Source: Escherichia coli (lineage in GTDB: Bacteria > Pseudomonadota > Gammaproteobacteria > Enterobacterales > Enterobacteriaceae). Taken from it: a stretch of 64,000 bases of DNA. This document shows, in pieces, positions 1 to 64,000 of the stretch. The notes beneath the pieces were generated by a model. The model was not told the DNA's origin, did no database searches, and saw only the letters and a program-made list of their open reading frames with translations. Numbering within the stretch: the stretch's first letter is position 1; the number at the start of each line of letters is the position of its first letter. The position numbers and the translations under genes were made by a program. The stretch lies in assembly GCF_003334815.1 (NCBI RefSeq), contig NZ_QOWO01000024.1; one strand, written 5' to 3'.

Positions 1-693
1 ATTGCCAATATTGCCGACTGGCTGGAGCTGCATCCGGCAGAAAAACGCCAGCCCTGGTGCGTTGAAATCCCGCGCCTGGCGGAACAGGCAATGCAGGCGG
101 TTATTGCCCGCCGTGATGCGTTTGGCGAAGCGCAACTGGCGCATCGCATCTGCGACTATCTGCCTGAACAGGGGCAATTGTTTGTTGGTAACAGCCTGGT
201 GGTACGTCTGATTGATGCGCTTTCGCAACTTCCGGCAGGTTACCCGGTGTACAGCAACCGTGGGGCCAGCGGTATCGACGGGCTGCTTTCGACCGCCGCC
301 GGCGTTCAGCGGGCAAGCGGCAAACCGACGCTGGCGATTGTGGGCGATCTCTCCGCACTTTACGATCTCAACGCGCTGGCGTTATTGCGTCAGGTTTCTG
401 CGCCGCTGGTATTAATTGTGGTGAACAACAACGGCGGGCAAATTTTCTCGCTGTTGCCAACGCCGCAAAGCGAGCGTGAGCGTTTCTATCTGATGCCGCA
501 AAACGTCCATTTTGAGCACGCCGCCGCGATGTTCGAGCTGAAATATCATCGTCCGCAAAACTGGCAGGAACTTGAAACGGCATTTGCCGACGCCTGGCGC
601 ACGCCAACCACCACGGTGATTGAAATGGTGGTTAACGACACCGATGGTGCGCAAACGCTCCAGCAACTTCTGGCGCAGGTAAGCCATTTATGA
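1..693 (+). CDS. menD: SEPHCHC synthase MenD, C-terminal part (5' end lies outside window)
   Basis: Frame 1 is open from base 1 to the stop at 691-693; translation matches the MenD C-terminus (thiamine-diphosphate enzyme, GDLS...NNNGGQIF motif); overlaps the menH start by ATGA; first gene of the men cluster. Confidence 0.9.
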
Positions 694-1448
694 TCCTGCA
701 CGCGCAGGCAAAACACGGAAAACCAGGTTTACCCTGGCTGGTGTTTTTGCACGGTTTTTCCGGCGATTGCCACGAATGGCAAGAAGTGGGCGAGGCGTTT
801 GCCGACTACTCACGGTTGTATGTTGATCTCCCAGGTCACGGTGGTTCGGCGGCGATTAGCGTCGATGGATTTGATGATGTCACCGACTTACTGCGTAAAA
901 CCTTGGTTAGTTACAACATCCTTGACTTCTGGCTGGTGGGGTACTCGCTTGGTGGACGGGTGGCGATGATGGCGGCTTGCCAGGGGCTGGCGGGGCTTTG
1001 TGGGGTTATTGTCGAAGGCGGGCATCCGGGGCTGCAAAATGCTGAACAACGTGCGGAACGTCAGCGTTCCGATCGCCAATGGGTGCAGCGTTTTCTCACA
1101 GAACCGTTAACGGCGGTATTTGCCGACTGGTATCAACAGCCTGTTTTTGCCTCACTCAATGACGATCAACGCCGGGAGCTGGTGGCGCTGCGCAGCAACA
1201 ATAATGGCGCAACGCTTGCCGCCATGCTGGAGGCGACTTCTCTCGCCGTCCAGCCTGATTTACGTGCTAACCTTAGCGCCCGCACATTTGCGTTTTATTA
1301 TTTATGTGGTGAACGTGACAGCAAATTCCGCGCCCTGGCGGCGGAACTGGCTGCCGACTGCCATGTCATTCCTCGCGCCGGACATAACGCGCATCGGGAA
1401 AATCCCGCTGGCGTAATCGCAAGTCTGGCGCAGATCTTGCGTTTCTGA
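690..1448 (+). CDS. menH: 2-succinyl-6-hydroxy-2,4-cyclohexadiene-1-carboxylate synthase (alpha/beta hydrolase)
   Basis: 252-aa ORF with alpha/beta-hydrolase nucleophile motif GYSLGG; sits between menD and menB as in the men operon. Confidence 0.92.
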
Positions 1449-1462
1449 CTAAAGGACACAAT

Positions 1463-2320
1463 ATGATTTATCCTGATGAAGCAATGCTTTACGCACCGGT
1501 TGAATGGCACGACTGCTCCGAAGGTTTCGAGGACATTCGTTATGAAAAATCCACCGACGGTATCGCAAAAATCACCATTAATCGTCCGCAGGTGCGCAAT
1601 GCCTTCCGTCCTCTGACGGTAAAAGAGATGATCCAGGCGCTGGCAGATGCGCGTTATGACGACAACATCGGCGTGATCATTCTGACTGGTGCAGGCGATA
1701 AAGCGTTCTGCTCCGGTGGTGACCAGAAAGTGCGTGGTGATTACGGCGGCTATAAAGATGATTCCGGCGTACATCACCTGAATGTGCTGGACTTCCAGCG
1801 TCAGATCCGTACCTGTCCGAAACCGGTTGTCGCGATGGTGGCTGGCTACTCCATCGGCGGCGGTCACGTTCTGCACATGATGTGCGACCTGACTATCGCG
1901 GCAGATAATGCCATCTTCGGTCAGACTGGCCCGAAAGTCGGTTCCTTCGACGGCGGCTGGGGCGCTTCCTACATGGCTCGCATCGTCGGGCAGAAAAAAG
2001 CGCGTGAAATCTGGTTCCTGTGCCGTCAGTACGACGCAAAACAGGCGCTGGATATGGGCCTTGTGAACACCGTGGTACCGCTGGCGGATCTGGAAAAAGA
2101 AACCGTCCGTTGGTGCCGCGAAATGCTGCAAAACAGCCCGATGGCGCTGCGCTGCCTGAAAGCTGCACTGAACGCCGACTGTGACGGGCAGGCGGGGCTG
2201 CAGGAGCTGGCGGGCAACGCCACCATGCTGTTCTACATGACGGAAGAAGGTCAGGAAGGTCGCAACGCCTTCAACCAGAAACGTCAGCCTGACTTCAGCA
2301 AATTCAAACGGAATCCGTAA
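1463..2320 (+). CDS. menB: 1,4-dihydroxy-2-naphthoyl-CoA synthase (crotonase fold)
   Basis: 285-aa ORF, crotonase/enoyl-CoA hydratase family; length and sequence fit MenB. Confidence 0.95.
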
Positions 2321-3282
2321 TGCGTAGCGCGCAGGTATACCGCTGGCAGATCCCCATGGACGCGGGGGTGGTTCTGCGCGACAGGCGGTTAAAAACCCGC
2401 GACGGGCTGTATGTTTGCCTGCGTGAAGGCGAGCGCGAAGGGTGGGGGGAGATCTCCCCACTGCCGGGCTTCAGTCAGGAAACCTGGGAAGAGGCGCAAA
2501 GTGTGCTGCTTGCCTGGGTAAATAACTGGCTGGCAGGCGATTGCGAGCTACCGCAGATGCCTTCCGTGGCCTTTGGCGTAAGCTGTGCATTGGCAGAACT
2601 GACAGATACGTTGCCGCAAGCAGCCAACTACCGTGCGGCACCGCTGTGTAATGGCGATCCGGACGATCTGATCCTCAAACTTGCAGATATGCCAGGCGAG
2701 AAAGTGGCGAAGGTCAAAGTGGGATTGTACGAAGCGGTGCGCGACGGCATGGTGGTGAATCTGTTGCTGGAGGCAATTCCGGATCTGCATTTGCGTCTTG
2801 ACGCAAATCGCGCCTGGACACCGCTGAAAGGTCAGCAGTTTGCCAAATACGTTAACCCGGATTATCGCGACCGCATCGCGTTTCTCGAAGAGCCGTGCAA
2901 AACCCGCGATGATTCGCGAGCGTTTGCCCGTGAAACCGGCATTGCCATTGCCTGGGATGAAAGCCTGCGCGAGCCGGATTTTGCCTTTGTGGCTGAAGAG
3001 GGCGTGCGCGCGGTAGTTATCAAACCCACGCTCACGGGCAGTCTGGAAAAAGTACGCGAGCAGGTACAGGCGGCGCACGCGCTGGGGCTGACGGCGGTGA
3101 TCAGTTCTTCCATTGAATCGAGCTTAGGCTTAACGCAACTGGCGCGGATTGCCGCCTGGTTAACGCCGGACACCATTCCAGGGCTGGACACGCTGGATCT
3201 GATGCAGGCGCAGCAGGTACGTCGCTGGCCGGGTAGCACGCTGCCTGTCGTGGAAGTTGATGCACTGGAGCGGTTGTTATGA
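2320..3282 (+). CDS. menC: o-succinylbenzoate synthase (enolase superfamily)
   Basis: 320-aa ORF; 1-nt start/stop overlap with menB (TAATG); position in men cluster. Confidence 0.93.
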
Positions 3283-4634
3283 TCTTCTCTGACTGGCCGT
3301 GGCGTCACTGGCGGCAAGTGCGGGGAGAAACCATCGCCTTACGTCTTAATGACGAGCAACTCAACTGGCGCGAGCTTTGTGCTCGCGTCGATGAATTAGC
3401 CTCCGGATTTGCGGTGCAGGGGGTGGTTGAGGGCAGCGGCGTGATGTTGCGGGCGTGGAATACGCCGCAAACGCTGCTCGCCTGGCTGGCGTTACTGCAA
3501 TGCGGGGCGCGGGTGTTGCCCGTGAACCCTCAGCTGCCGCAACCGTTGCTTGAAGAATTGCTGCCCAATCTGACGCTGCAATTTGCTCTGGTGCCGGATG
3601 GGGAAAACACGTTTCCGGCATTAACGTCGCTGCACATTCAGCTGGTTGAAGGCGCACATGCCGCTACGTGGCAGCCGACGCGTCTGTGCTCAATGACGTT
3701 GACCTCGGGTTCTACCGGTTTGCCGAAAGCCGCTGTCCATACTTATCAGGCCCATCTTGCCAGTGCGCAAGGTGTGTTATCGCTGATTCCGTTTGGCGAT
3801 CACGATGATTGGTTGCTCTCTTTACCGCTGTTTCACGTCTCCGGTCAGGGAATTATGTGGCGCTGGTTATACGCTGGTGCGCGGATGACGGTACGTGATA
3901 AACAGCCATTGGAGCAAATGCTGGCAGGCTGTACTCACGCTTCACTGGTGCCAACACAACTCTGGCGTTTGCTGGTTAACCGTAGTTCCGTTTCCCTGAA
4001 AGCGGTGTTACTTGGCGGCGCGGCTATCCCGGTCGAGTTGACGGAACAGGCGCGCGAGCAGGGGATTCGTTGCTTTTGCGGCTATGGTCTGACCGAGTTT
4101 GCCTCCACGGTGTGTGCGAAAGAAGCCGACGGCCTGGCAGACGTTGGTTCGCCGCTGCCGGGTCGGGAAGTGAAAATCGTTAATAATGAAGTGTGGCTGC
4201 GGGCTGCCAGTATGGCAGAAGGTTACTGGCGTAACGGGCAACTGGTTTCACTGGTTAATGACGAAGGCTGGTACGCTACGCGCGATCGCGGTGAGATGCA
4301 TAATGGCAAGCTGACCATTGTCGGACGTTTAGACAATCTATTCTTCAGTGGCGGAGAGGGTATTCAGCCGGAAGAAGTCGAGCGCGTAATTGCTGCACAT
4401 CCTGCGGTTTTGCAGGTGTTTATCGTCCCCGTTGCCGACAAGGAGTTTGGTCATCGACCGGTGGCGGTGATGGAGTATGACCACGAGAGCGTTGATCTTA
4501 GTGAATGGGTGAAAGATAAGCTGGCCCGTTTTCAACAACCGGTGCGCTGGCTAACTCTGCCGCCGGAGCTGAAAAACGGCGGTATTAAAATTTCACGTCA
4601 GGCGCTAAAAGAGTGGGTGCAACGTCAGCAATAA
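3279..4634 (+). CDS. menE: o-succinylbenzoate-CoA ligase (adenylate-forming enzyme)
   Basis: 451-aa ORF with AMP-binding motif TSGSTGLPK; ATGA overlap with menC. Confidence 0.93.
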
Positions 4635-4743
4635 TTAACCCTCCGTTTCACTTCTCATTTCTGCCATTCCATTGCCGTTGATAAAGAGTTTATCTGTTAA
4701 TCTGTAAATTGATGTGAAAACTCTTAGCAAACAGGATAATGCA

Positions 4744-5010
4744 ATGGAATGGCTGGTCAAAAAATCGTGCTGCAATAAACAAGATAACAGACATGTACTT
4801 ATGCTCTGCGATGCTGGCGGCGCGATAAAAATGATCGCCGAAGTGAAGAGTGACTTCGCCGTGAAAGTGGGGGATTTACTCTCGCCTTTGCAGAATGCGC
4901 TTTATTGTATTAATCGTGAAAAGCTGCATACGGTGAAAGTCCTCTCGGCAAGCAGTTATAGCCCCGATGAGTGGGAACGGCAGTGTAAAGTGGCAGGGAA
5001 AACTCAGTAA
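4744..5010 (+). CDS. pmrD: Signal transduction connector protein PmrD
   Basis: The ORF track gives 4714-5010 (98 aa); the internal ATG at 4744 yields the 88-aa protein beginning [15 protein letters not shown], which I recognise as PmrD; located between menE and the arn operon. Confidence 0.88.
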
Positions 5011-5390
5011 CGTTGTTTTGTCGTGGGCAGGAAAATCAGCATCAACCCGCTCATAATACAGGCTACTCCCAGTAGTGCTTTCAGCGAAAAAGTCCCTTCC
5101 CAGCCGGGAAGTACCATTGAAGCAATCCATACCAGCACATAACTCATACTGAGCAAGGCATAGGCTTTGCTTAGCGCAAGTTTATGAAGCGTTTTATACC
5201 AACAAAAAACGGAAAGCAGATAACCCAGCAGCCCGAGTAACAGTATCCGGGCATCCAGGCCAAAAGCTAACAGAGCCGCGATAAAATCCCATAAGTGCGT
5301 CATCGGCGGCAGATGACTCGCCGCAAAACCCAGGCTTAATTGCGCAACTGAGGCAATAATGACGCTGAATAATCCCCACATCAGGCCCAT
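5004..5390 (-). CDS. arnF: Undecaprenyl-phosphate-aminoarabinose flippase subunit ArnF
   Basis: 128-aa small multi-TM protein (start [10 protein letters not shown]) taken from an internal start of the 222-aa track ORF; last gene of the arn operon; start codon overlaps the arnE stop by 1 nt. Confidence 0.85.
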
Positions 5391-5725
5391 TACACCGTAC
5401 TCCCGAGGATCACAATGCCGCCAATAATGAACGCCACCCCACACCAGTGACGCGGCGATACCGGTTCGTGCCACAGTTTTACTGCAGCCAGCGTCACCCA
5501 GACAAAATTCAGACTTAACATCGGGTAAGCAATGCCTACCGGTACGTTCTGCAAGACCAGCAGCCAGAGCACCATGGCAAGACCAAGACAAGCCAGCGCC
5601 AGTCCCAGCCACAGCACGATATGTTTGCGCCGTTTGTTTATCGCCACAAAGCAGGTTGCCTGTTTCTGACACAACTGCCCGGCAACGCTAAGCAAGCTGG
5701 CAAAGACTAATGTTAGCCAGATCAT
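5390..5725 (-). CDS. arnE: Undecaprenyl-phosphate-aminoarabinose flippase subunit ArnE
   Basis: 111-aa EamA/SMR-like membrane protein; ATGA overlap with the arnT stop. Confidence 0.88.
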
Positions 5726-7374
5726 TTGGGACGATACTGAATCAGCACCAGACGCTCCTGACGATCGATGGCATCTGCGGGCGGAATGGCGAGACTGTTG
5801 ATATCTTCATCGCGGTCAACCGAAAGCACGAGAGTAATAATCCCCTCCTGACGATGTTGATTAAGCCAGTTTGCGAACTCATCACCGCTGACAAATCTCC
5901 CTTTCGCATCCGGATAATTAAGGCCGTATTTCAACTCACCTGTCTGGCGATACATGATGATGTCATCGCGTTGCAGGCTCCATGCCAGACCTGCGGCAAC
6001 ACCGACGCTATCAGTAAGAATATAGCGGCTTGGCTGAAGTGATTCTTGTGTCATCTCGACAAAAAATTGCGGATGTTTTCCTTCCATAACTCTGTCAGGA
6101 ATTGAAAATCCTACCAGCAACGCCAGCCCCAGCGGGCAAAGCGCGGCAAAAGGCCAGGTCTTTTCGACGTTTGTTAAGGTGTACCAGCCGAAAAATGCCC
6201 ATAGCGAAAAAATCGACCAGGCACAAAAGACTTTATAGCTCTCGAAGGTTTGCCACACCGGCGTGTTCATTGGTCCCCACGGGGAGACCACAAATGTGGC
6301 AATAATGCCAGTGACGCCAAAAGCGATGTTAATCCAGCCATTAATCCGCAGCGCCAGAGGATTATTTTTTGCTGCCAGCAAAGCGTAATGCGCCATCAGC
6401 ATTGCCAGAGATGCAAAGCAGGAAAGAATATAGGTGGGCAATTTACCTTTAGCGACGGAGAAAAACAGCAGCGGCATTATCGTCCAGCTCAACAAATAGA
6501 CGGTTGCGGAATGCTTGCGGTTTTTCCAGCCTGTGTACAGTGCACCGGGGAGTAATCCCAGCCACGGCAGGCTACCGGCAATGATGACCGGCACGTAGTA
6601 CCAGAACGGAGCTCTATGTTGGGCATCATCCAGTGCAAAGCGTTGAATATGCTCAACCCAGAAAAAATAGTGCCAGAAGTTAGGCTCCCGCTGCGCTATC
6701 GCCAGTCCCCAAGGGAGAACCGTCAGTACGCAACTGATAACCGCCAGCCAGCCGTAAATAAAGAGATCTTTCCAGCGTTTTTGCGTCGCTACCCATGGCA
6801 GCACGCTTAATACCGGCACGGCAAGGGCGAGAAAACCTTTGGTCATCACCCCCATGCCGCAGGTGATTCCCAGCAGTAAAAATCCTGCGCTTTTGCCTTT
6901 CCACGTCTGTGCCTGCATTGCCAGCCAGAAGCTGCACATTCCCGCCACCAGCCAGAATGCAATAAACGGATCGAGCACGGCATAAGTGCCGATGGCATAG
7001 ACAATAAACAATGAGAGATAAATTACTGTGGCGAGTAGAGCCAGACGTTTATCGCGCCATAAGCGCAGAGTAAACCAGGTCACCAGCGCGGCAGTTAACA
7101 GGGTCGCAAAGATAACGCCTGCCCGCACACCAAAGTTATTCGCGCCAAATAGCCATTGCCCAATGCTGTTAATCCAGTATCCGGCAATGGGTTTTTCGAA
7201 ATAACGTAGCCCTAACAGATGGGGCACAATCCAGTCGCCGGATGCCAGCATTTCTCGACTGATTTCCGCATAACGCGTTTCATCGGGTTGCCAGAGCAGA
7301 CGCGTGCTGATCGGTAACAGGTAATAGCAGGCAATAAACGCGAAGAGGCCGATAAGGTAACGTACCGATTTCAT
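5722..7374 (-). CDS. arnT: Undecaprenyl phosphate-alpha-L-Ara4N : lipid A transferase
   Basis: 550-aa polytopic glycosyltransferase (family 83-like) in arn operon position. Confidence 0.93.
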
Positions 7375-8264
7375 CAGCGACTACCCGCAATTTGTTGGCA
7401 ACCCAGCCAGCCTTCACGTCCGGCAATATTTCCGCGAACAACTTGTCCGAGCGGCAACGTCTCTGATAACAGTTCGCTTAAAGGGCAAAATGTCACGCCT
7501 TCCTGAGCTGCGCGTTTGAGGAGATCCACAAAATTATGCTGATAAGCGCAGCCTTCAACTTCTGCATGAATGGTATAAACCGGCGTGCCTTTATCTCGCA
7601 GGATGCGGTTGAGTAACCAACCGTTAAAATCTTCTGCTTTCACATCCCGACCAATCACTTCATCCCAGGTGGGTAAGGTCACCGGAATTTGCGCAGTGCC
7701 AGGGTTTCCTGATTCGAGCAATGGACGGAACGGCATGGCCCCACGACAATCGCTGTTGTAGCGCAAATGGAACGCTTCTTTTGCTTCGATCACCTTCTGG
7801 TCGGCACGCCAGCCCGCAGCGGCAGAACAGGTTACCGGTTGACCGATAATCTCTTCCAGAGTGCGAAGACCGCGTGCAATATCGTCGATCATTGTTTGCC
7901 GATCCCAGTTACCGCTACGGGCTTGCCAGGCATGGTGATCCCAGGCGTGCAGGCCGACTTCGTGATGTTTAGCCGCTTCACGAATGATATCGGCATTGGC
8001 ATGACCAATCTCTTTACCTGGCCAGGCCGTACCTGCCAGTAAAATATCCCAGCCATAAAGCGATGCCGCGTTTGAGCGCAGCATCTTCCACAAAAACTGT
8101 GGCTTCACCAGTCGCCAGAGATGGCGGCCCATATTGTCCGGGCCGACGCTGAAAAAAATGCTGGCCTGAATATTATGCTTACTCAAGATTTCCAGCAGAC
8201 GCGGCACGCCTTCACGGGTGCCACGAAAGGTATCGACATCAATGCGTAAGCCTACTTTGGTCAT
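7374..8264 (-). CDS. arnD: 4-deoxy-4-formamido-L-arabinose-phosphoundecaprenol deformylase
   Basis: 296-aa polysaccharide-deacetylase-fold protein; start overlaps the arnA stop. Confidence 0.92.
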
Positions 8265-10242
8265 GATGGTTTATCCGTAAGATCAACGGTGCGCAGGAAG
8301 AAATCCAGCGTTTCGTCGATGGTTTCCTGCATATCAATTTTCGGCTCCCAGTCCAGGCAGCGGTGGGCATTGCGGATGCTCGGTTTACGATGCTCTACGT
8401 CCTGATATCCTTTGCCGTAGTAGCTGCTACTTTCGACAACGCGAAAGCCCGCAAACGGTGGGAAATGATGGCGCAGCGGATGTTTTTCGAAGCTCGCCAG
8501 CAGCATCTCGCCCAGTTCCTCAATGCTCGCTTCGTTCTCAGGATTGCCAATGTTGATAATTTCACCGTCGCAGCGATTTCCCGCATTTTCGATAATGCGG
8601 TATAACGCCTCGATACCATCGCGAATATCAGTAAAGCAGCGTTTTTGTTTTCCGCCATCAATCAGCTTAATCGGTGAACCTTCTACCAGATTGAGAATGA
8701 GTTGCGTAATAGCGCGGGAGCTGCCAATTCGCGCTGCATTAAGGTTATCCAGTCGTGGTCCCATCCAGTTAAACGGGCGGAAGAGGGTGAACTGTAAACC
8801 CTCTTTTTCGCCATAGGCCCAGATCACCCGATCAAGTAATTGTTTTGATACCGAATAAATCCAGCGTGGTTTATTCACCGGGCCGACGATTAAATTAGAA
8901 TGGTCCTCATCGAAGTATTTATCGCTACACATCCCATAAACTTCTGAAGTTGACGGGAAGATGATTCGCTTACGGTACTTCACGCAGTAGCGGATAATGC
9001 GCAGATTCTCTTCAAAATCGAGTTCAAATACGCGCAGCGGGTTGCGGGTATATTCAATCGGCGTGGCTATCGCCACCAGCGGCAAGACGACATCACATTT
9101 TTTGACATGATACTCAATCCATTCGGAATGAATACTGATATCGCCTTCAACAAAGTGAAAATGCGGATGATTCAGAAAACGGCTTATCGCATCGCTGCCA
9201 ATATCCAGACCGTAAACTTCATAATGATCTTCGCGCAGCAGGCGTTCTGTCAGATGGTTGCCAATAAAGCCATTCACCCCGAGGATGAGTACCCGGGTAC
9301 GGCGTCGGGCGGTGCAGGCAGGCTGGCTATTCAAGCGTGAACCTTGCACCAGGCCCAGCGTCTGCGCTAATTGCGAGCCCTGCATAGTAATGCCGTCGCC
9401 CGCCTGTCCGGTGACGATTTCCAGCGCGCCATCGCCACAGGCAATCAGCAGTGGCGCAACAGAAATCACGCTCCCCGGCTGTGCTTTGCTGGCACGAGGA
9501 TGAACACGCGACGACCAGACGGTGAATTTCTGATTGCCAACATAGCTGAAGGCACCCGGCCACGGATCGGCAACGGCACGTACCATGTTGTGCAGTACGG
9601 ATGCCGGTTTATGCCATTCAAGGAAACTGTCATCCGGCGTTCTGCGACCAAAACAGGTGGCTTCGTTTTCGCGCTGGGCGATTTCCAGAATATTACCGTG
9701 TTTAATGGCGGGTAATGTCTGTTCCAGTAGCTGGCGCGCGGCATGGCACAATTTATGATGCAGCGTAATAGCGATATCGTCTGGCGCAATGGCAATGCGC
9801 AGTTGCGCCACAATGGCCCCGGCATCGGCACGTTTCACCATTCGGTGCAATGTAACGCCAGTTTCCGTTTCACCGTTGACCAGCACCCAGTTCAGCGGCG
9901 CGCGACCACGATATTTTGGTAACAGCGAACCATGCAGATTAAATGCACCTGCGGGAGCGAGCTGCAAAATTTCGTCGTAAATAAGATGGCGATAATAAAA
10001 AGAGAAAATCACATCTGGCGACAGTTGGGCAATGCGTTCCACCCACAGCGGATGATTAACGTTATCCGGCGCATAAACCGGAATGCCTCTTTCCGCCGCC
10101 AGACGAGCCACCGAACCATAAAAGGCTTTTTCACCGGGATTATCAGTATGGGTAAAAATGGCGCTAATTTCGTAACCGGCAGCCAGCAGGGCTTCAATAC
10201 CGAGGCATCCCATATCGTGGTAGGCAAAAACGACGGTTTTCA

Positions 10243-10243
<1 letters not shown>
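8261..10243 (-). CDS. arnA: Bifunctional UDP-glucuronic acid decarboxylase / UDP-Ara4N formyltransferase
   Basis: 660 aa; N-terminal formyltransferase domain ([12 protein letters not shown]...) and C-terminal NAD-binding [10 protein letters not shown] Rossmann motif. Confidence 0.95.
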
Positions 10244-11214
<971 letters not shown>

Positions 11215-12354
11215 TTATTGTCCTGCGAGTTGCTGAAGGGCTGTGATGACATGGTCGGCATCGGCGGTAGTCATATCCGGGAACAGCGGCAAAGAACAGA
11301 TGCGTTCGCTATTCCATTCGGTATTCGGTAACGACAGCGTGGGAAAACGCTCGCGATAATATTTTTGTGTGTGAGCGGCGCGGAAATGTAACCCGGTACC
11401 AATGCCTCTTTCTTTTAACGCTTCCATCAACGCATCGCGACTGATACCACAACGTTGTTCATCGACACGAATAATAAACAGATGCCAGGCGTGAACGTGC
11501 GGCCAGGCGGGAAGGCTTAATGGCTGAAAGGGGAGAGCTGCCAGTGCTTGCTGATATTGCTGGGCAATTTCGCGCCGACGGGTGTTGAGGTGCTCTAATT
11601 TGACTAACTGTGTCAGGGCAATCGCGGCGTTAATATCGGTCAGATTGTACTTATAGCCCGGTGTTAAGACTTCAGCCTGCGGTGCACGGCCCCAGGTTTG
11701 TCTGTCATAGGCATCGACACCCAGACCGTGAAATTTCAGCATCCGTAGCTGGCGGGCAAGGTTTTCATTATCAGTTACAATCAGGCCACCTTCAGCACAG
11801 GTAATATTTTTAATGGCATGAAATGAAAAAATAGCGGTACCTTTTGCGCCAATATGTCGCCCTTTGTAATACGTACCGACGGCATGGGCAGCATCTTCGA
11901 TAACTGCGATGCCGTAACGTTCGCCAATGGCGCGAATGGCGTCAATATCTGCTGGCGCACCGGCATAATGCACCGGAATGATGGCTTTAGTGCGTGGCGT
12001 AATGGCTGACTCGATAGCTTCAGGCGTGACCATCAGCGTATCGCGGTCGACATCCACCATTACCGGCGTTGCACCCAACAAGGAAATCATATTGAGGGTT
12101 GAAACCCAGGTCAGGGAAGGCGTAATCACTTCATCGCCCTTGCCAATTTTCAACGCCATTAGCGTGATATGCATTCCGGCGGTGGCTGAACTGACCGCGA
12201 TGGCATGCTGATTTCCCGTCAACTGGCAAAAAGCTTGCTCAAGCGCCTGATTCTTCGGACCGGTTGTGATCCAACCGGATTCGAGAACCTCTTTAACTGC
12301 AGCGAGTTCCTCCACGCCCATTGCTGGTCGCGAAAAAGGCAAAAATTCTGACAT
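11215..12354 (-). CDS. arnB: UDP-4-amino-4-deoxy-L-arabinose--oxoglutarate aminotransferase (PLP-dependent, DegT family)
   Basis: Track ORF 11215-12387 (390 aa); start set at the ATG giving [13 protein letters not shown] (379 aa), which matches the ArnB N-terminus as I recall it; two alternative in-frame ATGs lie upstream. Confidence 0.9.
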
Positions 12355-12452
12355 TGCTTTTCCTTCCGCCATTGAATACCTGTCCACTTATATTTGCTAT
12401 AAAGAGTGTTGTGTATATTTTGCCATTTGGAGCGAAATTTTAAGGATAGAAT

Positions 12453-12469
12453 ATTAACTTAACCTTAAG
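12453..12469 (-). promoter_or_regulatory. PmrA/BasR box in the arnB promoter
   Basis: Minus strand reads CTTAAG-gttaa-GTTAAT (YTTAAK-N5-YTTAAK direct repeat), about 100 bp upstream of the arnB start, in the arnB/ais divergent intergenic region. Confidence 0.7.
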
Positions 12470-12661
12470 AAACTAATATTAGACGTAAATATTGAAATTT
12501 TTATATTTTTTCTTATTTAGGCTTTGCATTTGGCAAAATTTTGAGGCATTTTGCCGACATCGTAGGATTTTTAATATTACACCAACTGCGAATTATCGCC
12601 AGAAATGTAGCTCAATTTCACGGTAATTGTCTGGTTGCGCTTGTCTATAGGTGGAGTTTAC

Positions 12662-13264
12662 GTGTTAGCTTTTTGCCGCTCTTCGTTGAAGTCAAAAAAA
12701 TATATCATCATTTTACTGGCGCTCGCTGCAATTGCCGGACTGGGTACTCATGCCGCCTGGAGTAGCAATGGTTTGCCACGTATCGACAATAAAACACTGG
12801 CCAGACTGGCACAGCAGCACCCGGTTGTCGTTTTGTTTCGTCATGCTGAACGTTGCGACCGTTCAACCAATCAATGCTTGTCAGATAAAACAGGTATTAC
12901 GGTTAAAGGTACCCAGGATGCCCGTGAACTGGGCAACGCTTTTAGTGCTGATATCCCTGATTTCGATCTTTATTCCAGTAATACCGTCCGGACCATTCAG
13001 TCGGCTACCTGGTTTTCAGCGGGTAAAAAATTGACGGTAGATAAACGACTTCTTCAGTGCGGTAATGAGATTTATAGTGCAATTAAGGACTTACAAAGCA
13101 AAGCGCCTGATAAAAATATCGTTATTTTCACCCATAATCATTGCCTGACATATATTGCTAAAGATAAGCGTGACGCGACATTTAAACCTGATTATCTGGA
13201 TGGTTTAGTCATGCATGTGGAAAAAGGCAAAGTTTATCTGGATGGGGAATTCGTTAACCACTAA
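12662..13264 (+). CDS. ais: Lipopolysaccharide core heptose(II)-phosphate phosphatase Ais (histidine phosphatase family)
   Basis: RHAER histidine-phosphatase motif and signal peptide; start set at in-frame GTG 12662 to give the 200-aa MLAFCRSS... form (track ORF begins at ATG 12635); divergent from arnB. Confidence 0.85.
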
Positions 13265-13302
13265 ATTTTCAATCTGACAGCCAGTAATGGCTGTCATCAT
13301 TG

Positions 13303-13728
13303 TTACAGAAGACCTTTCAAACGTAACGTTTTTCGGGTGGCGACATTCAAATCATAATGCACCAGATCTTCAGGTTTTACCCACGCGTAGTCCTGAAACT
13401 CTTCGTTTATTTTCACTTCTCGGTTGGCAGAAACGCAGTCAAAAATCAGGTAAATCATATAAATCTCTTCCTTGCGACCATCTGCATACGTCTTGGTGCG
13501 AATATCATCGCTGAAGGTCCACGGCGTGATTTCTGTCAAAAGCAGCTGTTCTCCCAGTTCTTCGCGAATTTCGCGGCGTAGTGCCTCTTCAATTCGTTCG
13601 CCAGGCTCCACGCCGCCACCCGAAATCGCCCATTGACCGGGGAAAACGCCGCGATCGTCGGCCATTTTACACAGCAAATAAGCACCATCATTTTGAATCA
13701 AAGGGCATACAATAGTCCGTTGTCGCAC
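13303..13728 (-). CDS. nudI: Nudix hydrolase (pyrimidine deoxynucleoside triphosphate diphosphatase)
   Basis: 141 aa with Nudix box [24 protein letters not shown]. Confidence 0.9.
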
Positions 13729-14006
13729 AGGGATATTCCTTATAAATAAAAAGAAACCATGAGAATACGGTAACTCACAAATATGTGAAAGTGACAGTAA
13801 TCTCTTTTGCGATGATAACTGTACTTATTATTATTTTTGTGTGTATCGATAAAGTGTGTTTATTTTTTCGGCATTTAATTATTTAAGAAGTATTTAGTTA
13901 CAATAAGTGACTAGATCCTTTTTTTCGCTCATTGAATCCTCTGTGCCAGGCAGTACAATCCCGCAGCTTTGGGAATTTTGATTAATTGCTTGTGGGAAAG
14001 GGGATA

Positions 14007-14549
14007 ATGAAAAAAATTGCGCTAGCAGGTCTGGCCGGAATGCTGTTGGTTTCTGCATCGGTCAATGCAATGAGCATCAGCGGTCAGGCGGGTAAAGAAT
14101 ACACCAATATTGGTGTCGGTTTTGGGACTGAAACGACGGGCCTGGCGTTAAGCGGTAACTGGACACATAACGACGACGACGGTGATGTCGCTGGCGTGGG
14201 GCTGGGGTTGAATCTGCCTCTCGGGCCGTTAATGGCGACCGTTGGCGGAAAAGGCGTTTACACCAACCCGAATTACGGCGATGAAGGTTATGCCGCAGCG
14301 GTAGGAGGTGGTTTGCAGTGGAAAATTGGCAACAGCTTCCGTTTGTTTGGCGAGTATTACTACTCTCCGGATTCGCTCTCCAGCGGTATTCAAAGTTATG
14401 AAGAAGCGAATGCTGGCGCGCGTTACACCATTATGCGTCCAGTCAGTATTGAGGCGGGTTATCGCTACCTGAATCTGTCGGGTAAAGACGGTAACCGCGA
14501 CAACGCCGTGGCTGACGGCCCGTATGTTGGGGTTAACGCCAGTTTCTGA
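14007..14549 (+). CDS. yfaZ: Putative outer-membrane protein YfaZ
   Basis: Start set at MKKIALAGLAGMLLVSASVNA (signal peptide) giving 180 aa; Gly/aromatic-rich beta-strand pattern ending ...GVNASF. Confidence 0.85.
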   Translation: MKKIALAGLAGMLLVSASVNAMSISGQAGKEYTNIGVGFGTETTGLALSGNWTHNDDDGDVAGVGLGLNLPLGPLMATVGGKGVYTNPNYGDEGYAAAVGGGLQWKIGNSFRLFGEYYYSPDSLSSGIQSYEEANAGARYTIMRPVSIEAGYRYLNLSGKDGNRDNAVADGPYVGVNASF

Positions 14550-14648
14550 TCCCTTCCGGCGCGGCATTCTGTCGCGCCATTCAGTTTCTTACTACGCCTT
14601 ATCTCCCTTTGCGTTATAGTGATTCGATAACAAAAGCAGGAGATAACC

Positions 14649-15851
14649 ATGTTAAAAGTGGAAATGTTATCCACCGGGGATGAAGTGTTACACGGGCAAA
14701 TCGTTGACACTAACGCTGCCTGGCTGGCCGATTTTTTCTTTCATCAGGGGTTGCCATTATCTCGCCGCAATACGGTGGGGGATAACCTTGATGACTTAGT
14801 CACCATTCTTCGCGAACGTAGTCAGCACGCCGATGTGCTGATCGTTAACGGCGGGCTGGGACCGACCAGCGATGATTTAAGCGCACTCGCCGCTGCGACA
14901 GCAAAAGGTGAAGGCCTGGTGCTGCATGAAGCCTGGCTCAAAGAGATGGAACGCTATTTCCACGAACGTGGACGAGTAATGGCACCGAGCAACCGTAAAC
15001 AAGCGGAGCTGCCTGCCAGTGCTGAATTTATCAATAACCCGGTAGGCACCGCCTGTGGTTTTGCCGTGCAGCTTAATCGTTGCCTGATGTTCTTTACTCC
15101 CGGCGTACCGTCAGAATTTAAGGTGATGGTCGAGCACGAAATCCTGCCGCGCCTGCGCGAGCGTTTTTCTTTACCGCAGCCGCCGGTTTGTCTGCGTTTG
15201 ACTACTTTTGGTCGTTCGGAAAGCGATCTGGCACAAAGCCTGGACACTCTACAACTGCCGCCGGGCGTAACAATGGGCTATCGCTCCTCAATGCCTATCA
15301 TCGAACTGAAACTCACCGGACCGGCAAGCGAGCAACAGGCGATGGAAAAACTGTGGCTGGATGTTAAACGTGTTGCCGGACAGAGCGTGATTTTCGAAGG
15401 CACTGAAGGACTGCCCGCGCAGATCAGTCGCGAATTGCAAAACCGCCAGTTCAGCCTGACGTTGAGCGAGCAATTCACCGGTGGTTTATTGGCTTTGCAA
15501 CTTTCTCGCGCAGGTGCTCCATTGCTGGCGTGTGAAGTGGTTCCTTCACAGGAGGAAACCCTGGCGCAAACTGCGCACTGGATTACAGAACGGCGGGCCA
15601 ACCATTTTGCCGGGCTGGCACTGGCTGTTTCGGGTTTCGAGAACGAGCATCTCAACTTTGCGCTAGCCACGCCAGACGGCACTTTCGCTCTGCGTGTGCG
15701 TTTCAGCACTACGCGCTACAGCCTGGCTATCCGTCAGGAAGTGTGCGCAATGATGGCACTGAATATGCTGCGCCGTTGGTTAAACGGCCAGGATATCGCC
15801 AGTGAGCATGGCTGGATTGAGGTTGTTGAGTCCATGACCTTATCTGTCTGA
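14649..15851 (+). CDS. yfaY: CinA-like (MoCF-binding domain) protein YfaY
   Basis: 400-aa ORF with CinA N-terminal domain features; position between yfaZ and rhmR. Confidence 0.85.
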   Translation: MLKVEMLSTGDEVLHGQIVDTNAAWLADFFFHQGLPLSRRNTVGDNLDDLVTILRERSQHADVLIVNGGLGPTSDDLSALAAATAKGEGLVLHEAWLKEMERYFHERGRVMAPSNRKQAELPASAEFINNPVGTACGFAVQLNRCLMFFTPGVPSEFKVMVEHEILPRLRERFSLPQPPVCLRLTTFGRSESDLAQSLDTLQLPPGVTMGYRSSMPIIELKLTGPASEQQAMEKLWLDVKRVAGQSVIFEGTEGLPAQISRELQNRQFSLTLSEQFTGGLLALQLSRAGAPLLACEVVPSQEETLAQTAHWITERRANHFAGLALAVSGFENEHLNFALATPDGTFALRVRFSTTRYSLAIRQEVCAMMALNMLRRWLNGQDIASEHGWIEVVESMTLSV

Positions 15852-16070
15852 TTCCGCCACTCTGTGCCGGTTTACTGCACCGGCACATTCCCCCTCCGGC
15901 AAAATTTGTCCAACCTGTTGTACTCAATAAGAAAAAATCCGTGCGCTGATTCACAAATTTGTGCGTAATTTCTCCAGTCTGCTGGACGAGGAGCGGGATT
16001 TGATGCGCTTCACAATTTTACTCCCCCTGAGCAACGAGACTGATTCCAGTATCTAAGACTGGAGTCCAGT

Positions 16071-16853
16071 ATGTTGGAATCAAGCAAAGTTCCCGCCCTG
16101 ACACGGGCTATTGATATTCTCAATTTGATTGCCCGCATTGGCCCCTGTAGTGCTGCGACGATCATTGACACATTGGGAATCCCTAAAAGCACGGCCTATT
16201 TGCTGCTTAATGAACTCAGGCGTCAGCGTTTTCTTAGCCTTGATCACCAGGAAAATTTTTGTTTGTGGACCAGGCTGGTGGAGCTTTCCGGTCATGCGTT
16301 AAGCAAGATGGATCTCCGGGAACTGGCTCGACCGCGTTTGACGCAACTGATGGATACCACCGGGCTGTTATGTCACCTGGGGATTATTGATAACGGCAGC
16401 GCTTATTACATTTTGAAAGTGGAGTCATCAGCCACTATCAGCGTGCGTTCCCATGAAGGAAAAAGCCTTTCGCTTTATCGCTCCGGAATAGGTAAATGCC
16501 TGCTTGCCTGGCAACCTGCAGCGGTACAGCAAAGTATTATCGAAGGGCTGGTCTGGGAGCAGGCGACACCCACAACGATTACTCATCCACAGCAACTTCA
16601 CGAAGAACTGGCGCGTATTCGCCGTCAGGGCTGGAGCTATGACAACGGCGAAGATTACGCCGATGTCCGTTGTGTCGCTGCGCCGGTGTTTAACGCCAAT
16701 AACGAGCTTACCGCTGCGATCTCGGTGGTCGGTACCCGCTTACAAATCAATGAAGAATACCGTGATTATCTGGCGGGCAAGGCCATTGCCTGCGCCAGGG
16801 ATATTTCACGTCTGTTGGGATGGAAAAGTCCCTTTGACTTACAAGCCTCATAA
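16071..16853 (+). CDS. rhmR: IclR-family transcriptional regulator of the L-rhamnonate operon
   Basis: 260 aa; N-terminal HTH plus IclR effector domain; immediately upstream of rhmDTA. Confidence 0.9.
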
Positions 16854-16855
16854 CA

Positions 16856-18073
16856 ATGGAGAACATCATGACCCTACCAAAAATTAAACAGGTTCGCGCC
16901 TGGTTTACTGGCGGTGCGACAGCAGAAAAAGGCGCTGGCGGCGGTGATTATCACGACCAGGGGGCGAATCACTGGATAGACGATCATATTGCCACCCCGA
17001 TGAGTAAATACCGCGATTACGAGCAGTCACGCCAGTCATTTGGCATTAACGTTCTTGGCACGTTGGTTGTTGAAGTCGAAGCAGAAAACGGCCAGACCGG
17101 ATTCGCCGTTTCGACAGCCGGTGAAATGGGCTGTTTTATTGTCGAAAAACATCTTAACCGTTTCATTGAGGGTAAATGTGTCAGTGATATCAAACTGATC
17201 CACGATCAAATGCTCAGTGCCACCCTGTATTACTCCGGCTCTGGTGGCCTGGTGATGAATACGGTTTCTTGTGTCGATCTGGCTCTGTGGGATCTGTTCG
17301 GCAAAGTGGTCGGGCTTCCGGTTTATAAACTTTTAGGCGGCGCTGTTCGTGATGAGATTCAGTTCTACGCCACAGGTGCGCGTCCGGATCTGGCAAAAGA
17401 GATGGGCTTTATCGGTGGCAAAATGCCGACGCACTGGGGGCCACATGATGGCGATGCGGGGATCCGCAAAGATGCCGCTATGGTCGCGGATATGCGTGAA
17501 AAATGCGGTGAGGATTTCTGGTTAATGCTCGACTGCTGGATGAGTCAGGACGTGAACTATGCGACCAAACTGGCCCACGCTTGCGCGCCCTATAACCTGA
17601 AATGGATCGAAGAGTGCCTGCCGCCACAGCAGTATGAAAGTTATCGCGAACTGAAACGCAACGCGCCAGTCGGAATGATGGTCACCAGCGGTGAGCACCA
17701 CGGCACACTGCAATCTTTTCGTACGCTTTCAGAAACCGGTATCGACATTATGCAGCCGGATGTTGGCTGGTGCGGTGGTTTAACCACGCTGGTGGAAATT
17801 GCCGCAATCGCCAAATCCAGGGGGCAACTGGTGGTGCCGCACGGTTCGTCTGTTTACTCTCACCATGCGGTGATCACCTTCACCAATACGCCATTCAGCG
17901 AATTCCTGATGACCAGCCCGGATTGTTCAACGATGCGTCCGCAGTTTGACCCGATTCTGCTCAATGAGCCGGTTCCGGTGAATGGTCGTATTCATAAATC
18001 AGTGCTTGATAAACCCGGTTTTGGCGTCGAACTCAATCGTGACTGCAATTTGAAACGCCCCTACAGCCACTAA
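16856..18073 (+). CDS. rhmD: L-rhamnonate dehydratase (enolase superfamily)
   Basis: 405-aa ORF of the mandelate racemase/muconate lactonizing enzyme family; an alternative start 4 codons in (MTLPKIK, 16868) is possible. Confidence 0.9.
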
Positions 18074-18129
18074 TCACTCCGGGCGTTGCTGTGACAACGG
18101 TAACGCCCACATATTCTAAGGAGCTTTTT

Positions 18130-19419
18130 ATGAGCACCGCTTTGCTTGACGCCGTGGTGAAGAAAAACCGTGTGCGTTTAATTCCGTTTATGTTGGCGCT
18201 GTATGTGCTGGCGTTTCTCGACCGTTCGAATATCGGTTTTGCCAAACAGACCTACCAGATTGATACCGGGTTGAGTAATGAAGCTTATGCGCTGGGAGCA
18301 GGCATTTTCTTTGTGGTATATGCGTTTCTGGGTGTTCCGGCGAATCTTTTGATGCGCAAACTGGGGGCCAGAACCTGGATTGGTACGACAACACTGCTGT
18401 GGGGATTTCTTTCGGCAGCCATGGCATGGGCCGATACTGAAGCGAAATTTCTGATAGTTCGCACTCTGCTTGGTGCTGCGGAGGCCGGATTTTTCCCTGG
18501 TATGATTTATCTCACCTCGCAATGGTTTCCGCAGCGTAATCGCGCCAGCATTATGGGGCTGTTCTATATGGGCGCACCGCTGGCGTTAACACTGGGATCA
18601 CCGCTTTCCGGCGCGCTGTTGGAGATGCATGGATTTATGGGGCATCCCGGCTGGTTCTGGATGTTTGTGATTGAAGGATTGTTGGCAGTCGGTGCTGGGG
18701 TATTCACATTCTTTTGGCTTGATGACACACCGGAGCAGGCACGTTTTCTGAGTAAACAAGAAAAAACGTTGCTTATCAATCAACTGGCAAGTGAAGAACA
18801 ACAGAAAGTGACTTCTCGGCTGAGCGATGCGCTGCGTAATGGCCGAGTCTGGCAACTAGCGATTATCTACCTGACCATTCAGGTGGCGGTTTACGGATTA
18901 ATTTTCTTCCTGCCGACCCAGGTTGCGGCATTGCTGGGAACAAAAGTGGGCTTTACAGCGTCGGTGGTCACCGCCATTCCGTGGGTTGCGGCCTTGTTTG
19001 GGACCTGGCTTATTCCGCGCTATTCCGATAAAACCGGCGAACGGCGTAATGTCGCAGCGCTGACATTACTGGCGGCGGGCATTGGTATTGGTCTGTCCGG
19101 GCTGCTTTCTCCAGTAATGGCGATCGTAGCGCTGTGTGTTGCAGCTATCGGGTTTATTGCCGTGCAGCCAGTGTTCTGGACGATGCCGACACAACTGCTT
19201 TCCGGTACGGCGCTGGCTGCGGGAATTGGTTTTGTAAACCTGTTTGGTGCAGTGGGCGGGTTTATTGCCCCGATCCTGCGCGTGAAAGCAGAAACGTTAT
19301 TTGCCAGCGATGCGGCGGGATTACTGACGCTGGCAGCGGTGGCGGTCATCGGTTCGCTGATTATTTTCACTCTGCGTGTAAATCGCACTGTTGCGCAGAC
19401 CGACGTGGCACATCATTAA
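18130..19419 (+). CDS. rhmT: MFS transporter (L-rhamnonate)
   Basis: Multi-TM MFS protein; start set at [15 protein letters not shown] (429 aa) within the 442-aa track ORF. Confidence 0.88.
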
Positions 19420-19436
19420 ATAGGTTAAGGAACACG

Positions 19437-20240
19437 ATGAACGCATTATTAAGCAATCCCTTTAAAGAACGTTTACGCAAGGGCGAAGTGCAAATTGGTC
19501 TGTGGTTAAGCTCAACGACTGCCTATATGGCAGAAATTGCCGCCACTTCTGGTTATGACTGGTTGCTGATTGACGGGGAGCACGCGCCAAACACCATTCA
19601 GGATCTTTATCATCAGCTACAGGCGGTAGCGCCCTATGCCAGCCAACCCGTGATCCGTCCGGTGGAAGGCAGTAAACCGCTGATTAAACAAGTCCTGGAT
19701 ATTGGCGCGCAAACTCTACTGATCCCGATGGTCGATACTGCCGAACAGGCACGTCAGGTGGTGTCTGCCACGCGCTATCCTCCCTACGGTGAGCGTGGTG
19801 TCGGGGCCAGTGTGGCACGGGCTGCGCGCTGGGGACGCATTGAGAATTACATGGCGCAAGTTAACGATTCGCTTTGTCTGTTGGTGCAGGTGGAAAGTAA
19901 AACGGCACTGGATAACCTGGACGAAATCCTCGACGTCGAAGGGATTGATGGCGTGTTTATTGGACCTGCGGATCTTTCTGCGTCGTTGGGCTACCCGGAT
20001 AACGCCGGGCACCCGGAAGTGCAGCGAATTATTGAAACCAGTATTCGGCGGATCCGTGCTGCGGGTAAAGCGGCTGGTTTTCTGGCTGTGGCTCCTGATA
20101 TGGCGCAGCAATGCCTGGCGTGGGGAGCGAACTTTGTCGCTGTTGGCGTTGACACGATGCTCTACAGCGATGCCCTGGATCAACGACTGGCGATGTTTAA
20201 ATCAGGCAAAAATGGGCCACGCATAAAAGGTAGTTATTGA
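19437..20240 (+). CDS. rhmA: 2-keto-3-deoxy-L-rhamnonate aldolase (HpcH/HpaI family)
   Basis: Start at ATG 19437 ([13 protein letters not shown]) gives 267 aa; the longer track ORF 19134-20240 runs back into the rhmT coding region in another frame. Confidence 0.9.
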
Positions 20241-20246
20241 TATCAA

Positions 20247-20271
20247 AGGCCCATGGGGATCGGCTGTGGGC
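20247..20271. terminator. Stem-loop between the convergent rhmA and ypaA (possible bidirectional terminator)
   Basis: GGCCCA-tggggatcggctg-TGGGCC, perfect 6-bp GC-rich stem; flanking T content is modest. Confidence 0.35.
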
Positions 20272-20280
20272 CTGTGTTAA

Positions 20281-20466
20281 TTAGTGGTTATTCGCTGCCA
20301 GATCGGCTTCGCTTAGCTGGGTGGCCGCGAGCACCTGGTCACGATCAAAGCCCTGTTCCAGCATGCGCAAAGCAATTTTAATGGCTTGTTCATGCAAACC
20401 TTCTAATTTACCTTCCTGCCAGCCAATTTGATGTCCTTCCTGCCGCAGCCGTTCAGCAATAGTCAT
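20281..20466 (-). CDS. ypaA: YpaA, 61-aa paralog of the RpnE C-terminal domain
   Basis: 61-aa ORF ([19 protein letters not shown]...) nearly identical to the last ~60 residues of the adjacent rpnE; product of a local tandem duplication. Confidence 0.75.
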   Translation of the reverse strand: MTIAERLRQEGHQIGWQEGKLEGLHEQAIKIALRMLEQGFDRDQVLAATQLSEADLAANNH

Positions 20467-20665
20467 TAATCTCTCCTTTTAATGACAGTTCGGAATATCA
20501 GCATCAGTGAGTTGGGTTGTCGCCAGCACAATCTCACGTTCAAAGCCCTGCTCCAGCATGCGCAAAGCAATTTTAATGGCTTGTTCATGCATACCTTCCT
20601 GCCAGCCAATTTGATGCCCTTCCTGCCGTAGCCGTTCAGCAATAGTCATTAATCTCTCCTTTTGT
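20400..20665. repeat. Tandem direct duplication (~190-bp unit) covering the rpnE 3' end and ypaA
   Basis: CATGCGCAAAGCAATTTTAATGGCTTGTTCATGCA and CCGTTCAGCAATAGTCATTAATCTCTCCTTTT each occur twice about 190 bp apart. Confidence 0.8.
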
Positions 20666-21378
20666 AGTGGTGAACGTTCGGCAATCTCCTCAATAAAACG
20701 GGTGAAACGGGAGGTATCGCCGCATTGCAGCAGATAATTAAACAGTGTTTGTAGCTGGCTGTCATTAGTGAAGCCTCTAACCAAAAGCGTGGTGATCCTG
20801 TCGACCATGCCGATTAAATCGCGGTCGCGAATATGCTTTTGAATCAGTTCCAGCAGAGCTATACGCCGATGTTGCATGATCTCATCGTCAGGTACGATGG
20901 TGATATCCACCAACGGAAAAGCTTCGGTGTACAACTGCCGGGCAAGTTGCGGATCGTCAAACTCATCCAGCCAGTTGAGTGAGTACGGGTAAGGCGAGGT
21001 TTCGCCATGATAAAACAGCAACGGCACCACCAGCGGGACTCTGTCATAGCCTTTGTCCAGGTGACGCTGCATGGCGGCAGTGGCATAGCGCATTAGCCGA
21101 AAAGCCATATTCTTTTCTGCAGAGCTTTGATGTTCAATCACGCAGTAGATATAGCCGTCACCGTCGCTGGTTTCCACGGACCACAAAACATCCGAGTAGT
21201 AAGCGCGTAAACTTTTTTCAATAAAACTAGTGGGTTCCAGGCGTAAGGTTTGCAGGTTGCAAAGCTTGCGCAGTGGTTCTGGTAAATGTATTTCGAGAAA
21301 ATCCCGTGCGGTTTCGGGTGTGAACATAAAGGTTTTAAATACCGCATCATGCGGGGAGGAGGTTGTTGATTCGGTCAT
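20479..21378 (-). CDS. rpnE: Rpn-family recombination-promoting nuclease / transposase-like (PD-(D/E)XK) protein RpnE (YfaD)
   Basis: 299-aa ORF; Rpn/YhgA-like family by sequence recollection; located between rhmA and glpC. Confidence 0.8.
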
Positions 21379-21570
21379 GGTTGTCCGTCACCTGATATTT
21401 ATGATGACGCGACATTACGGTTATCCCAGGCCTTTGACATCTGCCAGTTTCAGCCTTTGCGAGACGTTTTCAGAGGAATTTTCACTGCGTTGCAACGCAT
21501 ACATTGGGCACGGAATCGTGTACGCAAAAATGCCCGGTAACCACATGCTTACCGGGCATCAGAAAGGAGT

Positions 21571-25635
<4,065 letters not shown>

Positions 25636-25781
25636 TGTTATCCCTCTGAAGTTCGTTTTTTACCATTTAGCCATAGTAAAAACATGAATTGTTTGATTTC
25701 GCGCATATTCGCTCATAATTCGAAAGTGAAACGTGATTTCATGCGTCATTTTGAACATTTTGTAAATCTTATTTAATAATG

Positions 25782-25797
25782 TGTGCGGCAATTCACA
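25782..25797. promoter_or_regulatory. CRP-binding site in the glpTQ / glpACB divergent control region
   Basis: TGTGC-ggcaat-TCACA matches the CRP consensus TGTGA-N6-TCACA with one mismatch, inside the 272-bp AT-rich region between glpA and glpT. Confidence 0.6.
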
Positions 25798-25907
25798 TTT
25801 AATTTATGAATGTTTTCTTAACATCGCGGCAACTCAAGAAACGGCAGGTTCTCTCACTGAATCAGGCTGTTAATCATAAATAAGACCACGGGCCACGGAG
25901 GCTATCA

Positions 25908-27266
25908 ATGTTGAGTATTTTTAAACCAGCGCCACACAAAGCGCGCTTACCTGCCGCGGAGATCGATCCGACTTATCGTCGATTGCGCTGGCAAATTTTC
26001 CTGGGGATATTCTTTGGCTATGCGGCTTACTATTTGGTTCGTAAGAACTTTGCGCTTGCTATGCCTTATCTGGTTGAGCAGGGATTCTCACGCGGTGATT
26101 TAGGTTTTGCCCTTTCGGGGATCTCGATTGCTTATGGATTTTCGAAATTCATCATGGGTTCGGTATCGGATCGCTCGAATCCGCGCGTTTTCCTGCCCGC
26201 AGGTTTGATTCTGGCGGCGGCAGTGATGTTGTTTATGGGCTTTGTGCCATGGGCGACGTCGAGCATTGCGGTGATGTTTGTACTGTTGTTCCTCTGCGGT
26301 TGGTTCCAGGGGATGGGGTGGCCGCCGTGTGGTCGTACTATGGTGCACTGGTGGTCGCAGAAAGAACGTGGCGGCATTGTGTCAGTGTGGAACTGTGCGC
26401 ACAACGTCGGTGGTGGTATTCCGCCGCTGCTGTTCCTGCTGGGGATGGCCTGGTTCAATGACTGGCATGCGGCGCTCTATATGCCTGCTTTCTGCGCCAT
26501 TCTGGTGGCATTATTCGCCTTTGCGATGATGCGCGATACCCCGCAATCCTGTGGCTTGCCGCCGATCGAAGAGTACAAAAATGATTATCCGGACGACTAT
26601 AACGAAAAAGCGGAACAGGAGCTGACGGCGAAGCAAATCTTCATGCAGTACGTACTGCCGAACAAACTGCTGTGGTATATCGCCATCGCCAACGTGTTCG
26701 TTTATCTGCTGCGTTACGGCATCCTCGACTGGTCACCGACTTATCTGAAAGAGGTTAAGCATTTCGCGCTAGATAAATCCTCCTGGGCCTACTTCCTTTA
26801 TGAATATGCAGGTATTCCGGGCACTCTGCTGTGCGGCTGGATGTCGGATAAAGTCTTCCGTGGCAACCGTGGGGCAACCGGCGTTTTCTTTATGACACTG
26901 GTGACCATCGCGACTATCGTTTACTGGATGAACCCGGCAGGTAACCCAACCGTCGATATGATTTGTATGATTGTTATCGGCTTCCTGATCTACGGTCCTG
27001 TGATGCTGATCGGTCTGCATGCGCTGGAACTGGCACCGAAAAAAGCGGCAGGTACGGCAGCGGGCTTTACCGGGCTGTTTGGTTACCTGGGCGGTTCGGT
27101 GGCGGCGAGCGCGATTGTTGGCTACACCGTGGACTTCTTCGGCTGGGATGGCGGCTTTATGGTAATGATTGGCGGCAGCATTCTGGCGGTTATCTTGTTG
27201 ATTGTTGTGATGATTGGCGAAAAACGTCGCCATGAACAATTACTGCAAGAACGCAACGGAGGCTAA
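25908..27266 (+). CDS. glpT: Glycerol-3-phosphate:phosphate antiporter (MFS)
   Basis: 452-aa 12-TM MFS protein; divergent from glpACB. Confidence 0.95.
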
Positions 27267-27270
27267 TGGC

Positions 27271-28347
27271 ATGAAATTGACGCTGAAAAACCTTAGCATG
27301 GCGATCATGATGAGCACTATAGTCATGGGAAGCAGTGCAATGGCGGCGGACAGCAACGAAAAAATAGTCATCGCCCATCGCGGTGCCAGTGGATATTTGC
27401 CGGAGCATACGCTGCCAGCAAAAGCGATGGCGTATGCGCAGGGAGCGGATTATCTGGAACAGGATTTGGTGATGACCAAAGACGACAATCTGGTTGTTCT
27501 GCATGACCATTACCTCGATCGTGTTACTGATGTTGCCGATCGTTTCCCGGATCGGGCGCGCAAAGACGGTCGTTACTACGCGATAGATTTCACGCTGGAT
27601 GAAATTAAGTCGTTGAAATTTACCGAAGGTTTCGATATTGAAAACGGTAAAAAAGTGCAGACTTATCCGGGGCGTTTCCCAATGGGTAAGTCCGACTTCC
27701 GGGTGCACACCTTTGAAGAAGAGATTGAATTTGTTCAGGGGTTAAATCACTCTACCGGGAAAAATATCGGTATTTATCCAGAAATCAAAGCGCCGTGGTT
27801 CCATCATCAGGAAGGGAAGGATATTGCGGCAAAAACGCTGGAAGTGCTGAAGAAATATGGTTACACCGGTAAAGACGATAAAGTTTATTTGCAATGTTTT
27901 GATGCTGATGAGCTGAAGCGTATTAAGAATGAGCTGGAACCCAAAATGGGCATGGAGCTCAATCTGGTACAGCTGATTGCCTATACCGACTGGAATGAAA
28001 CGCAGCAGAAACAGCCGGATGGAAGCTGGGTTAATTACAACTACGACTGGATGTTTAAGCCGGGTGCCATGAAACAGGTGGCGGAATATGCAGATGGTAT
28101 TGGTCCGGATTACCATATGTTGATTGAGGAGACATCGCAGCCGGGTAATATCAAACTCACTGGCATGGTGCAAGATGCTCAGCAGAATAAACTGGTAGTG
28201 CATCCTTATACCGTGCGGTCAGATAAACTGCCTGAATACACTCCTGATGTGAATCAGTTATATGATGCTCTGTATAACAAAGCGGGTGTAAATGGGCTGT
28301 TTACTGATTTCCCTGATAAGGCAGTAAAATTTCTTAATAAAGAGTAA
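27271..28347 (+). CDS. glpQ: Periplasmic glycerophosphodiester phosphodiesterase
   Basis: Start set at MKLTLKNLSMAIMM (signal peptide) giving 358 aa; HRGASGYLPEHT active-site region. Confidence 0.93.
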   Translation: MKLTLKNLSMAIMMSTIVMGSSAMAADSNEKIVIAHRGASGYLPEHTLPAKAMAYAQGADYLEQDLVMTKDDNLVVLHDHYLDRVTDVADRFPDRARKDGRYYAIDFTLDEIKSLKFTEGFDIENGKKVQTYPGRFPMGKSDFRVHTFEEEIEFVQGLNHSTGKNIGIYPEIKAPWFHHQEGKDIAAKTLEVLKKYGYTGKDDKVYLQCFDADELKRIKNELEPKMGMELNLVQLIAYTDWNETQQKQPDGSWVNYNYDWMFKPGAMKQVAEYADGIGPDYHMLIEETSQPGNIKLTGMVQDAQQNKLVVHPYTVRSDKLPEYTPDVNQLYDALYNKAGVNGLFTDFPDKAVKFLNKE

Positions 28348-28388
28348 TGTTACTGCAGGATGGCGTTCATGCGCCATCCTGTCTCATA

Positions 28389-28595
28389 TCAAATTTTTCC
28401 AATCGCCACTAATTGTTCCATGCACATTTGTAGTAAAAACAGTGGACTGCCTTCTACCGGCTTTTCTTTAGCCAGCAACGAAATCTGTCGATAGAAAGTT
28501 GGTTCGAGAGGAACGGAACACAATTCACCTGCAATGCTTTTCAGCGTTAACTCTGGTTGTAAGGCGATGCCTAATCCCTGTCGAATAAAATTCAT
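28389..28595 (-). pseudogene. yfaH: YfaH, 68-aa remnant resembling the C-terminal part of a LysR-type regulator
   Basis: Short ORF with no HTH domain; the gene-remnant interpretation comes from my recollection of K-12 annotation. Confidence 0.6.
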
Positions 28596-28809
28596 CGCTG
28601 TATCCGCCTGATTAAATTCACATTTTATCTGCTGGGCGCACTATTAGTGGTAGTGGCTGGTGGAATCTATGCGCTGCAAATGAAGGGTAAAAGCGGTGTC
28701 AAGCTAGTAGTGGCAAAAGAAATTCATTAATACGACACGTTTCATTAAGATTTTCCTCAGGTAACCACCTATAGTCATTGTCGTTAATAAAAATGACAGG
28801 CGATAGGGT

Positions 28810-29460
28810 ATGGCAGTTTCAGCAAAGTACGACGAATTTAATCACTGGTGGGCAACAGAGGGCGACTGGGTTGAAGAGCCTAACTATCGCCGTAATGGTA
28901 TGAGCGGGGTGCAATGCGTCGAGCGCAACGGCAAAAAGCTGTATGTAAAGCGCATGACGCATCATCTGTTTCATTCCGTACGTTATCCGTTCGGCCGACC
29001 AACGATTGTCCGTGAGGTTGCGGTAATTAAAGAACTGGAACGGGCCGGTGTCATCGTGCCGAAGATCGTTTTTGGTGAAGCGGTGAAAATTGAGGGTGAA
29101 TGGCGAGCGTTGCTGGTGACTGAAGATATGGCGGGGTTCATCAGCATTGCTGACTGGTATGCCCAGCATGCAGTATCGCCTTATTCTGACGAAGTACGGC
29201 AAGCCATGTTGAAAGCAGTGGCGCTGGCGTTTAAGAAAATGCATAGCATTAATCGTCAGCATGGCTGTTGTTATGTTCGCCATATCTATGTGAAAACAGA
29301 AGGTAATGCAGAAGCTGGTTTTCTTGACCTGGAGAAAAGTCGTCGCCGCTTGCGTCGCGATAAAGCGATTAATCATGACTTCCGCCAGCTGGAAAAATAT
29401 CTGGAGCCAATCCCCAAAGCGGACTGGGAGCAGGTGAAAGCGTATTACTACGCCATGTAA
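28810..29460 (+). CDS. inaA: Acid-inducible Kdo/WaaP-family putative lipid kinase InaA
   Basis: 216-aa ORF; sequence fits the InaA family; position between yfaH and yfaE. Confidence 0.88.
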   Translation: MAVSAKYDEFNHWWATEGDWVEEPNYRRNGMSGVQCVERNGKKLYVKRMTHHLFHSVRYPFGRPTIVREVAVIKELERAGVIVPKIVFGEAVKIEGEWRALLVTEDMAGFISIADWYAQHAVSPYSDEVRQAMLKAVALAFKKMHSINRQHGCCYVRHIYVKTEGNAEAGFLDLEKSRRRLRRDKAINHDFRQLEKYLEPIPKADWEQVKAYYYAM

Positions 29461-29462
29461 TC

Positions 29463-29507
29463 GTTGTAGGCCAGATAAGACGCATAAGCGTTGTATCTGG
29501 CACTACA
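29463..29507. repeat. Single REP-like palindrome between inaA and yfaE
   Basis: GTAGGCCAGATAAGACGCATAAGCGTTGTATCTGGCAC, an imperfect palindrome related to REP units. Confidence 0.55.
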
Positions 29508-29513
29508 ACCAAT

Positions 29514-29768
29514 TCACATCTCGATTTCAATATCGCCTTTTGCCCGGCAACAACAGGGCAAAATTTCCCCCGGCTGAATAAAGGCTAACGGTTCGGCAAT
29601 CCAGTCAACTTGACCTGCAACCAGGCGTGTGCGACAGGAGCCGCAGTAACCTTCGCGACACTGGTACTCAACCGCCACATTGTGGGATTCCAGCGCCGCC
29701 AGAAGGGAAGGGTGTTCATCCTGGCACAGCAGTTGTGTGCCAGTGATGCGCAGGGTAACGCGGGCCAT
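29514..29768 (-). CDS. yfaE: 2Fe-2S ferredoxin YfaE (maintenance of the NrdB diferric-tyrosyl cofactor)
   Basis: 84 aa with the Cys pattern CREGYCGSCRTRL ... PCCC; immediately downstream of nrdB with a 1-nt stop/start overlap. Confidence 0.9.
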   Translation of the reverse strand: MARVTLRITGTQLLCQDEHPSLLAALESHNVAVEYQCREGYCGSCRTRLVAGQVDWIAEPLAFIQPGEILPCCCRAKGDIEIEM

Positions 29769-30898
29769 CAGAGCTGGAAGTTACTCAAATCGTCGGTGTC
29801 CACTTCCGAGTCAATCTGCCCGACCAGATAAGAACTGACTTCCACTTCCTGCGGAGCAACCTGCACGTTATCAGACACCAGCCAAGTGTTGATCCACGGG
29901 ATCGGGTTGGAGCGCGTCTGGAACGGCAGATCCAAACCGACTGCCTGCATACGGATATTGGTGATGTATTCAACGTACTGGCAGAGAATGTCTTTATTCA
30001 GACCAATCATCGAACCGTCGCGGAACAGATAATCCGCCCAGTCTTTCTCCTGTTGAGCTGCCTGAACAAACAGGTCATAGCACTCCTGCTTACACTCTTC
30101 GGCAATTTCCGCCATCTCAGGATCGTCCGCGCCGCTGCGCAGCAGATTCAGCATATGCTGGGTGCCGGTCAGGTGCAGGGCTTCGTCGCGGGCAATCAGG
30201 CGAATAATTTTGGCGTTGCCTTCCATCAATTCGCGTTCTGCAAATGCGAAGGAACAAGCAAAGCTGACGTAGAAACGAATCGCTTCCAGCGCGTTAACGC
30301 TCATCAGGCAGAGATACAGTTTTTTCTTCAGCTCGCGCAGGCTAACGGTCACAGTTTTACCGTTAACGGTGTGGGTACCTTCGCCCAGCAGATGCCAGTA
30401 GCTGGTCATTTCGATCAGCTCATCGTAATAGCTGGAGATCCCTTCCGCACGTTTCTGGATCTGCTCGTTGGTGACGATATCGTCAAACACAACAGACGGA
30501 TCGTTAACGATATTACGAATGATATGAGTATAGGAACGGGAATGAATCGTTTCTGAGAACGCCCAGGTTTCGACCCAGGTTTCCAGTTCCGGAATAGAAA
30601 TAAGCGGCAATAGCGCCACGTTCGGGCTACGACCCTGAATGGAATCCAGCAGCGTCTGATATTTCAGGTTGCTGATAAAGATGTGTTTTTCGTGCTCCGG
30701 CAGCGCCTGGTAATCTATACGGTCGCGGGAGACGTCAACTTCTTCCGGACGCCAGAAGAAAGAGAGCTGCTTTTCGATCAGCTTTTCGAAGATGTCATAT
30801 TTTTGCTGATCGTAGCGAGCCACGTTGACCGGCTGACCAAAGAACATCGGTTCTTTGAGCTGATCATTTTTCGTCTGTGAAAAGGTGGTATATGCCAT
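29768..30898 (-). CDS. nrdB: Class Ia ribonucleotide reductase beta subunit (R2)
   Basis: Start set at [14 protein letters not shown] (376 aa); the 453-aa track ORF is artificially extended upstream through REP elements. Confidence 0.95.
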
Positions 30899-30919
30899 GA
30901 GTGTGTCCTGTTGGGAGTT

Positions 30920-31128
<209 letters not shown>

Positions 31129-31131
31129 ATA

Positions 31132-33417
31132 TCAGATCTTACATGCGCCGCTTTCGCAGCCATCGTCCTGGATTGACGGCACCAGATCGTCTTGTGCGTC
31201 TTCAGCGCCGTCACGGGTGTTCTGATAATACAGTGTTTTGACCCCGAATTTGTAGGCGGTGAGCAGGTCTTTCAGCAACTGCTGCATCGGCACTTTTCCT
31301 GACGGGAAGCGTGACGGATCGTAGTTGGTGTTGGCAGAGATCGACTGATCGATAAATTTCTGCATGATACCCACCAGTTGCAGATAACCATCGTTACCCG
31401 GCATTTCCCACAGCAGCTCATAGGCGTCGTGCAGGTGCTCGTAGTCCGGCACCACCTGGCGCAAAATACCGTCTTTCGACGCTTTGATGCTGACGTAACC
31501 GCGCGGCGGTTCAATACCGTTAGTGGCGTTAGAGATCTGCGAAGAAGTCTCGGACGGCATCAGAGCAGAAAGCGTGGAGTTACGCAGACCGTGCGTTTTG
31601 ATTGACTCACGCAGAGCTTCCCAGTCGTAATGCAGCGGCTCATTAGCGATGGTATCCAGATCTTTCTTATAGGTATCGATCGGCAGGATCCCTTTCGCGT
31701 AAGTGGTTTCGTTAAACCACGGGCACGCGCCTTGCTCTTTCGCCAGCTCATTAGAGGCTTTCAGCAGGTAATACTGAATGGCTTCGAAGGTTTTATGCGT
31801 CAGGTTGTTGGCGCTGCCGTCGGAGTAGCGTTTACCGTGCTTCGCCAGGTAGTAAGCGAAGTTGATCACACCAATACCCAGCGTACGACGACCCATCGCT
31901 CCACGTTTGGCGGCCGGGATCGGGTAATCCTGATAATCCAGCAGCGCGTCAAGTGCACGAACCGCCAGAATTGCCAGCTCTTCCAGTTCATCCAGGTTAT
32001 TAATTGCGCCCAGGTTGAAAGCAGACAGCGTACACAGCGCGATTTCACCGTTCTCGTCGTTGACGTCGTTCAGCGGTTTGGTCGGCAGGGCTATCTCCAG
32101 GCACAGGTTAGACTGACGCACTGGCGCGATGGCCGGATCAAACGGGCTATGGGTATTGCAGTGGTCAACGTTCTGAATATAGATACGACCGGTAGACGCA
32201 CGTTCCTGCATCATCAGCGAGAACAGCTCAACGGCTTTCACACGCTGCTTGCGGATGCTGTCGTCTTTCTCATATTTGGTATACAGACGTTCAAACTCTT
32301 CCTGATCGGCGAAGAACGCGTCGTACAGCCCCGGTACGTCGGACGGGCTGAACAGGGTGATATCTTCACCTTTCAGCAGACGGGTATACATCAGTTTGTT
32401 GATTTGTACCCCGTAGTCCATATGACGCACGCGGTTGCCTTCCACACCACGGTTGTTTTTCAACACCAGCAGGCTTTCCACTTCCAGATGCCACATCGGG
32501 TAGAACAGCGTTGCCGCACCGCCGCGCACACCGCCCTGAGAGCAGGATTTCACCGCTGTCTGGAAATGTTTGTAGAACGGAATGCAGCCGGTATGGAACG
32601 CTTCACCACCGCGAATCGGGCTACCCAGCGCACGAATACGCCCGGCGTTGATGCCGATCCCGGCACGCTGGGAAACGTATTTAACAATCGCGCTGGAGGT
32701 GGCGTTGATGGAATCCAGGCTGTCACCGCACTCGATCAGTACGCAGGAGCTGAACTGACGAGTCGGGGTACGCACGCCGGACATGATTGGCGTCGGCAGC
32801 GAAATTTTAAATGTGGAAACCGCGTCGTAAAAACGCTTCACATATTGCAGGCGCGTTTCACGCGGGTAGTTCGAGAACAAGCACGCGGCAACTAGAATAT
32901 AAAGGAACTGGGCGCTCTCATAGATTTCGCCGGTCACGCGGTTCTGTACCAGATATTTGCCTTCCAGCTGCTTAACGGCAGCATAAGAGAAGGTCATATC
33001 ACGGTCGTGATCGATAAAGGTGTCCATCTGCTTGAACTCTTCTTCCGTGTAGTCTTCCAGCAGATGATTATCGTATTTGCCCATCTCGACCATTTTCACC
33101 ACGTGGTCGTACAGCGCAGGCGGCTCAAACTGGCCGTAGGCTTTTTTACGCAGGTGGAAGATCGCTAGGCGCGCGGCGAGATACTGATAATCCGGCGCAT
33201 CACGGGAGATCAGGTCTGCGGCAGCCTTGATAATGGTTTCGTGGATGTCAGAGGTCTTGATACCGTCATAAAACTGAATGTGGGAGCGCAGCTCGACCTG
33301 GGAAATCGAAACGTTATGCAGTCCTTCTGCCGCCCAATCCAGAACGCGATGGATTTTGTCGAGATTGATGCGCTCTGTGCTACCGTCGCGCTTTGTCACC
33401 AGCAGATTCTGATTCAT
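31132..33417 (-). CDS. nrdA: Class Ia ribonucleotide reductase alpha subunit (R1)
   Basis: 761 aa; N-terminal ATP-cone ([26 protein letters not shown]), C-terminal catalytic domain. Confidence 0.97.
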
Positions 33418-33492
33418 GTATGTCGTACCTGTTTTTGGAATTCTTTCCGCAATAGTTTCATGCAGACTACCTGTAGTACGGGAAGCTGCTTA

Positions 33493-33541
33493 GAACACTA
33501 TATATAGGGGGTATGTTTGGGATTCACTGCAAGATAGTGTG
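33493..33541. promoter_or_regulatory. Two NrdR boxes in the nrdAB promoter region
   Basis: AACACTATATATAGGG (33493-33509) and CACTGCAAGATAGTGTG (33525-33541), both close to the palindromic NrdR consensus acacTATATATAgtgt, with centres about 32 bp apart. Confidence 0.7.
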
Positions 33542-33570
33542 AAAATGACCCTCTTGCAAGTGCATAACTT

Positions 33571-33579
33571 TGTGGATAA
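33571..33579 (-). promoter_or_regulatory. DnaA box upstream of nrdAB
   Basis: Plus strand TGTGGATAA is the reverse complement of the DnaA box consensus TTATCCACA. Confidence 0.65.
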
Positions 33580-34112
33580 CTCAGGAAGGAAAAAGTGGCT
33601 TTCGCGCACCTTAGGTCAGACAAGGTGTCCGGGAAAGTCAATGGGAAGAGAAAAATTTGTTAAAAATAACTGTTCGGCGATTTCTTGAACGGCATAATAG
33701 GTTAGATAAATTGATATAGATGGTTTATTAATCTTTTTGCTAATGATTGCAAAAATTGATCTAAGCACGAGTCATCACATAATCTGATGTATCAGTTGTG
33801 GTCAATATATAAGCGAATGTAAGAGATTGTTGATGGCGAAATGGTTGTTTTCTATTCGGTTATTGTTAAATGCTAAGCCATTTTGTTAATTTACCTTATA
33901 TTATAAGAAAATTATTCATGACTTTAATTTAGTTTAAATATAACTGATATCCCTGAAGGTTATTAACTTGAATTATGACGCACTGATATTATTCATCAAA
34001 TAATAACAAAATAGCCATTGCACCGGGTTGAACAATTTACAAAAGAAAGATATTCCATATCGTATAATGCGATTAAATACGCCGTCTTATAGAAAATGAT
34101 GGTTAGATTAAT

Positions 34113-37100
34113 ATGCGGATTATCTTTCTACGCAAGGAGTATTTATCTTTACTCCCGTCAATGATTGCATCTCTTTTCTCTGCTAACGGTGTCGCGGCGG
34201 TCACTGATTCATGCCAGGGATATGATGTCAAAGCGAGTTGTCAGGCCAGCAGGCAAAGCCTTTCAGGCATTACGCAGGACTGGAGTATCGCTGATGGGCA
34301 ATGGCTGGTTTTTTCGGATATGACCAATAACGCCAGCGGTGGGGCCGTATTTTTGCAACAAGGAGCGGAATTTTCACTATTACCAGAAAATGAAACTGGA
34401 ATGACTCTGTTTGCCAATAACACCGTTACAGGAGAATATAATAACGGCGGGGCCATATTTGCTAAAGAAAACTCAACGCTGAATCTTACTGATGTTATTT
34501 TTTCCGGTAACGTCGCAGGCGGCTATGGTGGCGCAATCTATTCTTCTGGTACTAACGATACTGGTGCCGTCGATTTACGTGTCACTAACGCCATGTTTCG
34601 CAATAACATCGCTAATGATGGCAAAGGTGGCGCAATTTATACCATTAATAATGACGTTTATTTAAGTGATGTTATTTTTGATAACAACCAGGCATATACA
34701 TCAACAAGTTACAGTGATGGCGATGGCGGGGCAATCGATGTTACCGATAATAATAGCGACAGCAAGCATCCTTCAGGTTATACGATAGTAAATAACACTG
34801 CCTTTACAAATAACACTGCCGAAGGTTATGGCGGGGCGATATATACCAATAGCGTGACGGCTCCCTATCTTATTGATATTTCTGTTGATGACAGCTACAG
34901 CCAGAACGGAGGCGTGTTAGTCGATGAGAACAATAGCGCAGCAGGCTATGGAGATGGTCCTTCCTCTGCGGCGGGTGGCTTTATGTATCTCGGCTTAAGT
35001 GAAGTTACCTTTGATATTGCCGACGGAAAAACGCTGGTTATTGGCAATACAGAGAATGACGGAGCTGTTGACTCTATTGCTGGTACCGGGTTAATCACCA
35101 AAACAGGTTCCGGCGATCTGGTACTTAATGCAGATAACAATGACTTTACTGGTGAGATGCAGATTGAAAACGGTGAAGTTACCCTGGGCCGCAGCAACTC
35201 CCTGATGAATGTCGGCGATACGCATTGCCAGGACGATCCGCAAGACTGCTACGGTCTGACGATAGGGAGTATTGATCAGTATCAGAATCAGGCTGAGCTA
35301 AACGTTGGCTCGACCCAACAAACTTTTGTGCACGCATTGACGGGCTTTCAGAATGGCACTTTAAATATCGATGCTGGTGGCAACGTTACTGTTAATCAGG
35401 GCAGTTTTGCTGGCATCATCGAAGGTGCTGGTCAGCTCACCATTGCGCAAAACGGCAGCTACGTGCTGGCAGGGGCGCAGTCGATGGCGCTAACCGGCGA
35501 TATAGTCGTTGATGATGGTGCGGTGCTTTCGCTGGAAGGCGACGCGGCAGATCTTACCGCTCTCCAGGACGATCCGCAGTCGATCGTGTTAAACGGCGGT
35601 GTGCTCGATCTCTCTGATTTCTCCACCTGGCAGAGCGGCACATCATACAACGATGGCCTTGAAGTCAGTGGCAGCAGCGGAACGGTTATCGGCAGTCAGG
35701 ATGTGGTAGATCTTGCAGGTGGCGACAATTTGCATATCGGCGGCGACGGGAAAGATGGCGTCTACGTGGTGGTCGATGCGAGCGACGGGCAGGTAAGTCT
35801 GGCAAACAATAATAGTTATTTGGGCACAACACAAATCGCCTCCGGTACGCTGATGGTGAGCGACAACTCGCAGCTTGGAGATACCCACTATAACCGCCAG
35901 GTTATCTTTACCGATAAGCAACAAGAAAGCGTGATGGAGATTACCTCCGACGTTGACACGCGTTCAGATGCGGCAGGCCACGGACGTGATATTGAAATGC
36001 GCGCCGACGGTGAAGTGGCAGTTGATGCGGGGGTAGACACGCAGTGGGGCGCACTGATGGCTGACAGCAGCGGGCAGCATCAGGATGAGGGTAGCACATT
36101 GACTAAAACGGGGGCTGGTACACTGGAGCTGACCGCCAGCGGTACAACGCAGTCGGCGGTACGTGTCGAAGAAGGCACCCTGAAAGGTGATGTTGCTGAT
36201 ATCCTTCCTTATGCTTCGTCACTGTGGGTTGGTGATGGGGCAACGTTCGTTACTGGCGCGGATCAGGATATTCAGTCAATTGATGCTATTTCCAGCGGCA
36301 CTATCGACATCAGCGATGGTACGGTTTTGCGCCTGACCGGGCAGGATACTTCCGTCGCCCTTAATGCCTCACTATTTAACGGCGATGGGACGCTGGTGAA
36401 TGCCACCGATGGTGTGACGTTGACAGGTGAGCTTAATACCAACCTTGAAACTGACAGCCTGACTTATCTTTCCAACGTGACGGTTAATGGCAATCTGACC
36501 AATACGTCCGGTGCGGTTAGCCTGCAAAATGGCGTCGCTGGCGATACGCTGACGGTAAACGGTGATTATACCGGCGGCGGTACGCTACTGCTCGATAGCG
36601 AATTAAACGGCGATGACTCGGTAAGCGATCAATTGGTGATGAACGGTAATACTGCTGGCAACACAACTGTGGTGGTTAACTCCATTACAGGGATTGGTGA
36701 GCCGACATCGACAGGCATTAAAGTGGTTGATTTCGCAGCTGATCCCACGCAGTTTCAAAACAATGCGCAGTTCAGTCTGGCAGGCAGCGGCTACGTCAAT
36801 ATGGGAGCGTATGACTACACGCTGGTGGAAGATAACAACGACTGGTATCTGCGATCGCAAGAAGTAACGCCGCCATCGCCACCTGATCCAGACCCGACTC
36901 CCGATCCTGATCCCACGCCGGATCCTGATCCAACACCCGACCCGGAACCTACGCCTGCTTACCAGCCGGTGTTGAATGCCAAAGTTGGCGGTTATCTCAA
37001 TAACCTGCGGGCGGCAAATCAGGCGTTTATGATGGAGCGACGCGATCACGCAGGTGGCGATGGTCAGACGCTGAATTTACGTGTTATCGGCGGAGATTAT

Positions 37101-37865
37101 CATTACACAGCAGCGGGGCAACTGGCTCAACATGAAGACACTTCTACGGTGCAACTTAGCGGCGATCTGTTTAGCGGGCGCTGGGGCACGGATGGCGAGT
37201 GGATGCTTGGGATTGTTGGTGGCTACAGCGATAACCAGGGCGACAGCCGCTCGAATATGACCGGAACTCGCGCCGATAACCAGAACCACGGTTATGCCGT
37301 TGGGCTGACATCAAGCTGGTTTCAGCACGGTAATCAGAAGCAAGGGGCCTGGCTGGATAGCTGGCTGCAATACGCGTGGTTTAGCAATGATGTTTCCGAA
37401 CAAGAAGATGGCACAGATCATTACCACTCGTCGGGGATTATCGCCTCGCTGGAGGCGGGGTATCAGTGGTTACCGGGGCGTGGTGTGGTGATTGAACCGC
37501 AGGCGCAGGTGATTTATCAGGGCGTGCAGCAGGATGATTTTACCGCCGCTAACCGTGCGCGCGTGTCACAATCGCAGGGTGATGATATTCAGACGCGGCT
37601 GGGTTTACACAGCGAATGGCGTACCGCTGTTCATGTCATACCAACATTAGATCTGAATTATTATCACGATCCCCATTCGACGGAAATTGAAGAGGATGGC
37701 AGCACTATCAGTGACGATGCGGTGAAGCAACGGGGTGAAATAAAAGTGGGAGTCACGGGCAATATCAGTCAGCGAGTGTCCCTGCGCGGCAGCGTGGCGT
37801 GGCAGAAAGGGAGTGATGATTTTGCCCAGACGGCAGGGTTTTTGTCGATGACGGTGAAATGGTAA
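34113..37865 (+). CDS. yfaL: Autotransporter adhesin YfaL (EhaC-like): repeat-rich passenger, Pro-rich linker, C-terminal beta-barrel
   Basis: 1250 aa; repeated GGAIY motifs in the passenger, a (PDPDPT)n linker, and a C-terminal translocator ending in an aromatic residue (VKW). Confidence 0.9.
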   Translation: MRIIFLRKEYLSLLPSMIASLFSANGVAAVTDSCQGYDVKASCQASRQSLSGITQDWSIADGQWLVFSDMTNNASGGAVFLQQGAEFSLLPENETGMTLFANNTVTGEYNNGGAIFAKENSTLNLTDVIFSGNVAGGYGGAIYSSGTNDTGAVDLRVTNAMFRNNIANDGKGGAIYTINNDVYLSDVIFDNNQAYTSTSYSDGDGGAIDVTDNNSDSKHPSGYTIVNNTAFTNNTAEGYGGAIYTNSVTAPYLIDISVDDSYSQNGGVLVDENNSAAGYGDGPSSAAGGFMYLGLSEVTFDIADGKTLVIGNTENDGAVDSIAGTGLITKTGSGDLVLNADNNDFTGEMQIENGEVTLGRSNSLMNVGDTHCQDDPQDCYGLTIGSIDQYQNQAELNVGSTQQTFVHALTGFQNGTLNIDAGGNVTVNQGSFAGIIEGAGQLTIAQNGSYVLAGAQSMALTGDIVVDDGAVLSLEGDAADLTALQDDPQSIVLNGGVLDLSDFSTWQSGTSYNDGLEVSGSSGTVIGSQDVVDLAGGDNLHIGGDGKDGVYVVVDASDGQVSLANNNSYLGTTQIASGTLMVSDNSQLGDTHYNRQVIFTDKQQESVMEITSDVDTRSDAAGHGRDIEMRADGEVAVDAGVDTQWGALMADSSGQHQDEGSTLTKTGAGTLELTASGTTQSAVRVEEGTLKGDVADILPYASSLWVGDGATFVTGADQDIQSIDAISSGTIDISDGTVLRLTGQDTSVALNASLFNGDGTLVNATDGVTLTGELNTNLETDSLTYLSNVTVNGNLTNTSGAVSLQNGVAGDTLTVNGDYTGGGTLLLDSELNGDDSVSDQLVMNGNTAGNTTVVVNSITGIGEPTSTGIKVVDFAADPTQFQNNAQFSLAGSGYVNMGAYDYTLVEDNNDWYLRSQEVTPPSPPDPDPTPDPDPTPDPDPTPDPEPTPAYQPVLNAKVGGYLNNLRAANQAFMMERRDHAGGDGQTLNLRVIGGDYHYTAAGQLAQHEDTSTVQLSGDLFSGRWGTDGEWMLGIVGGYSDNQGDSRSNMTGTRADNQNHGYAVGLTSSWFQHGNQKQGAWLDSWLQYAWFSNDVSEQEDGTDHYHSSGIIASLEAGYQWLPGRGVVIEPQAQVIYQGVQQDDFTAANRARVSQSQGDDIQTRLGLHSEWRTAVHVIPTLDLNYYHDPHSTEIEEDGSTISDDAVKQRGEIKVGVTGNISQRVSLRGSVAWQKGSDDFAQTAGFLSMTVKW
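36868..36960 (+). repeat. In-frame tandem 18-bp repeats encoding the (PDPDPT)n linker within yfaL
   Basis: ccgactcccgatcctgat / cccacgccggatcctgat / ccaacacccgacccggaa, translating to PPSPPDPDPTPDPDPTPDPDPTPDPEPTPA. Confidence 0.85.
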
Positions 37866-37879
37866 TCACTGTCTAGTCG

Positions 37880-37980
<101 letters not shown>

Positions 37981-37992
37981 CAAACATCAACC

Positions 37993-38715
37993 TCACTTAT
38001 TCTGCGTGTGCAGCATATAGTTCACATCCACGCCGGGGCCGAGTTTAAAAGTATTAGTGATCGGGTTGTAATGCAGCCCAGTGATATGCCGCTCTTTTAA
38101 ACTGGTCTGATCCACCCAGCCCAGCAATTCTGCCGGTTTAATAAACTTCTTCACATCATGCGTGCCTTTGGGCACCATGCGCAAAATATATTCCGCACCA
38201 ACCACCGCCATCAGCCATGACTTGCCGTTGCGGTTAAGTGTCGAGAAAAAGACATCGCCGCCTGGTTTCACCAGTTGCGCACAGGCTCTGACCACTGACT
38301 GCGGATCGGGGACGTGCTCCAGCATCTCCATGCAGGTCACCACATCATACTGCCCGGCATGTTTTGCCGCGTGCTCTTCCACGGTTTCCTGCACGTAATC
38401 CACCTGAATGCCGCTTTCCAGTGCGTGCAGTTTTGCCACCTGCAATGGCTCAAAGCCCATATCCAGACCGGTCACCGTCGCGCCTTCGCGCGCCATACTC
38501 TCGGCCAGAATGCCGCCGCCACAACCGACATCGAGCACCTTTTTGCCAAATAAACCGCCAGCACGCTCGGCAATATAGCCCAGACGCAGCGGGTTAATGC
38601 GGTGCAGCGGTTTGAACTCACCTTCCAGATCCCACCAGCGGGAGGCGACGGCTTCAAATTTAGCGATCTCTTCGTGGTCTACGTTATGGTTTACCGGCGA
38701 TTTTTCGGCATTCAT
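37993..38715 (-). CDS. ubiG: Ubiquinone biosynthesis O-methyltransferase
   Basis: Start set at [10 protein letters not shown] (240 aa); SAM-binding motif [12 protein letters not shown]. Confidence 0.93.
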
Positions 38716-38861
38716 TGGCACTTCTACTCCGTAATTGGCAAGACAAACGAGTATATCAGGCATTGGATGTGAATAAAGCGTATAGGTTTACCTCAAACTG
38801 CGCGGCTGTGTTATAATTTGCGACCTTTGAATCCGGGATACAGTAGAGGGATAGCGGTTAG

Positions 38862-41489
38862 ATGAGCGACCTTGCGAGAGAAATTACACCGGTCAACATT
38901 GAGGAAGAGCTGAAGAGCTCCTATCTGGATTATGCGATGTCGGTCATTGTTGGCCGTGCGCTGCCAGATGTCCGAGATGGCCTGAAGCCGGTACACCGTC
39001 GCGTACTTTACGCCATGAACGTACTAGGCAATGACTGGAACAAAGCCTATAAAAAATCTGCCCGTGTCGTTGGTGACGTAATCGGTAAATACCATCCCCA
39101 TGGTGACTCGGCGGTCTATGACACGATCGTCCGCATGGCGCAGCCATTCTCGCTGCGTTATATGCTGGTAGACGGTCAGGGTAACTTCGGTTCTATCGAC
39201 GGCGACTCTGCGGCGGCAATGCGTTATACGGAAATCCGTCTGGCGAAAATTGCCCATGAACTGATGGCCGATCTCGAAAAAGAGACGGTCGATTTCGTTG
39301 ATAACTATGACGGCACGGAAAAAATTCCGGACGTCATGCCAACCAAAATTCCTAACCTGCTGGTGAACGGTTCTTCCGGTATCGCCGTAGGTATGGCAAC
39401 CAACATCCCGCCGCACAACCTGACGGAAGTCATCAACGGTTGTCTGGCGTATATTGATGATGAAGACATCAGCATTGAAGGGCTGATGGAACACATCCCG
39501 GGGCCGGACTTCCCGACGGCGGCAATCATTAACGGTCGTCGCGGTATTGAAGAAGCTTACCGTACCGGTCGCGGCAAGGTGTATATCCGCGCTCGCGCAG
39601 AAGTGGAAGTTGACGCCAAAACCGGTCGTGAAACCATTATCGTCCACGAAATTCCGTATCAGGTAAACAAAGCGCGCCTGATCGAGAAGATTGCGGAACT
39701 GGTAAAAGAAAAACGCGTGGAAGGCATCAGCGCGCTGCGTGACGAGTCTGACAAAGACGGTATGCGCATCGTGATTGAAGTGAAACGCGATGCGGTCGGT
39801 GAAGTTGTGCTCAACAACCTCTACTCCCAGACCCAGTTGCAGGTTTCTTTCGGTATCAACATGGTGGCATTGCACCATGGTCAGCCGAAGATCATGAACC
39901 TGAAAGACATCATCGCGGCGTTTGTTCGTCACCGCCGTGAAGTGGTGACCCGTCGTACTATTTTCGAACTGCGTAAAGCTCGCGATCGTGCTCATATCCT
40001 TGAAGCATTAGCCGTGGCGCTGGCGAACATCGACCCGATCATCGAACTGATCCGTCATGCGCCGACGCCTGCAGAAGCGAAAACTGCGCTGGTTGCTAAT
40101 CCGTGGCAGCTGGGCAACGTTGCCGCGATGCTCGAACGTGCTGGCGACGATGCTGCGCGTCCGGAATGGCTGGAGCCAGAGTTCGGCGTGCGTGATGGTC
40201 TGTACTACCTGACCGAACAGCAAGCTCAGGCGATTCTGGATCTGCGTTTGCAGAAACTGACCGGTCTTGAGCACGAAAAACTGCTCGACGAATACAAAGA
40301 GCTGCTGGATCAGATCGCGGAACTGTTGCGTATTCTTGGTAGCGCCGATCGTCTGATGGAAGTGATCCGTGAAGAGCTGGAGCTGGTTCGTGAACAGTTC
40401 GGTGACAAACGTCGTACTGAAATCACCGCCAACAGCGCAGACATCAACCTGGAAGATCTGATCACCCAGGAAGATGTGGTCTTGACGCTCTCTCACCAGG
40501 GCTACGTTAAGTATCAGCCGCTTTCTGAATACGAAGCGCAGCGTCGTGGCGGGAAAGGTAAATCTGCCGCACGTATTAAAGAAGAAGACTTTATCGACCG
40601 ACTGCTGGTGGCGAACACTCACGACCATATTCTGTGCTTCTCCAGCCGTGGTCGCGTCTATTCGATGAAAGTTTATCAGTTGCCGGAAGCCACTCGTGGC
40701 GCGCGCGGTCGTCCGATCGTCAACCTGCTGCCGCTGGAGCAGGACGAACGTATCACTGCGATCCTGCCAGTGACCGAGTTTGAAGAAGGCGTGAAAGTCT
40801 TCATGGCGACCGCTAACGGTACCGTGAAGAAAACTGTCCTCACCGAGTTCAACCGTCTGCGTACCGCCGGTAAAGTGGCGATCAAACTGGTTGACGGCGA
40901 TGAGCTGATCGGCGTTGACCTGACCAGCGGCGAAGACGAAGTAATGCTGTTCTCCGCTGAAGGTAAAGTGGTGCGCTTTAAAGAGTCTTCTGTCCGTGCG
41001 ATGGGCTGCAACACCACCGGTGTTCGCGGTATTCGCTTAGGTGAAGGCGATAAAGTCGTCTCTCTGATCGTGCCTCGTGGCGATGGCGCAATCCTCACCG
41101 CAACGCAAAACGGTTACGGTAAACGTACCGCAGTGGCGGAATACCCAACCAAGTCGCGTGCGACGAAAGGGGTTATCTCCATCAAGGTTACCGAACGTAA
41201 CGGTTTAGTTGTTGGCGCGGTACAGGTAGATGACTGCGACCAGATCATGATGATCACCGATGCCGGTACGCTGGTACGTACTCGCGTTTCGGAAATCAGC
41301 ATCGTGGGCCGTAACACCCAGGGCGTGATCCTCATCCGTACTGCGGAAGATGAAAACGTAGTGGGTCTGCAACGTGTTGCTGAACCGGTTGACGAGGAAG
41401 ATCTGGATACCATCGACGGCAGTGCCGCGGAAGGGGACGATGAAATCGCTCCGGAAGTGGACGTTGACGACGAGCCAGAAGAAGAATAA
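38862..41489 (+). CDS. gyrA: DNA gyrase subunit A
   Basis: 875 aa; active-site Tyr region AAMRYTE; quinolone-resistance-determining region reads [11 protein letters not shown]; acidic C-terminal tail. Confidence 0.98.
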
Positions 41490-41506
41490 TTTTACTTCTT
41501 CATGCC

Positions 41507-41530
41507 AAAAGGGAGCTATCTCCCTTGTTT
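41507..41530 (+). terminator. Rho-independent terminator downstream of gyrA
   Basis: AAAAGGGAG-ctat-CTCCCTTGTTT: GC stem plus T-tract 18 bp after the gyrA stop; a second weaker hairpin with T-run follows at about 41543-41568. Confidence 0.65.
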
Positions 41531-41637
41531 GAATTGAAAAGTCCAGGCTGCAAAGTCTGGGCTTTTGTCGTATTAGGGCACGGTAAAGTTTGGCTGTGCC
41601 CGTAAAAAATGGCTGGCTATACACAAGGAATGTGGCA

Positions 41638-48484
<6,847 letters not shown>

Positions 48485-50134
48485 GTGAACTGGCGCAGAA
48501 TCGTCTGGCTATTGGCGTTGGTTACTCTGCCAACACTTGCGGAGGAGACGCCGTTACAACTGGTGCTGCGCGGTGCGCAGCACGATCAACTGTATCAGCT
48601 GTCGTCATCAGGCGTGACCAAAGTCTCAGCATTACCTGACTCGCTCACCACGCCGTTAGGGAGTTTGTGGAAACTGTATGTTTACGCCTGGCTGGAGGAT
48701 ACCCATCAACCGGAGCAGCCCTACCAGTGTCGCGGAAACTCCCCGGAAGAGGTTTATTGTTGTCAGGCTGGGGAGAGCATAACGCGCGATACCGCGCTGG
48801 TACGTTCCTGTGGGCTCTATTTTGCGCCGCAGCGGTTGCATATTGGCGCAGATGTGTGGGGGCAATACTGGCAACAGCGTCAGGCACCTGCGTGGTTAGC
48901 GTCTCTGACTACGCTGAAGCCAGAAACCTCGGTAACGGTTAAATCGCTGCTTGATTCATTAGCGACGTTACCCGCGCAAAACAAAGCTCAGGAAGTCTTA
49001 CTGGATGTGGTGCTGGACGAGGCGAAAATCGGTGTCGCATCCATGCTCGGTAGTCGGGTACGGGTGAAAACCTGGAGCTGGTTTGCCGATGATAAACAGG
49101 AAATCCGTCAGGGTGGTTTTGCTGGCTGGTTAACCGATGGTACACCGCTGTGGGTTACTGGCAGTGGCACCAGCAAAACGGTACTAACCCGTTATGCGAC
49201 GGTGCTTAATCGGGTTTTGCCAGTGCCGACGCAGGTTGCCAGTGGGCAATGTGTAGAGGTGGAGCTGTTTGCCCGCTATCCGCTGAAGAAAATCACAGCG
49301 GAAAAGAGTACGACGGCAGTAAATCCCGGCGTACTTAATGGGCGCTATCGTGTGACGTTTACTAATGGTAACCACATTACGTTTGTCAGCCACGGTGAGA
49401 CGACCTTACTGAGCGAAAAGGGCAAACTGAAATTGCAGTCGCATCTCGATCGTGAAGAGTACGTTGCCAGAGTTCTGGATCGCGAGGCGAAAAGTACGCC
49501 CCCTGAGGCAGCGAAAGCCATGACCGTGGCGATTCGCACTTTTTTACAGCAAAACGCCAATCGGGAAGGCGATTGCCTGACCATCCCCGACAGCAGCGCC
49601 ACGCAGCGTGTTTCTGCTTCGCCAGCGACCACGGGGGCGCGAACGATGACCGCCTGGACGCAGGATCTCATCTATGCAGGCGATCCGGTTCATTATCATG
49701 GCAGTCGCGCTACCGAAGGGACACTTTTCTGGCGGCAAGCCACGGCCCAGGCGGGGCAGGGAGAGCGTTACGATCAGATACTCGCGTTTGCTTATCCCGA
49801 CAACAGTCTTAGCCGCTGGGGAGCGCCACGCTCAACCTGCCAGTTATTACCCAAAGCGAAAGCCTGGCTGGCGAAAAAAATGCCGCAGTGGCGGCGTATA
49901 TTACAAGCTGAGACGGGGTACAACGAACCAGACGTGTTTGCGGTTTGCCGTTTAGTCTCAGGTTTCCCCTATACCGATCGGCAGCAGAAACGGCTGTTTA
50001 TTCGTAACTTCTTTACGCTTCAGGATCGGCTGGATTTAACCCATGAGTATCTGCACCTGGCCTTTGATGGTTATCCCACCGGGCTTGATGAGAACTATAT
50101 CGAAACGCTGACCCGACAATTATTAATGGACTAA
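48485..50134 (+). CDS. yfaQ: Uncharacterized secreted protein YfaQ (DUF2300-like)
   Basis: 549 aa; GTG start directly after the yfaS stop codon; signal peptide MNWRRIVWLLALVTLPTLA. Confidence 0.82.
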   Translation: MNWRRIVWLLALVTLPTLAEETPLQLVLRGAQHDQLYQLSSSGVTKVSALPDSLTTPLGSLWKLYVYAWLEDTHQPEQPYQCRGNSPEEVYCCQAGESITRDTALVRSCGLYFAPQRLHIGADVWGQYWQQRQAPAWLASLTTLKPETSVTVKSLLDSLATLPAQNKAQEVLLDVVLDEAKIGVASMLGSRVRVKTWSWFADDKQEIRQGGFAGWLTDGTPLWVTGSGTSKTVLTRYATVLNRVLPVPTQVASGQCVEVELFARYPLKKITAEKSTTAVNPGVLNGRYRVTFTNGNHITFVSHGETTLLSEKGKLKLQSHLDREEYVARVLDREAKSTPPEAAKAMTVAIRTFLQQNANREGDCLTIPDSSATQRVSASPATTGARTMTAWTQDLIYAGDPVHYHGSRATEGTLFWRQATAQAGQGERYDQILAFAYPDNSLSRWGAPRSTCQLLPKAKAWLAKKMPQWRRILQAETGYNEPDVFAVCRLVSGFPYTDRQQKRLFIRNFFTLQDRLDLTHEYLHLAFDGYPTGLDENYIETLTRQLLMD

Positions 50135-50138
50135 TGCT

Positions 50139-50915
50139 ATGCGAAAGATTTTTCTTCCGTTGTTACTGGTGGCGCTTTCGCCTGTCGCTCACAGTGAAGG
50201 TGTGCAGGAAGTCGAGATTGATGCACCGCTCTCAGGCTGGCATCCGGCAGAGGGCGAAGATGCCAGTTTTTCACAATCGATCAATTACCCGGCGTCGTCC
50301 GTCAACATGGCAGATGATCAAAATATCTCAGCGCAGATCCGCGGCAAAATAAAGAATTATGCTGCGGCGGGTAAAGTTCAGCAGGGCCGGCTGGTGGTCA
50401 ACGGTGCCAGTATGCCGCAGAGAATTGAATCCGATGGTTCATTTGCACGCCCTTATATTTTCACTGAAGGCAGCAACAGCGTGCAGGTCATCAGCCCGGA
50501 TGGGCAAAGCCGACAAAAAATGCAGTTTTACTCAACGCCGGGTACAGGAACGATTCGTGCACGTTTACGGCTGGTTCTCTCGTGGGATACGGACAATACC
50601 GACCTCGACCTTCACGTTGTTACGCCCGATGGCGAACACGCCTGGTACGGTAACACCGTGCTGAAAAACAGTGGTGCACTGGATATGGATGTCACGACGG
50701 GGTACGGACCCGAGATTTTCGCCATGCCCGCGCCAATTCACGGGCGCTATCAGGTGTATATCAACTACTATGGTGGGCGCAGCGAAACGGAATTAACCAC
50801 CGCCCAACTGACGCTGATCACCGATGAAGGATCGGTCAATGAGAAACAGGAAACATTTATTGTACCGATGCGTAATGCTGGCGAGCTGACGCTGGTGAAA
50901 AGTTTTGACTGGTGA
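50139..50915 (+). CDS. yfaP: Uncharacterized secreted protein YfaP (DUF2135-like)
   Basis: 258 aa with signal peptide MRKIFLPLLLVALSPVAHS; 4 bp downstream of yfaQ. Confidence 0.82.
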   Translation: MRKIFLPLLLVALSPVAHSEGVQEVEIDAPLSGWHPAEGEDASFSQSINYPASSVNMADDQNISAQIRGKIKNYAAAGKVQQGRLVVNGASMPQRIESDGSFARPYIFTEGSNSVQVISPDGQSRQKMQFYSTPGTGTIRARLRLVLSWDTDNTDLDLHVVTPDGEHAWYGNTVLKNSGALDMDVTTGYGPEIFAMPAPIHGRYQVYINYYGGRSETELTTAQLTLITDEGSVNEKQETFIVPMRNAGELTLVKSFDW

Positions 50916-50988
50916 TTAATGGGGTTACCTTCGCCGTCGATGTTCAAGAAAACACCCGATAACTTTCGCTATCGGGTGTTTTTATTGA

Positions 50989-52173
50989 TTAATTCAACCG
51001 TTCAATCACCATCGCAATTCCCTGACCGCCGCCAATGCACAGTGTTGCCAGCCCCAGCGTTTTATCGCGTGCCTGCATGGCATGTAATAGTGTGACCAGA
51101 ATACGAGCACCACTGGCACCGATAGGATGCCCGAGCGCGATGGCCCCGCCGTTGACATTCACTTTCTCAGAATCAAAGCCCAGGTTTTTCCCAACGGCAA
51201 GGAACTGTGCAGCAAATGCTTCATTAGCCTCAATGAGATCAATATCCGCCAGTTGCAGCCCCGCCAGTTGTAACGCTTTTTGCGTGGCAGGTACTGGCCC
51301 CATACCCATCAATGCGGGGGGCACGCCACCGCTGGCATAACTTTTAATGCGAGCCAGGGGGGTAAGGCCTGCTGCCAGCGCCGCAGATTCTTCCATAATC
51401 ACCAGAGCGGCAGCACCGTCGTTAATACCAGACGCGTTCCCAGCGGTGACTGTTCCTGCTTTATCGAAGGCCGGGCGCAATGCACCTAACGCTTCAGCCG
51501 TTGAATTCGCTTTCGGGAATTCGTCTTGACTGAAGACGAAGGTTTTCTTTCGAGTGACAACATTTACCGGGACGATTTCGGCTGTAAAAGCACCGGACTC
51601 AATTGCGGCTGCCGCTTTACGCTGTGAATGTAGCGCCAGTTCATCCTGCATTTCACGGGTAATTCCGTACTCTTTAGCCACGTTTTCGGCGGTAATCCCC
51701 ATATGATAACCATGGGTGGCGCACATCAGGCCATCGCGCAGGATTACGTCATAAACCTGTCCGTCTCCAAGACGATAACCAGAGCGTGCTTTTGCATCGA
51801 GTAAGTAGGGGGCTAAACTCATATTTTCCATACCCCCCGCCACAATGCTCTGCGCCTGACCTGCCTGAATGGCCTGGGCGGCAAGCGCCACACTTTTAAG
51901 ACCCGAACCACATACTTTATTGACCGTGAATCCGCACACCGTTTCTGCCAGCCCGCTTTTTAACAGTGCCTGACGCGCCGGATTTTGCCCCAGCCCGGCT
52001 TGTAACACGTTACCCATAATCACTTCATCAACGTGTTGTGAATCGATTTTTGCACGTTCAATGGCGGCTTTAATTACTGTCGCCCCCAGGTCGATGGCGC
52101 TGGTGGAAGCGAGTGAACCGTTAAAACTACCGATAGCAGTACGTACCGCACTGACGATGACACAATTTTTCAT
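50989..52173 (-). CDS. atoB: Acetyl-CoA acetyltransferase (thiolase II)
   Basis: 394-aa thiolase with active-site Cys region [11 protein letters not shown] and C-terminal GGGQG. Confidence 0.95.
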
Positions 52174-52203
52174 TTTATATTCCTTCTGTTTGTAGGGGTG
52201 CCG

Positions 52204-53526
52204 TCAGAACAGCGTTAAACCAATGACGAAAATGACACCGGAGAAGAGCAGGGCAGTGATGCAGTAGCCCATGATGTCGCGGACACCGAGTCCGGCGATT
52301 GCCAGTGCTGGCAGCGCCCAGAATGGTTGTGCCATGTTCATCCATTGCTCGCCGTAGGCGATCGCCATTACCGATTTACCGAGATCAGCGCCCAGCGCCT
52401 GGGCTGCGGGTATCACGAAAGGTCCCTGAATAACCCAGTGACCGCCGCCAGACGGAACGGCGAAGTTAATCAGTGCAGAACTAAAAAAGGTCATTACCGG
52501 GAAGGTGTCTTTGTTCGCAACATTGATGAAGAATTCGGTAATGAGTCCGCCCAGACCGGAATGCTCCATCATCAGTTGGATCCCAGCGTAGAAGGGGAAT
52601 TGCACCAGAATACCGGCAGTACTGCGTGCTGCCGCGCTGATAGCACGCATATAAGCCATTGGCGTTTTATGTAGCAGCAGACCCGCAATCATAAACATCA
52701 GGTTGACGGTATTGATGGTGATGTTGAAGCCATGTTCGCTGAAGTACATCGCAAGGTAAGCGATACCGAGTGCGCCGATGATCAACGTCAGAATGCGGCT
52801 TTCTTCCAGTCGCTCGGATGGTGGGGCATCTTTCGGTAGCTGCTTTTGAAAATCAGCCTCTTCCATGAGTAGTTTTGGATCGATACTCACCACGTCAGAC
52901 GGTTTTGGCATCATCATGCGGGTGATAAATGGCATCACCACAATCAACGCCACAGTGATGAAAATGTTAAAACCACTGAACAGAGTATCGCCCACCGGGA
53001 TCAGCCCGGCGATATGCTCAACCGGGTTGCCCGGTGTTGCAGCCAACAGAGGCATTGATCCAGAGAAGCCGCCACCCCAGGTGAGAAAACCAATGTAGGC
53101 GCAGGCAATGAGCAACGGATAATCAGAACCGGGGACTCGCCGGGCGACTTCACGGGCAAACATTGCGCCGACAACCAAACCAAATCCCCAGTTGATGACA
53201 CAAGCGACTGAACCGAAGAAAGTGACCAGCATGACGCCCTGTACGGGCGTCTTTGCGGCGGAGGCGGCAGTACGCAGCAAACTTTTCACCGGAGCAGAGC
53301 TGGCAAGGGCATGACCGGTAACGATGATAAGCGCCATCTGCATACCAAACGCCAGCAAGTTCCAGAAACCGTCACCCCACATTTTCACCATGCTGATCGG
53401 CGTTTGTGGTGTTAACCAAAGCGCGATCACGAATGTTAGCAATGTCAGCAACATGGCAAAGATCAGTGGATCGGGAAGCCACCGGCTGACAAAACGCGTC
53501 ATAAAACGCGATATGCGACCAATCAT
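52204..53526 (-). CDS. atoE: Short-chain fatty acid transporter
   Basis: 440-aa polytopic membrane protein in ato operon position. Confidence 0.92.
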   Translation of the reverse strand: MIGRISRFMTRFVSRWLPDPLIFAMLLTLLTFVIALWLTPQTPISMVKMWGDGFWNLLAFGMQMALIIVTGHALASSAPVKSLLRTAASAAKTPVQGVMLVTFFGSVACVINWGFGLVVGAMFAREVARRVPGSDYPLLIACAYIGFLTWGGGFSGSMPLLAATPGNPVEHIAGLIPVGDTLFSGFNIFITVALIVVMPFITRMMMPKPSDVVSIDPKLLMEEADFQKQLPKDAPPSERLEESRILTLIIGALGIAYLAMYFSEHGFNITINTVNLMFMIAGLLLHKTPMAYMRAISAAARSTAGILVQFPFYAGIQLMMEHSGLGGLITEFFINVANKDTFPVMTFFSSALINFAVPSGGGHWVIQGPFVIPAAQALGADLGKSVMAIAYGEQWMNMAQPFWALPALAIAGLGVRDIMGYCITALLFSGVIFVIGLTLF

Positions 53527-54173
53527 AAATCACCCCGTTGCGTATTCAGATCGGCGGCGACTTCAAACCGAGCTTCTGTTTTGGCACGCACGGTGGCTAA
53601 ATCACACCCGTCGGCAATTTCGGTGAGCCACATTTTGCCGTCAATAAAACGAAAGACAGCCAGTTCAGTAACCAGCATATGCACCGCATGTTGCGCAGTG
53701 AGTGGCATGGTGCAGCGGCGCAAAATTTTTGCTGAACCATCTTTGGCGCAATGTTCCATGGCGATGATCACTTTGCGCGACCCGGTCACCAGATCCATCG
53801 CGCCACCCATACCGGGCACCATTTTCCCAGGCACTACCCAGTTCGCGAGGTTTGCTTCTTCGTCTACTTGCAAACCGCCGAGCACGCAGGCATCAATATG
53901 ACCGCCACGGATTAGCGCAAATGACATGGCGCTATCAAACATGGCTGCACCGGGTAAAACACCGCACGGTTGCCCGCCAGCGTTCACCAGATCTGGATGC
54001 GCTGTCGTGACCGGGCCTAAACCGAGGAAGCCGTTTTCCGATTGCAGAGTGATATGAATACCCTCCGGTAAATAATTGGCGACCATTGTGGGTAAACCGA
54101 TCCCTAAGTTAACGATGTCACCATCACGAAGCTCTTGCGCCACACGGCGCGCAATACGTTGTTTCGCATCCAT
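53523..54173 (-). CDS. atoA: Acetate CoA-transferase beta subunit
   Basis: 216 aa, 3-oxoacid CoA-transferase B subunit family; ATGA overlap with atoE. Confidence 0.93.
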   Translation of the reverse strand: MDAKQRIARRVAQELRDGDIVNLGIGLPTMVANYLPEGIHITLQSENGFLGLGPVTTAHPDLVNAGGQPCGVLPGAAMFDSAMSFALIRGGHIDACVLGGLQVDEEANLANWVVPGKMVPGMGGAMDLVTGSRKVIIAMEHCAKDGSAKILRRCTMPLTAQHAVHMLVTELAVFRFIDGKMWLTEIADGCDLATVRAKTEARFEVAADLNTQRGDL

Positions 54174-54835
54174 TATTTGCTCTCCTGTGAAACGATGATG
54201 TGGTCGATAACGGCACCAGGGGTGACAATATGGTCAGGTTGCAGCTCGCCGGTTTCGACCAGTTCATCTGGCTCTACCAGCGTGATATCAGCCGCAAGGG
54301 CTATCAGGGGGTTAAAGTTGCGGGCGCTAAGTTGATAGGTCAGGTTGCCAAGTGTGTCGCAACGATGAGCGCGAATTAGCGCCAGGTCGGCGCGCAGTGG
54401 GCGTTCGAGCAGCCAGGTTTTACCGTCGAGTGTCAGTGTCTGTTTGCCTTCCTCTACGACGGTGCCGACACCCGTTGGGGTGAGAAAACCACCAAGTCCA
54501 GCTCCACCACAGCGAATTTGCTCGATTAGCGTACCTTGCGGCACCAGAACGACGTCCATCTCACCAGATATCATGCGCCGACCTGTTTCCGGGTTGGTGC
54601 CGATATGTGAAGCAATCACTTTGCGGACTCGACCATTGACGATGAGCGGACCGATGCCGGTATCAACAAACGCGGTATCATTGGCTATCAATGTCAGGTC
54701 GCGAACACCAGATTCCAGTAATGCTTCAACCAGGCGGGATGGAGTGCCAATCCCCATAAATCCGCCCACCATGATGGTCATGCCGTCACGAAAGAAGCCG
54801 GTGGCGTCTTGTAATGTCATCAATTTTGTTTTCAT
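54173..54835 (-). CDS. atoD: Acetate CoA-transferase alpha subunit
   Basis: 220 aa, CoA-transferase A subunit family; 1-nt overlap with atoA. Confidence 0.93.
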
Positions 54836-54880
54836 TTTTTATCCCTCTTGCATACACCGTTGTGGGTACAGTCAGGCAAT

Positions 54881-54896
54881 AGCAAGGGGAGTGCCA
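54881..54896 (-). promoter_or_regulatory. Sigma-54 (-24/-12) promoter of atoDAEB
   Basis: Minus strand reads TGGCAC-tcccc-TTGCT (GG and GC elements 5 nt apart), about 45 bp upstream of the atoD ATG; matches the AtoC sigma-54 activator encoded nearby. Confidence 0.8.
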
Positions 54897-54978
54897 GAAT
54901 GAGATTATTGGATTTAGTTATTTAACTAATTGAATATGAAGGGATAAATTGGATGGGGATTTATAAGGAGAATGAGCG

Positions 54979-55019
54979 GCTATGCAGAAAATTGCGCACT
55001 GTGCAAATTTCTGCATAGC
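54979..55019. promoter_or_regulatory. AtoC enhancer: 20-bp inverted repeat upstream of the ato sigma-54 promoter
   Basis: GCTATGCAGAAAATTGCGCA-c-TGTGCAAATTTCTGCATAGC, a near-perfect palindrome about 100 bp upstream of the -24/-12 element. Confidence 0.75.
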
Positions 55020-55030
55020 AAGTTTTGGTG

Positions 55031-56416
55031 TTATACATCCGCCGGATCGATACCGTATTCCTGGAGTTTATACATCAATGCACGGCGACTGATGCCCAGC
55101 ATTAAAGCAGTGCGGGTTCGGTTTCCTTCTTGTTGTTCCAGCACTTCCATAATGATGCGTTTTTCGACGCGTTTAATTTCCTCTTTTAAATTACGCTCAC
55201 CGACAGGGGCTGTTTTTACCTCGCCAGCATTACAGACTGGCTGACGAATCTGTGGCGGAAGATCCTCAGAAAAAATGATCGGGCCTGAATTCATCACGAC
55301 GGCGCGTTCAATAACGTTGGAAAGCTCTCGAATATTTCCCGGCCATGACCAGGCGGTAAGCAGTGACATTGCCATCGGATCGATGTCGATAATATCGCGC
55401 TGATTCTCACTACTGAATTTTTGCAAAAAGTGATTAGCTAACAGGGAAATATCTTCCCGGCGATCGCGCAGAGGCGGCAGTATTAAATGAATAACGTTAA
55501 GGCGATAAAAGAGATCTTCACGGAAGGTGCCTTCTTTTACCATTGCCTGCAAGTCGCGGTTGGTGGCAGCAATGATGCGGATATCAACTTTTATGGTCTG
55601 ATGGCCGCCAATCCGTTCAAATTCCCGTTCCTGTAGAATGCGTAGTAATTTGGCTTGTAGTACCAGCGGCATTTCGCCAATTTCGTCGAGGAGCAGAGTA
55701 CCTTCGTTGGCTCGTTCAAATAATCCCTGACGCAAGGTTTGTGCACCAGTAAATGCACCTTTTTCATGACCAAACAGTTCACTTTCGAGCAACGATTCCG
55801 GCAGCGCCGCGCAGTTGACTTTAATGAACGGCCCCTTTGCCCGCCGCGAATTGTAGTGAATCGCTCTGGCAATCAACTCTTTCCCGGTGCCGCTTTCACC
55901 GCTAATCAAGACGCTGGCCTGAGAAAGGGCAATTTTGGCGGTGTCTTTGCAGATGTCCATCATCGCCGGGCTGTTGGTGAGAATGTGCCCCCATTGCCAG
56001 CTGGTGCTCAGTGCCTGGTGCAGATGACGGATCTCTTTTTTCATTGACTGGAGTTGTAAAGCGCGCTGAACGATTAAATTCAACTCATCGAGATCAAACG
56101 GTTTAATAACATAGTCGAAGGCTCCGCAGCGTAGCGCTTCGACGGCGGTTTCCACTTCCGCATAGGCCGTCATCAGAATAACGGGTGTCCGGGTCTCATG
56201 GCTGCGCATCTCCTTTAGTGCCTTGATGCCGTCCATCTCTGGCATGCGGATATCCATCAACACCACATCAGGGTGAATATCGGCAAACAGGTGTAATGCT
56301 GTGCGTCCGTTGTTCGCACAATGTGTTTCGAATCCTTGTAGTGCAAAAGCGGTGCTCAGCATACGGCGAACATTATCTTCATCATCCACAATAAGGATGC
56401 GATTAATAGCAGTCAT
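55031..56416 (-). CDS. atoC: Sigma-54-dependent response regulator AtoC
   Basis: 461 aa: receiver domain, AAA+ domain with GAFTGA motif (ESELFGHEKGAFTGA), C-terminal HTH. Confidence 0.95.
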   Translation of the reverse strand: MTAINRILIVDDEDNVRRMLSTAFALQGFETHCANNGRTALHLFADIHPDVVLMDIRMPEMDGIKALKEMRSHETRTPVILMTAYAEVETAVEALRCGAFDYVIKPFDLDELNLIVQRALQLQSMKKEIRHLHQALSTSWQWGHILTNSPAMMDICKDTAKIALSQASVLISGESGTGKELIARAIHYNSRRAKGPFIKVNCAALPESLLESELFGHEKGAFTGAQTLRQGLFERANEGTLLLDEIGEMPLVLQAKLLRILQEREFERIGGHQTIKVDIRIIAATNRDLQAMVKEGTFREDLFYRLNVIHLILPPLRDRREDISLLANHFLQKFSSENQRDIIDIDPMAMSLLTAWSWPGNIRELSNVIERAVVMNSGPIIFSEDLPPQIRQPVCNAGEVKTAPVGERNLKEEIKRVEKRIIMEVLEQQEGNRTRTALMLGISRRALMYKLQEYGIDPADV

Positions 56417-58239
56417 ACAGTCTGATTTCCCTGCGGGTTGATCGGTAAAATAAGCGTGAAGGTTGCGCCGTAGCCCGGCAAACTGGCGACGCGAATATCA
56501 CCCTGATGGGCATTAATGATGCGTTGACTTAACGCCAGACCAAGCCCGGTTCCTGAGGCTTTGGTGGTGAAAAAGGGATCGAAGATCTTTTTTTGCAGCG
56601 AGAGATCAATGCCACAGCCGTTGTCCTCTATCGAAATGGCCTGTTGTGAGTCGCTGTATTGCCAGGTTTGAATGCGAATTTTCCCTCGTGCGCTGATAGC
56701 CTGGACGGCATTGATCAGGATATTCAGTAGTACCTGTTTGAGCAGTTCACGATCGGCGTTAATCGGGCTTAATTCATTATCCAGTTCGCTTATGAAGTCG
56801 ACCCGCGCTTGTACGCCGGCGGTTTGTACCAGTACCAGAGTTTCTTCAACCAATGCATTGAGGCTGACTTGTTGCCATTGACTGTGGCGTGGACGTGAAA
56901 ATTCGAGCAATTGCTGAATAACTTTGTTAATTGAATCGATTTCTTTGAGTACTACGGACAGATATTCCTGATGTATTGGGTCACTGGTTTGTTGGCGCAA
57001 GATCTGTACATAACCACGAATAGCCGTTAACGGATTACGTACTTCATGCGCGACGCCAGCCATCAGCTCACCCAGTGTGGCGAGGCGTTCTGCTTGCGCC
57101 ATGCGGCGCTGGGTTTCTTTGCGGGCAGTTAAATCAGAGAAAATCACCAAAGCACCTATCATTTCACCGTGCGTGTTATGAATACGACTGGTAGTGACAC
57201 TGAGTTCAATGGTGCGGTCACGACCTGGAAAACTGATCTCCAGCGCCACATGTTCGGTGCCATGTTCCAGCGTATCCAGTACTGGACTGTAGAACTGAGT
57301 ATTGTCGAACAACATGGAGTAAGGCTGCCCTACCAGTTCATGGCGTTGATAGCCAGTGATAACTTCTGCTGCTGGGTTCATGGTGGTTACATCACCCTGG
57401 CGGTCAATGGCAATGACGCCATCGGCAGCGTTTTCAATAATCAGATCGTTAAGTGTCCGCGTTTCACGCAGTGCCTGGGCGAGGTTATTAACACTCTGAC
57501 TGATTTGCCCCATTTCACCGGGCAATTGTGGTAATCGAGTGGGAATATTTTGTGCCAGAGTCGAGAGGCCATCGGTGATGATATCAATATTGGCGCTCAG
57601 GCGACGGGAGAAAAGGACAATCAACAGCAGGCTTATCAGCAAACCAGCGGTGAGCACAATGATAATCCTCACATCCATTTTCCAGGCCTGGCGGCGAATA
57701 TCTTCGGTTAATTCATTGGCCCAGATATAGCCGAGGATTTCACCATTACGCTCAATGGGGAGCATTGAATTCAAAATATCGCCGCGCACCTGCCTGCCTG
57801 AATAAACTAAAGGGGTATTTGTACGCATCACTTCGCGACCAGGGTGATCTGCGGCAATGGTAACGCCGACATTATTCTGATATAGCGCTGAAGGCGCGTA
57901 GGTGATTATCGCATCCAGCATTTTGTTGTAATAACCAGCACCGATGCCAGGGAAGGCGTGAGTGATATTTTCGGTAATGGGGGCAAGTTCTGCATTTAAT
58001 GCGCGGATACGCTCCTCACGTGGTAAGTCGATGTAGAGATCATAGCGATCGCCTAGTGCCTGATTAAGCAGGTTGACCACGGCAGAAAGTTTTTTCTCTT
58101 TTTCAGATAAGACTGCTGAACGTCCTTCCGTTTCTACGATATAACCAATAGTAAGCGTTGGGACAATGACCATCAGGATTGCCATCAGGATCATTTGATT
58201 GCGTAAGCGGCGTGGATAAATCCACTTCATATAATGCAT
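56413..58239 (-). CDS. atoS: Sensor histidine kinase AtoS
   Basis: Start set at MHYMKWIYPRRL (608 aa); TM, PAS and HisKA (H-box AHEVRNPL) plus HATPase domains; ATGA overlap with atoC. Confidence 0.93.
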   Translation of the reverse strand: MHYMKWIYPRRLRNQMILMAILMVIVPTLTIGYIVETEGRSAVLSEKEKKLSAVVNLLNQALGDRYDLYIDLPREERIRALNAELAPITENITHAFPGIGAGYYNKMLDAIITYAPSALYQNNVGVTIAADHPGREVMRTNTPLVYSGRQVRGDILNSMLPIERNGEILGYIWANELTEDIRRQAWKMDVRIIIVLTAGLLISLLLIVLFSRRLSANIDIITDGLSTLAQNIPTRLPQLPGEMGQISQSVNNLAQALRETRTLNDLIIENAADGVIAIDRQGDVTTMNPAAEVITGYQRHELVGQPYSMLFDNTQFYSPVLDTLEHGTEHVALEISFPGRDRTIELSVTTSRIHNTHGEMIGALVIFSDLTARKETQRRMAQAERLATLGELMAGVAHEVRNPLTAIRGYVQILRQQTSDPIHQEYLSVVLKEIDSINKVIQQLLEFSRPRHSQWQQVSLNALVEETLVLVQTAGVQARVDFISELDNELSPINADRELLKQVLLNILINAVQAISARGKIRIQTWQYSDSQQAISIEDNGCGIDLSLQKKIFDPFFTTKASGTGLGLALSQRIINAHQGDIRVASLPGYGATFTLILPINPQGNQTV

Positions 58240-58405
58240 GCTGAAATCCACTAGTCTTGTCCGGTATATGACGATTATCAGAGGTTAAGGTGATGATTTC
58301 TCGGCGGTGTATCATATTCCAGAGAAGAGAGAACATTGCGGTAACACGCTTTTACCGCTACCTTAACCACACTCCATCGGTCACCTGAGGCGGAGCTTCG
58401 CCCCT

Positions 58406-61255
58406 TTGAAATACCTTGCTTCTTTTCGTACAACCCTGAAAGCCTCGCGCTACATGTTCAGAGCATTGGCGTTAGTGCTCTGGCTGTTGATTGCTTTTTC
58501 ATCCGTTTTTTACATCGTTAATGCGTTACATCAGCGAGAATCGGAAATTCGTCAGGAATTTAATCTGAGTTCCGATCAGGCTCAGCGCTTTATTCAACGC
58601 ACCTCTGATGTGATGAAAGAGCTGAAGTACATCGCCGAAAATCGCTTATCGGCAGAAAACGGTGTGCTTTCCCCGCGTGGACGAGAAACGCAGGCGGATG
58701 TGCCTGCGTTTGAACCGCTGTTTGCCGACTCCGATTGTTCCGCAATGAGTAACACCTGGCGAGGTTCTCTGGAGTCATTGGCGTGGTTTATGCGCTACTG
58801 GCGCGATAATTTTTCTGCGGCTTACGATCTAAACCGGGTATTTTTAATCGGCAGCGATAACCTCTGCATGGCCAATTTCGGTCTGCGTGATATGCCAGTG
58901 GAACGCGATACCGCGTTGAAAGCTTTGCATGAACGCATCAATAAATATCGAAATGCACCACAAGATGATAGCGGCAGTAACCTCTACTGGATCAGCGAAG
59001 GTCCGCGCCCTGGCGTCGGGTATTTTTACGCGTTGACGCCAGTTTATCTGGCGAACCGGTTGCAGGCGCTTTTGGGTGTCGAGCAGACCATCCGGATGGA
59101 GAACTTTTTCTTACCGGGTACGTTGCCGATGGGGGTTACCATTCTTGATGAAAATGGTCATACCCTGATTTCGCTTACCGGACCAGAAAGTAAAATTAAG
59201 GGCGATCCTCGCTGGATGCAGGAACGCTCCTGGTTTGGCTATACGGAAGGGTTCCGGGAGCTGGTGCTGAAGAAAAATCTGCCACCCTCATCGCTAAGCA
59301 TCGTGTATTCGGTGCCGGTTGATAAGGTGCTGGAACTCATTCGCATGTTGATCCTTAACGCAATTTTGCTGAATGTGCTTGCCGGAGCTGCATTGTTTAC
59401 TCTCGCACGGATGTACGAGCGACGTATTTTCATTCCGGCGGAAAGCGACGCCCTGCGACTGGAAGAACATGAGCAGTTCAATCGCAAGATTGTCGCCTCC
59501 GCGCCAGTGGGTATCTGCATTTTGCGTACCGCTGATGGCGTCAATATTTTAAGTAACGAACTGGCGCATACCTATCTCAATATGCTTACGCATGAGGACC
59601 GCCAACGACTGACGCAAATTATCTGTGGGCAGCAGGTCAATTTTGTTGATGTCCTGACCAGCAACAATACCAATCTGCAAATCAGCTTCGTCCATTCGCG
59701 CTATCGTAATGAAAACGTGGCCATTTGTGTGCTGGTGGATGTTTCTTCGCGCGTGAAGGTGGAAGAGTCGTTGCAGGAGATGGCACAAGCAGCGGAACAG
59801 GCGAGCCAGTCAAAATCGATGTTCCTTGCCACCGTCAGTCATGAGCTGCGAACGCCGCTGTATGGCATTATCGGTAACCTGGATCTGTTGCAAACCAAAG
59901 AGTTACCGAAAGGCGTCGATCGGCTGGTGACGGCAATGAACAACTCTTCCAGCCTGTTGTTGAAAATTATCAGCGATATTCTCGATTTCTCGAAGATTGA
60001 ATCGGAACAGTTGAAGATCGAACCGCGTGAGTTTTCACCGCGTGAAGTGATGAACCACATCACCGCCAACTATTTACCGCTGGTGGTACGCAAGCAGTTA
60101 GGCTTGTACTGCTTTATTGAACCGGATGTGCCAGTGGCCTTAAATGGCGACCCGATGCGTTTACAGCAGGTCATCTCCAACCTGTTGAGTAACGCCATAA
60201 AATTCACCGATACCGGCTGTATAGTTTTGCATGTTCGCGCGGATGGCGATTATCTCTCTATCCGTGTTCGCGATACCGGCGTGGGGATACCGGCGAAAGA
60301 AGTGGTGCGCTTGTTTGATCCCTTCTTCCAGGTCGGAACGGGCGTACAGCGTAATTTCCAGGGGACCGGTCTGGGTCTGGCGATTTGTGAAAAACTGATC
60401 AGCATGATGGACGGCGATATCTCGGTAGATTCAGAACCGGGAATGGGCAGCCAGTTTACCGTGCGTATTCCGTTGTACGGCGCTCAGTACCCGCAGAAAA
60501 AAGGCGTGGAAGGGTTGAGTGGTAAACGCTGCTGGCTGGCGGTCCGCAATGCGTCGCTCTGTCAGTTCCTGGAAACCAGTTTGCAGCGCAGCGGCATCGT
60601 CGTTACAACATACGAAGGGCAGGAACCGACTCCCGAAGATGTGTTGATCACTGACGAGGTAGTGAGTAAAAAATGGCAGGGCAGAGCGGTAGTGACCTTC
60701 TGTCGTCGCCATATTGGTATTCCGCTGGAGAAAGCGCCAGGGGAGTGGGTACACAGTGTGGCTGCTCCGCATGAGCTACCGGCATTGTTGGCGCGTATTT
60801 ATTTGATCGAGATGGAGAGCGACGATCCTGCTAACGCTCTGCCGTCAACGGACAAAGCGGTCAGCGATAATGACGATATGATGATTCTGGTCGTGGATGA
60901 TCATCCGATTAACCGGCGTTTGCTGGCAGATCAGTTGGGATCGTTGGGCTATCAATGTAAAACCGCGAATGATGGCGTCGATGCGCTTAATGTACTTAGC
61001 AAGAATCATATTGATATCGTGCTTAGCGACGTCAACATGCCAAATATGGATGGTTACCGCTTGACGCAACGCATTCGTCAGTTGGGACTGACGTTGCCGG
61101 TAATCGGAGTAACTGCTAATGCGTTGGCTGAAGAGAAGCAGCGGTGTCTGGAGTCCGGTATGGACAGCTGCCTGTCGAAGCCGGTAACGCTGGATGTGAT
61201 AAAACAGACGCTGACGTTATATGCCGAGAGGGTCAGGAAATCGCGGGATTCGTAG
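58406..61255 (+). CDS. rcsC: Hybrid sensor histidine kinase RcsC
   Basis: 949 aa; H-box SHELRTPL, HATPase domain, C-terminal receiver (VVDDHPINRRLL ... DVNMPNMDG). Confidence 0.97.
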   Translation: MKYLASFRTTLKASRYMFRALALVLWLLIAFSSVFYIVNALHQRESEIRQEFNLSSDQAQRFIQRTSDVMKELKYIAENRLSAENGVLSPRGRETQADVPAFEPLFADSDCSAMSNTWRGSLESLAWFMRYWRDNFSAAYDLNRVFLIGSDNLCMANFGLRDMPVERDTALKALHERINKYRNAPQDDSGSNLYWISEGPRPGVGYFYALTPVYLANRLQALLGVEQTIRMENFFLPGTLPMGVTILDENGHTLISLTGPESKIKGDPRWMQERSWFGYTEGFRELVLKKNLPPSSLSIVYSVPVDKVLELIRMLILNAILLNVLAGAALFTLARMYERRIFIPAESDALRLEEHEQFNRKIVASAPVGICILRTADGVNILSNELAHTYLNMLTHEDRQRLTQIICGQQVNFVDVLTSNNTNLQISFVHSRYRNENVAICVLVDVSSRVKVEESLQEMAQAAEQASQSKSMFLATVSHELRTPLYGIIGNLDLLQTKELPKGVDRLVTAMNNSSSLLLKIISDILDFSKIESEQLKIEPREFSPREVMNHITANYLPLVVRKQLGLYCFIEPDVPVALNGDPMRLQQVISNLLSNAIKFTDTGCIVLHVRADGDYLSIRVRDTGVGIPAKEVVRLFDPFFQVGTGVQRNFQGTGLGLAICEKLISMMDGDISVDSEPGMGSQFTVRIPLYGAQYPQKKGVEGLSGKRCWLAVRNASLCQFLETSLQRSGIVVTTYEGQEPTPEDVLITDEVVSKKWQGRAVVTFCRRHIGIPLEKAPGEWVHSVAAPHELPALLARIYLIEMESDDPANALPSTDKAVSDNDDMMILVVDDHPINRRLLADQLGSLGYQCKTANDGVDALNVLSKNHIDIVLSDVNMPNMDGYRLTQRIRQLGLTLPVIGVTANALAEEKQRCLESGMDSCLSKPVTLDVIKQTLTLYAERVRKSRDS

Positions 61256-61452
<197 letters not shown>

Positions 61453-61454
61453 GA

Positions 61455-62105
61455 TTAGTCTTTATCTGCCGGACTTAAGGTCACTGAAGAGAGATAATTC
61501 AGCAGGGCGATATCGTTCTCGACACCCAGCTTCATCATCGCAGATTTCTTCTGGCTACTGATGGTTTTAATACTGCGGTTCAGCTTTTTAGCGATCTCGG
61601 TCACCAGGAAGCCTTCCGCAAACAGGCGCAGAACTTCACTCTCTTTTGGCGAGAGACGCTTGTCACCGTAACCACCAGCACTGATTTTTTCCAACAGGCG
61701 AGAAACGCTTTCCGGGGTAAATTTCTTCCCTTTCTGCAGCGCGGCGAGAGCTTTCGGCAGATCGGTCGGTGCACCTTGTTTCAGCACGATCCCTTCGATA
61801 TCCAGATCCAATACCGCACTAAGAATCGCCGGGTTGTTGTTCATAGTCAGAACAATGATCGACAGGCTTGGGAAATGGCGCTTGATGTACTTGATTAAGG
61901 TAATGCCATCGCCGTACTTATCGCCAGGCATGGAGAGATCGGTAATCAACACATGCGCATCCAGTTTCGGCAGGTTGTTGATCAGTGCTGTAGAGTCTTC
62001 AAATTCGCCGACAACATTCACCCACTCAATTTGCTCAAGTGATTTGCGAATACCGAACAAGACTATCGGATGGTCATCGGCAATAATTACGTTCATATTG
62101 TTCAT
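61455..62105 (-). CDS. rcsB: Response regulator RcsB (LuxR/FixJ family)
   Basis: Start set at MNNMNVIIADDHPIV (216 aa); C-terminal LuxR-type HTH. Confidence 0.95.
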   Translation of the reverse strand: MNNMNVIIADDHPIVLFGIRKSLEQIEWVNVVGEFEDSTALINNLPKLDAHVLITDLSMPGDKYGDGITLIKYIKRHFPSLSIIVLTMNNNPAILSAVLDLDIEGIVLKQGAPTDLPKALAALQKGKKFTPESVSRLLEKISAGGYGDKRLSPKESEVLRLFAEGFLVTEIAKKLNRSIKTISSQKKSAMMKLGVENDIALLNYLSSVTLSPADKD

Positions 62106-62121
62106 GTAATAGGCTACCTTG

Positions 62122-63924
62122 CTACAGCAAGCTCTTGACATAACTGTCAATGTCGCTGATGTATTTTTCTATTCCTGGAACATCCTTCTCACGAATCAGA
62201 TGTTCCAGCGTTTCACATAACTGCTTGCCGGGTACCAGATTTAGCATGGCAAATACGCCTTTAAGACGATGAGCCGTTTGGGCTAACGCAGCAAAGTCAC
62301 TGGTTGCTGCTTCAGTATACAGCCTCTTAACATCATCCGGTACTGTGTCTACAAAGAGCGCATAATAGCCGCTGGCATGGAGTTGCGCATTTTCATCTCC
62401 GCCCAGAGGCGATTCTGTCACCTCTTCCTGCGCCAGTTGCACTTCAATTAATTGTAAGACCGCTTCCTGCATAGCGTTGCTCATATTGAAGTTGACGCAC
62501 AATTGACCAGGCCCAATTTCCCGTACGCCAGACTCATCATCGCTTAAAAGCAAGCCAGAGGCAGTAAGATTAGACGGATTATCCGTTAAAAAGATATCAT
62601 AATCTTGACTAATTAATCTTTCATCGGGTGTGATACAGGTTGCACCCCAATTTTCTAACTGGCGAGTGACAATATTCCGAATTTCTGCCGAAGTAACATC
62701 CACCATTACGCAGACATCATCCAGTAAACGCTCTTCTTCCTCTTCAACTTCCGGGTCAGCTGCGAGCATTTTGATATGCACAGAGTAGCGTGTACCAAGC
62801 CCATCCCGCGTTTTGATGTTTAAATGACCGCCCAGTTTACGTGCCAGTTGATCGCTCAGCCAGAATGCCAGCGGGTCCGCCTTGCCATAGCGATCGTTTT
62901 GGGTCTGGTTGATAAACGGGAAGTGCAAATTATCCATTTCATGAATACTTACGCCTTCTCCCGTGTCCAGAATGCGGAACGTCAGGCGGTCTTCGGAGGA
63001 CTCATCCTGATCAACCTCAAGGGTGATTTTTCCCAATTGCGTTGAGGTCACGGCATATTGCATCAGTAGCAGCAAAATACGTCGTAAGGCATCGCGATCG
63101 CCGCGGCGCATATCGTGTGCTTTCAGATGATTGTTAATCAGCAGTTGCAGACCTTTACGCTTGATGGCAGGCAACACTGAAGGCACAACTTCATCAATTA
63201 AATCCTGCACGGAGAACAGCACCGTCTCACTTTTCCAGCTATCATCCGCAAGCATGTTCGCTAACTGTATTTCATCAACCAGCCGCACCAGCACATCTGC
63301 CTGATTCGCCAGTTGTTTGCTTTCCGGGGCGTTGAGTTTAGCCGCGCTCTCCGCCAGGGACTGTGCGGGTTCTTTCAGCGCATCGCCAATGTTTTTCATA
63401 AAGATCATCCGCCCCTGCTGGTTTTTCTCATACAGACGCTGCGCCTGCTTGAGTTTCTTGTTTACCAGCACTTCGCGATCCTGATCGCGAATAATGAAAA
63501 TTTGTGTGCGCGGCGCGACCTGGCTGCGGAACATGCGGATCTCATACAGCTCGTTATTGATCGTCGCCTGAATAATCCCCTGATGCTGTTCCGCCATGGT
63601 GGTGATGTTTTGCAGATTCAAATGCGGCAGCAAATGATCGGCAATTTTGTTACTTATGACAGTGCGGTTCGATTCCTGATCGTGAACCAGCAGGCCGAGC
63701 GGCAGCAGTGAGACTATCTCTTCATTGATTGCCCGTAAAATGCGCAATTCGTTATTGACCGCCGTGCTGGGGACGTTTTCTGTACTGCGGCTGGAGAAAT
63801 GGCGGAATGTGGTATAGCCAAATAACGCCAGCGCCAGCAAACCGATGTTCAGCAGCAGTGGCAGCAGAATGTTTTGCAACGTATCCAGCAATAAGGTGCC
63901 ATAAGGAACCTGCCAGACCAGGCG
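62122..63924 (-). CDS. rcsD: Phosphotransfer intermediate RcsD, 3' ~600 codons only; upstream part separated by an IS10 insertion at 63924/63925
   Basis: Frame is continuous from the rcsB-proximal stop up to the IS10 junction, then terminates at a stop inside the IS sequence (63937-63939); the retained part holds a TM helix (ILLPLLLNIGLLALALFGY), a kinase-like domain and the C-terminal HPt domain. Confidence 0.85.
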   Translation of the reverse strand, partial: RLVWQVPYGTLLLDTLQNILLPLLLNIGLLALALFGYTTFRHFSSRSTENVPSTAVNNELRILRAINEEIVSLLPLGLLVHDQESNRTVISNKIADHLLPHLNLQNITTMAEQHQGIIQATINNELYEIRMFRSQVAPRTQIFIIRDQDREVLVNKKLKQAQRLYEKNQQGRMIFMKNIGDALKEPAQSLAESAAKLNAPESKQLANQADVLVRLVDEIQLANMLADDSWKSETVLFSVQDLIDEVVPSVLPAIKRKGLQLLINNHLKAHDMRRGDRDALRRILLLLMQYAVTSTQLGKITLEVDQDESSEDRLTFRILDTGEGVSIHEMDNLHFPFINQTQNDRYGKADPLAFWLSDQLARKLGGHLNIKTRDGLGTRYSVHIKMLAADPEVEEEEERLLDDVCVMVDVTSAEIRNIVTRQLENWGATCITPDERLISQDYDIFLTDNPSNLTASGLLLSDDESGVREIGPGQLCVNFNMSNAMQEAVLQLIEVQLAQEEVTESPLGGDENAQLHASGYYALFVDTVPDDVKRLYTEAATSDFAALAQTAHRLKGVFAMLNLVPGKQLCETLEHLIREKDVPGIEKYISDIDSYVKSLL

Positions 63925-64000
63925 CTGATGAATCCCCTAATGATTTTGGTAAAAATCATTAAGTTAAGGTGGATACACATCTTGTCATATGATCAAATGG
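63925..64000. mobile_element. IS10 (Tn10) outside terminal sequence, first 76 bp; rest of element beyond the window edge
   Basis: 63925-64000 reads CTGATGAATCCCCTAATGATTTTGGTAAAAATCATTAAGTTAAGGTGGATACACATCTTGTCATATGATCAAATGG, which I recognise from memory as the IS10 outside end, including the palindromic AATGATTTTGGTAAAAATCATT segment. Confidence 0.85.

Follow-up and report, generated by a model that had tools for sequence, protein, structure and literature searches.

A probable PhoP box in the menE-pmrD spacer of Escherichia coli, aligned with the footprinted site of the Salmonella pmrD promoter

Introduction

Does the short spacer between menE and pmrD of Escherichia coli carry a binding site for PhoP and, if so, in which register does it lie with respect to the pmrD promoter? 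A PhoP box in the pmrD promoter of Salmonella enterica was reportedly described by Kato, Latifi and Groisman in 2003. Activation of pmrD by PhoP is the entry to the PhoPQ-PmrD-PmrAB connector pathway, which leads to the modification of lipid A with L-Ara4N and phosphoethanolamine and, through it, to polymyxin/colistin tolerance, and the correct placement of the box is useful for promoter mutagenesis, for reporter design and for the reading of natural promoter variants.

That pmrD depends on PhoP for its expression in E. coli and Shigella is already known from the literature; this regulation and the Salmonella site are textbook matter and represent no new biology. According to PMC2565834, which refers to Winfield & Groisman 2004, the expression of E. 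coli pmrD in low Mg2+ depends on PhoP. Deletion of phoPQ lowers pmrD to 0.42-0.48 in Shigella (PMC5775216), a reporter for E. coli pmrD tracks PhoP (PMC13215669), and a PhoP box is marked in a figure of E. coli pmrD in bioRxiv 10.1101/2021.07.26.453917. There is also counter-evidence, as pmrD was down in one transcriptome of an mgrB deletion, where PhoP is up (PMC8355897), and a PhoPQ-independent induction of pmrD has been described (PMC13215669). An earlier note on the DNA analysed here had considered PhoP control of pmrD plausible and had flagged a weak PhoP-box-like direct repeat in the pmrD leader. The plausibility of this control, already backed by the reported PhoP dependence, is further supported by the box described below, which occupies the menE-pmrD spacer in a different register.

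Sequences and scoring

The window is the whole 64-kb stretch of DNA that was analysed. PhoP sites were scored with a weight matrix built from 25 activating footprinted Salmonella boxes (Table 1, PMC3335776), with pmrD held out. The ortholog pmrD loci comprised divergent E. coli alleles, Escherichia sp., E. albertii, Citrobacter amalonaticus and S. enterica subsp. arizonae, diarizonae and enterica; 16 orthologs entered the matrix and linker comparison, and 14 distinct rows were used for column conservation. For the divergent patch at the menE end of the spacer, the window was compared with loci L001-L003, L005, L008 and L009-L012.

Gene context of the spacer

The DNA of the window is of the E. 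coli K-12 type. According to the ORF list, the genes around the spacer are menC (2320-3282), menE (3279-4634) and pmrD on the plus strand, followed by arnF, arnE, arnT and arnD on the minus strand. The 241-bp stretch over the site (4560-4800) shows 100% identity with E. coli K-12 and is found as a single copy, annotated menE / pmrD, in 5416 of the 5426 complete genomes of E. coli; in MG1655, pmrD corresponds to b2259 (2373272-2373538). This junction is also unusually polymorphic inside the species, and 684 genomes carry it at 90-95% and 436 at 80-90% identity. The features of the locus, observed and predicted, are as follows.

3279-4634, plus strand: coding sequence of menE (o-succinylbenzoate-CoA ligase), from the ORF list and the RefSeq annotation of identical E. 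coli records
4632-4634, plus strand: menE stop codon TAA, at the edge of the menE-pmrD spacer
4676-4681, plus strand: distal half-site CGTTGA of the probable PhoP box, aligned with TATTGC of the footprinted Salmonella box
4682-4686, plus strand: 5-nt spacer taaag of the probable PhoP box, the least conserved promoter segment
4687-4692, plus strand: proximal half-site AGTTTA of the probable PhoP box, holding the GTTTA of the earlier note, which is invariant in the orthologs
4693-4704, plus strand: 12-nt linker tctgttaatctg between the box and the -10, which includes AATCTG and has a fixed length in the orthologs
4705-4710, plus strand: predicted -10 hexamer TAAATT, aligned with the Salmonella -10 TAACGT
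4716, plus strand: predicted transcription start G, by homology only, aligned with G1474 of the Salmonella locus L015
4733-4736, plus strand: Shine-Dalgarno sequence AGGA, 7 nt ahead of the ATG at 4744, from the sequence
4744-5010, plus strand: coding sequence of pmrD (88 aa, PF11183), from the ORF list and the ortholog loci

The interval 4635-4743 is precisely the menE-pmrD spacer, with about 110 bp, as the start codon of pmrD is the ATG at 4744, not 4745. Three ATGs, at 4739, 4744 and 4749, form a start-site array at 4739-4751, one in each frame, which is treated in bioRxiv 10.1101/2021.07.26.453917; there, translation of pmrD is said to begin at the second of them. The third ATG arises incidentally from the Glu-Trp codons GAATGG, and the array is not conserved as such, since the first ATG is missing in Salmonella and in two Citrobacter sequences. 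A 46-aa ORF on the minus strand (4635-4775) was treated as spurious, the sole ground being its antisense position over the promoter and the start of pmrD.

An Rfam search of 4300-5300 returned no RNA family at E <= 1. A scan for terminators from menE to pmrD found none, and a sigma-70 scan of the spacer revealed no stand-alone promoter on the plus strand. Because of these two results, read-through from the men operon is a possible source of pmrD mRNA independent of PhoP.

Register of the probable PhoP box

The string flagged by the earlier note, GTTTAT-ctgtt-AATCTG-TAAA, is present inside the spacer at 4688-4708 (GTTTAT at 4688-4693, ctgtt at 4694-4698, AATCTG at 4699-4704 and TAAA at 4705-4708). 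Its reading as a direct repeat did not hold, as GTTTAT and AATCTG have one of six bases in common, and so do AGTTTA and TAATCT when shifted to the consensus register. A PhoP box in this arrangement would occupy 4687-4704 as (A)GTTTA(T)-N5-(T)AATCT(G), GTTTA forming its upstream half-site. It benefits from the fact that GTTTA is a perfect half-site core; however, the pairing scores -4.9 and -5.0 bits with the PhoP matrix, a background level matched or exceeded by about 4% of the window positions. Furthermore, its second hexamer would adjoin the -10, which is incompatible with all five activating architectures of PMC3335776, and the homologous footprinted Salmonella box has GTTTA as its downstream half, so that the probability left to this register is negligible.

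What stood of the earlier proposal is the presence of a box in the pmrD leader with GTTTA as a true half-site, and what changed is the partner, which is CGTTGA, 11 bp upstream, rather than AATCTG downstream. The tests that had been set with the proposal, a matrix score and a conserved hexamer repeat, came out negative for GTTTAT-N5-AATCTG and positive for CGTTGA-N5-AGTTTA. AATCTG belongs to the 12-nt linker, and the -10 hexamer TAAATT (4705-4710) opens with TAAA. Based on these comparisons, the pmrD promoter very probably has its PhoP box at 4676-4692, where CGTTGA-N5-AGTTTA forms an imperfect direct repeat 12 nt upstream of the weak -10 TAAATT.

With its flanking bases, the box reads cCGTTGA-taaag-AGTTTAt (4675-4693). 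Its two hexamers are identical at four of six positions and separated by 5 nt (11-bp register), thus forming a direct repeat. Compared with the consensus (T/G)GTTTA-N5-(T/G)GTTTA, 9 of 12 positions match, although such matches are common in the window: with up to three mismatches allowed, KGTTTA-N5-KGTTTA has 186 matches in the 64 kb, where shuffles give an expectation of 119, and is non-discriminating alone. Consensus searches allowing two mismatches miss pmrD because its box has three, and pmrD is absent among the 38 PhoP boxes predicted in Shigella by a search of this kind (PMC5775216).

With the 25-box matrix, from which pmrD was held out, CGTTGA-N5-AGTTTA reaches 13.42 bits and ranks third among 127,964 window positions. 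This score falls in the range of the training sites (9.8-22.4 bits), and the held-out Salmonella pmrD box itself scores 14.85 bits. By the same matrix, the runner-up within the spacer, both strands considered, has 7.5 bits. With a smaller matrix of 11 boxes (architecture I/II), the pmrD box ranks 63rd with 8.43 bits, and a site at 4632-4650 is slightly higher (8.92 bits); with a matrix of eight EMSA-verified Shigella boxes, it ranks 136th. These lower ranks on small matrices are consistent with a degenerate box of the submotif S2 type.

The second-best match of the spacer is a PhoP-like site in reverse orientation on the minus strand, AGTTTTCACATCAATTTAC (4704-4722), which covers the -10 and the start and could be thought of as a functional or repressing site, all the more as its 7.5 bits increase to 9.6 in E. 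albertii. Nevertheless, this score is well under those of all 25 training sites, the site is the best match in no ortholog, and its location over the -10 would repress rather than activate, which makes such a role very improbable.

One helical turn upstream of the distal half-site, the sequence CCATTCC (4664-4670) is well conserved from E. coli to Salmonella; taken as a third PhoP half-site, it has a low score (2.9-4.3 bits).

Orthology and conservation

As described in PMC3335776, the Salmonella pmrD box CTATTGCCGTTTTGTTTAT has a direct orientation, and 12 nt separate it from the downstream -10 TAACGT; the +1 follows after 5 nt more, and the leader has 27 nt. An exact copy of this published 19-mer lies at 1433-1451 of the S. 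enterica locus L015. In the MAFFT alignment, the E. coli box and -10 fall, one column to one and free of gaps, on those of the footprinted Salmonella pmrD site (box cTATTGCcgtttTGTTTAt, -10 TAACGT), and the gap-free region extends from about 30 nt upstream of the box to 12 nt downstream of the -10. The segments are paired as CGTTGA/TATTGC, taaag/cgttt, AGTTTA/TGTTTA and TAAATT/TAACGT (E. coli/Salmonella), with the 12-nt linkers falling together. The alignment with the Salmonella pmrD promoter, which the earlier note had recommended as a check, therefore sets the E. coli box on the footprinted one. An insertion in E. coli relative to Salmonella (CATTGCCGTT|GATAAAGA|GTTTAT), suggested by eye, was ruled out by the same alignment, in which the promoter is gap-free and the distal half-site is CGTTGA.

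Among the 16 orthologs, the best matrix match on the plus strand is located at -69 or -68 from the ATG in 13, and the linker between the box and the -10 measures 12 nt in all of them. The proximal half-site has five of six columns invariant (GTTTA, in all 14 distinct rows), and its first position, the degenerate one of the consensus, is A, G or T. In the distal half-site, T3 and G5 are invariant, and T4 is kept in 13 of the 14 rows. None of the five columns of the 5-nt spacer is invariant, and their mean major-allele frequency (0.54) is the lowest among the promoter segments. At the level of sequence, the shape of this conservation is what one would expect from a dimeric response-regulator site rather than from uniform drift. 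One genome of Escherichia sp. counts against the box, as its distal half is CGTCGA and its site scores 7.7 bits.

A different explanation is that E. coli has no direct PhoP site here, and that the conserved TTG...GTTTA...TAAATT serves as a basal promoter or binds some other regulator, PhoP acting indirectly. The weak match to the consensus, the -35-like TTGATA at 4678-4683 and the PhoPQ-independent induction on record (PMC13215669) all lend themselves to this explanation. However, the distance of 21 bp between TTGATA and the -10 is too long, the PhoP-footprinted site of Salmonella is the base-for-base ortholog of this one, and a conservation pattern with a freely varying spacer fits a dimeric response-regulator box. 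The absence of a direct site is thus considered improbable, and a direct PhoP box at 4676-4692 is preferred.

Comparison with known PhoP promoters

The Salmonella pmrD box was assigned to architecture I and submotif S2 (Zwir et al. 2012, PMC3335776). The E. coli promoter is like it in its position between menE and pmrD, its register, its direct orientation and the 12 nt to the -10, as well as in having a weak -10 (TAAATT vs. TAACGT), no usable -35 and a short leader (about 28 vs. 27 nt). In both, too, the distal half-site is degenerate and the proximal one contains GTTTA. Besides these similarities, there are differences: the distal half-site is CGTTGA instead of TATTGC, the first base of the proximal half-site is A instead of T, the spacers taaag and cgttt are unrelated, and the K-12-type window lacks the upstream PmrA box that Salmonella possesses (ATTAAT-N5-GTTAAT).

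Regarding the canonical boxes of mgtA, phoP, yrbL and slyB in E. coli and Salmonella, the pmrD box resembles them as a direct repeat of hexamers with a 5-nt spacer, overlapping the -35, as would suit class II activation. These boxes have 0-2 mismatches and 16-22 bits, whereas that of E. coli pmrD has three mismatches and 13.4 bits.

Promoter architecture and proposed mechanism

By definition, architecture I has one directly oriented box, which overlaps the -35 and stands 11-12 nt upstream of the -10; its members are mgtA, phoP, yrbL, slyB and pmrD, together with orgB, which are predicted class II promoters (PMC3335776). The pmrD promoter of the window corresponds to this definition, with a single box in direct orientation 12 nt from TAAATT. 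No usable -35 is found at 16-18 bp from this -10, the hexamer at 17 bp being TAAAGA, and the TTGATA within the distal half-site (4678-4683) is -35-like but stands 21 bp away.

In the proposed mechanism, PhoQ would sense low Mg2+, acid pH or antimicrobial peptides, leading to phosphorylated PhoP, and a phospho-PhoP dimer would occupy both half-sites (4676-4692) head to tail. Since there is neither a usable -35 nor a sigma-70 promoter on the plus strand, we infer that the bound phospho-PhoP would stand in for the missing -35 contact (class II activation), recruiting sigma-70 RNA polymerase to TAAATT. Transcription from around 4716 would then produce a leader of about 28 nt and the 88-aa PmrD, a connector that would protect phospho-PmrA and thereby feed into the adjacent arn operon, responsible for the L-Ara4N modification of lipid A.

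The binding of PhoP to E. coli pmrD DNA, the -10 and the start site are thus predicted features, the start by homology only. A search of Cappable-seq supplements for a measured pmrD start (MG1655 coordinates 23735xx; pmrD) gave no match, and a literature search for PhoP ChIP data of E. coli turned up only a Salmonella RpoD/H-NS paper.

Promoter haplotypes within E. coli

A 47-mer covering the box, the linker and the -10 (4666-4712) was searched as an exact match, and the K-12 type was found in 4190 and a second type in 1122 of the 5426 complete E. coli genomes. The K-12 haplotype (about 77%) has the spacer taaag and the proximal half-site AGTTTA, with 13.4 bits; the second haplotype (about 20-21%) has taata and GGTTTA, with 17.0 bits, being closer to the PhoP consensus. 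The two haplotypes are highly divergent in a patch (4624-4660) that takes in the 3' end of menE and roughly the first 25 bp of the spacer.

A PmrA-box-like repeat, ATTAAG-N5-ATTA(G/A)T, lies over the menE stop in the second haplotype of E. coli as well as in E. albertii and Citrobacter, some 45 bp upstream of the PhoP box. It reads ATTAAG-aaatc-ATTAGT, or ATTAAG-aaaac-ATTAAT in Citrobacter, and is located at about -114 to -98 from the pmrD ATG. When the PmrA (BasR) box CTTAAG-N5-XTTAAT was searched with up to three mismatches, no match was found in 4624-4749 of the K-12-type window. As a positive control, the same pattern recovered a perfect box, CTTAAGGTTAAGTTAAT, on the minus strand at 12453-12469, upstream of an arnB-like ORF (start 12387, minus strand), as expected for the PmrA-dependent arn promoter.

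In the Salmonella promoter, about 35 bp separate the PhoP box from the PmrA box ATTAAT-N5-GTTAAT upstream of it, consistent with the distance of about 38 bp given in PMC2681069. In that article, PmrA sites are listed for pmrD, ugd and yrbL of Salmonella and for yrbL of E. coli, not for E. coli pmrD.

From these sequence differences, it might tentatively be proposed, with considerable doubt, that E. coli is dimorphic in the wiring of the pmrD promoter, the K-12 type having a weaker PhoP box without a PmrA box and the second type, whose form recurs in E. albertii and Citrobacter, a stronger one with a PmrA-box-like repeat. If this repeat were functional, a negative feedback of PmrA on pmrD, similar to that of Salmonella, would be present in the second haplotype only. 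Such a dimorphism, if true, could contribute to the strain-dependent and conflicting reports on PmrD linking PhoPQ to PmrAB in E. coli.

Elsewhere in the window, the best match to the PhoP matrix (15.4 bits) is a site at 13879-13898 with the perfect direct repeat TATTTA-agaag-TATTTA, in the spacer upstream of an ORF starting at about 14008 on the plus strand. This site also fits the PmrA pattern with two mismatches (TTTAAGAAGTATTTAGT), and a -10-like hexamer, TACAAT, lies just 2 nt downstream of it.

Follow-up and report, generated by a model that had tools for sequence, protein, structure and literature searches.

Can one regulator-binding site serve two promoters that face away from each other? 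The interval between arnB and ais in Escherichia coli raises this question. The arn operon, which places aminoarabinose onto lipid A, is a main chromosomal route to polymyxin and colistin tolerance, and the dependence of its promoter on BasR/PmrA, a regulator that senses iron and acid, is textbook material. The divergent gene ais (pmrG) is treated as PmrA-activated in E. coli as well, and in iron-adapted E. coli B it shifts along with arn, eptA, pmrR and basR. The original prediction, made from the letters of this DNA, recognized a PmrA/BasR direct repeat on the arnB strand and proposed that ais either shares this site or uses a weaker one. Having compared the interval with orthologous loci, we consider it very probable, taking the explanation as a whole, that this 17-bp repeat is the BasR operator of the arnBCADTEF promoter, with ais most likely sharing it.

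Results and discussion

The arnB–ais region

Positions refer to the window, the whole 64-kb stretch of E. coli DNA that was analyzed; a window position w corresponds to NC_000913.3 position 2365910 + (12372 - w). Window positions 12000–13000 are 100% identical to E. coli K-12 MG1655, and of 5426 complete E. coli genomes, 5419 contain the region. The gene identities and divergent layout were correctly recognized at the outset: arnB (11215–12354, 379 aa in the PGAP annotation, with the start that our comparison favors) lies on the minus strand, as do arnC and arnA, and ais (12662–13264, GTG start, 200 aa) lies on the plus strand. The interval that separates them (12355–12661) is AT-rich, as had been stated, with 32.9% G+C versus 51.7% in the whole window. 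No Rfam covariance model matched positions 12200–12800 up to E = 1.

Some E. coli genomes carry rearrangements here. In strain LST200A, an IS1A element is inserted in the first codons of ais (window 12693–12702), with flanks that overlap by 10 bp, and strains CP61_Sichuan and 2017.10.01CC give an identical two-piece ais match with an annotated IS1A. Given these insertions, ais is knocked out in some lineages. Strain 2452 has a partial tandem duplication of the 5' part of arnB together with its promoter (window 11801–12468); one of its junctions, at 12468, cuts into the first hexamer of the box described below. The duplication leaves a truncated arnB pseudogene and could be an assembly artefact.

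A single PmrA/BasR box in the interval

On the coding strand of arnB, positions 12469 down to 12453 read CTTAAG-GTTAA-GTTAAT (ATTAACTTAACCTTAAG on the plus strand; NC_000913.3 2365813–2365829), with half-site 1 at 12469–12464 and half-site 2 at 12458–12453. The direct repeat CTTAAG-N5-GTTAAT is thus present exactly as it was first described. Its distance from arnB, given earlier as about 100 bp, also holds: the 3' end of the box lies 98 nt from the ATG at 12354 and 80 nt from the ATG at 12372, and the box begins 115 nt upstream of the former. The verified PmrA half-sites of Salmonella are CTTAAG and NTTAAT, 5 bp apart (PMC3973317), and the E. coli box fits this consensus, CTTAAG-N5-NTTAAT, exactly.

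This strict pattern occurs once in the 64-kb window, against 0.01 matches expected, while the looser pattern YTTAAK-N5-YTTAAK with one mismatch occurs at chance level (three matches versus 2.76 expected). We also built a weight matrix from 33 distinct orthologous boxes of species outside Escherichia. The scan of both strands for which the original prediction had called placed the arnB box at the top with 20.2 bits, 8 bits ahead of the next best match in the 64 kb (12.2 bits), and gave a maximum of 8.2 bits on the plus strand of the interval. The second-best match, CATAAACTTGCGCTAAG, is located on the minus strand at 5170–5186, toward the arn operon. Within the species, the box is unchanged in six diverse E. 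coli strains, and a 43-bp segment covering box and -10 was found in 5413 of 5426 E. coli genomes, of which 4197 carry it unchanged and 1216 have a single mismatch.

A repeat of this kind might be a chance match in AT-rich, possibly H-NS-bound intergenic DNA, with no regulatory role. Such a reading would suit an interval of 32.9% G+C and the chance frequency of the loose one-mismatch pattern, but it has to contend with the expectation of 0.01 for the strict pattern, with the binding of PmrA to orthologous sites and with the roughly 74 species that keep the box at a fixed spacing from a -10 hexamer while the flanking sequence diverges. We assign it a negligible probability, and the conservation data effectively refute it.

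Architecture of the arnB promoter

The conserved spacing emerges from a comparison of 80 arnB loci, each from a different species of Enterobacterales. In about 74 of the 80 species, the arnB strand carries a box of the PmrA type at a distance of 115 to 250 nt before the start codon. Downstream of the 70 boxes that fit the strict pattern, a TANNNT hexamer starts exactly 10 bp after the box in 61 cases, and every other offset from 0 to 29 is represented by three cases at most. The corresponding 10-bp spacer in E. coli is ATTCTATCCT (12443–12452, minus strand), and it leads to a predicted -10 hexamer, TAAAAT (12437–12442, minus strand), placed from the sequence and the conserved spacing. With the box filling the place of a -35 hexamer, the arnB promoter has none. 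Transcription is predicted to start at the 7th to 9th nucleotide after the -10 (12428–12430, minus strand), downstream of the box, which spans about -39 to -23 relative to this predicted start; nothing that we found points to an arnB start on the upstream side of the box. The SMRT-Cappable-seq supplements contain no entry for arnB or ais.

In Escherichia and Citrobacter, a conserved AAATG(G/A) (12423–12428 on the minus strand, its first A at 12428) lies exactly 9 nt after the arnB -10. The motif also begins a very short ORF whose length varies (MAKYTQHSL in K-12, MK in Citrobacter). We considered a leader peptide encoded at the predicted +1, or an sRNA, and rejected both, the ORF having between 2 and 9 codons across species and Rfam giving no match; AAATG(G/A) probably belongs to the start region instead. 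A consensus promoter scan returned two matches, neither of them conserved, against 1.5 expected, which is chance level. Both were rejected as the regulated promoters: TAGACG-N16-TATATT on the plus strand (12480–12507) shares bases with a stretch of 21 bp that Escherichia sp. E1V33 has lost, and the minus-strand match (12621–12592) lies inside the ais leader.

The predicted layout resembles that of promoters activated by PhoB. There, the direct repeat of the pho box stands in for the -35 hexamer, with 10 bp between its end and the -10, an arrangement that supports class II activation. The E. coli arnB box has the same pho-box-like 10-bp spacing; the recognition sequence and the regulator differ, and a contact between BasR and sigma region 4 is hypothetical. 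Phosphorylated BasR, a response regulator of the OmpR/PhoB family, would bind as a head-to-tail dimer to the two hexamers, whose centers are 11 bp apart. Positioned in the place of the -35, 10 bp before TAAAAT, it would bring in sigma-70 RNA polymerase much as PhoB does, by class II activation, and transcription of arnB would begin near 12428–12430.

Orthologous systems provide the physical evidence. Salmonella enterica has the same gene pair in the same divergent layout, and both of its members, pbgP (pmrH/arnB) and pmrG, are PmrA-activated. The Salmonella box on the arnB strand, CTTAATGTTAATTTAAT, is followed after 10 bp by TAGGGT and differs from that of E. coli in half-site 1 (CTTAAT versus CTTAAG). 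Conservation of the PmrA motif of yfbE (arnB) among Salmonella, E. coli and Yersinia had already been reported. The pbgP box of K. pneumoniae, CTTAATATTATCCTAAG, lies in a PmrA footprint whose limits are -22 and -91, counted from the PmrA-dependent start (PMC2565834), and PmrA binds it with nM–µM affinity (PMC3973317). Like the E. coli box, PmrA box1 of K. pneumoniae (TCTTAATATTATCCTAAGC) consists of two hexamers with 5 bp between them and precedes the PmrA-dependent start, and the promoter-proximal edges nearly coincide, the footprint ending at -22 in K. pneumoniae and the box at a predicted -23 in E. coli. Raoultella loci, whose box is identical to that of K. pneumoniae, keep the 10-bp spacing as well, to TAAATT. 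Klebsiella differs from E. coli in half-site 2 (CCTAAG versus GTTAAT) and in the distance from box to start codon (about 170 bp versus about 115 bp); it has, in addition, a PhoP box and a second, PhoP-dependent start, and this PhoP box is absent in E. coli and Salmonella (PMC2565834). From these orthologous sites we infer that BasR binds the E. coli box, by analogy, and in E. coli itself the induction of a P_arnB-gfp reporter needs pmrA.

BasR may not be the sole protein that uses the box: in uropathogenic E. coli, the arn promoter region is also occupied by QseB, the paralogue closest to PmrA. A stronger version of this idea would make QseB, instead of BasR, the main user. ChIP-on-chip with QseB in UTI89 recovered the arnBCADTEF promoter region, and arnB mRNA was 2.16-fold lower in a qseB mutant; the resolution of that ChIP experiment is, however, too coarse to place QseB on the box, which matches the PmrA consensus exactly, and the P_arnB-gfp induction requires pmrA. 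QseB as the main user is therefore quite improbable. The box itself is an already known regulatory site: real, correctly read and ordinary.

The start codon of arnB

The start of arnB had been called ambiguous, with three in-frame ATGs. ATG codons are indeed found at 12354 and 12372, but the codon at 12387 is GTG. The ambiguity itself is real, as two RefSeq annotations differ, PGAP using ATG 12354 and NC_000913.3 using ATG 12372 (its position 2365910). On the minus strand, the open reading frame thus offers two alternatives to the 379-aa protein, ATG 12372 (385 aa) and GTG 12387 (390 aa), and the crystallized (PDB) constructs also use the 385-aa start.

The counterpart of ATG 12354 is conserved throughout the set of 80 species, most of which have AAGGA(A) 5–9 nt before it. 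An in-frame ATG six codons further upstream is confined to Escherichia, two Citrobacter and Salmonella. About 70 of the 80 lack such an upstream ATG or have it out of frame, their upstream frame being closed by a stop or free of start codons. Because the ATG and the AAGGA are conserved and the upstream ATG is rare, the Shine-Dalgarno sequence GAAGGA (12361–12366, minus strand) is best read as the ribosome-binding site of ATG 12354. On this comparison, ATG 12354 is likely to be the main start, and ArnB would be translated from it with GAAGGA as the ribosome-binding site.

The arnB leader of C. amalonaticus contains a repeat-like insertion of about 200 bp (about 1288–1488 of that locus) between the upstream ATG and the conserved start, a separation that also speaks for ATG 12354. 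This insertion has long terminal inverted symmetry, looks ERIC/MITE-like by eye, and pushes the box to -327.

A predicted core promoter for ais

No box facing ais is as convincing as the one facing arnB, in agreement with the original prediction: the best plus-strand score in the interval, 8.2 bits, belongs to a lone half-site at 12570–12586, and a search of 12355–12661 for a full two-hexamer repeat facing ais found none with one mismatch or fewer and none above 8.2 bits. By the same matrix, the arnB box read backwards scores 7.9 bits.

Since ais adjoins arnB in only 4 of the 80 arnB loci, we gathered further ais loci through homologues of Ais and examined 15. All 15 share a common block with the core AGGCATTTT. 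In 14 of them this block fits TTGCNT-N17-CATTTT, and the 15th has TTGCAA in place of the first hexamer. We predict that it is the ais core promoter, which in E. coli reads TTGCAT-N17-CATTTT (12524–12552, plus strand; -35 at 12524–12529, -10 at 12547–12552) and would start transcription near 12557–12559, with a leader of about 103 nt. The same type of core promoter is present in Salmonella (TTGCTT-N17-CATTTT). The E. coli sequence is conserved and sigma-70-like, and it falls below the listing threshold of the consensus scan (at least 9 of 12 hexamer matches). Sigma-54, sigma-28 and sigma-32 readings of the AGGCATTTT block, tried by eye, were rejected for a wrong spacing or a lack of conservation of the match. 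A perfect 8-bp inverted repeat, GGCAAAAT-N8-ATTTTGCC, extends over the predicted ais spacer and -10 (12532–12555); it is kept in Escherichia and C. amalonaticus and is absent in Salmonella and other Citrobacter.

Does ais share the box?

One answer to how ais responds to BasR is a weak or partial PmrA site of its own, either TTTAAT at 12570–12575 or the TTTAAG that relatives of E. coli have within the spacer between the ais -35 and -10. The former belongs to the best plus-strand matrix match in the interval (12570–12586, 8.2 bits), the latter is found in Escherichia sp., E. albertii, Salmonella and several Citrobacter, and single half-sites are bound in vitro by the C-terminal domains of PmrA (PMC3973317). 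Neither candidate, however, has a second hexamer at the 11-bp spacing. The match at 12570–12586 is not conserved outside Escherichia, and the spacer half-site, TTTAAG in Salmonella, reads TTTGAG in all six E. coli sampled and is absent in I. alba, C. tructae and C. amalonaticus. A site within the spacer or downstream of the predicted ais start would, moreover, occupy a repressing and not an activating position. We regard a separate ais site as unlikely.

Among the 15 ais loci, none has a full ais-facing box separate from the arnB box, and in C. freundii the one box fits the consensus in both directions. The comparative data are thus consistent with the first half of the earlier suggestion, that ais shares the arnB site, and stop short of proving it. 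We give somewhat better than even chances to a single box that also serves ais from upstream, with its center near -98 in E. coli, -88 in Salmonella and -77 in Escherichia sp. E1V33. The box, acting from upstream and in reverse orientation, would then put ais under BasR control as well, through its weak core promoter. An activating site near -98 in reverse orientation is unusual for ais. We also considered the box as a class II site for ais and rejected it, since no species has a TANNNT 10 bp beyond the box on the ais side.

Measured in 14 loci, the distance from the box to the ais -35 is 54, 44 or 33 bp in all but one (54 bp in E. coli versus 44 bp in Salmonella), the exception being C. tructae with 41 bp. 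These steps of 10–11 bp are suggestive of a dependence on the face of the helix, and as they represent only two or three independent indel events with one exception, they are not significant. The deletion in Escherichia sp. E1V33 removes 21 bp, or two helical turns, from the stretch that separates the box from the ais core promoter (approximately window 12490–12510).

Loci that keep ais without arnB

Six of the ais loci have no neighboring arnB, and all six keep the box at the same place. They are those of I. alba (pmrD then ais), of C. freundii, C. rodentium and two metagenomic contigs (menE then ais), and of C. tructae, in which an ArnT-like gene stands in place of arnB. The retention of box and -10 beside ais without arnB in six loci favors a shared site.

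The same loci can be read in another way. In all six, a TANNNT hexamer lies exactly 10 bp from the box and points away from ais (TAGAAT, TATATT, TAATAT, TAATAT, TAGTTT and TACTCT), and because this -10 is retained too, the box may be kept for the arnB-type promoter and not for ais. The box would then serve arnB only, and ais would answer BasR indirectly or through coupling to the divergent arnB-type transcription, by way of local negative supercoiling, instead of through a contact of BasR with polymerase at the ais promoter. Downstream of the module, nothing is conserved in the four menE–ais loci; they have no common ORF, and the transcripts pointing away from ais share no sequence. With the spacing kept and nothing downstream conserved, the promoter itself looks selected, rather than a product. 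An indirect response would also suit the weakness of the ais core promoter, whose -10 is followed in most species by a G+C-rich stretch. Against this, the loci without arn represent about three independent lineages and perhaps as few as three independent deletion events, and regulators of the OmpR family are able to activate directly from upstream in either orientation, as known from PhoP promoter architectures. A box that serves arnB only thus seems doubtful, and we continue to prefer the shared site.

The arnB-type module might, alternatively, be integral to the regulation of ais, either because its divergent firing acts through supercoiling or polymerase occupancy or because it makes a fast-evolving short transcript that has gone unrecognized; this, too, we hold to be a slim possibility. 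Transcriptionally coupled divergent promoters are known, for example ilvY–ilvC and leu-500. The arnB and ais promoters resemble them in standing back to back at a distance of about 130 bp, with a weak partner beside one that is strong when activated. This likeness bears only on the two coupling readings, and any dependence on supercoiling is hypothetical here.

Implications

Confirming the arn box adds little to what is known of BasR/PmrA regulation, and an arnB-type promoter module that is kept without arn is only a mildly new point. As a by-product, the comparison yields a precise layout for the E. coli arnB promoter (box, 10-bp spacer, -10 and predicted start), and it supports the 379-aa ArnB over the 385-aa start that is still in NC_000913.3. 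For the control of lipid A modification genes by BasR, the locus leaves a testable question: how one box would serve two divergent promoters.

Follow-up and report, generated by a model that had tools for sequence, protein, structure and literature searches.

In the Rpn family of Escherichia coli, a nuclease gene also encodes its own inhibitor, which is translated from a start codon inside the gene. The small product RpnS blocks toxicity, SOS induction and DNA cleavage by the full-length RpnL, which has been demonstrated for RpnA, RpnB, RpnC and RpnP2 (Zhong et al. 2023, PNAS 120:e2307382120, PMC10400941), and phage defence has been shown for the plasmid-encoded RpnP2 only (PMC10400941). The pairing of both products can depend on the length of a short repeat array: RpnC_S with one extra repeat fails to counteract RpnC_L, and the extra repeat in both proteins restores function (PMC10400941). 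This repeat-matching rule was demonstrated for RpnC only, with a +1 insertion. The residues essential in RpnA are D11, D63, E82, Q84, R94 and a PDDEI motif with D165 (Kingston et al. 2017). Overexpression of K-12 rpnE caused no toxicity, SOS induction or recombination in any assay of the same study (Kingston et al. 2017).

Production of RpnE_S from the internal start of rpnE has been reported on the basis of a Ribo-RET peak and an SPA-tagged protein, and the internal gene has also been copied out in free-standing form: ypaA, located downstream of rpnE, was named rpnE_Ss as a second copy of RpnE_S (PMC10400941). RpnE_Ss clusters with RpnE_S, its origin was placed in rpnE and its loss by deletion or fusion was mentioned; a free-standing copy of independent origin was reported for rpnC as well (Zhong et al. 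2023, PMC10400941). YpaA and RpnE_S were both detected by SPA-tag immunoblot and gave ribosome-profiling peaks, and an internal promoter was reported from dRNA-seq (Zhong et al. 2023, PMC10400941). That ypaA is a duplicated copy of RpnE_S is therefore already known, having been published in 2023. We add to this the population frequencies, the single shared junction, the ancestral end in ypaA, the mosaic divergence of both copies and their repeat mismatch; the difference in repeat number between RpnE and YpaA is not discussed in the main text of PMC10400941.

Results

In the 64-kb stretch of E. coli DNA analysed here (the window), rpnE and ypaA are situated between rhmA/yfaU and glpC (RefSeq E. 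coli annotation). The ypaA ORF follows 3' of rpnE on the minus strand, with 12 nt separating its ATG from the rpnE stop (Table 1). RpnE matches Pfam PF04754 (Transposase_31) over residues 8-209 (E=7e-88), NCBIfam NF007418 with 699.5 bits (cut-off 583) and TIGR01784 with 173.5 bits (cut-off 52.1), and it keeps D11, D63, E82, Q84, R94 and PDDEI163-167 at the same positions as RpnA. The assignment of RpnE_L as a nuclease comes from sequence, and its toxicity was not established by the 2017 assays; RpnE_S, which the construct also expressed, explains the lack of toxicity reported there equally well. PADLOC-DB v2 (2023) had no match for RpnE or YpaA, a library that predates or omits Rpn.

Table 1. 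Features of the rpnE-ypaA locus (window coordinates)
Feature	Position	Strand	Description
rpnE (yfaD)	20479..21378	-	299 aa ORF, full-length Rpn/YhgA-like PD-(D/E)XK nuclease by assignment (RpnE_L); RefSeq annotation rpnE
ypaA (= rpnE_Ss)	20281..20466	-	61 aa ORF, stand-alone RpnS-type small protein
rpnE_S	20479..20649	-	56 aa internal in-frame ORF, from Met244 of RpnE to the stop; intragenic antitoxin module
Shine-Dalgarno context of the rpnE internal start (AAAAGGAGAGATTA)	20650..20663	-	within rpnE codons QKERL; 5' end of repeat copy 2
Duplication junction	20467..20481	-	rpnE stop TAA (20479-20481) overlaps the duplicated SD AAAAGGAGAGATTA (20467-20480) of ypaA
Repeat copy 1 (ypaA unit)	20281..20480	-	200 nt
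Repeat copy 2 (rpnE tail unit)	20479..20663	-	185 nt
ypaA 12-nt (4-aa) repeat array	20398..20421	-	two units, WQEG KLEG; extra unit compared with rpnE at 20398-20409
rpnE 12-nt repeat array	20593..20604	-	one unit, WQEG, in the present strain
ypaA 3' segment (…DRDQVLAATQLSEADLAANNH, then stop)	20281..20346	-	ancestral-type C-terminal end, contiguous with ancestral flank
rpnE 3' segment	20479..20541	-	derived end; 12-16 differences in 45 nt compared with the ypaA-type end
GC-rich hairpin	20247..20273		between convergent rhmA/yfaU and ypaA; terminator-like site

We regarded an rpn gene as a gene-within-gene toxin-antitoxin system if a separate RpnS is produced from an in-frame internal start that has a ribosome-binding site and lies about 55-60 codons ahead of the stop. 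The in-frame start at Met244 of RpnE, with AAGGAG 8 nt upstream of the ATG, places rpnE in this class, and the internal-start motif MTIA(E/Q)xL is conserved in 50 Rpn homologues. rpnE_S and ypaA have their first 19 residues in common and also the 14 nt that precede the ATG. The same start context in both copies had been pointed out in the earlier note; it is the site at which translation initiates inside rpnE. Expression of a free C-terminal module from ypaA, which that note had proposed, agrees with the published detection of YpaA, but rpnE itself already makes such a free module in the form of RpnE_S. The caution that modulation of the nuclease is unproven no longer holds at family level, where RpnS antitoxin action has been shown for RpnA, RpnB, RpnC and RpnP2.

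Pairwise blastn of the two repeat units (200 and 185 nt) revealed significant similarity (E=3.4e-56), so that the direct repeat of about 190 bp described earlier is real. Against the whole window, ypaA found itself and the rpnE tail only (E=3.4e-46), with the next matches at E>1. Both copies are arranged head to tail and abut with a 2-nt overlap. A repeat search resolved two in-register blocks, one of 72 nt at 97% (spacing 183) and one of 102 nt at 84% (spacing 195), and a single 12-nt indel corresponds to the extra KLEG unit in ypaA. Tandem Repeats Finder did not call the repeat because there are just two copies, which differ by an indel and have diverged at one end. The similarity is a mosaic: about 97% of the first ~135 aligned nt are identical compared with about 65% of the last ~60 nt, which encode the ~20 C-terminal codons. 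The description of both copies as nearly identical in protein and DNA is thus accurate for the first part only, since 160 of 200 alignment columns are identical over the whole units and the proteins share 78.6% identity over 56 aligned positions (BLASTP of YpaA to RpnE residues 244-295, E=1e-27).

To compare copy number in the population, 5,426 complete E. coli genomes were surveyed. About 58% carry two copies and about 42% a single copy with a ypaA-type end. The derived, in-gene end occurred in 3134/5426 genomes, with ypaA downstream in every locus read, and the ancestral end together with its flank was present in 5409/5426. For the reading of individual loci we relied on complete genomes and exact-protein look-ups in place of a metagenome scan, which yielded one locus only with the junction pattern. 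The junction CAYTAA/AAGGAGAGATTR-ATG was identical in 23/23 two-copy loci, and the arrangement spans strains as different as K-12, ST131, UTI89 and O145. As all sampled two-copy genomes have one junction, the arrangement arose once; a head-to-tail repeat with one novel junction in all carriers identifies it as a tandem segmental duplication.

Syntenic single-copy rpnE genes with …AANNH or …AAKPH ends were found in Escherichia clades, E. albertii, Citrobacter and Salmonella, and the hairpin downstream of ypaA, a likely terminator of the rpnE-ypaA transcript, is kept in the flank of outgroup loci. From this sequence comparison, the C-terminal end and flank of ypaA are the ancestral ones, and the derived end belongs to the in-gene copy. 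The earlier view that ypaA was generated from the C-terminal module of rpnE therefore stands as to the tandem duplication, given the published clustering and the common junction, but not as to polarity, because the original 3' end is the one in ypaA. Nor are the copies near-identical and recent: their 3' ends have diverged (12-16 differences in 45 nt compared with 0-4 in 45 nt and 1-5 in 51 nt for the 5' segments) and their repeat numbers are unmatched. The derived (IPNCH) end was absent from 80 species-representative Rpn loci. A foreign origin of this end is not supported, as none of the 80 loci has it and its closest relatives are Escherichia rpnE tails.

The number of 4-aa units ranged from 1 to 7 in YpaA and from 1 to 9 in the RpnE tail across strains, always in multiples of 12 nt; in the window, RpnE has 1 unit and YpaA has 2. 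Equal repeat counts of RpnE and YpaA were observed in 0/23 two-copy loci (10 haplotypes), with differences of 1 to 7 units, and in 0/26 further loci obtained by exact-protein retrieval. Within the sampled loci both copies were never matched in repeat length, which we consider the fresh point of this analysis. YpaA thus does not have the repeat number of the adjacent toxin that the RpnC rule would demand of a cognate antitoxin, and the K-12 pair differs by precisely +1 repeat, the perturbation that abolishes neutralisation in RpnC. These data show that matching is not maintained between the arrays. Selection for a mismatch is a different matter: permutation over the 23 loci gave 2.2 expected matches (P(0)=0.064) and permutation over the 10 distinct haplotypes gave 0.9 (P(0)=0.37), neither of which is significant, and the pattern is indistinguishable from independent drift of two arrays.

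The ypaA ORF was intact in 49/49 two-copy loci read. It contained 10 synonymous and 7 nonsynonymous segregating sites, giving a pN/pS of 0.21 (P=0.0015 compared with neutrality), a value that polymorphisms imported from the in-gene copy by gene conversion could bias towards constraint. The in-gene tail had 10 synonymous and 5 nonsynonymous sites (pN/pS 0.14), and relaxed constraint on ypaA relative to this tail was not supported, the two ratios being no different (Fisher P=0.73). These counts suggest that ypaA is under purifying selection. In addition, the N-terminal 15 residues of YpaA and RpnE_S were invariant across all copies despite 10 variable nucleotide sites.

Traces of recombination were found as well. 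Polymorphisms of the 5' segment are shared between ypaA and the rpnE tail, and in one lineage (L013) the end is chimeric, its crossover falling within the 3' segment; the rpnE body of this lineage is 6.5% diverged. The 49 loci gave no sign of non-reciprocal conversion in the 3' segment: each had an in-gene end of the IPNC[HY] type and a ypaA end of the AANN[HR] type. The suggestion that the repeat is a ready substrate for recombination fits these data: single-copy ypaA-type ends are present in the ~42%, the crossover is visible in the chimera and 12-nt copy-number changes are frequent, all of them in-frame.

YpaA aligned to positions 244-308 of NF007418 (E=3e-31), and precomputed hits assign it to PF27070 (HTH_Rpn_C), in agreement with homology to the Rpn C-terminal domain. 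A local Pfam-A scan gave no significant C-terminal domain for YpaA and the RpnE tail, using a library without PF27070. The best PDB match by sequence was 7TH0 (RpnA-S; E=3.4e-4). In the AlphaFold2 model (mean pLDDT 79) YpaA has helices at residues 3-37, 42-49 and 53-57, and 7TH0 was again the top Foldseek match in the PDB with a probability of 1.00 and a TM-score of 0.73 (target-normalised); the E-value is only 0.015 because the chains are very short. The model is a three-helix bundle with a long first helix like that of RpnA_S. The array begins at residue 16, which is in the range of 8-20 residues past the initiating Met where variable 4-aa repeats are placed in RpnS proteins. YpaA is therefore predicted to be a three-helix protein of the RpnS type with a variable 4-aa array in the long first helix.

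Discussion

The N-terminal motif and three-helix architecture of the predicted YpaA model are shared with RpnA_S in the RpnA_L/RpnA_S pair (7TH0), but the only source of RpnA_S is the interior of rpnA, and it lacks repeat units where the array is inserted, leaving a 12-residue alignment gap. Antitoxin activity has been demonstrated for RpnA_S, whereas YpaA is likened to it by sequence and fold. A parallel to the arrangement itself is found in Rahnella bruchi (L052), where an independent free RpnS gene just downstream of its parent rpn differs from the parent in both repeat number and C-terminal end; the distance is 213 nt compared with 12 nt for ypaA. EcoR124I and EcoR124II likewise owe their different specificities to the number of 4-aa/12-nt in-frame helix repeats (TAEL), an analogy drawn in PMC10400941. 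There, the repeat sets the spacing of the DNA target of a restriction enzyme instead of a protein-protein pairing, and no homology exists.

Orphan or solo type II antitoxins are small helical proteins that are homologous to a cognate antitoxin and have no toxin gene of their own. By analogy, YpaA may be compared with them, with the differences that here the cognate antitoxin would be intragenic, that the solo copy would lie in the toxin operon and that specificity would depend on helix length through 4-aa repeats. An antitoxin encoded within rpnE is bound to co-evolve with the toxin, a tie from which the free copy is released.

Taken together, ypaA is likely a free second copy of RpnE_S that originated from one duplication, is co-transcribed with rpnE, is non-cognate for RpnE_L and is constrained in sequence, and whose repeats recombine. 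In a single event in the E. coli lineage, a unit of ribosome-binding site, rpnE_S ORF and stop would have been duplicated exactly, head to tail. The join, an AA overlap of 2 nt that can be read directly, makes the new stop codon of rpnE coincide with part of the ypaA ribosome-binding site; the start of ypaA has both an SD and an ATG. Since the unit starts 14 nt before the ATG, the gap is 12 nt and no terminator-like site occurs in the rpnE-ypaA interval, ypaA is most likely co-transcribed and translationally coupled with rpnE/rpnE_S. A scan of 20150-21600 for sigma-70 consensus promoters gave no sites, so that the internal promoter of the dRNA-seq data was not placed, and Rfam reported no RNA family in 19500-22500. 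If YpaA behaves like RpnA_S and RpnC_S, it would dimerise through its first helix with a length-matched Rpn C-terminal domain, and inhibition of RpnE_L would fall to RpnE_S, which is matched in length by construction. As the array length and the C-terminal end of YpaA differ from those of the adjacent RpnE, it is probably not a cognate inhibitor of RpnE_L and probably not a simple back-up antitoxin for the neighbouring nuclease. Should RpnE obey the repeat-matching rule, the role of YpaA lies elsewhere than in neutralising its neighbour. Recombination between the repeat pair would give single-copy fusion genes.

In one competing explanation, YpaA serves RpnE_L as a true second antitoxin, either as a back-up or to boost the dose, and binds despite the difference in repeat length, for instance if RpnE tolerates register shifts or if the contacts are made chiefly by the 15 invariant N-terminal residues together with helices 2-3. 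Among the K-12 paralogues, RpnE alone has an additional free RpnS copy and RpnE alone was inactive on overexpression, it retains all catalytic residues, and ypaA is translated and appears constrained, with the same 15 residues as RpnE_S. We nevertheless find this explanation doubtful: the K-12 difference is the one that abolished RpnC neutralisation, repeat numbers differ in 23/23 loci together with the C-terminal ~20 residues, ~42% of genomes manage without ypaA, and the inactivity in 2017 is equally explained by co-expressed RpnE_S. A functionless by-product, translated from the rpnE transcript via the inherited ribosome-binding site and slowly lost by recombination, would account for the dispensability of ypaA in these genomes and in all outgroup species, for a repeat number that drifts independently of rpnE and for its pseudogene-fragment flag in most of the RefSeq genomes fetched. 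Such a by-product is improbable given the excess of synonymous over nonsynonymous polymorphism (pN/pS 0.21, P=0.0015), the intact ORF in 49/49 loci with in-frame array changes throughout, the persistence in ~58% of genomes across diverse strains and the independent analogues in Rahnella (seen here) and at rpnC (reported, PMC10400941). Just as improbable, in our estimate, is a role of ypaA mainly as recombination partner or archived tail, by which crossover or conversion swaps repeat number and end of RpnE_L and RpnE_S together. Single-copy rpnE bodies with a ypaA-type end are common, the L013 crossover and the shared 5' polymorphisms are in line with such exchange, and the authors of the 2023 study speculated that RpnL itself may initiate recombination of this kind (PMC10400941). 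Still, a crossover deletes one copy and makes the switch one-way, conversion of the 3' segment was seen in 0/49 two-copy loci, and most single-copy genomes may be simply ancestral instead of fusions.

It could also be that selection maintains YpaA as a deliberately non-cognate RpnS paralogue and keeps its helix length and C-terminal end distinct from those of the adjacent RpnE. We consider this unlikely and keep it in view because of the 0/23 (and 0/26) matches, the pN/pS, the ~58% persistence and the Rahnella analogue. As such, YpaA might be an archived ancestral specificity module that is moved into rpnE by recombination and re-sets toxin and antitoxin together, it might be a decoy or sensor for a phage factor targeting RpnS, or it might inhibit incoming or allelic RpnE variants of matching length. 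In regard to origin, the arrangement may have been heterogeneous from the start instead of arising by in-situ duplication of one sequence and later divergence: two rpnE alleles that had already diverged, or an allele and incoming DNA, would have undergone unequal or illegitimate recombination, a scenario that we hold tentatively and at somewhat less than an even chance. It would explain why the mosaic is so sharp, with 0-4/45 nt and 1-5/51 nt in the 5' segments next to 12-16/45 nt in the 3' segment, why direct reading finds 5-6 synonymous differences in ~11 conserved 3' codons and why the 3' segments differ about twice as much as those of E. coli and E. albertii do (7 in 45); the derived end, as chimera, also occurs in the lineage with the 6.5%-diverged rpnE body. 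On the other hand, a pure IPNCH end was found in none of the single-copy genomes or species representatives, which leaves the donor allele unobserved. The pattern is also explained if the duplication is old, its 5' part having evolved in concert and its hypervariable end having diverged fast.

Phage-encoded free RpnS mimics were considered and rejected, as the 7 matches in a phage collection were mostly mislabelled bacterial contigs or full-length rpn genes (Sodalis phage phiSG1). Matches in plasmids (2,375 records) correspond to known plasmid rpn genes. A practical point concerns annotation: the NCBI pipeline flagged ypaA as a pseudogene fragment in 20/21 two-copy RefSeq genomes fetched, so that a small protein detected by experiment is annotated as a gene remnant in most of them.

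Structure of the rpnE-ypaA locus

Megablast matches in 5,421 of 5,426 complete E. coli genomes, the neighbouring genes (yfaU/rhmA on one side, glpC on the other) and the usual annotation, rpnE as 'ISNCY family transposase' together with a small 'hypothetical protein', identify the window locus as E. coli rpnE (yfaD)-ypaA. RpnE contains the Transposase_31 domain (PF04754, E=7e-88), scores above the NCBIfam equivalog cut-off (699.5 bits vs 583) and keeps all residues that are essential in RpnA (D11, D63, E82, Q84, R94 and PDDEI).

Features of the rpnE-ypaA locus in the window
Feature	Position	Strand	Basis or remark
rpnE ORF, 299 aa	20479-21378	minus	ORF reading of the window
rpnE stop codon	20479-20481		overlaps the ypaA ribosome-binding site
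ypaA ORF, 61 aa	20281-20466	minus	ORF reading; begins 12 nt past the rpnE stop codon
Extra 12-nt unit in ypaA	20398-20409		AAATTAGAAGGT, encodes KLEG
Terminator-like hairpin	20247-20273		beyond ypaA; sole such site at the locus
Inverted repeat, 14 nt, 2-nt loop	21530-21559	minus	ATGCCCGGTAACCA/TGCTTACCGGGCAT; just past the glpC stop

Pairwise nucleotide alignment of 20281-20480 against 20479-20663 (E=3.4e-56) confirmed the direct repeat between ypaA and the rpnE tail, the only matches of ypaA in the whole window being itself and this tail. The repeat is real but mosaic. The near identity claimed in an earlier note holds for the 5' part, where the 14 nt preceding each ATG read AAAAGGAGAGATTA and, with the first 57 coding nt, are near-identical (58/60 alignment columns), and for ~50 nt past the extra unit of ypaA (~96% identity), but it does not extend to the final ~60 nt (~65%) or to the protein (78.6% between YpaA and the RpnE tail, for 56 aligned residues and a gap of 4-5 residues). 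Over the whole alignment 160/200 columns are identical.

The duplicated unit is exactly the SD, the rpnE_S ORF and the stop. At the join, …CAT TAA is followed directly by AAGGAGAGATTA ATG…, and a 2-nt AA overlap fits both parental sequences. Because this one junction is common to all 23 two-copy loci that were read, the arrangement arose once. The unit took along only 14 nt 5' of the ATG, 12 nt separate the two genes and the sole terminator-like hairpin follows ypaA; from this we infer that ypaA is co-transcribed with rpnE/rpnE_S and translationally coupled. On the other side of rpnE, the inverted repeat is probably the glpC terminator, in which case rpnE would own a promoter within 21379-21529.

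YpaA as a free-standing RpnS protein

The rpnE/ypaA feature is already known. All five rpn genes show Ribo-RET peaks at internal in-frame starts, and the internal product of rpnE has been likened to YpaA (Meydan et al. 2019, bioRxiv 10.1101/520783); the '98% identical' given there overstates the likeness in view of the 78.6% in the window. Small RpnS proteins arise from the internal starts and suppress the toxicity of the full-length RpnL nucleases, their cleavage of DNA and their induction of the SOS response, as shown for RpnA, RpnB, RpnC and the plasmid-encoded RpnP2; RpnA_S dimerises and has three helices (7TH0), and protection against phages is conferred by a plasmid Rpn (Zhong et al. 2023, PMC10400941). 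The same study gives ypaA the name rpnE_Ss, treats it as a second RpnE_S copy, groups RpnE_Ss with RpnE_S, notes its loss by deletion or fusion, and detected both RpnE_S and YpaA via SPA tagging. Modulation of the nuclease by a free C-terminal module is therefore an established mechanism of the Rpn family, which would apply to RpnE/YpaA by analogy. The earlier note was right in outline but missed this published intragenic-antitoxin mechanism: the start context that it described as the same in both copies is indeed common to them, and corresponds to the site at which translation starts inside rpnE.

By sequence and predicted fold, YpaA belongs to the RpnS family. Its matches comprise the last 65 positions of the RpnE model (E=3e-31), PF27070 HTH_Rpn_C (precomputed hits) and, by sequence, RpnA_S (7TH0, E=3.4e-4). 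An AlphaFold2 model based on 30 RpnS-like tails (pLDDT 79) predicts a long helix 3-37, holding the repeat units, and two short helices; its closest PDB structure is again 7TH0 (probability 1.00).

K-12 RpnE showed no activity in any overexpression assay of Kingston et al. 2017 (PMC5350276), in which RpnE_S was, unawares, co-expressed. RpnE alone among the K-12 paralogues was inactive for toxicity, SOS and recombination in that study, and it alone has an additional free RpnS gene on the K-12 chromosome; its catalytic residues are all kept. This could be due to chance or to dosage. The NCBI pipeline annotates ypaA as a pseudogene in 20 of 21 two-copy RefSeq genomes (L001, L002, L006-L008 and L090-L105), with the wording 'incomplete; partial in the middle of a contig; missing N-terminus' and a feature that often reaches 12 nt further, to the rpnE stop. 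A protein record, WP_001383434.1, exists in a single genome (L090), yet YpaA has been detected experimentally (PMC10400941).

Copy number and history

Copy number was compared across E. coli genomes, as the earlier note had proposed. The rpnE-type 3' end (…IPNCH) is present in 3,134 of 5,426 complete genomes (58%) and the ypaA-type end (…AANNH) with the rhmA-side flank in 5,409 (99.7%). Thus ~58% of genomes are two-copy and ~42% have a single rpnE with the ypaA-type end, as confirmed in three genomes (L003-L005). The two ends occupy 3,135 and 5,410 places, so that for each end one genome has two, which might be explained by an array with three copies or by segmental duplication on a larger scale. 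In GCA_016586755.1 the same locus lies at both ends of one 5.19-Mb contig (L122 and L123), with rpnE calls truncated or split (252 aa; 242 + 75 aa), which probably reflects sequencing errors and a circular overlap left un-trimmed, and not biology.

The earlier note took the rpnE tail as the original, a polarity that the outgroups reverse. Syntenic rpnE is single-copy in two Escherichia species, E. albertii, five Citrobacter species and Salmonella diarizonae. In Escherichia the single-copy gene has the end …LSEADLAANNH or …AAKPH, and the same hairpin comes after it; as these features match ypaA, the ypaA end is ancestral and the in-gene end derived. The derived end was absent from the species representatives surveyed. 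The two ends differ at 12-16 of 45 nt, several differences being synonymous; this is roughly double what separates E. coli from E. albertii in this 3' segment (7/45). The 5' segments, on the other hand, differ at 0-5 sites only, with polymorphisms common to both copies. An old duplication whose 5' part underwent concerted evolution would fit these data, and so would an arrangement made between two alleles that had already diverged. E. coli SCPM-O-B-8794 (L013), a separate species-level representative, has a single-copy rpnE with a body 93.5% identical to K-12 and a cleanly chimeric end, rpnE-type until …ACCCA and ypaA-type beyond. It is a recombinant fusion and evidence for an old or mobile derived end.

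Constraint and repeat-number mismatch

All 49 two-copy loci have an intact ypaA ORF, in which 10 synonymous and 7 nonsynonymous sites segregate once the array is set aside (pN/pS 0.21, P=0.0015 vs neutrality), a pattern not distinguishable from that of the in-gene tail (pN/pS 0.14; Fisher P=0.73). Apparently ypaA is not decaying, although part of this signal could be due to gene conversion with the in-gene copy as donor.

One point extends the published account. The 4-aa array, always in-frame, comprises 1-9 units in the rpnE tail and 1-7 in ypaA, and the two counts are equal in none of 23 two-copy loci (10 distinct haplotypes): the window has 1 vs 2, and others have 6/1, 6/2, 9/5, 9/7, 9/2, 7/5, 5/1, 4/2 and 2/3. 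Exact-protein look-ups in public assemblies showed that the pairings are stable, K-12 RpnE always adjoining a 2-unit YpaA and the 57-aa YpaA a 6-unit RpnE (one 5-unit case); 26 further loci from such look-ups contained no matched pair. In RpnC, one repeat added to either partner abolishes neutralisation and addition to both restores it (PMC10400941); K-12 RpnE and YpaA differ by exactly one repeat. Matching of repeat number is thus not maintained. Independent drift of two arrays would give a match in only ~9% of cases, and the absence of matches was not significant by permutation (P=0.064 over 23 loci, 0.37 over haplotypes), so that the data do not show selection favouring mismatch.

Analogues in other genomes

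Among 80 Rpn loci from Enterobacterales and others (L009-L088), 50 have an in-frame internal Met in the motif MTIA(E/Q)xL and, after it, a variable array of 4-aa xxxG/xxEG units; array length varies widely (e.g. ~8 RQEG units in Paludibacterium purpuratum, L062). Rahnella bruchi DSM 27398 (L052, 3652-3900) holds an independent analogue of ypaA, a free RpnS-like ORF of 82 aa (MTIAEQLRLEGFLKG…) 213 nt 3' of a 312-aa rpn gene. Its 4-aa repeats outnumber those of the parent tail and its C-terminal end has diverged, so that, as in rpnE/ypaA, both repeat number and end differ between the copies. In Escherichia whittamii Sa2BVA5 (L011, match 2501-3421) the syntenic rpnE frame stops after …LIQKHIR, leaving a 187-aa ORF, and the downstream tail with its internal start is still recognisable; here the toxin may have been pseudogenised and the antitoxin part retained.

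Follow-up and report, generated by a model that had tools for sequence, protein, structure and literature searches.

The closest described system is the glpTQ-glpACB divergent control region of Escherichia coli K-12 (Larson et al. 1992; Yang et al. 1997; Kurabayashi et al. 2017), which is the same locus as the one analysed here and has an identical spacer. In DNase I experiments on this region, CRP-cAMP protects 25 bp that contain AATGTGTGCGGCAATTCACATT (25778-25799 in our coordinates); the protected stretch spans -30 to -52 relative to the glpT start and overlaps the -35 box. CRP binding was also seen by gel shift, and mutants in crp or cyaA show no detectable glpT expression (Kurabayashi et al. 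2017, PMC5352689). The FNR(D154A) footprint reported in the same study is 70 bp long, ends 32 bp upstream of the CRP footprint and includes the sequence TTGAT-TTCG-CGCAT. Both glpTQ and glpABC are given as FNR-activated by Myers 2013. In that paper ChIP-chip yielded an FNR peak at glpT/glpA only for a strain without hns and stpA; FNR occupancy of glpT/glpA in vivo is weak. As for the repressor, a passage of PMC3050690 cites Larson 1992 for four sites of glpACB at -60/-41, -28/-9, -8/+12 and +33/+52, and Yang 1997 for IHF sites at glpT +15/+51 and +193/+227.

The control regions of glpD and glpFKX share with this locus the tandem 20-bp operators for GlpR. At glpD an operator that matches the consensus at 20/20 positions is followed by one that matches at 15/20, and the matches at glpF are of 15-17/20; the difference is that the control of glpT works at a distance. 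The consensus itself, WATKYTCGWW.WWCGARMATW, is the glp operator palindrome that Zhao is said to have described in 1994, and we validated it on the 20/20 match, located 33-52 bp before the start codon of glpD in K-12. Two classes of promoters complete the comparison. At class II CRP-dependent promoters, such as galP1, CRP is centred at -41.5, and at class II FNR-dependent promoters FNR is found at -41.5 as well.

We analysed one stretch of E. coli DNA of 64,000 nucleotides, called the window in the following. The region under study is framed by these features:

24007-25635, minus strand: glpA, an open reading frame of 542 aa (NCBIfam NF008313, 1107 bits; annotated as b2241 in K-12)
25636-25907: spacer of 272 bp between glpA and glpT, according to the open reading frame list of the window
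25897-25901: GGAGG upstream of glpT, within the conserved block GGCCACGGAGGCT (25891-25903)
25908-27266, plus strand: glpT coding sequence, glycerol-3-phosphate:phosphate antiporter, an open reading frame of 452 aa (NCBIfam equivalog, K-12 annotation)

The sequence-only reading, made before our analysis, had seen here an AT-rich divergent control region of glpACB and glpTQ, 272 bp in length, and this is confirmed by the flanking genes, by the G+C content (36.4% in the spacer, 51.7% in the whole window) and by the identity to K-12. GlpA, GlpB, GlpC, GlpT and GlpQ were identified via NCBIfam equivalog models; glpA is followed by glpB and glpC, and glpT by glpQ. Between E. coli K-12 MG1655 and the window there is 100% identity across 341 bp that span the whole spacer (a K-12 coordinate is 2378282 minus the window coordinate), and a 751-bp query was found in 5413 of the 5426 complete E. 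coli genomes at an identity of at least 95%. The CRP 22-mer, the FNR box, the operators and the IHF positions are all shared with K-12, and we see no difference between the two. It is almost certain that this locus and the divergent glpTQ-glpACB control region of E. coli described in the literature are one and the same. In summary, this is a textbook, fully published control region, and what had been observed and how it had been interpreted are essentially correct; the finding as such adds nothing new, because the whole arrangement has already been published.

For the comparison with other species, 120 loci were gathered by a DNA-pattern scan for the N-terminal codons of glpT, and an alignment of 40 spacers was used, that is, the window and 39 Enterobacteriaceae spacers of 249-276 bp. 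The block GGCCACGGAGGCT upstream of glpT has a conservation of 95% across these 40 spacers. A search with Rfam gave no RNA families in 25300-26300. Furthermore, a sigma-70 scan recovered neither of the two known promoters, as is expected with promoters that depend on an activator.

Several observations concern the neighbouring genes. The glpB open reading frame (22758-24245, minus strand) has 495 aa, but the GlpB models cover only residues 77-495, so that the true glpB start must be internal; the frame as listed overlaps the end of glpA. The gene downstream of glpC (20479-21378, minus strand; 299 aa; NF007418, E = 3.6e-211) encodes a recombination-promoting nuclease of the Rpn family or a protein like the ISNCY-type transposases. 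IS1A interrupts glpT in two E. coli genomes of clinical origin, 14EC001 (NZ_CP024127.1; positions 1083-1780 of the extracted locus) and strain 361. In 14EC001, the N-terminal fragment of glpT stops about 220 nt into the coding sequence. The control region stays intact, and the insertion in glpT is probably a route to fosfomycin resistance.

The elements of the glpT promoter are the following:

25782-25797: CRP core TGTGC-GGCAAT-TCACA, agreeing with TGTGA-N6-TCACA at 9/10 core positions, within the footprinted 22-mer at 25778-25799
25819-25824, plus strand: -10 hexamer TAACAT of glpT, from the TAnnAT spacing in orthologues; block conservation 0.80
25831, plus strand: inferred transcription start of glpT, an A (25829 in Kurabayashi's numbering)

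The motif TGTGC-N6-TCACA is present exactly where it had been read from the sequence, and the comparison with the published footprint places it inside the 22-mer protected by CRP-cAMP (PMC5352689). The idea of catabolite control is supported both by this footprint on the very motif that had been named and by the loss of glpT expression in crp/cyaA mutants. The centre of the CRP site lies at -41.5 of glpT, as in class II promoters; relative to the published start of glpA it is at -90.5. Note that with Kurabayashi's glpT start at 25829 the centre would be at -39.5, not -41.5. In orthologues, we counted a CRP core if it had at most 2 mismatches and its centre was 80-200 bp before the ATG. By this measure, 86 of the 104 regions upstream of glpT in Enterobacterales have one, compared with 5% of shuffles and one of the eight non-Enterobacterales loci, and 72 of the 86 have a TAnnAT hexamer exactly 21 nt past TCACA. 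We infer from this geometry that the glpT promoter is a class II CRP-dependent one. It resembles such promoters in the overlap with the -35 position, the 21 nt to the -10 hexamer and the absolute dependence on CRP. Since the CRP site overlaps the glpT -35 position, CRP-cAMP bound at 25782-25797 activates glpTQ in class II fashion and is indispensable for its expression.

What sets the glpT promoter apart from other class II CRP promoters is the distal half-site, which reads TGTGC and not TGTGA. In the 72 orthologous sites of class II geometry, TGTGA is missing from the eight most frequent variants of the distal half-site, which together account for 67 sites (TGTGC is found 36 times, TGTGT 13 times), and the proximal half TCACA is kept in 64 of the 72. 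The distal half-site (25782-25786) looks like a conserved sub-optimal one, which may possibly tune the response to cAMP.

Other observations were made around this site. Directly upstream of it (columns 25762-25779), most Enterobacteriaceae have the sequence TGTCATA-N5-TGTAACA. Dickeya, Pectobacterium and Serratia have a version of it too; in E. coli and E. albertii it has degenerated to TGTAAATCTTATTTAATA. It loosely resembles the GTAAA-N5-GTAAA box of CpxR, a protein reported to be a glpT repressor. The spacers of Proteus, Providencia, Budvicia and Moellerella are longer (380-436 bp) and have, at a distance of 59-60 bp upstream of the glpA FNR box, a perfect or nearly perfect CRP site such as TGTGATTAATATCACA; the CRP site at their glpT promoter is weaker. 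The arrangement of CRP on the glpA side in these four genera therefore differs from that of E. coli. Finally, GlpT homologues of Bacteroidales, with about 60-68% identity, share a motif of 15 aa. At several of the Bacteroidales loci glpA is not divergently adjacent to glpT and lies about 4 kb away, and among eight low-identity loci we found no CRP-like site before glpT, save one match with 2 mismatches.

On the glpA side and in the glpT leader, we place the following elements:

25648-25667: GlpR operator GAAGTTCGTT.TTTTACCATT, at glpA +33 to +52; 15/20 and the cited position
25688-25707: GlpR operator ATTGTTTGAT.TTCGCGCATA, at glpA -8 to +12; 17/20, the best in the spacer, 90% conserved
25693-25706: FNR-type box TTGAT-TTCG-CGCAT, agreeing with TTGAT-N4-ATCAA at 7/10 positions (3 mismatches) and overlapping the strongest GlpR operator
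25699, minus strand: published glpA transcription start (P1), deduced; K-12 2352583
25708-25727: GlpR operator at glpA -28 to -9, from the cited positions and in register with the other three; weak, below 14/20
25740-25759: GlpR operator CATGCGTCAT.TTTGAACATT, at glpA -60 to -41; 15/20 and the cited spacing
25860-25872, plus strand: IHF-like core AATCAGGCTGTTA, agreeing with WATCAANNNNTTR at 12/13 positions, within the cited footprint at glpT +15 to +51 (25845-25881)

The operator consensus is degenerate and only weakly specific, with 45 matches of at least 15/20 in the 64 kb. The three best matches in the spacer (17/20, 15/20 and 15/20) are located within 112 bp, where 0.41 matches of at least 15/20 are expected per shuffle, and the spacings between them, 40 and 52 bp, equal those between the cited sites at -60/-41, -8/+12 and +33/+52. 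We therefore set the fourth, weak operator at 25708-25727. The published glpA start is put at 25699 because this is the only frame that aligns the cited operator intervals with the three best consensus matches. A frame based on a start at 25658-25659 was rejected, as it leaves three of the four intervals without a consensus match and puts the best match (17/20) outside all of them. The starts of glpT (25831) and of glpA P1 are 132 bp apart, which we take to be the separation already known for them. The sequence-only reading had expected GlpR operators and an FNR site somewhere in the spacer; both kinds of element can now be given positions, the four operators from the cited positions together with the consensus scan, and the FNR box by its location within the 70-bp FNR(D154A) footprint (PMC5352689).

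Put together, these elements describe how the region works. GlpR on its four 20-bp operators covers the glpA promoter, and glpT is repressed by GlpR from a distance, helped by IHF in the glpT leader (approximately 25845-81); we infer that the mechanism of this repression is looping. Glycerol-3-phosphate releases GlpR. The stretch bound by FNR lies upstream of the CRP site and holds the box at 25693-25706; FNR raises anaerobic expression.

The FNR box has some properties of its own. Its TTGAT is 99% conserved in the 40 spacers, and an orthologous box TTG[C/T]T-N4-ATCAA, with 9/10 agreement, is found in Proteus, Providencia, Dickeya, Pectobacterium, Serratia, Budvicia, Moellerella and Samsonia. 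The centre of the E. coli box, 25699.5, is on the deduced P1 start of glpA and at approximately -131 of glpT. The 20-bp element at 25688-25707 is both an FNR-type box and the best of the GlpR operators; it leans towards the FNR consensus in the distant genera (ending in AGCAA) and towards the GlpR consensus in E. coli (ending in CGCAT). The T that makes this element TTGAT, at a place where the operator consensus has TTCGAT, is invariant in the aligned orthologues; this suggests that it may be under a double constraint, by FNR and by GlpR.

Three more features have to be considered, two of them in a palindrome and one in a possible second promoter of glpA (P2):

25727-25741: palindrome TGAAA-CGTGA-TTTCA, spanning -29 to -43 of glpA P1, where the -35 region lies, with the -28/-9 operator on one side and the -60/-41 operator on the other
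25732-25736: CRP-type half-site CGTGA, within the palindrome
25665-25673, minus strand: predicted extended -10 element TGGCTAAAT of the possible P2, with a predicted start near 25658

We asked whether the palindromic motifs could be understood differently. A CRP-like motif in AT-rich DNA may have arisen by chance and play no part in regulation, and it is true that CRP cores with at most one mismatch occur in the whole 64-kb window at the rate expected by chance (2 observed, 1.99 expected). On the other hand, the 272-bp spacer contains one such core where just 0.012 are expected per dinucleotide shuffle; in the 40 Enterobacteriaceae spacers each CRP half-site has a conservation of 0.93, against 0.55 for the 6 bp between them and 0.63 for the whole intergenic region; and the distance of 21 nt to the -10 hexamer is fixed across genera. 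Rarity in shuffles, half-site conservation and fixed spacing refute the chance explanation, to which we give practically no credence. The case is different for the second palindrome, also pointed out by the sequence-only reading, which assigned no function to it. It does exist, one base to the right of where it had been placed (25727-25741 and not approximately 25726-25740), but its symmetry is not beyond chance: the spacer has five perfect inverted repeats whose arms measure 5 bp and are separated by 0-8 bp, compared with 3.8 +/- 2.6 in shuffles, and 33% of the shuffles reach five. It could nevertheless be that the palindrome itself binds a dimeric regulator, as a second CRP site, an FNR site or a site of NsrR. 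The stretch AAACGTGATTYCRTGCGC, which includes the GTGA half-site, is conserved there and kept in Escherichia, Citrobacter, Enterobacter and Lelliottia; a CGTGA-N6-GCGTC can be read that is centred at -40.5 of glpA P1; and in Klebsiella and Raoultella, where the region reads TGTGATTTCATGCTCACA, one finds TGTGA-N6-GCTCA, readable also as TGTGA-N8-TCACA. The stretch is reached by the 70-bp FNR footprint as well. For NsrR, a ChIP-seq peak is known in the glpT/glpA spacer of the uropathogenic strain CFT073, with predicted 11-bp half-sites ACGTTTCACTT (the reverse complement of 25724-25734) and AACATGAATTG (25681-25691), and glpA is down-regulated under NO stress; however, the NsrR half-sites, of which the first overlaps the left arm of the palindrome, score low. 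All five arm pairs are complementary in just 7 of the 40 orthologous spacers, and only the second arm pair shows a change that looks compensatory (G-C to A-T, in five sequences), whereas the other pairs change on one side. Moreover, the arms place their G and C at a distance of 12 bp and not 9 bp as in CRP and FNR sites, therefore the symmetry of the palindrome is a different one, and the E. coli 16-mer differs from the CRP core at 5 positions and does not appear among the sites with at most 3 mismatches. On geometry, chance rate and lack of conservation, we rejected the palindrome as a CRP or FNR site, and we consider it rather unlikely that it is by itself the site of any of these dimeric regulators. 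The second palindrome is not a unit; it is the -35 region of glpA between two operators, with a CRP-type GTGA half-site. Judging from the motif, a second CRP site in the stretch 25727-25741 is still plausible, because a review states that CRP recognises several sites in this region.

The other alternative concerns the promoter of glpA. Potentially, there could be two tandem promoters, P1 (25699), used without FNR, and an FNR-dependent class II promoter P2 that starts near 25658 (K-12 about 2352624), 41 bp downstream of P1 and 23 nt before the glpA ATG. FNR at 25693-25706 would then be at -41.5, TGGCTAAAT would be an extended -10 element, and bound FNR would sit on the P1 start. The centre of the FNR box coincides with the P1 start, a place where an activator cannot act, but exactly 22 nt after the box follows CTAAAT, preceded by TGG. 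Read on the plus strand, this is the block CATTTAGCCA; it is 98% conserved, compared with 57% for the 16 bp between block and box, where no indels are found in the 40 spacers. In the eight distant genera, the box with 9/10 agreement is followed at 21-22 nt by TGn and a hexamer of the nnnAAT type, or by a hexamer with 5/6 agreement, even though the sequence differs: in most of these genera there are 22 nt ending in TGT and then CCCAAT, CTTAAT, CTGAAT or CCCACT. The TG of the P2 -10 is kept in Proteus, Budvicia, Dickeya, Pectobacterium, Samsonia and Serratia; Providencia and Moellerella are without it, and their hexamer is read as a 5/6 one, one base upstream. The invariant T of TTGAT and the operator at 25648-67, which would cover both the -10 and the start of P2, also fit this reading. 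Compared with class II FNR promoters in general, the likeness consists in a box of the TTGAT-N4-ATCAA type, the 22 nt and the TGn-extended -10, conserved across Enterobacterales; the geometry, though, agrees with the predicted start at about 25658 and not with the published one at 25699, and the E. coli box, with its 7/10 agreement to the FNR consensus, is degenerate, which counts against P2. So does CTAAAT, which matches TATAAT at just 3/6 positions, and there are other possible roles for the conserved block, either as the flank of an operator or as an element in the leader of the RNA transcribed from P1. Together, FNR box and conserved -10 suggest the signature of a class II FNR promoter starting near 25658, as far as sequence patterns can tell, and we lean slightly towards the existence of two tandem promoters. 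The complete proposal would be that glpACB has an undescribed FNR-dependent promoter P2 near 25658, that anaerobic FNR binding switches transcription from P1 to P2, and that 25688-25707 is at once an FNR site and the strongest operator. P2 may already be recorded in databases, and we regard this complete proposal as unlikely.

Susceptibility to fosfomycin is set by CRP, FNR and GlpR acting at the glpT/glpA region (Kurabayashi et al. 2017, PMC5352689, and others). The region thus described governs the uptake of glycerol-3-phosphate and of this antibiotic. For the specialist, the point of interest may be the deeply conserved FNR box, which does not match the published glpA start and yet fits a conserved -10 element downstream of it.

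Follow-up and report, generated by a model that had tools for sequence, protein, structure and literature searches.

A single 1,879-bp deletion underlies yfaH of Escherichia coli K-12, very probably the dead tail of a LysR-family regulator gene

The effector-binding fold of LysR-type regulators is two-lobed. Full-length regulators of this family are encoded at the position of yfaH in other strains of E. coli, and they are the closest described counterparts of the short reading frame found in strain K-12. In E. coli TCM3e1 and in O157:H7 FRIK804, a LysR gene (299 or 292 aa, minus strand) and an MFS transporter gene (396 aa, plus strand; positions 7079-8269 of the TCM3e1 locus, L001) are arranged divergently between glpQ and inaA. 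The accessions are WP_000176738.1 and WP_000176733.1 for the regulators (O157:H7, TCM3e1) and WP_000660231.1 for the transporter. The full-length regulator contains an HTH_1 domain (residues 3-63, E=1.2e-17) and a LysR_substrate domain (residues 88-267, E=1.5e-36), the latter matching model positions 2-188. The best NCBIfam matches are GltC-, CidR-, and CynR-like for the regulator and PRK05122-like for the transporter; all are generic and lie far below the cut-offs.

In the curated K-12 sequence NC_000913.3, yfaH (b2238) is listed as a pseudogene at 2349687..2349893. Two further records treat the same 68 residues as a protein, namely the NCBIfam 'equivalog' model NF007272, which has 68 positions, and the UniProt entry YFAH_ECOLI, 'Putative protein YfaH'. 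In strain construction, a marker has been put in place of the gene, which thereby served as a neutral linked site (PMC2714960). In a study of the Cpx system, the yfaH transcript was detected by qRT-PCR and was 7.7-fold up in ΔcpxR with nlpE overexpressed (PMC9600279).

In the present study, we analysed a 64-kb stretch of E. coli DNA, called the window below, in which positions 28340-28815 are 100% identical to E. coli K-12 MG1655. The yfaH copy in the window (28595..28389) is the same in sequence and coordinates as that of NC_000913.3 and of PGAP. We found that the K-12 locus is the result of a single 1,879-bp deletion between the 8-bp direct repeats TTTATCTG, one inside each gene of the LysR/MFS pair. 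The best explanation overall, about which we have very little doubt, is that the locus is a deletion scar and that yfaH is the dead tail of the LysR gene, an ordinary pseudogene.

The gene order in the window is glpT-glpQ-yfaH-inaA-yfaE-nrdB, with yfaE and nrdB on the minus strand. glpT occupies 25908-27266, glpQ ends at 28347, and an intact inaA gene (216 aa, plus strand) occupies 28810..29460. A probable bidirectional terminator hairpin lies at 28355..28382, between the convergent 3' ends of glpQ and the LysR relic. In folding, it formed a perfect 12-bp stem with a centroid of -22.5 kcal/mol and a z-score of -6.1 relative to shuffled sequences. The terminator scan did not call this hairpin, because it has no T-run on the plus strand. 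NC_000913.3 also lists an 11-codon gene, YoaM (b4779), antisense in the nrdA-nrdB gap at 2347350..2347385 (L021 1351-1386).

The initial annotation had described a 68-aa ORF resembling only the C-terminal part of a LysR-type regulator, without an HTH domain, and had read it as a decayed regulator gene. The ATG-initiated ORF is indeed present at 28389..28595 on the minus strand. By itself, such an ORF is meaningless, because 43 ORFs of at least 30 aa overlap the surrounding 4 kb. The resemblance to LysR is borne out by two comparisons. When the frame was extended to 28634, it matched Pfam LysR_substrate at model positions 131-189 of 209 only (E=1.7e-6), and tblastn aligned the relic to residues 213-291 of the full-length LysR protein encoded at the same locus in other E. 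coli, with 86% identity (E=4e-39). The homology continues for 36 bp past the yfaH ATG, up to 28631; therefore, the boundary of the yfaH ORF is not the boundary of the relic. The LysR-family pseudogene, as delimited by tblastn, Pfam, and PGAP, extends over 28389..28631 (minus strand) and comprises codons 213-292 of a 292-aa gene and the stop codon. yfaH, as given by the ORF listing and NC_000913.3, is an accidental ORF within it. PGAP labels the relic 28389-28631 as 'LysR family transcriptional regulator, incomplete, missing N-terminus'. NC_000913.3 omits the extra 36 bp of LysR homology as well as the adjoining MFS relic, whereas PGAP has both.

What is missing from the pseudogene is its promoter, its start codon, the HTH domain, and about 60% of the effector domain. 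HTH_1 (PF00126) is absent from the yfaH ORF, from the extended frame, and from the whole 64-kb window, as the initial annotation had stated for the ORF. Of the effector-binding domain (PF03466), 59 of 209 model positions (~28%) are left. Neither a promoter nor a start codon of its own has been retained, since the 5' ends of both genes and the divergent intergenic region are deleted. yfaH cannot act as a LysR regulator, because it has no HTH domain and only about 28% of the effector-binding domain. The relic is like the intact LysR genes in its position beside glpQ and in the 86% identity of the last 79 residues; it is unlike them in that residues 1-212 and the promoter are gone and in that otherwise invariant residues have changed. 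In relatives, an intact gene with both HTH_1 and LysR_substrate stands at the same locus, and this comparison, which had been proposed as a check, agrees with the pseudogene status in the reference annotation. Thus, the locus has the features of a gene relic, namely partial homology to an intact gene at the same locus, an identifiable lesion, and relaxed constraint, the last seen in a small and biased sample.

The lesion was located by comparing K-12 with an intact allele. BLAST gave two blocks, of which 28200-28636 aligned to the LysR side and 28624-28950 aligned to the MFS 3' end and inaA; the two blocks overlap by 13 aligned bases. In the intact alleles, TTTATCTG occurs twice, 1,879 bp apart, at 6284 and 8163 in TCM3e1 (L001) and at 6245 and 8124 in FRIK804 (L002). 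K-12 has one copy, at 28624-28631. In a base-level three-way alignment, the sequence to the left of this copy is that of the LysR side and the sequence to the right is that of the MFS side. This sole remaining copy of the repeat, at 28624..28631 in the alignment of K-12 with the intact allele, is the deletion junction. Lost with the 1,879 bp were codons 1-212 of LysR, codons 1-362 of MFS, and, between them, the promoter region shared by the two divergent genes. Two promoterless 3' ends, of LysR and of MFS, are left, placed back-to-back at 28624-28631.

The second of these ends, at 28626-28730 on the plus strand, is a second pseudogene, overlooked in the initial annotation and unannotated in the curated NC_000913.3. 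It was delimited by tblastn and PGAP and consists of the last 34 codons and the stop codon of the 396-aa MFS gene. tblastn matched it to MFS residues 363-396, with the 34 codons at 28626-28727 followed by the stop, so that the translation ends in '...YLLGALLVVVAGGIYALQMKGKSGVKLVVAKEIH*'. MFS residues 1-355 had no tblastn match elsewhere in the window. An MFS transporter has 12 transmembrane helices (MFS_1, about 400 aa), and only the last 34 codons of one are present here. The PGAP label for this relic is 'hypothetical protein, incomplete, missing N-terminus'.

The history of the locus may be reconstructed as follows. In the Enterobacteriaceae, the ancestral order was glpQ, the LysR gene (292 aa, minus strand) divergent from the MFS gene (396 aa, plus strand), inaA in some members, and yfaE. 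In the lineage leading to K-12, a single event between the 8-bp repeats removed 1,879 bp; illegitimate recombination and replication slippage are both suggested as its mechanism by the microhomology at the junction. After the deletion, the LysR relic has most probably drifted neutrally, and the yfaH ATG arose from an Ile codon inside the relic, in a frame that is accidental.

The alternative that fares best against this history, and which we nevertheless consider improbable, is that YfaH is a genuine 68-aa protein, a fragment of the LysR effector domain that acquired a new ATG and was kept by selection after the deletion. Such a protein might, for example, modulate other LysR-type regulators, or it might do something else. 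In agreement with this possibility, the 68-codon frame is open in K-12 and in four of six sampled deletion-type genomes, the ATG is common to all sampled deletion alleles, and the qRT-PCR signal (PMC9600279) means that some expression is possible. The 68-position model NF007272 and the UniProt name could also be taken as support. However, NF007272 was built on the fragment itself and hence is not independent. The fragment covers about 59 of 209 domain-model positions, too little for the two-lobed effector-binding fold. The deletion took the native promoter, and a scan of both strands over 28300-28900 turned up nothing promoter-like. In addition, the gene has been exchanged for a marker to serve as a selection site (PMC2714960).

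The sequences of the alleles speak against a protein more directly. The five intact E. coli/Escherichia alleles all have ATC AGT (Ile-Ser) where yfaH begins with ATG AAT (Met-Asn); therefore, the yfaH start codon is a mutation that occurred within the relic lineage. K-12 departs from nine full-length orthologs, drawn from six taxa, at four residues that never vary among them (Y to C, H to Q, P to A, and L to Q). The last of these, in the otherwise invariant GIALLP motif, falls inside the yfaH ORF. In E. coli W and WP3-S18-ESBL-09, a 1-bp deletion shifts the frame after codon 27, and PGAP calls the gene 'frameshifted'. The exact 61-mer with this 1-bp deletion was found in 189 genomes, so that at least 189 genomes carry the frameshift. 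W, CAU16175, and EC19 have stop codons shortly before the ATG.

Constraint has also been relaxed. Over 80 shared codons, pN/pS was 0.12 in the intact group and 0.45 in the deletion group, about a fourfold difference, in sums that are pairwise, non-independent, and based on small counts. Among six deletion-type genomes, the LysR relic had a nucleotide diversity of 0.028 and the MFS relic one of 0.041. The corresponding values in the same genomes were 0.0097 in glpQ, 0.0084 in the 79 bp upstream of inaA, and 0.0018 in inaA; these are likewise pairwise sums. Diversity in the relics is thus 3-20 times that of the flanking genes in this small and biased sample of six genomes, which also served for pN/pS and were picked down the identity ranking of the yfaH region itself, a choice that inflates the diversity. 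A conserved, expressed small protein under purifying selection, the finding that the initial annotation had named as contrary to its reading, is not what the ATC of the intact alleles, the frameshift, and the rise in pN/pS describe. What NF007272 and YFAH_ECOLI describe is a fragment of a gene rather than a family of proteins.

Having preferred the deletion scar to a selected protein, we can also set aside a slower death of the gene. The initial annotation was right that the regulator gene is dead, but the decay was not gradual; the gene was truncated by one deletion between the 8-bp repeats. Gradual decay via point mutations and small indels, to which we attach hardly any probability, predicts degraded HTH sequence upstream of 28595 in another frame, and nothing was found in its favour beyond the general expectation that pseudogenes erode. 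With the full-length protein as a tblastn query, LysR residues 1-212, with the HTH-coding sequence, had no match in the whole 64-kb window (best E=0.27, at an unrelated place). Three-frame translations upstream of the yfaH ORF contained nothing LysR-like past 28631, and directly beyond 28631 lies the MFS 3' end, on the other strand. The search for HTH remnants in other frames upstream of 28595, which had been recommended, thus came back empty; as the gene was truncated by one deletion, it was bound to fail. The junction alignment refutes gradual decay.

The direction of change is given by the relatives. The order glpT-glpQ-LysR-MFS-inaA-yfaE was found in E. whittamii and Escherichia sp. E1V33. 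Escherichia sp. MOD1-EC7003 has LysR-MFS-inaA-yfaE, in a locus sequence that stops short of the glpQ side, and Pseudocitrobacter also has LysR-MFS-inaA-yfaE. LysR-MFS-yfaE is the order at two Kluyvera loci. Salmonella enterica Djakarta and Citrobacter werkmanii have glpT-glpQ-LysR(292)-MFS(396)-yfaE-nrdB-nrdA, without inaA. The LysR orthologs of these relatives are 63-98% identical to the TCM3e1 protein. As the intact pair stands at the same place in the relatives, the LysR/MFS pair is ancestral and the K-12 state is derived. In Salmonella, Citrobacter, and Kluyvera, the MFS gene adjoins yfaE directly and inaA is absent at the locus; therefore, it is inaA that is the lineage-specific insert, in Escherichia and Pseudocitrobacter, and the LysR/MFS pair that occupied the locus ancestrally.

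The reverse polarity, with the K-12 form ancestral and the pair of O157:H7 and others a later insertion, has next to no chance of being correct. It could appeal to the 1,058 E. coli genomes of the EcN type, which have neither gene, and to the proneness of the locus to indels, such as the 356-aa ORF of O157 and an IS1 in one strain. However, K-12 holds in-frame 3' fragments of both genes, which are derivable only from an intact pair, and in Salmonella and Citrobacter the pair is flanked by glpQ and yfaE, while in Kluyvera and Pseudocitrobacter it stands beside yfaE. The outgroup synteny contradicts an ancestral K-12 form.

We then took a census of the alleles in 5,426 complete E. coli genomes. 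The K-12-type junction was spanned contiguously in 3,105 of the 5,426, and the intact 2.2-kb pair was covered at >=80% in 1,213. The EcN-type spacer of 201 bp between glpQ and inaA, containing neither gene, was found in 1,058 of the 5,426 genomes, and other variants (e.g. the IS1 insertion of strain H31) accounted for about 50. Many strains matched the K-12 query only over its left 297 bases, after which the match broke off. We take the deletion type to include phylogroups A and B1 (K-12, W, E24377A), the intact type to include phylogroup E (O157:H7), and the empty type to include phylogroup B2 (EcN, APEC O18).

Of the EcN-type spacer (L004 4898-5098), the first ~120 bp have no counterpart in the intact allele. 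With blastn-short, homology to the intact allele begins only from the MFS stop codon onward. Megablast aligned a further 17 bp, in which 12 of 17 positions match by eye, too weak a match to call. The outgroup synteny suggests that the EcN type may be an independent, older deletion.

The glpQ-inaA interval is an indel hotspot. In O157:H7 FRIK804, glpQ and the intact LysR gene are separated by an additional 356-aa ORF (L002 4476-5546, minus strand), for which we found no match in NCBIfam, Pfam, or PADLOC. Another copy of this O157-type ORF lies at L010 2080-3147, and a frameshifted relic of it lies at L009 1-747. In strain EC19, the ORF is broken, and the locus also has the K-12-type deletion. 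The contig that holds the L010 copy (JAIJJM010000334.1, 3.5 kb, 'MAG: Collinsella sp.') encodes proteins 93-100% identical to E. coli MFS, LysR, the O157-type ORF, and GlpQ. This contig almost certainly comes from E. coli and was mis-binned into an actinobacterial MAG.

The deletion also changes how the DNA upstream of inaA should be read. The initial annotation had placed the stress-responsive inaA promoter in a 214-bp spacer. The length is exact, as the gap from the yfaH ORF to inaA is 28596-28809, but most of it is relic. The gap consists of 36 bp of LysR relic (28596-28631), 105 bp of MFS relic (28626-28730), and 79 bp (28731-28809) that allele alignment identified as the true intergenic region upstream of inaA. 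This 79-bp block is common to all three E. coli allele types and was matched by all 5,426 genomes. The inaA promoter is therefore expected only in these last 79 bp. The best -10 candidate for the predicted inaA promoter is the hexamer TATAGT at 28770-28775 (plus strand), which was read from the sequence and does not vary among the aligned Escherichia sequences. It would put the transcription start at about 28781-28783. A generic promoter and terminator scan of 28300-28900 on both strands reported nothing, the inaA promoter included. The strict sigma-70 scan did not call this candidate because there is no good -35, and such a miss is expected of an activator-dependent promoter.

At class II MarA/SoxS/Rob promoters, the marbox is in the forward orientation and overlaps the -35 position, some 18-19 bp away from the -10 hexamer. 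The marbox consensus, reportedly that of Martin et al. 1999 (Mol Microbiol 34:431, cited in PMC5257004), is AYnGCACnnWnnRYYAAAYn. On both strands upstream of the inaA ATG, ACGACACGTTTCATTAAGAT at 28732-28751 (plus strand) was the only match with <=3 mismatches to this consensus. The candidate resembles class II promoters in being forward, in having its 3' end over the predicted -35 position, and in lying 18 bp upstream of the predicted -10 TATAGT. It differs from the class II consensus at 3 of the 14 specified positions, G4 of GCAC included, and similar matches occur at chance frequency: the scan with <=3 mismatches gave 139 matches across the window against 135 expected and so has no discriminating power. 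Between EcN and K-12, the candidate has three differences, two at unspecified positions and the third (W, T to A) still satisfying the consensus. In cryptic Escherichia clades, the candidate is poorly kept. No backward (class I) marbox candidate with <=4 mismatches was found upstream of 28790. The initial annotation had been unable to place a MarA/SoxS/Rob box with confidence, and we share this caution; the marbox at 28732-28751 is a prediction to which its position lends support. From the sequence, the predicted inaA promoter is most likely activator-dependent, with TATAGT as the -10 and a forward marbox over the -35 position. A passage in PMC5257004, citing Rosner & Slonczewski 1994, gives inaA as an experimentally known MarA/SoxS target.

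A CpxR box, GCAAAtgaaggGTAAA, has been predicted for 'yfaH-inaA' at -119 of inaA (PMC9600279, supplementary file 4). This site, at 28676-28691 on the plus strand, is inside the dead MFS coding relic, where it corresponds to the codons LQMKGK; in intact strains, the same site is ordinary coding sequence. We see only a small chance that a new 68-aa protein, translated from an ATG derived from ATC, came into being through the deletion, or that the deletion rewired the control of inaA. Rewiring could have come about if read-through from the MFS gene was lost and relic sequence, with the CpxR-box-like GCAAA-N6-GTAAA at 28676-28691 in it, was brought up to the inaA promoter. If the new protein or the rewiring were real, the stress response of inaA would depend on which of the three allele types a strain carries.

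yfaH is already known and annotated as a pseudogene, and the feature is ordinary. The result matters little in that it confirms the existing annotation. The exact lesion, the assignment of the adjacent 105 bp to the 3' end of the MFS partner, and the frequencies of the alleles in 5,426 genomes are new but routine. For inaA, only the 79 bp before the gene should be treated as regulatory DNA, and motif predictions in 28596-28730, such as the published CpxR box, fall in dead coding sequence.

Follow-up and report, generated by a model that had tools for sequence, protein, structure and literature searches.

Why are nrdA and yfaL, two divergently transcribed genes of Escherichia coli, held apart by an unusually long and partly AT-rich spacer, and how much of that DNA serves either gene? 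We examined the spacer within a stretch of 64,000 nucleotides (the window in what follows). The window proves to be chromosomal DNA like that of E. coli K-12: a query of 951 bp spanning the spacer matches 5426 of 5426 complete E. coli genomes, with at least 80% of the query covered in 5424 of them and many matches at 100% identity. The flanking genes are

31132-33417, minus strand: nrdA, alpha subunit of class Ia ribonucleotide reductase (open reading frame, RefSeq annotation, NCBIfam NF006578 equivalog)
34113-37865, plus strand: yfaL (ehaC), an autotransporter adhesin of the AIDA-I family (NCBIfam NF007285 equivalog)

NrdA scores 1644 bits against a cut-off of 813 for NF006578. YfaL matches its family, NF007285 (YfaL/EhaC), over the full length (2812 bits, cut-off 1459) and carries the TIGR01414 barrel domain at residues 807-1250, the C-terminal beta-barrel expected of an AIDA-I family member. 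With ATG starts at 33417 (minus strand) and 34113 (plus strand), the spacer spans 33418-34112, exactly 695 bp, so that the original prediction of a divergent nrdA/yfaL pair about 695 bp apart was exact in coordinates and in gene identities alike. It is the longest annotated spacer within the window, where the second longest measures 307 bp.

We consider it very probable that the spacer is a composite, in which an ancestral nrdAB control region adjoins an AT-rich, H-NS-coated yfaL leader that was acquired together with yfaL. Anatomy, conservation and insertion are observations of our own, and for the binding of NrdR, DnaA, HusR and H-NS we draw on the literature. Note that the discovery value is small: this is a well-studied region of E. 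coli K-12, real but ordinary, where every element flagged at the outset has already been described and tested, and where the H-NS idea is already contained in published ChIP-chip compilations. What is gained is an explanation for the length of the spacer, namely a 4.2-kb insertion (yfaL plus leader) into an old ubiG-nrdA spacer, and a different perspective on ypaB, a small annotated open reading frame inside it.

Regulatory sites upstream of nrdA

The nrdA-proximal part, from 33418 to ~33690, represents the ancestral nrdAB control region, built around a sigma-70 promoter (-35 TTGCAA, -10 TATCTT). This promoter is controlled in four ways, one of them being DnaA at a double box that abuts the -35 element; HusR binds two boxes located upstream of the DnaA boxes, and a conserved A/T-containing block is present upstream of the HusR boxes. 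The individual features are

33464-33479, minus strand: NrdR box 2, GTACTACAGGTAGTCT, which functions together with box 1, 31 bp away start to start
33495-33510, minus strand: NrdR box 1, CCCCTATATATAGTGT, a strong box with two mismatches to the consensus
33527-33542, minus strand: NrdR 'box 0', TCACACTATCTTGCAG, a classical but weak box that overlaps the -10 (sequence scan)
33531-33536, minus strand: nrdA -10 hexamer TATCTT, read from the sequence and invariant in Yersinia, Serratia, Dickeya and other genomes
33554-33559, minus strand: nrdA -35 hexamer TTGCAA, read from the sequence, with a 17-bp spacer to the -10
33559-33579, minus strand: double DnaA box TTATCCACAaagTTATGCACT (sequence scan, tandem-repeat detection; published ChIP-seq)
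33582-33597 and 33617-33632, unstranded: HusR (YnfL) boxes CAGGAAGGAAAAAGTG and CAGACAAGGTGTCCGG, respectively, taken from Table 1 of PMC12844172 and located in the window
33618-33690, minus strand: conserved upstream block of the nrdA control region, with 92% invariant columns across five yfaL-carrying genomes

From the position of the hexamers we infer that nrdA transcription starts at ~33524-33528. Around the -35, CACTTGC.A is kept in alignments across genomes with the upstream-box layout ('type U', see below).

The original prediction had placed two NrdR-box-like palindromes next to nrdA. Scanning the whole 64-kb window with the 16-bp palindrome acaCwAtATaTwGtgt as NrdR consensus, we find box 1 to be the sole match with two mismatches or fewer. 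It is flanked on either side by a weak box with six mismatches, one at 33464 (31 bp away, start to start) and one at 33527 (32 bp). Box 1 and either of these weak boxes form the only two NrdR pairs in the window at 31-32 bp, the start-to-start spacing of a tandem NrdR operator with its second box 15-16 bp away; the probability of such a pairing by chance is ~0.004 per flanking box. Conservation of the boxes in related genomes, whose absence had been named as a refutation, is borne out: box 1 is kept in alignments, and a scan of 74 related loci found it within four mismatches in 73.

NrdR binding to the two pairs has been measured on oligonucleotides that are identical to the window sequence (PMC12176259). 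Boxes 1 and 2 together are bound with a Kd of 113 nM in the presence of ATP and dATP, compared with a Kd above 6000 nM for boxes 0 and 1, the classical pair (PMC12176259). The two palindromes are thus present as predicted, but the one over the -10 binds very weakly, and the functional pair consists of box 1 and a third, downstream box (box 2). As an aside, the phylogroup B2 E. coli IHE3034 has lost 13 bp, GGAATTCTTTCCG, from the part of the nrdA leader that separates NrdR box 2 from the ribosome-binding region (equivalent to window 33437-33449).

A DnaA box near nrdA had also been predicted, and we find it as part of a double box: the perfect 9-mer TTATCCACA at 33571-33579 (minus strand) is accompanied by TTATGCACT at 33559-33567, 3 bp away and in the same orientation, as is characteristic of double DnaA boxes (a consensus 9-mer with a second box 2-3 bp off). 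A lone perfect DnaA box would not be significant, since ~0.5 are expected and two are present in the window; its weight comes from position and conservation rather than from count, the perfect box being invariant in all upstream-box genomes compared. Published DnaA ChIP-seq data place a peak over the double box gTTATCCACAaagTTATGCACTt, 14-fold over control (PMC11317965).

Further upstream, the conserved block contains the elements AAGAAATC...TTTTT...ATTGAC, common to all Enterobacteriaceae aligned, and it is at the far end of this block that homology to genomes without yfaL stops. According to a review, class Ia ribonucleotide reductase is activated by IciA, Fis and DnaA and repressed by H-NS and NrdR; no site positions are given there for Fis and IciA (PMC4009431). 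Our scan with a simple Fis consensus, itself uninformative, returned a single hit at 33800, no better than chance, and a search for repeats found only short chance-level families besides the tandem DnaA boxes. The nrdAB promoter region of E. coli K-12 is identical to that in the window, with the NrdR oligonucleotides (PMC12176259) and the double DnaA box (PMC11317965) agreeing letter for letter.

How representative is this arrangement? Across the Enterobacterales loci that we compared, two layouts are seen ~40-240 nt upstream of nrdA. The upstream-box layout has a perfect DnaA box ~70-80 bp upstream of NrdR box 1 and keeps CACTTGCAA and TATCTTG; it is shared by Escherichia, Pseudocitrobacter, Yersinia, Serratia, Dickeya, Edwardsiella, Brenneria, Rahnella and Leminorella. 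In the downstream-box layout, box 1 is followed immediately, in the leader, by an inverted DnaA-box pair (in most species both boxes are perfect), and the second NrdR box is on the upstream side of box 1. This organization is seen in Citrobacter, Klebsiella, Enterobacter, Kluyvera and Kosakonia, and Pantoea, Erwinia and Mixta are similar, often with a weaker second box. The nrdA regions of Citrobacter, Klebsiella, Enterobacter, Kluyvera and the Erwiniaceae share NrdR box 1 and the AAGAAATC...T-run...ATTGAC block with E. coli but, unlike E. coli, have no DnaA box upstream of the -35; they are also without yfaL and the AT-rich block, with the exception of strain RIT691 and its distant yfaL homologue.

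Judged by these alignments, the layout in E. coli is atypical of its closest relatives. As it is not that of most other Enterobacteriaceae, caution is advisable: models of DnaA and NrdR action derived from E. coli may not transfer to Klebsiella, Enterobacter or Citrobacter. We did not find the contrast discussed in the literature consulted on this region, which was not searched for it specifically.

The same module is also found outside the chromosome:

33541-33672, unstranded: segment with a homologue, the 'nrdA-like promoter', in P1-family phages and phage-plasmids (sequence identity)

Over this segment, identity is 94.6% for P7 and SJ46 and 81.7% for P1, and phage copies as a whole span 77-95% identity to E. 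coli. The segment occurs at 235 places on plasmids of complete E. coli assemblies, and the one plasmid that we examined is P1-like. In P1 and P7 the shared stretch amounts to ~115-130 bp at 82-95% identity and includes the -35 along with the two DnaA boxes and the upstream block; similarity ends exactly at the -10, all NrdR boxes are missing, and the copy adjoins the late promoter of hot, a homologue of DNA polymerase III theta. Transfer by P1-family phages, in which this Escherichia-type module is present, is conceivable. We had considered this homology as a novelty and rejected it as such, given that P1 records already label an 'nrdA-like promoter' with a DnaA box (GenBank M95666; misc_feature in NC_005856).

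An annotated reading frame across the nrdA promoter

The spacer had been described as non-coding. This label differs from the database annotation, in that RefSeq places a small gene inside the spacer, and it stands to the extent that we detect no protein-level constraint on that gene:

33545-33688, plus strand: ypaB, an annotated small open reading frame (47 aa), probably not protein-coding (RefSeq annotation)

Imagine that ypaB were a true gene. The long spacer would then simply break down into 127 bp and 424 bp on either side of the gene, each of ordinary size. In most E. coli genomes ypaB is part of the RefSeq annotation, a related open reading frame, upfO, is annotated in phage P1, and RNA from the ypaB strand has been detected by RT-qPCR, with a HusR-dependent rise in stationary phase (PMC12844172). 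Such RNA is, however, no proof of a protein, and the pattern of change across relatives is not that of an intact coding sequence accumulating substitutions at third positions: variable sites are distributed 11/8/11 over the three codon positions, without a third-position excess; the frame is interrupted by a stop at codon 18 in E. albertii; CTG replaces the ATG start in the B2 strain IHE3034, where ypaB is not annotated; and the frame is shifted in the phage copies. Nor did a family search return a match for the protein.

Why, then, is the sequence conserved at all? The open reading frame runs across the nrdA -35, both DnaA boxes and the block conserved upstream of them, and this overlap accounts for its conservation. 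Targeting dCas9 to ypaB does cause a fitness defect, for which the authors gave the reason that ypaB contains the nrdA promoter (PMC6242692). Moreover, even a true ypaB would still leave 424 bp at 28% G+C to be explained. We therefore regard a genuine ypaB gene as a very unlikely reason for the long spacer; on the comparative evidence the reading frame is probably an annotation artefact, most likely a by-product of conserved regulatory DNA.

AT-rich DNA and H-NS upstream of yfaL

The remaining part of the spacer has a different character:

33691-34112, plus strand: AT-rich region upstream of yfaL, published as an H-NS-bound 'promoter island' (~28% G+C, PMC3661553)
33756-33783, plus strand: candidate yfaL promoter TTGATC-16-CATAAT (promoter scan; same hexamers as in PMC3946193)

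G+C content falls from 44% at 33418-33650 to 28% at 33651-34112. At 28.4%, compared with 51.7% for the window, the latter segment (462 bp) has the lowest value of all segments of this size. It holds 2.2 A/T tracts of at least four nucleotides per 100 bp versus 0.95 in the window, and TpA steps stand at 11.7 versus 4.4. The yfaL-proximal DNA is hence as strongly AT-rich and as well supplied with A/T tracts as had been claimed, with tracts and TpA steps two to three times commoner than in the window. The AT-rich region also shows an excess of promoter-like sites (nine, compared with 3.8±1.8 in shuffles). A curvature profile had been suggested as a further check; a simple test of AA/TT periodicity gave no peak at 10-11 bp and no phased A-tracts, which leaves intrinsic curvature without support from this test. 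Other stretches of low G+C content (32-37% over 300 bp) occur in the window at 12250-12750, 13650-14050 and 25600-25950, which by coordinate mapping should lie near pmrD-arnF, within arnT and in the rpnE-glpC spacer, respectively.

The proposal that the sequence upstream of yfaL is of the type bound by H-NS had been anticipated by published binding data. The promoter island 2342143_534 (yfaL/ypaB), which maps to approximately 33629-34162 of the window, is H-NS-bound 'according to all studies' (ChIP-chip by Grainger, Kahramanoglou and Oshima) and is classed as associated with foreign genes (PMC3661553). H-NS sites in the yfaL<>nrdA spacer are likewise indicated by a genomic SELEX study (PMC3946193). 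We find no difference between this DNA and the promoter islands of Panyukov and Ozoline (2013), in whose Table 1 it is listed: it shares with them an excess of promoter-like sites, a low G+C content and the proximity of an inserted gene. The high-affinity H-NS motif TCGATAAATT is not specifically enriched in the spacer, where we find one 9-of-10 match at 33703. It is not diagnostic here, because matches are spread across the window and the sole perfect one falls within nrdA.

What might H-NS do at this site? As AT-rich DNA of a foreign type, ~33691-34112 is coated by H-NS, and this coat most likely keeps yfaL, together with many spurious promoter-like sites, silent under laboratory conditions. 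The gene is called cryptic because biofilm and adhesion phenotypes of YfaL were obtained only when a constitutive promoter had been inserted before it (PMC3764049). We infer that H-NS occupancy is the cause of this crypticity. A rise in yfaL mRNA, or derepression, in an hns mutant was not found in the consulted papers that mention both yfaL and H-NS. GadE and GadX have been reported as regulators of yfaL (PMC4918353), so that H-NS is perhaps not the only control. In addition, the genomic SELEX study gives TTGATC-16-CATAAT as the yfaL promoter (PMC3946193). Some of the AT-rich DNA may represent an extended yfaL leader instead of a silencer.

One might also suppose that the AT-rich block encodes a small RNA or small protein that has escaped annotation, a scenario for which the density of promoter-like sites could be cited. 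Yet an Rfam scan of 32500-35000 (E-value up to 1) found nothing in the spacer, a scan for terminator-like sites found none, no open reading frame of 40 or more amino acids exists between 33770 and 34100, and merely 16-36% of alignment columns in the block are invariant. We regard such a product as extremely unlikely and return to H-NS-coated DNA belonging to yfaL as the preferred reading.

With 51% G+C for yfaL overall, only its 5' region looks compositionally foreign; GC3 is 0.52 in yfaL, 0.66 in nrdA and 0.63 in ubiG. In E. coli 23CRST009, IS1A is inserted into the AT-rich region ~50 bp upstream of yfaL, which in that strain is a pseudogene with an internal stop.

Origin of the long spacer

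To place the spacer in its wider context, one genome per species was scanned with NrdA residues 1-200, yielding 80 Enterobacterales loci (Salmonella is absent from this set). In about 70 of the 80 species, ubiG lies directly upstream of nrdA and in the same orientation. The intervening spacers, measured in 23 close relatives, are mostly ~340-400 bp long at ~40% G+C. By comparison, yfaL sits between ubiG and nrdA in just four of the 80 species: an Escherichia labelled E. coli, E. albertii, a Pseudocitrobacter MAG and strain RIT691. It is, in other words, a gene that relatives lack.

Alignment shows that homology to the ubiG-type spacers stops at ~33690. Just beyond the equivalent point, ubiG-type genomes have a hairpin, which we read as the ubiG terminator. 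Conservation changes along the spacer in a corresponding manner. Across the five yfaL-carrying genomes, 68-92% of columns are invariant throughout 33468-33667, falling to 46-56% in the flanking bins (33418-33467 and 33668-33717) and to only 16-36% beyond 33718, so that the AT-rich part is poorly conserved even among Escherichia. Wherever yfaL is missing, the AT-rich block is missing too. The limit of homology, the drop in conservation and the ubiG-nrdA arrangement together identify the spacer as a chimera of an old nrdA control region and a yfaL leader. The AT-rich part, ~33691-34112, entered a former ubiG-nrdA spacer of ~350 bp along with yfaL, and an insertion of the gene along with its AT-rich leader explains why the present spacer is so long.

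An alternative is that the AT-rich block mainly serves distal regulation of nrdAB, either activating or responsive to H-NS, rather than the silencing of yfaL. Passages in PMC4009431 (citing Cendra et al. 2013) and PMC12176259 list H-NS as a repressor of class Ia ribonucleotide reductase, and the block begins only ~135 bp upstream of the -35. Three observations argue against this model. First, the block is missing in ~70 species in which the nrdA control region is conserved. Second, it diverges fast among Escherichia, which the nrdA-proximal part does not. Third, it always accompanies yfaL. A main role in nrdAB regulation is therefore unlikely, although a secondary, lineage-specific effect of the block on nrdA is possible.

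Keeping to the composite spacer, with an acquired yfaL leader, one may ask how such an effect would have come about. It is conceivable, if somewhat doubtful, that H-NS repression of nrdAB is a lineage-specific by-product of the yfaL insertion in Escherichia, which would have kept or regained the upstream-box layout, the latter possibly moved by phages. If so, the insertion of yfaL brought H-NS-coated DNA to within ~135 bp of an essential gene's promoter, on its upstream side, and H-NS repression of nrdAB should be absent from Citrobacter, Klebsiella and Enterobacter, which have no yfaL.

Two further observations concern the insertion site. Enterobacteriaceae bacterium RIT691 carries its distant yfaL homologue (54% identity) at the same ubiG-nrdA site, in combination with DnaA boxes in the leader, which points either to more than one insertion event here or to an ancient one that was lost many times afterwards. 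Finally, the yfaL-ubiG spacer (window 37866-37992) contains, by eye, two inverted REP-like sequences (a BIME) adjoining the ubiG stop, and similar REP sequences are present in some ubiG-nrdA spacers of Citrobacter and Kluyvera.

Follow-up and report, generated by a model that had tools for sequence, protein, structure and literature searches.

In-frame length variation of a proline-rich repeat in the YfaL/EhaC autotransporter of Escherichia coli

A tandem repeat within a coding sequence raises the question of what its expansion and contraction do to the protein: whether they switch it on and off, rapidly reset its length within a clone, or slowly leave behind a set of length alleles that are read in frame. 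This question is posed by yfaL of E. coli, which in the stretch of DNA analysed here (64,000 nt, referred to as the window) carries an 18-nt repeat encoding a proline-rich linker next to the membrane-embedded part of an autotransporter adhesin.

The repeat and its place in YfaL

The repeat lies within an open reading frame of 1250 codons (Table 1), the translation of which reads ...DWYLRSQEVTPPSPPDPDPTPDPDPTPDPDPTPDPEPTPAYQPVL... around it. A 601-nt probe around the repeat found matches in 5420 of 5426 complete E. coli genomes with identities of up to 100%, and all matches listed for this probe carry the RefSeq name yfaL, AIDA-I family autotransporter adhesin YfaL/EhaC. The synteny is likewise that of E. 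coli yfaL, with ubiG and gyrA located downstream in related loci and, in the window, open reading frames of 256 aa on the minus strand and 875 aa on the plus strand after yfaL. YfaL is a known and characterised adhesin, assigned to Group 8 (PMC9289746). Its domain layout is that of a type Va autotransporter, in which a PF03797 barrel follows a pore helix and a PATR passenger ends in AC_1; a Pfam search with residues 151-1250 as query listed three PATR matches in the passenger, two of them with E<=0.001. An antisense open reading frame across the repeat (36603-37049, 148 aa, GTG start) was dismissed as spurious, as its product is an Arg/Ile/Trp-rich low-complexity mirror sequence with no support.

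Table 1. Positions in the window of the yfaL coding sequence, its domains and the repeat elements discussed in the text
Feature	Position	Strand	Basis
yfaL/ehaC coding sequence, 1250 aa, AIDA-I-type (type Va) autotransporter adhesin	34113-37865	+	Open reading frame and translation; RefSeq annotation of matches; Pfam PATR, AC_1 and Autotransporter
Autochaperone domain AC_1, residues 794-904, C-terminal end of the passenger	36492-36824	+	Pfam PF18883, E=2.1e-18; aligns to the AIDA-I 4MEE and IcsA autochaperone structures; confident beta structure in AlphaFold up to WYLRS
TGATCCCACGC, upstream copy of an 11-nt direct repeat (second copy 36908-36918)	36740-36750	+	Translation of L005, ...VVDFAADPTPDPDPTPDPEPTPAYQPVL
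Whole 34-aa proline-rich linker QEVTPPSPP(DPDPTP)3DPEPTPA, residues 916-949, between conserved WYLRS and YQPVL	36858-36959	+	Translation; coil in AlphaFold; without counterpart in the 4MEE alignment
Four 18-nt tandem units, PDPDPT x3 and PDPEPT, residues 924-947	36882-36953	+	TRF; unit-by-unit comparison
Longest exact direct repeat, GATCCTGATCC, 11 nt	36903-36913 and 36921-36931	+	Unit comparison; substrate of the observed +18, -18 and +6 events
Predicted alpha-helix, residues 956-970, the classical autotransporter 'linker' plugging the barrel pore	36978-37022	+	AlphaFold model residues 166-180, pLDDT ~90; aligns to the 4MEE translocator from chain residue 149
Autotransporter beta-barrel domain, residues 989-1228	37077-37796	+	Pfam PF03797, E=2.4e-34; AlphaFold beta-barrel, pLDDT mostly >85

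The first-pass annotation had placed the repeat in yfaL, between the passenger and the beta-barrel. The RefSeq name, the Pfam matches and the AlphaFold model all bear this out, and the position can be narrowed to the interval between the autochaperone domain and the pore helix. The model, covering residues 791-1250, reached a mean pLDDT of 86.9 and a pTM of 0.82, with the linker predicted as coil at a mean pLDDT of 53-56 vs 80-95 for the flanking domains. Such low values only hint at disorder of the linker.

At the DNA level, TRF reported a period-18 array at 36885-36955 (3.9 copies, 75% matches, no indels) together with period-6 and period-36 descriptions. The in-frame units start at 36882, 36900, 36918 and 36936 and read CCTGATCCAGACCCGACT, CCCGATCCTGATCCCACG, CCGGATCCTGATCCAACA and CCCGACCCGGAACCTACG, respectively; in the peptide they are preceded by TPPSPP and followed by PA. 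The best period-18 self-match (40 of 54 positions) exceeds the maximum of 32 obtained among 1000 codon shuffles of the reading frame, and the periodicity is therefore beyond chance. A description of this region as three near-perfect 18-bp units at 36868-36960 thus captured the period, and its range takes in the units with their leader and tail; the array itself is shorter, there are four units, and they are near-perfect only as peptide, with pairwise DNA identities of 12-15 out of 18 (67-83%). When the units are compared by codon position, positions 1 and 2 match in 72 of 72 cases and position 3 in only 7 of 36.

Beneath the 18-nt period runs a 6-nt sub-period of Pro-X dipeptides, so that the array consists of head-to-tail units with lengths that are multiples of 3 (6 and 18 nt), as in a repeat of the VNTR type. 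Proline makes up half of the linker residues and alternates strictly with others (Pro-X), mostly Asp and Thr. A cluster of GATC sites that might have suggested a Dam/SeqA regulatory element is accounted for by the Asp-Pro codon pairs (GAT-CCN), with GAT and GAC swapping freely among alleles.

Length alleles and the events that separate them

Linker lengths were surveyed in samples drawn at even intervals from the BLAST ranking of complete E. coli genomes, each length being read from the span of the match and representatives being fetched and translated. Three such systematic samples provided about 160 rows from 5,420 complete genomes (Table 2), which makes the census a sample and no full count. 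The 34-aa class includes this window, K-12 MG1655, O157:H7 and ST131, and the 28-aa class includes strain W, O104:H4, O111 and O121:H19. As for the rarer lengths, the 22-aa allele occurs in about 22 genomes, the 40-aa allele is known from two records of identical length that probably represent one strain, and a 32-aa allele (L032) was met outside the three samples. Identity bands of the BLAST ranking are unreliable for counting alleles because partial alignments inflate the top band; for the 40-aa allele, 44 records fall at >=99% and only 2 of them are full-length.

Table 2. Linker lengths in three systematic samples of complete E. coli genomes (rows per sample)
Linker	601-nt probe, 40 rows	161-nt probe, 60 rows	28-aa allele probe, 60 rows	Pooled, 160 rows
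34 aa	27	39	38	104 (~65%)
28 aa	8	12	14	34 (~21%)
36 aa	1	4	4 (three from partial matches, one of these by analogy)	9 (~6%)
26 aa	2	2	2	6 (~4%)
22 aa	1	1		2
29 aa		1		1
30 aa			1	1
40 aa		1		1
168-nt deletion	1			1
Unread			1	1

The variation in copy number among strains that the first-pass annotation had anticipated is therefore real and in frame, with linkers of 22, 26, 28, 29, 30, 32, 34, 36 and 40 aa. About one third of the complete genomes differ from the window, so that the finding that would have spoken against it, an identical repeat number in all strains, does not hold. Length differences in a repetitive, GC-rich stretch might still be errors of assembly or sequencing. Short-read assemblies of Shigella sonnei do break at or near the linker, where many partial proteins end or start and one scaffold carries 250 N, and some of the alleles (L014, L021 and L032) are singletons. 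The main classes, however, turn up in many independent complete genomes (~20% of rows for 28 aa; several to tens of records for 26, 36 and 22 aa). Each is an exact multiple of 3 long and shows clean junctions between repeat units, and all are tied to distinct flanking haplotypes, which makes artefact a highly implausible source of the length differences.

The S. sonnei data also deserve a comment of their own. Hundreds of partial proteins had raised the suspicion of an IS element in the linker, an explanation that was discarded since the 250 N of the scaffold correspond to the size of the intact stretch and hence to a gap in coverage or assembly. Since breaks near the linker are frequent in short-read assemblies, copy number is best taken from complete or long-read genomes. 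Taken singly, the alleles L014, L021, L032 and L031 could in principle be assembly errors. The strains that carry the singletons are 35/CFS3246 (40 aa), WP2-S18-ESBL-08 (36 aa), strain 48 (32 aa) and GPEC60-12-649 (7-nt duplication).

The junctions of the alleles are informative as to how they arose. Several differ from the window, or from the K-12-type linker that it represents, by one exact step: L014 has gained an 18-nt duplicate of GATCCTGATCCCACGCCG and L021 a duplicate of GATCCT (+6), while L020 has lost exactly 18 nt and L032 has lost CCTGAT (-6). On another background, the B1-type allele, which keeps DNA-identical 18-nt units (CCCGATCCTGACCCAACA), does vary, in a series of 18-nt steps from 34 aa (L009) through 28 aa (L002) to 22 aa (L004 and L018). 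L022 corresponds to the L001 type minus 18 nt, and alleles shorter by 24 and 15 nt also occur. The first-pass annotation had described units of 18 bp; 18-nt changes do take place, and 6-nt steps are as frequent.

Single-step gaps can be placed at 6-30 equivalent positions; the shorter allele thus has direct repeats of 5-20 nt at the sites of these gaps, a hallmark of slipped-strand mispairing or unequal exchange. L014 and L021 differ from the window by 0-1 SNP in 740-800 nt of flank, which identifies them as recent, de novo events on the window's own allele. The same lengths have also been reached more than once: the 28-aa linker arose on both the K-12-type (L020) and the B1-type (L002) background, and the 36-aa linker at least three times by different insertions (L001/L024, L016/L017 and L021). 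A larger event of the same type is present in NZ_CP178670.1 (L005), in which 168 nt have been lost in frame between the two copies of TGATCCCACGC (36740 and 36908).

Taken from this junction anatomy, the most probable course of events would be that short direct repeats mispair, by strand slippage or an equivalent misalignment, with the gain or loss of 6, 18 or other multiples of 3 nt, and that the new length alleles are then passed down by lineage at a low rate of change. We infer slippage as the molecular event from sequence data. Unequal recombination between sister chromosomes would leave scars identical to those of slippage.

Aside from its junctions, the K-12-type allele attracts attention through its codons. 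Its slippage propensity is low because its units are so degenerate in DNA, and the term slippage-prone that had been applied to it is apt on an evolutionary time scale only, since this allele seldom changes. Synonymous third positions of the four units match in 7 of 33 comparisons. Expected values are 12.8 +/- 3.2 with yfaL's own codon usage (P of as few or fewer, 0.03), 15.3 +/- 3.7 with that of the neighbouring genes (P=0.006) and 10.5 +/- 2.6 with uniform usage (P=0.11), and the use of Pro codons in the linker is almost uniform. One might suppose that the K-12-type allele has been selected against slippage, with scrambled codons stabilising a 34-aa spacer, or that linker length is adaptively tuned; a linked idea is that the length could correspond to how thick the surface polysaccharide of the lineage is. 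Selection or tuning of this kind appears improbable. Codon scrambling as anti-slippage selection was not retained as an explanation, as the third-position deficit was identified post hoc and is marginal with yfaL's own usage and with uniform usage.

Pace of change and constraint on the linker

If the repeat were a contingency locus, it would be hypermutable and would switch YfaL on and off or quickly reset the linker length within a clone. One record points in this direction, namely NZ_CM160084.1 (L031), in which a 7-nt duplication (TGACCCA) lies inside the repeat and yfaL is annotated as frameshifted. Slippage by units of 6 and 18 nt nevertheless keeps the frame, and the remaining indels all have lengths divisible by 3. 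The window's allele is shared within 1 nt over 161 nt by some 1,950 genomes of unrelated host and country of origin, an estimate based on the 1958 records in the >=99% band and on 22 of 60 sampled rows being full-length at >=99.4%. The length classes, moreover, track lineages and sit on diverged haplotypes that differ by 8-90 flank SNPs per 800 nt.

Repeat slippage was also considered as the origin of the frameshifts in yfaL pseudogenes and was rejected; the one such frameshift that was located, in L006, is at position 36557 of the window, in an A-run outside the repeat. Apart from the 7-nt exception there is no frame-switching pattern, and no hypermutability was seen among the complete genomes sampled. 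ON/OFF switching is thereby effectively refuted, and a phase-variable locus of any kind is an exceedingly improbable reading. Taken together, the repeat is very probably an ordinary VNTR-like in-frame polymorphism, which encodes an unstructured, acidic and proline-rich spacer of YfaL/EhaC, is altered in length by slippage at a low rate and does not act as a contingency switch.

With regard to the function of this spacer, its position and composition are suggestive. It would lie at the cell surface, flanked by the autochaperone region that terminates the beta-helical passenger and by the alpha-helix plugging the barrel. Strict Pro-X sequences are unable to adopt regular helical or sheet structure and tend towards extended conformations. 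The spacer most likely serves as an extended, sequence-tolerant tether that keeps the passenger off the barrel and the outer-membrane surface, a role for the YfaL linker that we infer from these features.

A comparison with 14 distant homologues (30-37% identity) points the same way. The WYL(R/T/S)S motif and the (Y/I/V)RPE...Y motif that follows it are conserved, and the Pro-rich linkers between them vary from just a few residues up to roughly 100 aa and are built of unrelated motifs (PDPEPT repeats, DVTPVDPDD repeats, PPxPP and GPGPDP). A Pro-rich segment between the autochaperone and membrane-embedded regions is found in YfaL and in 13 of the 14 homologues. Such variability indicates that the constraint is on composition rather than on sequence or exact length, and the pattern would fit a passive extended tether from passenger to translocator.

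Selection on the linker itself can be approached through eight alleles of equal length (34 aa). Among these the linker is two to three times more diverse than its 125-codon flanks at both synonymous and non-synonymous sites, with amino acid differences per site of 0.12 vs 0.04-0.06, a diversity at codon positions 1 and 2 of 0.077 vs 0.02-0.04, and a third-position diversity of 0.31 vs 0.10-0.12. Raised amino acid and codon 1 and 2 diversity would be in line with diversifying selection on a surface-exposed epitope, whereby linker changes are kept for altered recognition by antibodies or phages, as has been proposed for the repeats of pertactin (PMC3279416). The substitutions cluster at the two ends of the linker (TPPSPP, NPTPPP and TPPLPP at the one; PEPTPA, PAPDPTPA, PIPA and PAPVPV at the other), which would agree with such selection.

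Third positions, however, are equally raised, a pattern in keeping with relaxed constraint, shifts in register or locally elevated mutation rather than with positive selection, and the central PDPDPT peptide is conserved. In addition, 5 of the 26 E. coli complete-genome records retrieved list yfaL as a pseudogene, which speaks against strong selection acting on the protein, and no immunological data were found for the YfaL linker. Diversifying selection is accordingly an unlikely explanation, and the raised diversity of the linker would match relaxed constraint better than positive selection.

Comparison with known systems

The polymorphism of the YfaL linker is a familiar, already-known kind of phenomenon in a known gene, and involves no new mechanism or system. 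No paper devoted to yfaL linker-length polymorphism was found in the literature searched. Its importance is small beyond good annotation, although two uses can be envisaged: natural YfaL/EhaC spacers span 22-40 aa, a tolerance of practical value to those who employ YfaL as a surface-display scaffold, and linker length could be a minor lineage marker.

The contingency loci of Neisseria and Haemophilus consist of homogeneous tracts that lie in promoters or have a unit that is not a multiple of 3, and they switch expression at a high rate. YfaL resembles them in that a repeat in the gene of a surface protein mutates, most probably by strand slippage, and differs from them in its 6- and 18-nt units, which are degenerate, frame-preserving and slow to change. 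A similar composition is found in TonB, whose alternating Pro-X region, (Glu-Pro)n(Lys-Pro)n, is expected to form a polyproline-II-like rod that spans distance and is tolerant of changes in length. TonB is periplasmic and unrelated to YfaL, and the analogy is functional only.

Within the autotransporters, AIDA-I (4MEE) is homologous to YfaL on both sides of the linker (E=8.7e-36; query residues 18-127 and 167-454) and has only about 10 residues where YfaL has its 34-aa Pro-rich repeat, which identifies the repeat as an insertion that is dispensable for the fold. An extra segment at the same architectural place is found in TibA, a self-associating autotransporter of E. coli in which a proline-rich domain (residues 627-677) separates the junction region from the membrane-embedded C-terminal domain (PMC3835316). 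Both proteins thus carry an extra proline-rich segment between the junction or autochaperone region and the membrane-embedded domain; TibA is nonetheless a different protein with a different sequence motif, and YfaL belongs to another adhesin group (Group 8, PMC9289746).

Variation in copy number has its counterpart in pertactin of Bordetella pertussis, strains of which differ in the R1 (GGXXP)n and R2 (PQP)n repeat regions (PMC3279416). Like YfaL, pertactin is a type Va autotransporter with in-frame, proline-containing repeats of strain-variable copy number. Unlike in YfaL, published work ties the variation to antigenic change driven by vaccination; the repeats have other motifs and belong to another organism, and R1 lies within the passenger beside an RGD motif, whereas the YfaL repeat lies beside the translocator. 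The proline-rich domain of TibA and the (PQP)n region of pertactin are the closest analogues of the YfaL spacer.

Lesions within and around the linker of yfaL

The autotransporter adhesin gene yfaL seems to be frequently inactivated: of the 26 E. coli complete-genome records fetched, five (loci L002, L004, L006, L007, and L031) flag it as a pseudogene carrying a frameshift or an internal stop. The lesion in L006 is a 1-nt deletion within an A-run, and that in L031 (NZ_CM160084.1) is a 7-nt duplication, TGACCCA, within a linker repeat of the B1 type (the allele series with DNA-identical 18-nt units), which shifts the frame. Among the genomes inspected, this duplication is the only out-of-frame change in the repeat, and it could be either real or an assembly error.

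An in-frame loss of 168 nt between two TGATCCCACGC copies was found in another genome, L005 (NZ_CP178670.1), where it takes out the last ~40 residues upstream of the conserved WYLRS together with the first half of the linker. The gene is still annotated by RefSeq as an intact CDS, and the deletion probably damages the end of the autochaperone domain.

Partial YfaL sequences in Shigella sonnei drafts

In the short-read drafts of S. sonnei (L025-L030), many "partial" YfaL proteins break off or start at or near the linker, as exemplified by P0025, which terminates in ...PDPDPTPDP, and by the P0012 cluster (303 sequences), which starts with APTPAYQPVL. Insertion of an IS element at this position was weighed against a gap in coverage or assembly, and the latter is favored because one scaffold carries 250 N across the linker region, the size of the intact stretch.

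Sequence features of the repeat and a distant homologue

The yfaL repeat contains five Dam sites in 47 nt, the densest cluster among the 300 GATC sites of the 64-kb window, as a consequence of its Asp-Pro codon pairs (GAT-CCN), which also generate two overlapping GGATCC (BamHI) sites. GAT and GAC interchange freely among other yfaL linker alleles. A smaller second cluster, with four sites in 50 nt (tgatcacatg...gtgatccatgatcagcagcgatcc), lies elsewhere in the window. An antisense ORF overlapping the repeat was considered as a gene and found to be without support; its translation mirrors the Pro/Asp repeat and is rich in Arg, Ile, and Trp.

Window coordinates of the features described
Feature	Position	Strand	Detail
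GATC cluster in yfaL repeat	36885-36930		GATC at 36885, 36903, 36909, 36921, 36927
Second GATC cluster	24901-24950		
Antisense ORF	36603-37049	minus	148 codons, GTG start
L005 deletion, with both flanking TGATCCCACGC copies	36740-36918		
L006 1-nt deletion	36557		

A near-identical peptide repeat, longer than that of YfaL and at the same position (PDPEPTPDPDPTPDPEPTPDPDPTPDPGPTPDPDPTPEPDPTPAPAP), is present in P0078, a metagenome autotransporter protein of 429 aa sharing 31% (BLAST) or 36% (MAFFT alignment) identity with YfaL. The occurrence of the PDPxPT motif in both proteins suggests either convergence or long retention.

Follow-up and report, generated by a model that had tools for sequence, protein, structure and literature searches.

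[quoted passage not shown] The window, the whole stretch of 64,000 nucleotides that was analysed, contains an open reading frame on the plus strand (38862-41489) that codes for DNA gyrase subunit A, and it was assigned on the basis of the open reading frame list, the family score and the PDB match. According to the open reading frame list the ATG is located at 38862 and the stop codon at 41487-41489 on the plus strand, resulting in a protein of 875 amino acids plus stop. We are almost certain that this is a chromosomal gyrA with a wild-type QRDR, from a phylogroup-A-like E. coli that is, at this locus, a close relative of K-12. The wild-type QRDR is the ancestral, textbook state and is already known. 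It reveals nothing new about gyrase or resistance; its value lies in routine genotyping, as a gyrA without the target-site mutations that begin stepwise fluoroquinolone resistance.

The quinolone-resistance-determining region of gyrA

The QRDR has been defined as residues 67-106 of GyrA (PMC9953508). In the window, codons 67-106 occupy positions 39060-39179 (plus strand), which is exactly the span given in the sequence-only reading, and translation as well as nucleotide comparison with a K-12-type reference showed that the region is fully wild type. The K-12-type reference chromosome is NZ_CP026361.1, where gyrA is located at 2336793-2339420. Within the QRDR there are zero nucleotide differences from this reference, and the translation is the same. 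Codon 83 reads TCG (39108-39110, plus strand) and encodes the wild-type serine; codon 87 reads GAC (39120-39122, plus strand) and encodes the wild-type aspartate. Both codons had been placed exactly to the base in the sequence-only reading, and the 11-residue stretch quoted there corresponds in the translation to GyrA residues 78-88. It had also stated that neither S83L nor D87N/G/Y is present, which is borne out by the alignment to the reference gyrA, in which Ser83 and Asp87 are unchanged.

The positions at which gyrA alterations may confer resistance (51, 67, 81-84, 87, 106, 119 and 196) showed no alteration in comparison to K-12. Here, the gyrA comparison revealed the K-12 residues A51, A67, G81, D82, A84, Q106, A119 and A196. 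The GyrA of E. coli K-12 (WP_001281242.1; PDB 6rks, 3nuh and 1ab4) has the same start, the same length of 875 amino acids and an identical QRDR, and it also shares Tyr122, the GyrA box and the ubiG-gyrA-yfaA neighbourhood.

[quoted passage not shown] Going by this water-metal-ion bridge, which is taken from the literature, the two residues would anchor the fluoroquinolone-bound Mg2+ via two waters near the DNA-cleaving Tyr122 in the enzyme encoded here as well. The drug would then be expected to bind and to trap the gyrase-DNA cleavage complex, which would lead to cell death. Since both anchors are intact, the gyrA allele gives no target-site protection. Thus, gyrA contributes no fluoroquinolone resistance here; this statement applies to gyrA alone, and parC, parE, gyrB, the efflux regulators and plasmid genes are located outside the window. 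According to the genetic code, each of the four substitutions is a single base change away: TCG to TTG results in S83L, and GAC to AAC, GGC or TAC results in D87N, D87G or D87Y, respectively. S83L would take one transition, and this one base change would open the classical resistance path.

The sequence-only reading had called this a fluoroquinolone-susceptible genotype, which is correct as far as gyrA is concerned; taken as a description of the strain, it goes beyond gyrA. The strain might be less susceptible to fluoroquinolones despite its wild-type gyrA, due to determinants outside the window. These include the plasmid genes qnr, aac(6')-Ib-cr, qepA and oqxAB, up-regulated efflux via marR, acrR or soxR, as well as changes in gyrB, parC or parE. 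None of these loci lies within the 64-kb window, which leaves room for such an effect, and we consider it unlikely. The 64-kb window follows K-12 colinearly, is free of acquired genes and therefore includes no plasmid-type quinolone-resistance gene. It is general knowledge that gyrase is the primary quinolone target in E. coli and that a change in gyrA is usually the first chromosomal step; high-level resistance would therefore not usually be expected while gyrA is wild type. The preferred reading remains a gyrA allele that is wild type and does not itself protect against the drug.

The frequencies of the wild-type and the resistant alleles were compared in 5,426 complete genomes using exact 40-mers across codons 79-91, which were placed such that no 28-base seed remains when there is a mismatch in either of codons 83 and 87. 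The wild-type 40-mer was present in 639 of the 5,426 genomes, the S83L 40-mer with the same synonymous background in 72/5,426 and the S83L+D87N 40-mer, again with this background, in 331/5,426; the 40-mers cover the K-12-like synonymous background only (1,042/5,426 genomes), and the numbers are relative frequencies, not species-wide prevalence. In the resistant alleles codon 83 reads TTG, and in the double mutant codon 87 additionally reads AAC; otherwise they are the same gene with the same synonymous background in codons 79-91, of which the window carries the wild-type version. Both the wild-type and the mutant states of gyrA are common and thoroughly documented.

The V541L substitution in the C-terminal domain

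Outside of the QRDR, gyrA differs from K-12 at a single position. Altogether, 2,627 of the 2,628 nucleotides are identical to K-12 gyrA, and the one difference from NZ_CP026361.1, G1621T at window position 40482, changes valine 541 to leucine (V541L) in the C-terminal domain. Comparison with the PDB and the K-12-type sequences showed that codon 541 (40482-40484, plus strand) is TTG for leucine, whereas K-12 has GTG for valine. The residue belongs to the beginning of the DNA-wrapping C-terminal domain and precedes the GyrA box by 19 residues. It had gone unnoticed in the sequence-only reading.

The local 40-mer with this change was found in only one of the 5,426 complete genomes, that of strain 52F4 from a calf in Switzerland. 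The GyrA of 52F4 (WP_061352875.1) is identical to the protein encoded in the window, including V541L, Ser83 and Asp87, and the two gyrA genes differ by one synonymous change at nucleotide 855. V541L is thus rare but already catalogued under this accession. In public collections the exact protein is found on 36 contigs from independent assemblies and includes the UniRef entry A0A377DPK9. In addition, a comparison of the window with contig CBDBYT010000026.1 (GCA_965212685.1) covered 22,628 bases and showed no difference.

In its small lineage, V541L might alter the drug response or gyrase function, the latter through the supercoiling set-point or the wrapping of DNA. If this were true, the change might shift these properties subtly. 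It is the sole amino acid difference from K-12 GyrA, its local 40-mer is rare (1/5,426 complete genomes), and it lies as few as 19 residues before the GyrA box, all of which would fit an effect. However, the swap is between aliphatic residues and conservative, and when 99 diverse GyrA proteins, each representing a cluster at 50% identity, are aligned, column 541 contains Val 50 times, Ile 31 times, Leu 15 times, Phe twice and Thr once, so that leucine is native in 15 of the 99 proteins. The exact protein is moreover encoded on dozens of independently assembled contigs, the calf isolate among them, and the QRDR is far off in sequence. The literature searched ties V541L in E. coli gyrA to no phenotype; gyrA and V541L co-occur in one paper, a study on Clostridioides difficile. 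A functional effect of V541L is therefore very improbable in our view. Because the change is conservative and leucine is native in many gyrases, V541L is read as neutral, and it is very probably a neutral lineage marker.

Start codon, flanking signals and identity of gyrA

The labels 83 and 87 depend on the start codon, and the sequence-only reading had named a corrected start as the point on which its numbering could fail. With the ATG at 38862, gyrA codon n begins at 38862+3(n-1), so that codons 83 and 87 start at 39108 and 39120, respectively. Directly 5' of this ATG the sequence contains an in-frame TAG (38859-38861, plus strand), and since the two adjoin, no upstream gyrA start is possible; an alternative upstream start codon was therefore rejected. 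In the open reading frame list, too, the frame begins with the first start codon available. The gyrA CDS of the K-12-type RefSeq annotation and the full-length PDB chains also begin with this Met1 and run to 875 residues. A true start elsewhere, which would mean that the residues are not positions 83 and 87, could draw on the spacing of 11 nucleotides between a GAGGG motif and the ATG, which is rather long, and on an in-frame ATG downstream (Met26). The upstream direction is barred by the TAG, however, and both RefSeq and the complete PDB chains agree with the window in Met1 and in length. Furthermore, the labels 83 and 87 are defined on the 875 amino acid form, and another physiological start would leave the conventional labels unchanged. 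We give a shifted start next to no chance: the TAG, the RefSeq start and the PDB alignment over residues 1-875 keep residues 83 and 87 in place, and the numbering stands after a search for a start-codon correction.

The GAGGG motif (38846-38850, plus strand), read from the sequence, is Shine-Dalgarno-like and may function as such. Further upstream, at 38809-38817 (plus strand), visual inspection revealed TGTTATAAT, which matches the extended -10 element perfectly and is likely the gyrA promoter; we take it to be so from what we know of the K-12 gyrA promoter. A consensus scan for sigma-70 promoters, which also requires a match to the -35 element, did not list TGTTATAAT at gyrA. Downstream of the gene, 20 nucleotides past the stop codon, a terminator-like hairpin followed by a T-rich tail is located at 41509-41526 (plus strand), which is a consensus match only. 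We infer that these promoter-like, Shine-Dalgarno-like and terminator-like signals fit a normal gyrA transcription unit.

The open reading frame at 38862-41489 (plus strand) is E. coli gyrA. The protein scores 1308.3 bits with the gyrA equivalog model TIGR01063 (NCBIfam), for which the cut-off is 877. In contrast, the models for ParC remain below their cut-offs (parC_Gneg 579 < 628.9; parC_Gpos 693.1 < 813.25). E. coli GyrA in PDB 6rks aligns from residues 1-875 to residues 1-875 with a single mismatch. The gene of 2,628 nucleotides is matched in 5,426/5,426 complete E. coli genomes with at least 95% identity, and in all complete E. coli genomes listed the matching position is annotated as gyrA. 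With this match, and with a single base outside the QRDR setting it apart from the K-12-type sequence, the pattern is no product of chance. For the exact protein, the Pfam families PF00521 and PF03989 are recorded, with the N-terminal DNA_topoisoIV domain and the C-terminal beta-pinwheel repeats, which carry the GyrA box.

The catalytic residue of the DNA-cleavage site, Tyr122, is encoded by TAT (39225-39227, plus strand), as read from the sequence, and column 122 is Tyr in 98 of the 99 diverse GyrA representatives in the alignment. This tyrosine is the catalytic residue of type IIA topoisomerases in general. The GyrA box QRRGGKG, identified by translation and by its conservation in the alignment, comprises residues 560-566 (40539-40559, plus strand); it marks gyrase and not topoisomerase IV. 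The genes yfaL, ubiG (on the opposite strand), gyrA, yfaA, yfaT and yfaS follow each other in the same order as in K-12. Together with GyrB, the protein would carry out ATP-dependent negative supercoiling, as suggested by the 874 of 875 residues that it shares with the biochemically characterised K-12 protein.

The paralogue parC, coding for subunit A of topoisomerase IV with the equivalent residues Ser80 and Glu84, was rejected outright, as the ParC models and structures do match the protein, but more weakly and in the PDB with far lower scores, whereas the gyrA equivalog lies above its cut-off and both parC models below theirs, the GyrA box is present, the second anchor residue is Asp and not Glu, only V541L separates the protein from E. 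coli GyrA, and the neighbouring genes are arranged as around gyrA in K-12. Two antisense open reading frames within gyrA (39024-39995 and 40008-40628, minus strand) were taken as shadow reading frames of a known coding gene.

The rest of the window

The 64,000 nucleotides correspond to K-12 at approximately 2.314-2.378 Mb in a colinear and gap-free manner, without inserted genes before the last 75 bases. Compared to NZ_CP026361.1, 15 single-base differences were found, which are located at 9495, 17264, 18472, 20915, 21059, 25338, 33166, 33724, 36998, 40482, 42734, 47983, 49728, 59337 and 59759. Fourteen of these differences are genic, of which 12 change a protein and two are synonymous. The protein changes are arnA H250R, rhmD I133V, yfaV R115G, rpnE L155P and Q107L, glpA D100N, gyrA V541L, yfaA Q366R, yfaS stop1338W, yfaQ S415F and rcsC R311L and M452V. 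Such a pattern would be expected from a very recent divergence with little purifying selection, or from a mix with changes specific to K-12 laboratory strains.

The gene yfaS (43970-48484), which codes for a protein of the alpha-2-macroglobulin family, is intact in the window and has TGG for tryptophan at codon 1338 (base 47983). The K-12-type yfaS has TGA at this codon and is annotated as a pseudogene with an internal stop. Since yfaS is intact, unlike in K-12, the window comes from a close relative of K-12 and not from K-12 itself.

Near the end of the window, the colinearity with K-12 stops abruptly in rcsD, the gene for the phosphotransferase of the Rcs phosphorelay, with a junction at approximately 63925. 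The final 75 bases of the window (63926-64000; TGATGAATCCCCTAATGATTTTGGTAAAAATCATTAAG...) correspond to the end of an element that occurs in multiple copies, at up to 45 sites in a genome, both in chromosomes and in plasmids. Where annotated, the element adjoins a gene for an 'IS4-like element ISVsa5 family transposase', i.e., it is IS10-like. From the matching bases, it appears that an insertion sequence with an IS10/ISVsa5 end interrupts rcsD. No complete genome among the 5,426 has this junction between rcsD and the element.

The genes ais, arnBCADTEF and pmrD, which are related to lipid A modification and polymyxin tolerance (5004-12387, minus strand, and neighbours), are present and colinear with K-12. 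The locus shows one amino acid difference from K-12, H250R in arnA.
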